Assembly: GCA_037443265.1 (NCBI GenBank)
Contig: JBBIOR010000023.1
Location: forward strand, 9,254-20,784
DNA: 11,531 nt
DNA from: Candidatus Fraserbacteria bacterium
GTDB taxonomy: Bacteria > Bipolaricaulota > Bipolaricaulia > RBG-16-55-9
Reading direction: 5' to 3'
The notes under the pieces are model-generated. The model had not been told where the DNA came from. It made no database searches and was given only the letters and a program-made list of their open reading frames with translations. This document shows positions 1 through 11,531 of this stretch, in pieces. The position numbers and the translations under genes were made by a program. Position 1 is the stretch's first letter. Every line of letters begins with the position of its first letter.

Positions 1-173
1 TTGCGAGCTGACCGGAGCGCCGCCCGGAGGATCTTCGGCTGCTGAGCAAATCCGCCCCATTGGTTCAAGGGACCGGCCAGCACGGCCGCTCCCACCGCGG
101 CTCAGAGCCCCTTGAGGAAGCGACGTCGACTGATCCGATGGTGTTGCAACTCCACAGAACGCGTTTGAGACAT
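1..173 (-). pseudogene. 5' end of a Tat-exported protein gene with an in-frame TGA at codon 24 (pseudogene, sequence error or recoding); runs off the window edge
   Basis: Manual translation from ATG 173-171: MSQTRSVELQHHRISRRRFLKGL*AAVGAAVLAGPLNQWGGFAQQPKILRAALRSAR. It has a canonical twin-arginine motif (SRRRFLK), an Ala/Gly/Val h-region that continues past the TGA (104-102), and a possible GFA/QQ cleavage site. Strong SD GAAGGAGG lies 7 nt upstream. Not in the ORF track. Confidence 0.75.
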
Positions 174-246
174 CACTAAACCTCCTTCATCGGAATGAGA
201 GTGTTTTAGTCCCGAAGGGACGAGCTTCCAGAAGGTCTAGCGATGT
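170..246 (-). promoter_or_regulatory. mRNA stem sequestering the SD and start codon of the Tat gene (translational attenuator)
   Basis: ACAUCGCUAGACCUUCU (246-230) pairs with AGGAGGUUUAGUGAUGU (186-170) over 17 contiguous pairs, 14 Watson-Crick and 3 G:U. An internal GUCCC-UUC-GGGAC hairpin lies in the intervening loop. Confidence 0.8.
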
Positions 247-458
247 ATGGGAGGATGCTCTACCGTGGGAGGAAAGCCCTCACACAGGGCGGGTTTGTGG
301 ATAGGGGTCAAGATCCAGACTGGCAGAGCGAGGGCGAACAGAAGGGGCTCGACTGTGACCACGCAGGTGAAGGCTTCGTGACAGGAGTTCTCCAAAGGAC
401 TCAGAGTCACAGATAGCAAGACCAAACCTGCCAAAAGCATGATCTGCGCTTTCGCCAT
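237..458 (-). CDS. 73-aa putative leader/arrest peptide (CutF/CruR/DUF2946-like architecture)
   Basis: Hydrophobic signal-like N-terminus, C26-H27-x4-C32, and a Pro-rich C-terminus GFPPTVEHPPIHR. It lies between a strong promoter and the SD-sequestering stem. Its own SD is weak. Confidence 0.7.
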   Translation of the reverse strand: MAKAQIMLLAGLVLLSVTLSPLENSCHEAFTCVVTVEPLLFALALPVWILTPIHKPALCEGFPPTVEHPPIHR

Positions 459-520
459 AGCTCGATCAGTCTCTAGGAGTCAGTGACGCCCGACTCTGCC
501 ATGTGCTGTCCTGCTGTGGC

Positions 521-549
521 ATTCTACTTTGAACTGCTGCGCATGTCAA
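521..549 (-). promoter_or_regulatory. sigma70-type promoter for the leader peptide and Tat gene
   Basis: TTGACA (549-544), 17-bp spacer, TAGAAT (526-521), in the intergenic gap just after the VIT1 stop. Confidence 0.8.
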
Positions 550-561
550 GAAGCGCGTTGC

Positions 562-1659
562 TCACAGATGCCCGGTGATCAGTGCACCGATGAGATAGCC
601 GACGACCGCTACGCCAAGCCCCACAAGGAGCATATCGAGTCCGCTTCGGAAGGCCCCGCGTCCGGTGAAGAGACTGCGGGCTGCGCCCACGGCAAAGTGT
701 GAGAGCATGCTGATCGAAAACGACGTCCAGATGTAGAGGGGGCCCTCTCCGAAGAAGAAGGGCAAGACAGGGATCAGCGCGCCCAAGGCCGTAGCGGTTC
801 CCGTCAAAAGCCCCTCGCGCACCGGCTTTCCCAACTCCCCAGCGATGCCCAGCTCCTCGCGGGCCTTCTCTAGAAGCGCGATCTCGGGATCGGCCATCAC
901 TTGAGCTGCGGCCTGCCGGGCCGCCTCAGCCGGCATCCCCTTGGCTTCATAGAGCAGAGCGAGTTCTTCGGCTTCGATCTCCGGCATCAAGCGCAATTCT
1001 TCGCGCTCCAGCGCCATCTCGTGCTCGTAGACTGCGCGTTCGCTCTTGGCCGCAAGATACCCGCTTGAACCCATCGAGAGCGCATCGGCTACCAAGCCCG
1101 CAAGACCCGAGAGGAGCACAAACGCATGGGGAGCTTCTGCCCCCAACACGCCCATGACCAACCCGAAGTTGGCCGTAAGCCCATCGTTGAAGCCGTAGAC
1201 GACGTTGCGCAAAAAGCCGCCTGATTCGATCCGATGCCAGGGCTCGCCGCGGCGACCGGCAAGCTCAATGAGCAGCTCCGCGTGGCGGGCCTCATCGCGG
1301 GCCACTTGTTGCGAGAGCTCTGCGGCTTTGCTTGAGCTTGGCACTTGACTCTCGCGCAGATAGTCTTTCACTTCGCGGGCCTCTTCTGCAATGCGAAGGG
1401 AAAGCACAATTGAAGCCGCACCACGGCGGACCATCCAGGCCAGAAGCCTGGTCCGCCAACCCGGTCGGAATTCTTTCAGCCGGATGCCCTGCTCAAAAAG
1501 CAGCTTCCGGAAGGCCTCTTGATGCTGAGTCTCGACATCGGCCAGGCGCAGATAGAGCTTCCGGCGGCGCTCGTCACGTTCCAACTCGGCCAGCACTCGA
1601 TAGAGAAAGGCCGATTCGCCCTCGTCCTGCCAGTGCGCGCGCAGGCGCCCCTCGCCCAT
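562..1659 (-). CDS. VIT1/CCC1-family Fe/Mn transporter with N-terminal rubrerythrin/ferritin-like domain
   Basis: VIT1 motifs VYGFNDGLTANFGLVMGV, GLVADALSMGSSGYL and LIPVLPF. The N-terminal four-helix domain has two ExxH motifs (ETQH, EARH). SD GGAG upstream. Confidence 0.92.
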   Translation of the reverse strand: MGEGRLRAHWQDEGESAFLYRVLAELERDERRRKLYLRLADVETQHQEAFRKLLFEQGIRLKEFRPGWRTRLLAWMVRRGAASIVLSLRIAEEAREVKDYLRESQVPSSSKAAELSQQVARDEARHAELLIELAGRRGEPWHRIESGGFLRNVVYGFNDGLTANFGLVMGVLGAEAPHAFVLLSGLAGLVADALSMGSSGYLAAKSERAVYEHEMALEREELRLMPEIEAEELALLYEAKGMPAEAARQAAAQVMADPEIALLEKAREELGIAGELGKPVREGLLTGTATALGALIPVLPFFFGEGPLYIWTSFSISMLSHFAVGAARSLFTGRGAFRSGLDMLLVGLGVAVVGYLIGALITGHL

Positions 1660-1683
1660 TCCCTTGCTCCTAGCCAGAGTTCA

Positions 1684-2055
1684 TCAAGTCTTGGTGCTCA
1701 GAGCCAGTGCTCCGCCGATGACGCCCAGCACTCCCGCCAGAAGGCCACCCATCCCCAAGAAGAAATTCAGAGCCGAAGCGACTAAGATGACGATGCCCCA
1801 GCCCGAGCTTTGGGCCGGCCGACTGTAAAGCATTCCGGCACCGATGAGCACGACAATTCCTGCAAGGATGCCAAACCACGGCCACCAGAGTGCAGGGGCA
1901 AAACCCCGTACCATGCCATGGCCCCACATCCAACTGGCCATCCCGTCCCAGCCGAAGCTGTACATCATCGCCCCGCTGGCGAGCATCCACAAGCCTGCCA
2001 GAAGCGCAAGCACAAAGGCGGCTGTGGGCTTCTCAGCCGATTGCCCCGTTGCCAT
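1684..2055 (-). CDS. 123-aa integral membrane protein (about 4 TM) with a Met/Gly/Trp/His-rich loop; possibly DUF6114/DUF4064-like
   Basis: Start reassigned to ATG 2055 (MATGQSAEK) behind SD AAAGGAGG. Four hydrophobic segments ending GGLLAGVLGVIGGALAL. Confidence 0.8.
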   Translation of the reverse strand: MATGQSAEKPTAAFVLALLAGLWMLASGAMMYSFGWDGMASWMWGHGMVRGFAPALWWPWFGILAGIVVLIGAGMLYSRPAQSSGWGIVILVASALNFFLGMGGLLAGVLGVIGGALALSTKT

Positions 2056-2102
2056 ACGCTTACCCCTCCTTTCTACCCCCCATAAGGCTTGACGCCCACA
2101 AG

Positions 2103-2111
2103 AGTATAGCA
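2103..2111 (-). promoter_or_regulatory. possible extended -10 promoter for the membrane protein and VIT1 genes
   Basis: TGcTATACT in the 2056-2143 intergenic region, with no recognisable -35. The same TATGCTATA context occurs at the 9593-9603 promoter. Confidence 0.5.
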
Positions 2112-2143
2112 TACACGCACGGCCACGATCTTTCTTCAGCGCC

Positions 2144-3049
2144 TCAGGGAGGACATACCGGCTCGGGCACCTTCACTGAGAGCCTGTCATTGAACTGTCT
2201 AGGATCGAACTCGGGAAGATTCGCTGGATCAAAGATGCTATCGGGCAGCTCGCCGATGTCCTCACGCGCCGTGATGGTCACCGTCGTCGAGCTGCCCTCT
2301 AAGAGATCCTTGACGACAATCGTGTTCGCCTCCAAACGATCCCTGAACGTCACAAGATCGTCCACGGTGAAGATGTCTTGCAGCTTGCCGACGGTGTTCG
2401 TGTTCTCCGATTTGAGCACGAGAAACTCCTGCTGATCCACCCAGACCTTGCGCTCGGGGAAGGGGTCATCGGGATTGTTCTTGGGGTTGGCGGTGAGCTT
2501 GAGCACGTAGGCCGGACGATCTTGCTTTTCGCCGTTGACGGTGAGTCCGTGGATTGCCTCCTCGCCTAAGAGCTCGGCGTCGAAGTCAAAGCGCAGCTGG
2601 CTGCGTCCGATCTGATCGAATTGAATATTCGAGCCCGCAAAGCTCCCCTGGCGCTCTCCGGTTGCGATCAGCTGCTTGACTTGCCCCAGTGCCGGAAGAA
2701 ATAAAAAGAGATCTGACTTCTGGCCGGGGATCTTCTTATCGATGCTAAGAAAGATCGTGCCGCAGGTCTCCGCGGGAGGGGCCAGAAAGTAGATGAGCAC
2801 GCGATTGGGTACCTGGGGGTCAGCGGAGTTCTTGCTGAAGAAGACGAAGTTTTTGTCTTGGCTGGTCCCGGTTCTATCGACAATGGTGAACGTCAAGAAG
2901 GCGATCTGGCTTCCCAGACCGCCCAGACCCCCTCGGGCATCGACTCTTGCGAGGATCTCCTGTCCGGTCAAGGGCTGTGCTTGTAGAGAGATCAACAGGC
3001 CCATCAGCATAAGAGCGGCCGTGAAGGTAATTCGCGCTACTCGCATCAT
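2144..3049 (-). CDS. LolA-like 'outer membrane lipoprotein-sorting protein' (copy 2), exported
   Basis: Signal peptide (..SLQA/QP), then GQEILARVD, LIYFLAP, LFLFLPALGQVKQL, GSFAGSNI, KVWVD and LPDSIFDP, which are typical of MMPL-associated LolA-like proteins. SD AAGGAGGT. Confidence 0.85.
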   Translation of the reverse strand: MMRVARITFTAALMLMGLLISLQAQPLTGQEILARVDARGGLGGLGSQIAFLTFTIVDRTGTSQDKNFVFFSKNSADPQVPNRVLIYFLAPPAETCGTIFLSIDKKIPGQKSDLFLFLPALGQVKQLIATGERQGSFAGSNIQFDQIGRSQLRFDFDAELLGEEAIHGLTVNGEKQDRPAYVLKLTANPKNNPDDPFPERKVWVDQQEFLVLKSENTNTVGKLQDIFTVDDLVTFRDRLEANTIVVKDLLEGSSTTVTITAREDIGELPDSIFDPANLPEFDPRQFNDRLSVKVPEPVCPP

Positions 3050-3055
3050 TGAGTA

Positions 3056-5368
3056 TCAGACCTCCTTGGTAGCTAGTGCTCTTTGAACGGCCCCTCGCCT
3101 GCTGAGAAAACGCGGCTTTAGGGTCAAGAGCAAGGCTGGAATGAGCGTGTAGCACCCTAAGAACGACCAGATCATCGTCAAGTTGATGAGCAGGCCGAAG
3201 TTGCGCAGGCCCTGGAAATCCGAGAGATAGAAGACGGCGAAGCCGGCCGTGAGCGTAATGGCATTAAAGAGAATCCCGCGGCCCATGGTGCGCATGGCGA
3301 TCTCATGGGCTTCTGACAAGCTATGTCCACGTTCTATCTCCGTCTTCCAGCGGACCATGAAGTTTATAGTATAGTCGATCCCCACGCCCACCGCGATGCT
3401 GCCGATCATAAGCGAGGCGAGATCCAGCGGCAGGCCGAGATAGCTCATCGTGCCTAAGTTCATCACGATGGTGAGGATCATGGGGGAGACGGCCACGATA
3501 GCCGCCACCAGGGAACGGAGCAGCAGAGCCACGATGAGGAAAGCCGCGATCAAGGCGAGCAAGAGCGTACGTCCGGTGTCGGGCAGCGTCCGGGTGGCCA
3601 GCGAGGCCCAAGCCTGTTCGGGACCTACGAGCTTCGCCCGAGCCTGAAAGTGCTCTTGTAGATAGCTCTCTACCCGCTGCGTCAGTGTTGCAATTTGCGC
3701 GCTGCTTAGGAGCTTCGTGCGGGCCACCACCTCCCCACGTGAGAAGTCCAGGGTGGCCATATGGCCCAGATTGCCGCCGCTGAACGTAAAGAGCGTAAGG
3801 AGCTGCGCCGCCAGTTTCGAGTCGGCGGGGATGACGTAATAGCTGGGATCATCGGCGTGAAATTTCTGGTTCATCTCACGGACGAGATTCGCCAGCGAGG
3901 TGACGTTGCCCCCATACTCTGGCTGTTCTTTCAGATATTCCTGCAGGGCCACGATCTTTCTTAGCACGGCCGGATCTTGGAGGCCACCCGGCCTTCCGGT
4001 GTCAATGAGGATGGAGAGCTGCATGCTGCCCCCGAGATGGCGCTCGAGGGCGTTGCTGGCGATCATGGCCGGATGGTCTTTGCCCAAGAACTCTGAGGGG
4101 GTCGTCTCCACCCGCAAGTGGGGGATGGCGACGGCGAAGGCGATCAAGATGGCTCCCGCTACGCCCAGCACCCAGCCGCGTCGCCGGTCGATGAGGCGGC
4201 CGAAGCGAACGAGGGCATTCGGCAGCCAGCCGTGCTCATAGTCATACTGCTTCTTTGAGATGGGCAGAAGCGCTAAGATGGCCGGAAGCAGCGTAAAGTT
4301 AATCACCAGCGTGTAGAAGACCCCGACGGCGATGAAGAGCCCAAATGTTCTTTGCGGCCAAAGAGTTGCGGCGAGCAGCGATAGAAATCCTGCGATCTCC
4401 GCCAGGGCGTCCATGGCCAGCGGCTTGCCCATGTCCTGCATGGTATTGATGATGATCTCTCGTTTTGAGAGTCGGCCGTGGTGCATGGCCTCTTCATAAT
4501 AGCGATTGACAGTGTAGATGGCATACGCCTTGCTGATCATGATGAGCATCACGGGCAGGAAGAACGAGAAGGGCGTCATGGGCGAGCGCACGAGGGCCAT
4601 CGTCCCCACGGTCCAGAGGGTGCCCAAAATCATGAGCAAGAAGGGCAAAGCCACCCCGCGCCCCGTGCCAAAGGCCATGAAGACGAGAAGCTCCATCACG
4701 AGAATGACAAGAGGCGTGAGCAGCTTCAGATCCTCCTGCATGCTGCGGGCAATCGACGTGCGCAGCTGGGGCACGCCGCCCACGTAGATCACTAGCCCCG
4801 ACTCCTCGTAAGACTCAGCGATCTCTGTGACCCCTTCGACGAGGGCTGCGGTGTCGTCGAGGTAGGGATTGAGTTTGAGTATGATGCCGGCAGCCTTTTC
4901 GCTCTCGGCAAAGATATAGCCGCGAAGATTACGATCTCCCATCACTTTGCGGCGGTAGAGTTCCAGCTCCTCGGGCGCCCGGGGCAAGATCTCGGCCGCC
5001 GGCTCGATGACGAGCGTCTTTTGGGTAGCGGAGATGACGGTGGCCGTGGTAGGCCCGATCACATCATCCACGCCCCGAAGAGTTTTGAACTTCTCTTCCA
5101 TCTGGCGGATCTTGGCGATCGTGGGGATCTTAAAGACCGTGTCGGGCGCCTCGATCAGCACCATGAAGAACTCTTGAGAGCCAAAGATCTTCTCTGCCTG
5201 CTGCATCCGCTGGACAGCCTCATCTCTTTCAGGCAAGAATTTCTTGAAATCCGTCTCGAAGCGGATCTGAGGGATGAAAGCGAGGAAGAAGAGCGTCACG
5301 ATGAGGATGGCAGCCAGCGTAAGATGAGGGTGGTCGACGACTGTGCCAGTCCAACGCCTTAGGAGCAT
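3056..5368 (-). CDS. MMPL-family RND transporter (copy 2), about 770 aa
   Basis: Two repeats of TM + extracytoplasmic domain + 5 TM, with GVGIDYTINF in the second repeat. Start moved to ATG 5368 (MLLRRW) to avoid overlap with the upstream gene. SD is weak, so the start is uncertain. Confidence 0.9.
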   Translation of the reverse strand: MLLRRWTGTVVDHPHLTLAAILIVTLFFLAFIPQIRFETDFKKFLPERDEAVQRMQQAEKIFGSQEFFMVLIEAPDTVFKIPTIAKIRQMEEKFKTLRGVDDVIGPTTATVISATQKTLVIEPAAEILPRAPEELELYRRKVMGDRNLRGYIFAESEKAAGIILKLNPYLDDTAALVEGVTEIAESYEESGLVIYVGGVPQLRTSIARSMQEDLKLLTPLVILVMELLVFMAFGTGRGVALPFLLMILGTLWTVGTMALVRSPMTPFSFFLPVMLIMISKAYAIYTVNRYYEEAMHHGRLSKREIIINTMQDMGKPLAMDALAEIAGFLSLLAATLWPQRTFGLFIAVGVFYTLVINFTLLPAILALLPISKKQYDYEHGWLPNALVRFGRLIDRRRGWVLGVAGAILIAFAVAIPHLRVETTPSEFLGKDHPAMIASNALERHLGGSMQLSILIDTGRPGGLQDPAVLRKIVALQEYLKEQPEYGGNVTSLANLVREMNQKFHADDPSYYVIPADSKLAAQLLTLFTFSGGNLGHMATLDFSRGEVVARTKLLSSAQIATLTQRVESYLQEHFQARAKLVGPEQAWASLATRTLPDTGRTLLLALIAAFLIVALLLRSLVAAIVAVSPMILTIVMNLGTMSYLGLPLDLASLMIGSIAVGVGIDYTINFMVRWKTEIERGHSLSEAHEIAMRTMGRGILFNAITLTAGFAVFYLSDFQGLRNFGLLINLTMIWSFLGCYTLIPALLLTLKPRFLSRRGAVQRALATKEV

Positions 5369-5388
5369 GTCTACACTGCTGGGATGAG

Positions 5389-5880
5389 CTACTTCAACCA
5401 GCCGTTCCGTGCGAAGATGGCGGCAAACCAAGCGGGGATGAGATCCTCCATGACGCCCACGGCTTGCAGCTGGCCTTGGGAGCCCTGCTCAATGAGGGCT
5501 TGGATCGCCTGGATGCCTGCCAGAATCTCCCAGCGGGTCTGATGAGTAATGGGGCGCGTCGCAATCCACAGTTGCCGCAAAGAGCCGTCTTCAAGCCCGC
5601 GGGGGACGATGAGGATCATCTCGTATTGCTCCCCGGTCGAATTGGAGCCTAATGGGTCATCAAAGCTCGATTGGACGTTAGCCCACTTCGCCTCCAACTG
5701 GAACAGACCCGTGTTTTTGAGGGCCTGGGCTAGGATCTGGACCAAGATGGAGGCTTGGAGTGTCTGGGTCTCATCCACCAGGAGCAGATCGACCTTCTCC
5801 ATCTCGGCTTGAGATCCAGCAACTCCCCCTCCGCTTAAGAGCAGAAGGCCTATGAGAAGGATAGCCAGCGTCTGTCTCAT
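5389..5880 (-). CDS. exported hypothetical protein, about 163 aa
   Basis: ATG 5880 behind AAAGGGGTG. Signal peptide MRQTLAILLIGLLLLSGGGVAG. Tightly packed in the operon. No family recognised. Confidence 0.75.
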   Translation of the reverse strand: MRQTLAILLIGLLLLSGGGVAGSQAEMEKVDLLLVDETQTLQASILVQILAQALKNTGLFQLEAKWANVQSSFDDPLGSNSTGEQYEMILIVPRGLEDGSLRQLWIATRPITHQTRWEILAGIQAIQALIEQGSQGQLQAVGVMEDLIPAWFAAIFARNGWLK

Positions 5881-5904
5881 GCGGTGCACCCCTTTCCGTG
5901 ATCG

Positions 5905-6258
5905 TCATCTCCTTACGCGCGGCGGTCGAGCCATCTTGATGACCCGCTCGCCCGCCAGAAGCTGCTCCAGCGTCACTTCCCGCATCAGCCGACAGGCTTC
6001 AATCACTTTGGGGTTGGCGATTCTGTAAAACACCCGCAGCCCCTCTTTCCGAGTGACAACGATGTTGTAATGGCGCAACAAGGCCAGATGTTGCGAGACG
6101 TTGGCCTTGGGAATATTCATGGCCTGCGTCAGCTCATCCACAGACTTCTCACCCTGGCTTAAGAGATCGATGATCTCTAGGCGCTTAGGGTTGGCCATGA
6201 GGCTGCAGACCTGAGCGTGCAGCTTATAGGCTTCTCTTCTGAGTTCTCCTCTGTCCAT
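5905..6258 (-). CDS. ArsR/SmtB-family transcriptional regulator
   Basis: ANPKRLEIIDLL, SVDEL, NVSQHLALLR and VVTRKEGLRVFY form the winged-helix signature. Confidence 0.93.
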   Translation of the reverse strand: MDRGELRREAYKLHAQVCSLMANPKRLEIIDLLSQGEKSVDELTQAMNIPKANVSQHLALLRHYNIVVTRKEGLRVFYRIANPKVIEACRLMREVTLEQLLAGERVIKMARPPRVRR

Positions 6259-6274
6259 CCCGCATACTCATGCT

Positions 6275-7129
6275 CTACTTCCCCAGATTATTGGGATCAA
6301 AGACGCTCTCAGGGATGCCCGTGTTGTACTCAACATTGCTGAAGGTGTATGTACTTGTAGTCTGAGTCTGGACGTTCTCGGCGGTGGCGCTTATGGCCGT
6401 CCAGACGACTGCGCTGCCCCCAGCCGATCTCGTGACTGTTCGCTGCTCTTGCTGGTTTACCCGCAGCACCCGCAGCAGGTTCCCTTGCTTGTCGTAGAGC
6501 TCTTCTTTGAGAATCATTAGGCTTGCTTGATCGATCCAGGCCACCCGGCGACTGAATTCCGCAGTGGTGGGTTCGTTGGGGATGCTTTCTATCACCCAAG
6601 TGGCGCGGCCCTCTAAGGTTTCAGTCCGGAGCAGGGCATGAGAGTCGGCACCGGCCGGCCGACGGGTGGCATCCTGATAGTTGAAGACGCTTCCGAAGAG
6701 CGACTGGCGCTGGTTCTCGGGTTCGACCTTCTTCACCAACTTCACGGCCGGAAGATACAACCAGAAGTCATCGGGCTTGGGGTACTCGTTCTCCCAGGCA
6801 AGAAAAGCCAAATCTTTCGAGTCCTCCGGAGCCTGAACGACCACCAGCACCTTGTAATTCATCTTCTCTCGGTCGTAGAGCCGGGTCAGCATCTTAAGCG
6901 TCAGCGTCTTAGTCTGGCCCTCGCGGCTCGTCTCTAGAGTCACTTGGGCCTTGAAATCATCGCCCTGATAGCGGTCCTCGACTCGCTTCATGATCTCCTC
7001 GGCCGAAGGCCCTTGTGCCCAAGTAGTGTGCACTGACGCCATGCCATAAGCCAAAAGCCCCATGGCCACTGCACACACGATTTCGAACCTCGCGAGCAAC
7101 AGCGCAGCTATAAGCCTGAGCTTCTTCAT
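6275..7129 (-). CDS. LolA-like 'outer membrane lipoprotein-sorting protein' (copy 1), 284 aa, exported
   Basis: True start ATG 7129 (MKKLRL) with SD AAGGAGGAG and an ATGA overlap with the MMPL-1 stop. Motifs SAEEIMKRV, DDFWLYLPAVKLVKKV, SLFGSVFNYQD, YDKQGNLLR and YNTGIPESVF. Confidence 0.88.
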   Translation of the reverse strand: MKKLRLIAALLLARFEIVCAVAMGLLAYGMASVHTTWAQGPSAEEIMKRVEDRYQGDDFKAQVTLETSREGQTKTLTLKMLTRLYDREKMNYKVLVVVQAPEDSKDLAFLAWENEYPKPDDFWLYLPAVKLVKKVEPENQRQSLFGSVFNYQDATRRPAGADSHALLRTETLEGRATWVIESIPNEPTTAEFSRRVAWIDQASLMILKEELYDKQGNLLRVLRVNQQEQRTVTRSAGGSAVVWTAISATAENVQTQTTSTYTFSNVEYNTGIPESVFDPNNLGK

Positions 7130-9531
7130 CGTCTCTCCTCCTTGATGGCTGATAGACTCACCGGCAAACGTGCGGGCTGCTGTGGTAATAACCAGCCCCG
7201 CAGCATGGAGATCAAAGCCGGCAGATAGATCAAGGTAGCGAGCGCGCTCAGCAGCATGATCGCCATGATGAACAGCCCGACGGTGATGTAGGGTGTAAGA
7301 CTCGCAAAGATCATGACCGAAAAACCCGCGGCGAATAAGATCGCATTGCGCAAGATGCCCTTGCCAGGACGCGCCACGGTCCAGATCAGCGCTGGCTCTA
7401 GATCGGGTTCCCCCTGATAGCGCTGCTGGAATCGCTTCACGAAGTGAATCGCGAAATCGACGGCCATCCCCAAAGAGAGCGTAGAGAGAACTGAGATGGG
7501 CATGTCGAAGTCTTTTCTTATAAAGCCAATGAACCCATAGATCAGGGCAATGGCAAAGAGCAAGGGGATGAAGCTCACCACAGCCCAGCGCCATGAGCGG
7601 AAGTTTATGGTCAATATAATGAACACAAAGATCAGAGCCAGAATGAAGCCCTCCAGCATGCCGTAGAGCACCTCATCGTTCCAGACGAGATTGAAATAGG
7701 CTACCCCTGCAGGCTGGAAGGTCACGCCGGGAAGTGGGTGGGTTTCTACGTACTGCTGTACGCGCTCGATCACGCTCCTCATGGCCCCCGCGTCCCACGT
7801 CTTGAGCTGCACCCAGATGTTTGCCTTCTGATAGGAGTAGTCGACGACGTTGTCCAGCGTGCTTGGCTTGGCTGACATGCTGAAGAGCAGCAGATACTGA
7901 GCCACCGTGGGCTGATCCTCGGGAACGCGATAATACGCCGGATCGTCTCGGTGCATGACGCGGTTGATCCACTGCACGTAATCTACGAGCGAGATCGTCT
8001 TACCCACCGCGGGTAATTCTTCGAGATCCCGCTGGAGGTCATTGAGATACTGTAGCGCTTCAGGGCTCTTCATGAAGTCGGGCTGCGCGGCCGAGGCCAC
8101 AATGTAGGCCAAGGCCGTCCCGCCCAGCTGCTCATTTAAGATGGCATCAGCCTGGCGGATGTCGCTGCCACGCTTAAACCAGCTCACCATGTTGTTGTTC
8201 ACGTTGATCTGGCTCATCCCCACGATAGAAGCGATCAGAAGCAGAAGGCTCACCCCGATAACCGTTTTGCTTTGGGCAAGGCTTTTCTCTCCCAGAAGGC
8301 GCAAAAGATGCACGACGCGATTGGTTTGCATATCTTCGTGTGCGGATACTCTGAGCAACTGCCCCTCAGGCGTGAGCATCATCACGGCGGGGATGAAACT
8401 GAAGCTCATCAGGCGCAGGACCAGGGTGCCGAAGGCCACAAAGAGCCCGAAGACCATCACCGGCTCGATCGCGCCTTTGACGGGGATGAGATGAGAAGCC
8501 TTCAGCGCGATAAACCCCACCAGCGAGAGCGTGGCAAAGCCTATGGCCGTGGCCAGCGCCGTGGAGCGCACCGGCGCCCCCACCACTCGCATCGTCTCCA
8601 GAAGGGCGGCCTTCTTGTGTCCACCCGCCTCGCGAAAGCGGAAGTAAAATTCATTGAAGATGTGTACGCTATCGGTGGCAATCGCGATCAGGAAGACTGG
8701 GATCATCGAGCTCATGATGTGCACCGGCAACCCTAAGCCGATCAGAAGCCCCATGCTCCAGATGATGCTGATCAGGGCCACCGCCATCACGGAGATGGCC
8801 CACGCGAGAGCGCGGAACATCGCGTAGAGCGTGAGCATCATGATGAGGCCCGCTAAAGGGGAGAAGAGGGCCATCTGCCAAAACATCTGGGCACCGAAGG
8901 TGTCGCGAGCGATCGGGTCCCCCGCCAGATAATATTTCTCGGGCCCGCTCTCTTTCGAGAGAAGCGCTCTGATCTGATCGGCGATCTCTTTGCCATTGGA
9001 CCCAGACTCCAGAGGAATGTAGAGGGCCGTCGTCTTCGCGTCCTTCGAGATTAGCCTTTCGAGAAAGAGTGGGTTCTCATAGAGCGTCTTTCTGAGGGCC
9101 TCTAGCTCCTGAGGGGTTTGGGGGATCTGGCTCATGAGGGGCTTGACCGTGAGGAGATCCCCTTCGGCCGTGACGTTGTCCACTGTAGTGAAGCTGGTCA
9201 CGTCTCGGGCCACGACCCCTTTGAGCTTGGAGATTTCAGTGGTAAGGCGGGCGATGCGCGCCAGGGTCTGCGGGTTGAAGATCCCCTGATCGTTGAAAAT
9301 GCCCAAGACGATCGTGTCCTTGTGGAGGGCGAACCATTGATCGACTTGGTCGTTATAGACCCGTACCTTAGAAGTAGCCGGAAGCATGTTCTTGGGGTCT
9401 GTGTCAATCTTAATCTTGGGCAGCTGTAGCAGGAAGACGGCGGTGATGACCAGAGCAATGAGGATGGTGGCTTTGGGGTAGCGGATAGAGAGCTCCGTTA
9501 AGCTGGACCAGCGGATCGTCCTGGAGCGCAT
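7126..9531 (-). CDS. MMPL-family RND transporter (copy 1), 801 aa
   Basis: Duplicated RND architecture with IAIATDSVHIF and GMAVDFAIHF TM4/TM10 motifs. First gene after the 9593-9621 promoter. Confidence 0.92.
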   Translation of the reverse strand: MRSRTIRWSSLTELSIRYPKATILIALVITAVFLLQLPKIKIDTDPKNMLPATSKVRVYNDQVDQWFALHKDTIVLGIFNDQGIFNPQTLARIARLTTEISKLKGVVARDVTSFTTVDNVTAEGDLLTVKPLMSQIPQTPQELEALRKTLYENPLFLERLISKDAKTTALYIPLESGSNGKEIADQIRALLSKESGPEKYYLAGDPIARDTFGAQMFWQMALFSPLAGLIMMLTLYAMFRALAWAISVMAVALISIIWSMGLLIGLGLPVHIMSSMIPVFLIAIATDSVHIFNEFYFRFREAGGHKKAALLETMRVVGAPVRSTALATAIGFATLSLVGFIALKASHLIPVKGAIEPVMVFGLFVAFGTLVLRLMSFSFIPAVMMLTPEGQLLRVSAHEDMQTNRVVHLLRLLGEKSLAQSKTVIGVSLLLLIASIVGMSQINVNNNMVSWFKRGSDIRQADAILNEQLGGTALAYIVASAAQPDFMKSPEALQYLNDLQRDLEELPAVGKTISLVDYVQWINRVMHRDDPAYYRVPEDQPTVAQYLLLFSMSAKPSTLDNVVDYSYQKANIWVQLKTWDAGAMRSVIERVQQYVETHPLPGVTFQPAGVAYFNLVWNDEVLYGMLEGFILALIFVFIILTINFRSWRWAVVSFIPLLFAIALIYGFIGFIRKDFDMPISVLSTLSLGMAVDFAIHFVKRFQQRYQGEPDLEPALIWTVARPGKGILRNAILFAAGFSVMIFASLTPYITVGLFIMAIMLLSALATLIYLPALISMLRGWLLPQQPARLPVSLSAIKEERR

Positions 9532-9574
9532 AGTACGATGAGCTCACACCTTGAGCGGTCCATTGAATTAAAAA

Positions 9575-9590
9575 TTTCGAGAATTCGAAA
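9575..9590. promoter_or_regulatory. palindromic operator TTTCGA-N4-TCGAAA, candidate ArsR binding site
   Basis: Perfect 6-4-6 inverted repeat in an AT-rich patch. It begins 3 bp downstream of the -10 box and so covers the expected transcription start. Confidence 0.65.
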
Positions 9591-9592
9591 CT

Positions 9593-9621
9593 AATATAGC
9601 ATAGACGGTCATCCTTGTCAA
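9593..9621 (-). promoter_or_regulatory. sigma70-type promoter of the MMPL/LolA/ArsR operon
   Basis: TTGACA (9621-9616, containing the upstream gene's TGA stop), 17-bp spacer with the extended TG, and TATATT (9598-9593). Confidence 0.8.
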
Positions 9622-11003
9622 GCCCCGCCCTCTTTGGTCCACTTGAAGATCCTAGAGGCGAGACCGATCCCCTTGAGCTCTAGCTCGATATACTCGGTGC
9701 TCTCGTCAAAGAGCGGTTTCCCATCCAGTTCGTTGGGCAGCTTCAACACGCCCGCGCGATGATGTGAGGACTCCGGGCCCGGCTCCCAGTTGAAGCCCTT
9801 CTCCACGACTCCGACGCTGGTGCGCAAGACGGCCAGCTTCGTGAGATCATACTGCATCAAGTCGACAGAGTGCGTGTCCAGCGTGATCTTGAAGCGGAGC
9901 TGATCTTTGCTCTCTTCTGGTTTCATCAGCGGGTTCATGAAGATGACCATCACGTCGATGCTAGCCCCCTTGCTCGTGCGGGTTAGATCCGCTTCCGTAA
10001 GATTCGCAGATGGAGGGGACATGCTTATCGCATGGCGATGGGCAGGGGGAGCTTCGATCAGCACGATTTGATGAATCTCTGAATTGACCTTGAGTTTTTT
10101 CACCACGCGCTTGGTGGCCGTATTCAGGATGAGAACGCTCTGATCCGCGATGCTACCCACATAGAGATATCTCCCATCGGCCGAGGCTGTGAGATGCTCC
10201 GGGCTCGTGCCCAGTTCCACTACGCTGCTGACTTGGTTCTTCTCGATGTCGATCACAGAGAGCGTGGTCGCTCCCCGATTGCCCACGTACACGTATTTCC
10301 CAGCAGCGGCCACCCCATGTGGCCCTGGGCCCACCGCTACCGTCGTGAGGACGCGCTCATTGCTCGTGTCGATGACGCTTACGCTGTTGTCGTCTTTGTT
10401 GGTGGCGTAGAGGAATCGGCCATCGGGCGTCACGGCCGCGTGGTCTGGGCTCTTTCCGACTTCCACCGTTGCCACGACTTTCAGCTGGGCCGTATCCACT
10501 ACCGAGACACTGTTGGAACCCATGTTGGTCACGTAGAGCTTGCTCTCATCTGGAGTCAAGACTGTGTAGCTGGGTGTCTTGCCGACAGGGATCTGGGCGA
10601 TCACAGTGTTCAGGCTGGGATCAATCACCGCAACGGAGTTGGTTTCGCCAACAGTCACGAAGACGTGCTTGCCGTGGGGACAGACGGTGACATGATGTGC
10701 TCTGCCTCCCACGTCAATCTTTGCGATCGTTTTGTTCGCTTGAAGATCGATCACGGAGACTTCGTTGCTGCCGTAGCTGGCGGCATAGGCGATCTTCCTA
10801 TCCGCCAGTACGCCCACCCCGTGCACGGCTGGCCCAGCCGCTGCGGCGGTCAGCTTCCCTGAACTGACATTCACGACGGCGATCTGATTGGCCGCGCCTT
10901 GAGCGATCATTAATTCAGCCTGCGGAAGAGGGCCGGGGGCCAACAGCAAGTAAACCCCCAGCAACAATGCCACAGCTATAGCAACTATCCACTTGATATC
11001 CAT
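9618..11003 (-). CDS. exported/membrane-anchored YVTN (YncE-like) beta-propeller with a C-terminal His-motif domain, 461 aa
   Basis: Start ATG 11003 behind AGGGAGG. N-terminal hydrophobic helix, then about 7 repeats such as LYVTNMGSNSVSVVD and LYATNKDDNSVSVID. The C-terminal domain has LDTHSVDL and SSHHRAG. Confidence 0.88.
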   Translation of the reverse strand: MDIKWIVAIAVALLLGVYLLLAPGPLPQAELMIAQGAANQIAVVNVSSGKLTAAAAGPAVHGVGVLADRKIAYAASYGSNEVSVIDLQANKTIAKIDVGGRAHHVTVCPHGKHVFVTVGETNSVAVIDPSLNTVIAQIPVGKTPSYTVLTPDESKLYVTNMGSNSVSVVDTAQLKVVATVEVGKSPDHAAVTPDGRFLYATNKDDNSVSVIDTSNERVLTTVAVGPGPHGVAAAGKYVYVGNRGATTLSVIDIEKNQVSSVVELGTSPEHLTASADGRYLYVGSIADQSVLILNTATKRVVKKLKVNSEIHQIVLIEAPPAHRHAISMSPPSANLTEADLTRTSKGASIDVMVIFMNPLMKPEESKDQLRFKITLDTHSVDLMQYDLTKLAVLRTSVGVVEKGFNWEPGPESSHHRAGVLKLPNELDGKPLFDESTEYIELELKGIGLASRIFKWTKEGGA

Positions 11004-11053
11004 CGAATATCGTCCTCCCTTTCTTTGCTCTGGATGACGGCAATCTCCCAAAT

Positions 11054-11119
11054 GAGCAGCCGCTCGACAGGCTGCCCCTGGATCAGATGTTGAGCCATGA
11101 TTTCTGTGACCTCAGGGTG
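11054..11119 (-). pseudogene. remnant resembling the C-terminus of a thioredoxin-like [2Fe-2S] ferredoxin
   Basis: HPEVTEIMAQHLIQGQPVERLL resembles the family C-terminal pattern (..EDVxEIVxxHLxxGxPVERL). No Cys ligands remain upstream in this frame. Confidence 0.5.
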
Positions 11120-11490
11120 CTCCGCCCAGGACCGCGGACTTGAGATTCTGCTTGAGTCTGCTTCAATCCAGCTTGCTGCTGTCTCGCGCCGTAGGAGCGC
11201 TTTTCTGGCAGAAGCTCGTAGACCACCGCGGAGAGAAACACCATCATCACTCCCAAGATAAAGATGACAGGGGGCCAGGTCAGGATTTCTACCACTTTGA
11301 GCAGCCACGCCAAGAAGGCGTACTCCTGTACGGAGATGAGGGTGGGGGAGACGAGGACCACCCGCGGGTTGCTGTAAACAACGCTGCTCGGCGGGAAGCC
11401 CCAGGGCGCCGCCAGGAAGAAGTAGCTCACGACCATGAGGGAAAACCCAATGATAAGCATCGCGAGAGTCTTTCCCCTGCGCATTAGCAT
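11083..11490 (-). CDS. small membrane protein (2-3 TM), function unknown
   Basis: SD GAGGAGGTG 7 nt before ATG 11490. Hydrophobic segments flank APWG..SNPR and end in AVVYELLP. The polar tail may be a read-through extension. Confidence 0.75.
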   Translation of the reverse strand: MLMRRGKTLAMLIIGFSLMVVSYFFLAAPWGFPPSSVVYSNPRVVLVSPTLISVQEYAFLAWLLKVVEILTWPPVIFILGVMMVFLSAVVYELLPEKRSYGARQQQAGLKQTQAESQVRGPGRSTLRSQKSWLNI

Positions 11491-11531
11491 TAGTGCTCAC
11501 CTCCTCTTTCAGGAATGGGCATGATGGGGAA
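11490..11531 (-). CDS. probable 3' end of an upstream gene (frame uncertain)
   Basis: One frame reads ..PIMPIPERGGEH* with a TAATG overlap onto ATG 11490. Another reads ..SHHAHS* (TGA 11511-11509). Too short to decide. Confidence 0.3.
   Translation of the reverse strand, partial: FPIMPIPERGGEH

Follow-up and report, generated by a model that had tools for sequence, protein, structure and literature searches.

Two small bacterial leader proteins, CutF of Rhodobacter capsulatus (cutFOG operon; DUF2946) and CruR of Bordetella pertussis (Bp2923, the prototype of DUF2946/PF11162; PMC9426467), are the described systems closest to the locus analyzed here. Each is reported to combine a signal for export with a Cys motif and, at a conserved spacing of 45 residues, a Pro-Pro pair placed 2–3 residues before the C-terminus (PMC9973294; PMC9426467); among CruR relatives, this distance of 45 residues from the Cys to the C-terminal proline motif varies by 1–2 (PMC9426467). 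CutF is described as melting a stem-loop that shields the Shine-Dalgarno (SD) sequence (PMC9973294; bioRxiv 10.1101/2025.02.05.636593), and CruR as arresting when one Pro codon of the pair occupies the P site and the other the A site (PMC12992588). The RAPP-like arrest peptides (ApdA, ApdP, ApcA, SecM-type core) are defined by the core R-[A/G]-P-[P/G] (PMC12992588). Furthermore, a rule-based collection of “CutF-like proteins”, drawn from lists seeded by jackhmmer from CutF, holds 5,334 proteins in 29 clusters (list D; Ozturk et al., 2023, PMC9973294), and clusters with mixed Cys/His sites and Ni/Co-linked neighbors (HupE/UreJ) are described among them. In that account Chloroflexota and Spirochaetota are scarce and Bipolaricaulota are unnamed; its main text does not mention ABC or solute-binding neighbors, and its supplementary text (two files, File S1 apart) does not mention SBP_bac_5, PF00496, Bipolaricaulota, Acetothermia, or HPP.

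This report is focused on a 73-codon open reading frame (ORF) at one end of an 11,531-nt stretch of DNA, referred to as the window, in which it precedes the remnant of a gene for a solute-binding protein. By analogy with the systems above, the leader is most likely a nascent-chain sensor of the CutF/CruR type controlling the binding-protein gene, a reading that is held with somewhat more confidence than doubt. The coordinates of the relevant features are collected in Table 1.

Table 1. Features of the leader locus (window positions; all on the minus strand)
Feature	Position	Strand	Basis
Promoter-like site TTGACA-17-TAGAAT, upstream of leader	521..549	-	11/12 matches
Leader ORF, 73 codons plus TAG	237..458	-	ORF list; kept in six lineages
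Codons 1–22, basic residue then hydrophobic stretch	393..458	-	Kyte-Doolittle hydropathy
Codons 26–32, C-H-E-A-F-T-C (C-H-x4-C motif)	363..383	-	C, H, C invariant in 6/6 lineages
35-codon linker, fixed length, variable sequence	258..362	-	Length 35 in 6/6
H68-P69-P70, codons CAT CCT CCC, proposed arrest site (PP codons 254-249)	249..257	-	[H/R]PP in 6/6
Stem 5′ arm, with leader stop TAG (239-237) and anti-SD CCTTC	230..246	-	Sequence, fold, shuffles
Small hairpin GUCCC-UUC-GGGAC inside stem loop	209..221	-	MFE and centroid
Stem 3′ arm, SD GGAGG (185-181) and ATG (173-171)	170..186	-	P unpaired 0.00 for SD and AUG, free RNA
5′ end of Tat-signal SBP_bac_5 gene, RRRFLK 128-111, TGA 104-102	1..173	-	Translation, orthologues

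The Leader Gene and Its Operon

A sequence-only reading of the window had described a near-consensus promoter, a 73-aa ORF with a signal-like N-terminus, the residues C26-H27-x4-C32 and H68-P69-P70, and a 17-bp stem whose 3′ arm takes in the SD and the start codon of a gene with a Tat signal, and all of these were confirmed. The ORF begins with ATG, shows no obvious SD on reading the sequence, and contains C26, H27, C32, H68, P69, and P70 at the expected residues. The promoter-like site is the single sigma-70-like site in window positions 1–700 (TTGACA at 549-544, TAGAAT at 526-521), where shuffled sequences yield a mean of 0.1 sites. Four loci could be compared at the DNA level, i.e., that of the window (genome G000) and those of G002, G004, and G008, the context of P0002 and P0004 (751-nt contig) being set aside. 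In all four, a promoter-like site with 11 of 12 matches precedes the leader, and the leader lies directly upstream of the same Tat-signal NikA/Opp-type binding-protein gene at distances of 63, 107, 100, and 142 nt; between the two genes, scans of the four loci listed neither a promoter-like nor a terminator-like site on the sense strand. An orthologous binding protein (88–100% identity) occurs in only 3 of 35 genomes of the order, in a search whose threshold lay above the binding-protein remnants of G000, and all three carry the leader. The 73-codon ORF is, as judged from this layout, the leader of a predicted promoter–leader–binding protein–permease operon. TatC and EF-P are encoded in the genome. 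A RiPP or metallophore precursor was rejected as a candidate, there being no modifying enzymes near the locus in G000 or G008.

The N-terminus of the leader resembles an export signal. In four of the five leaders measured, K or R at position 2–3 is followed by an N-terminal 15-residue stretch with a Kyte-Doolittle (KD) value of 2.45–2.63, the maximum being 2.45 in the window leader (residues 6–20) and 2.59–2.63 in three relatives; in the P0002 leader, the maximum lies in its second hydrophobic stretch and not in the N-terminus. The signal-like segment is predicted to be a signal peptide or an N-in signal anchor.

Conservation and Rarity of the Leader Family

The leader is a real conserved gene, known from six lineages with less than 90% identity to each other, all of them Candidatus Bipolaricaulota wherever a record title gives an organism. 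Common to the six are a hydrophobic N-terminus, C-H-x4-C, a linker of exactly 35 residues, [H/R]-P-P, and 3–5 further codons before the stop; the leaders comprise 70–73 aa (P0002, 78% identical, was called as 84 aa). The sequence-only reading had asked for conservation of the Cys/His and HPP motifs in homologous loci. Both are found: C, H, and C are invariant in 6/6 lineages despite differing codons, and Pro-Pro is present in 6/6, preceded by H in five and by R in one (EHPP in four lineages, DHPP in one, and ERPP in one). The distance from the first Cys to the prolines is 43–44 residues throughout, and linker identity between lineages drops as low as 3–8 of 35 positions at constant length. HPP is encoded by CAT CCT CCC, CAT CCT CCT, CAC CCA CCC, and CAC CCC CCG at different loci, and this synonymous variation points to selection on the peptide. 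DNA identity between loci amounts to 53–68% in the leader, 44–50% in the intergenic region, and 80–89% in the flanking genes. The leader sequence thus appears free to change, with only the motifs and their spacing held.

The family is very rare. A word-index search of 5.8 billion protein clusters returned two leader homologues and a profile search of 1.84 billion representatives returned three; contig searches gave two loci among genomes, i.e., the G008 and G004 contigs, and one among metagenomes, on the same contig as L018. A search of the phylum gave nine weak matches (E 0.002–0.08), and the two inspected both lacked the leader architecture. Such leaders are badly under-annotated, as these counts and the TTG start codon of three among the four loci compared at the DNA level indicate.

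The anatomy of the leader, its conservation, and its linkage to the binding-protein gene are matters of observation, and they bear on the most durable of the alternatives, namely that the product is a small exported or membrane-anchored protein acting in trans, possibly as a chaperone for metal or by joining the ABC importer as an accessory subunit, with the proline tail serving a structural role. Such a protein would account for the signal-like N-terminus with its Cys/His motif, for the strict co-occurrence with the binding-protein gene, and for a second hydrophobic stretch in the window leader (KD 2.25, residues 39–53). This stretch is, however, not kept in the G002 and G004 leaders (KD 1.05–1.51), no family or structure match was found for the leaders, and a linker with so few identical positions beside binding proteins that are 88–96% identical is unlike the evolution of a folded partner. 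A trans-acting product is accordingly regarded as unlikely.

The Stem at the Ribosome-Binding Site

In this genome, positions 246-230 pair with 186-170 without interruption over 17 bp (14 Watson-Crick and 3 G-U pairs). The minimum free energy (MFE) fold of window positions 270-150, of which this stem forms the core, reaches -41.4 kcal/mol (z -3.09), a stability that none of 200 shuffles attains. Among 300 dinucleotide shuffles of the 441-nt region, no stem exceeded 15 bp and none reached 17 bp; the duplex between the leader end and the ribosome-binding site (RBS) has an energy of -28.4 kcal/mol against -15.3 ± 2.8 in shuffles, 0 of 500 being as good. The stem is beyond chance in this genome; the occlusion of the SD, compared with shuffled upstream sequence, is less exceptional and was matched by 11 of 150 shuffles.

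Conservation of the stem in homologous loci, the second point raised by the sequence-only reading, was not borne out. The intergenic regions of the four loci are not alignable. In G002, the region around the leader stop codon pairs with that of the RBS in an interrupted duplex of 9+5+6 bp, which only 2 of 500 shuffles equal. In G008 and G004, neither the fold of the region (z +0.28 and -0.87) nor the duplex of leader end and RBS (equaled by 331 and 123 of 500 shuffles) stands out from shuffled sequence; SD occlusion in the three relatives is no greater than with shuffled upstream sequence (61, 65, and 105 of 150). The 17-bp stem is therefore not conserved and is specific to this genome, with a comparable duplex beyond chance in one of three relatives.

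The geometry of a stalled ribosome was modeled on the window stem. A ribosome holding Pro69 in its P site and Pro70 in its A site would cover the RNA to approximately position 239, i.e., only the 8 bp on the AUG-pairing side, leaving the anti-SD (235-231) outside the footprint. The proposal that a paused ribosome would cover the 5′ arm and free the SD thus needs correction: with this footprint in the model, the AUG becomes accessible (P unpaired 0.39–0.71), but the SD stays mostly paired (0.05–0.22).

These values bear on plain translational coupling, in which the upstream ORF is unregulated, terminating ribosomes open the stem, and the Cys/His and Pro-Pro motifs have no sensing role. The leader stop codon lies inside the 5′ arm of the window stem, where a ribosome at termination would hide all of the arm and one stalled at Pro-Pro only half of it; in G002, too, the stop codon falls within the duplex. 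Coupling nevertheless leaves unexplained the export-type N-terminus and, across a hypervariable linker, the invariant C-H-x4-C, the [H/R]PP, and their 35-residue spacing, and its probability is rated as low.

The Downstream Gene and Its Decay

The downstream ORF, a Tat-signal gene in the sequence-only reading, carries a start codon and RRRFLK, which is Tat-like. That reading missed the in-frame TGA at codon 24, the artificial scaffold gap at which the window ends by this gene, and the decay of the gene. In this genome the ORF reads MSQTRSVELQHHRISRRRFLKGL*AAVGAAV..., and the orthologues read RRQFLKRVGAAAGA, with Gly at the position of the window TGA. Approximately 60% of the gene is deleted, and what remains is a decayed SBP_bac_5 gene, a pseudogene remnant. 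Use of TGA as a sense codon was considered and rejected: the neighboring VIT1 gene has TGA as its stop codon, and translation under table 11 leaves every long ORF of the window open. Since the target operon is decayed here, the switch in this genome is probably a recent relic.

The intact orthologue in G008 matches SBP_bac_5 (PF00496; 290.7 bits) and falls below the NCBIfam cut-offs, its best match being Opp4A (174.4 against 650), with nickel_nikA (TIGR02294) at 168.7 against 393; the cut-off of Opp5A_nikA is likewise not reached. A copper-oxidase target of the CutO kind, the parallel drawn earlier, is replaced: the gene proposed to be controlled belongs, by NCBIfam matches that all lie far under their cut-offs, to the NikA/Opp family of binding proteins, and no metal link of the binding protein was found.

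Proposed Mechanism and Its Significance

We infer an arrest, a ligand, and a direction of control as follows. The hydrophobic N-terminus would target the growing chain to the Sec translocon. By the time translation arrives at [H/R]-Pro-Pro, the C-H-x4-C motif would lie 37–44 residues behind the peptidyl-transferase center, either where the tunnel opens or within the translocon, and its metal-bound (or oxidized) state would set the duration of the Pro-Pro arrest. The arrested ribosome would stand where the downstream RNA structure begins and could thereby control initiation at the binding-protein gene; in this genome, the controlled structure would be the 17-bp stem, in which the stop codon of the leader is enclosed together with the SD and AUG of the next gene. 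Given that an importer component is the target, the logic of CruR is more likely, in which arrest without ligand would mean ON and release of the arrest by ligand would mean OFF. Ni/Co or Cu would be the likeliest ligands.

A variant of this scheme would have the arrest leader monitor thiol redox state or Sec/Tat export capacity instead of metal, in the manner of SecM, MifM, and VemP or of disulfide pulling by CutF. Two cysteines follow directly after the signal sequence, genes for a TlpA-like thioredoxin and of DsbD type lie near the locus in G000 and G008, and the published model of CutF invokes disulfide formation, with disulfide-dependent pulling proposed (10.1101/2025.02.05.636593). The redox genes may, however, be transcribed apart from the leader, the target is a solute-binding protein and no export or redox component, and the invariant His beside the first Cys fits metal ligation better; this variant is considered improbable. 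An origin of the ORF and the hairpin by chance in a long 5′ UTR is effectively refuted, even with only six lineages known and no evident SD before the window ORF, by the 70–73-codon frame kept open in DNA that diverges between loci, with conserved motifs and synonymous changes, by independent gene callers that predict the 70-aa form, and by a stem exceeding that of all 300 shuffles.

In the CutF/CruR principle, an exported peptide signals metal status while still being made, through a proline arrest that is either prolonged or released. If functional as a sensor of this type, the leader would extend the principle to a deep-branching uncultured phylum, to a new target class (the binding protein of an ABC importer), and to a new motif pair. 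As comparative evidence for a molecular ruler, a spacer fixed at 35 residues whose sequence is nearly unconstrained is unusually clean, and it could guide work on the position of the sensing motif at the moment of arrest. A bolder version of the proposal, which is offered tentatively and is rather doubtful, holds that the leaders are an independently evolved class of arrest peptides restricted to Bipolaricaulota, in which a signal, C-H-x4-C, a 35-residue “ruler”, and [H/R]-Pro-Pro would detect, at the translocon, a metal outside the cytoplasm (Ni/Co or Cu) and gate the translation of a Tat-exported NikA/Opp-type binding protein. If true, the leaders would provide the first case of an ABC importer under the control of a nascent-chain sensor, and nature would thereby have run an experiment on how tunnel-plus-translocon length sets the sensor geometry.

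Comparison with Known Systems

The leaders could not be placed in DUF2946. The PF11162 model (gathering score 23.7 bits) matched none of five leaders even at E ≤ 10 and gave no match in a six-frame search of G000 at E ≤ 10; it never exceeded its cut-off across 184 genomes of the phylum, and the four genomes with the leader had no match at E ≤ 0.01. Scans of the leaders with Pfam and NCBIfam at E ≤ 10 gave single chance-level matches only (KASH, 0.043; SCO7613_CTERM, 0.013), and the nearest Pfam-bearing atlas clusters, DUF2946-named/DUF6769 (0.87) and CzcI (0.85), both lie under the 0.9 level. The suggestion of a distinct class is therefore reasonable at the level of sequence; the regulatory principle is already published, so it is not a new class of mechanism.

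The RAPP-like peptides share with the leaders a small secretory or membrane protein, a basic residue with Pro-Pro near the C-terminus, and a position upstream of the regulated gene. By contrast, the R-[A/G]-P-[P/G] core is absent here, H or R standing directly before Pro-Pro and E or D before that, and HPP and RPP fall outside the motifs with demonstrated robust arrest (RAPP, RGPP, PPP).

As in CruR, the upstream ORF heads an uptake operon, the Cys and Pro-Pro motifs are held at a family-wide fixed distance (45 intervening residues in CruR and 35 here), and the intergenic region is long (162 nt in CruR and 100–142 nt in three of the four loci). The differences are in size and motifs, CruR having approximately 145 aa with CXXC and RAPP and the present leaders 70–73 aa with C-H-x4-C and [H/R]PP, and in mechanism, CruR acting via Rho-dependent termination and independently of its signal peptide. 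A rut-like bias of C over G is not evident in the four intergenic regions (C/G 0.25/0.24, 0.31/0.32, 0.36/0.27, and 0.30/0.34).

The leaders also have properties by which CutF-like proteins were collected: they are shorter than 150 aa, Pro-Pro falls among their last 15 residues, and a gene on the same strand follows at less than 1,000 nt. For the N-terminal signal peptide that was likewise asked of CutF-like proteins, hydropathy points to a signal-like segment, which may be a cleavable signal or an anchor. CutF itself differs in its CxxxC and G-P-P-P-R-L motifs, in place of C-H-x4-C and E-H-P-P, and in its length (118 aa against 73 aa); the leader belongs to the phylum Bipolaricaulota, and its stem is not kept among relatives. 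The target of CutF is a detoxifying multicopper oxidase, whereas here it is the binding protein of an ABC importer, so that control is likely opposite to that by CutF. Overall, the anatomy of the leader appears to match that of the CutF/CruR nascent-chain metal sensors: as in CutF, a small first gene of the operon begins with a hydrophobic segment (a Sec-type signal in CutF and a putative one here), a Cys motif lies approximately 45 residues before a C-proximal proline motif (44 from the first Cys to the second Pro here), this motif is close to the stop codon (2–3 residues in CutF and 3–5 here), and the downstream gene has a Tat signal and an SD shielded by a stem-loop formed with the leader end.

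Promoter, Leader and Stem

The sequence-only reading had described a promoter, a 73-residue ORF with a signal-like N-terminus and a 17-bp stem whose 3′ arm holds the SD and ATG of a Tat-signal gene, and the minus strand carries all three. The promoter-like site is the single sigma-70-like site listed by a promoter scan of window positions 1-700, against a mean of 0.1 in shuffles. In the leader peptide, K3 is followed by a hydrophobic segment (residues 6-20), the motif C26-H27-x4-C32 and H68-P69-P70, with I-H-R closing the frame before the stop codon; the downstream ORF starts MSQTRSVELQHHRISRRRFLKGL. The stem is longer than the best stem of 300/300 dinucleotide shuffles (shuffle maximum 15), and its helix dominates both the MFE and the centroid fold (-41.4 kcal/mol, z -3.09, 0/200 shuffles equally stable).

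Features of the window and of the genes adjoining the leader operon (G000, source genome; G008, a related genome; L034, a locus handle; other coordinates are window positions)
Feature	Coordinates	Strand	Details
Promoter-like site TTGACA-17 nt-TAGAAT	549-544 / 526-521	-	11/12 sigma-70-like matches
Leader ORF	458..237	-	73 residues, stop TAG
17-bp stem	246-230 with 186-170	-	Uninterrupted; 14 Watson-Crick + 3 G-U pairs
Stem 3′ arm	SD GGAGG 185-181, ATG 173-171	-	Start region of downstream ORF
In-frame TGA	104-102	-	Codon 24 of downstream binding-protein ORF
VIT1-domain protein	562-1659	-	365 aa; VIT1 192.8 bits; weak rubrerythrin-like N-terminus; membrane-bound ferritin / iron-exporter type
Two tandem pairs	2144-5431 and 6275-9531	-	MMPL/RND-type transporter (791, 801 aa) + LolA-like protein (301, ~260 aa)
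Unannotated signal-bearing ORF	5389-5889		166 aa; between the two pairs
ArsR-family regulator	5905-6258		Between the two pairs
YNCE-like / cytochrome-D1-like beta-propeller	9618-11051	-	477 aa; C-terminal ~140 residues without match
DUF420, DsbD-type membrane protein, TlpA/AhpC-like thioredoxin and DUF3105 genes	G000:C23:6103-8085; G008:C100 (L034 12617-14737)

Conservation of the Leader Peptide

The leader is a genuine gene, conserved but very rare. A profile search of 184 genomes of the phylum returned four strong matches (the source genome G000 and the related genomes G008, G004 and G002; E 7.7e-36 to 1.3e-12), and the leader architecture was absent in both matches examined among nine further weak ones. 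A protein search of 61 related genomes gave weak matches in two genomes of another genus, where the loci, on reading, hold 72-73-codon ORFs with TTG starts and shared leader features. Large protein databases contributed the homologue P0002 (78% identity with the window leader), P0004 as a further lineage, and close G002-type variants, of which others had called two as a 70-aa TTG form; in these databases the family accounts for 2 of 5.8 billion clusters and 3 of 1.84 billion representatives.

Six lineages (the window leader, G008, G004, G002, P0002 and P0004) were aligned by anchoring on the Cys motif. The C, H and C of C-H-x4-C are invariant, the linker that follows is exactly 35 residues long in 6/6 lineages, and it leads to [E/D]-[H/R]-P-P (His in five lineages, Arg in P0004) with 3-5 residues before the stop; the Cys/His and HPP motifs singled out from the window are therefore kept in homologous leaders, with Arg admitted for His. 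Linker identity is 3-8/35 when the window clade or G008 is compared with the other lineages, and 11-17/35 among the closest of the remaining types. The His-Pro-Pro codons differ synonymously across loci (CAT CCT CCC; CAT CCT CCT; CAC CCA CCC; CAC CCC CCG), so that selection acts on the peptide and not on an anti-SD-like CCUCC string. A sequence that varies freely outside an export-type N-terminus, two short motifs and a spacer of exact length fits a nascent-chain ruler, not a folded protein, and on these comparisons the peptide half of the proposed switch is well supported. DNA identity is 53-68% in the leader, 44-50% in the intergenic region and 80-89% in the flanking permease and binding-protein genes. 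The G004 linker is nearer to those of G002 and P0004 (14-17/35) than to that of G008 from its own genus (6/35). Together these patterns suggest that the leader cassette evolves very fast or is exchanged.

RNA Structure and Ribosome Footprint

The SD/AUG-sequestering stem predicted by folding is strong in the window, but it is lineage-specific and not a conserved feature. Its conservation in homologous loci was not borne out: the intergenic regions at the four loci (63, 107, 100 and 142 nt) do not align, and those of G008 and G004 are folded no more stably than shuffled sequence (z +0.28 and -0.87). The best duplex between leader end and RBS was equalled by 0/500 shuffles in the window and by 2/500 in G002, where it is interrupted (9+5+6 bp) and includes the leader stop codon, as in the window; it is unexceptional in G008 (331/500 shuffles as good) and G004 (123/500). 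In none of the three relatives does ensemble SD occlusion exceed that obtained with shuffled upstream sequence (61, 65 and 105 of 150), and in the window the excess is only modest (SD 11/150, AUG 3/150).

In the ribosome footprint model, Pro69 occupies the P site and Pro70 the A site; the CruR arrest position likewise has Pro codons in these two sites (PMC12992588). The proposal that a paused ribosome covers the 5′ arm and frees the SD stands for the AUG side alone. The modelled ribosome reaches about position 239 and frees 8 bp of that side, raising the probability of an unpaired AUG up to 0.39-0.71, but the anti-SD is left outside and the SD attains only 0.05-0.22. A terminating ribosome would span the whole 5′ arm.

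Genomic Context and the Proposed Binding-Protein Target

In 4/4 loci the leader has an 11/12 promoter-like site ahead of it, and in the stretch from the leader to the next gene the scans listed no sense-strand site resembling a promoter or terminator. The gene after the leader encodes the same Tat-signal binding protein at every locus, and intact copies read RRQFLKRVGAAAGA. In G008, an OppC-type permease gene lies downstream of the binding-protein gene, preceded by a permease-sized ORF. The genes upstream of the leader vary by locus, from the VIT1 gene in the window and a DUF3105 gene in G002 to permeases of a different transporter in G008 and G004, so the conserved unit consists of promoter, leader and binding protein. 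The VIT1 gene is directly upstream of the leader promoter in G000 only. Among 35 genomes of the order, an orthologue of the binding protein (88-100% identity) occurs only in three genomes that also carry the leader, the G000 remnants falling below the threshold of this search. The protein is a member of SBP_bac_5; its best family matches, Opp4A and NikA, are both far under their cut-offs, and among solved structures it lies closest to an unnamed family-5 protein, AppA, 4oet (a [quoted passage not shown]) and NikA. Furthermore, the DUF420, DsbD-type, TlpA/AhpC-like and DUF3105 genes adjoin the leader operon in G000, G008 and G002, and AhpC_TSA neighbours are described for CruR-type operons (PMC9426467).

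In G000, the binding-protein ORF is interrupted by an in-frame TGA at a position that is Gly in intact orthologues. The window spans G000:C23:9254-20784, and the 100-N scaffold gap at its edge is artificial, an unmerged contig overlap, because an identical 55 bases are repeated on both sides. Past the gap, only pieces of one SBP_bac_5 gene and two Dpp/Nik-type permease genes are left (G000:C23:8100-9430). Five binding-protein pieces, 52-83% identical to the intact 567-aa orthologue, keep ~220 of its residues (8-49 with the TGA, 121-158, 166-195, 259-311 and 375-431). The rest of G000 yielded no intact orthologue; its other binding proteins reach ~30% identity at most, apart from a 52-residue fragment at 53%. 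Logan contigs of the sequencing run X1 match both sides of the gap with 0 differences (pieces 7900-9153 and 9279-9809); this assembly is separate, X1 may be the source sample and is not independent data, and the agreement places the TGA and the deletions in the reads, not among scaffolding errors. TGA as a sense codon is ruled out because the adjacent VIT1 gene ends in TGA and long ORFs are open under table 11. The TGA being an ordinary stop, the leader-controlled operon is a pseudogene remnant in G000, and the switch has most likely outlived its target there. One Logan contig of X1 (depth 8.1) joins G000:C23:9307 to 9780 and omits 472 leader-bearing bases (window ~54-527); its shorter side has only 29 letters, and it could reflect strain variation in the leader region or be artefactual.

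Proposed Mechanism

We lean, with some reserve, towards a nascent-chain sensor of the CutF/CruR type, for which arrest, ligand and direction of control are inferred. The N-terminus of the leader would engage the Sec pathway, and with the ribosome at the Pro-Pro codons the Cys/His motif would have reached the translocon or the tunnel exit. A bound ligand or a newly formed disulfide could alter the pulling force or conformation, and hence the dwell time, which would set whether the downstream initiation region is open. Both TatC and EF-P are present in G000. Because the target is part of an importer, CruR logic is favoured, in which the ligand would terminate arrest and switch the binding-protein gene off. 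In the window and G002, the readout would be translational and CutF-like. Of three other explanations, a small protein acting in trans is improbable, plain translational coupling of the leader to the binding-protein gene slightly more so, and a redox or export monitor the least probable.

Comparison with CutF, CruR and DUF2946

As described, CutF has 118 aa, a Sec signal and CxxxC, then 45 residues to a C-terminal GPPPRL; a stem-loop shields the SD of a Tat-exported oxidase, and copper lengthens arrest, turning the gene on (PMC9973294; bioRxiv 10.1101/2025.02.05.636593). CruR is reported to have CXXC, 45 intervening residues (constant within one or two) and RAPP three residues from its end, ahead of a long intergenic region; copper ends arrest, Rho terminates transcription and the uptake operon is off (PMC9426467). 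Main texts of PMC9973294 and PMC12992588 do not mention solute-binding or ABC neighbours, the supplementary neighbour lists lying outside this scope. The distinctness of the leader, to be checked by an HMM search, was upheld in that 5/5 leaders gave no DUF2946 match at E<=10; likewise, a six-frame search of G000 (E<=10) found no DUF2946, and 0/184 phylum genomes have one over cut-off. In a protein atlas, the nearest Pfam-bearing clusters are DUF2946-named/DUF6769 (0.87) and CzcI (0.85), as leads only. The leader lacks the CXXC of CruR and the CxxxC of CutF, as well as their RAPP and PPP, whereas its parts and their order are identical, its ruler is comparable (44 from first Cys to second Pro, 37 from last Cys to first Pro, against 45) and it agrees with the rule-based filters described for "CutF-like" proteins (PMC9973294), its N-terminal signal being putative. 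The leader belongs to a published kind of regulator, as a new variant.
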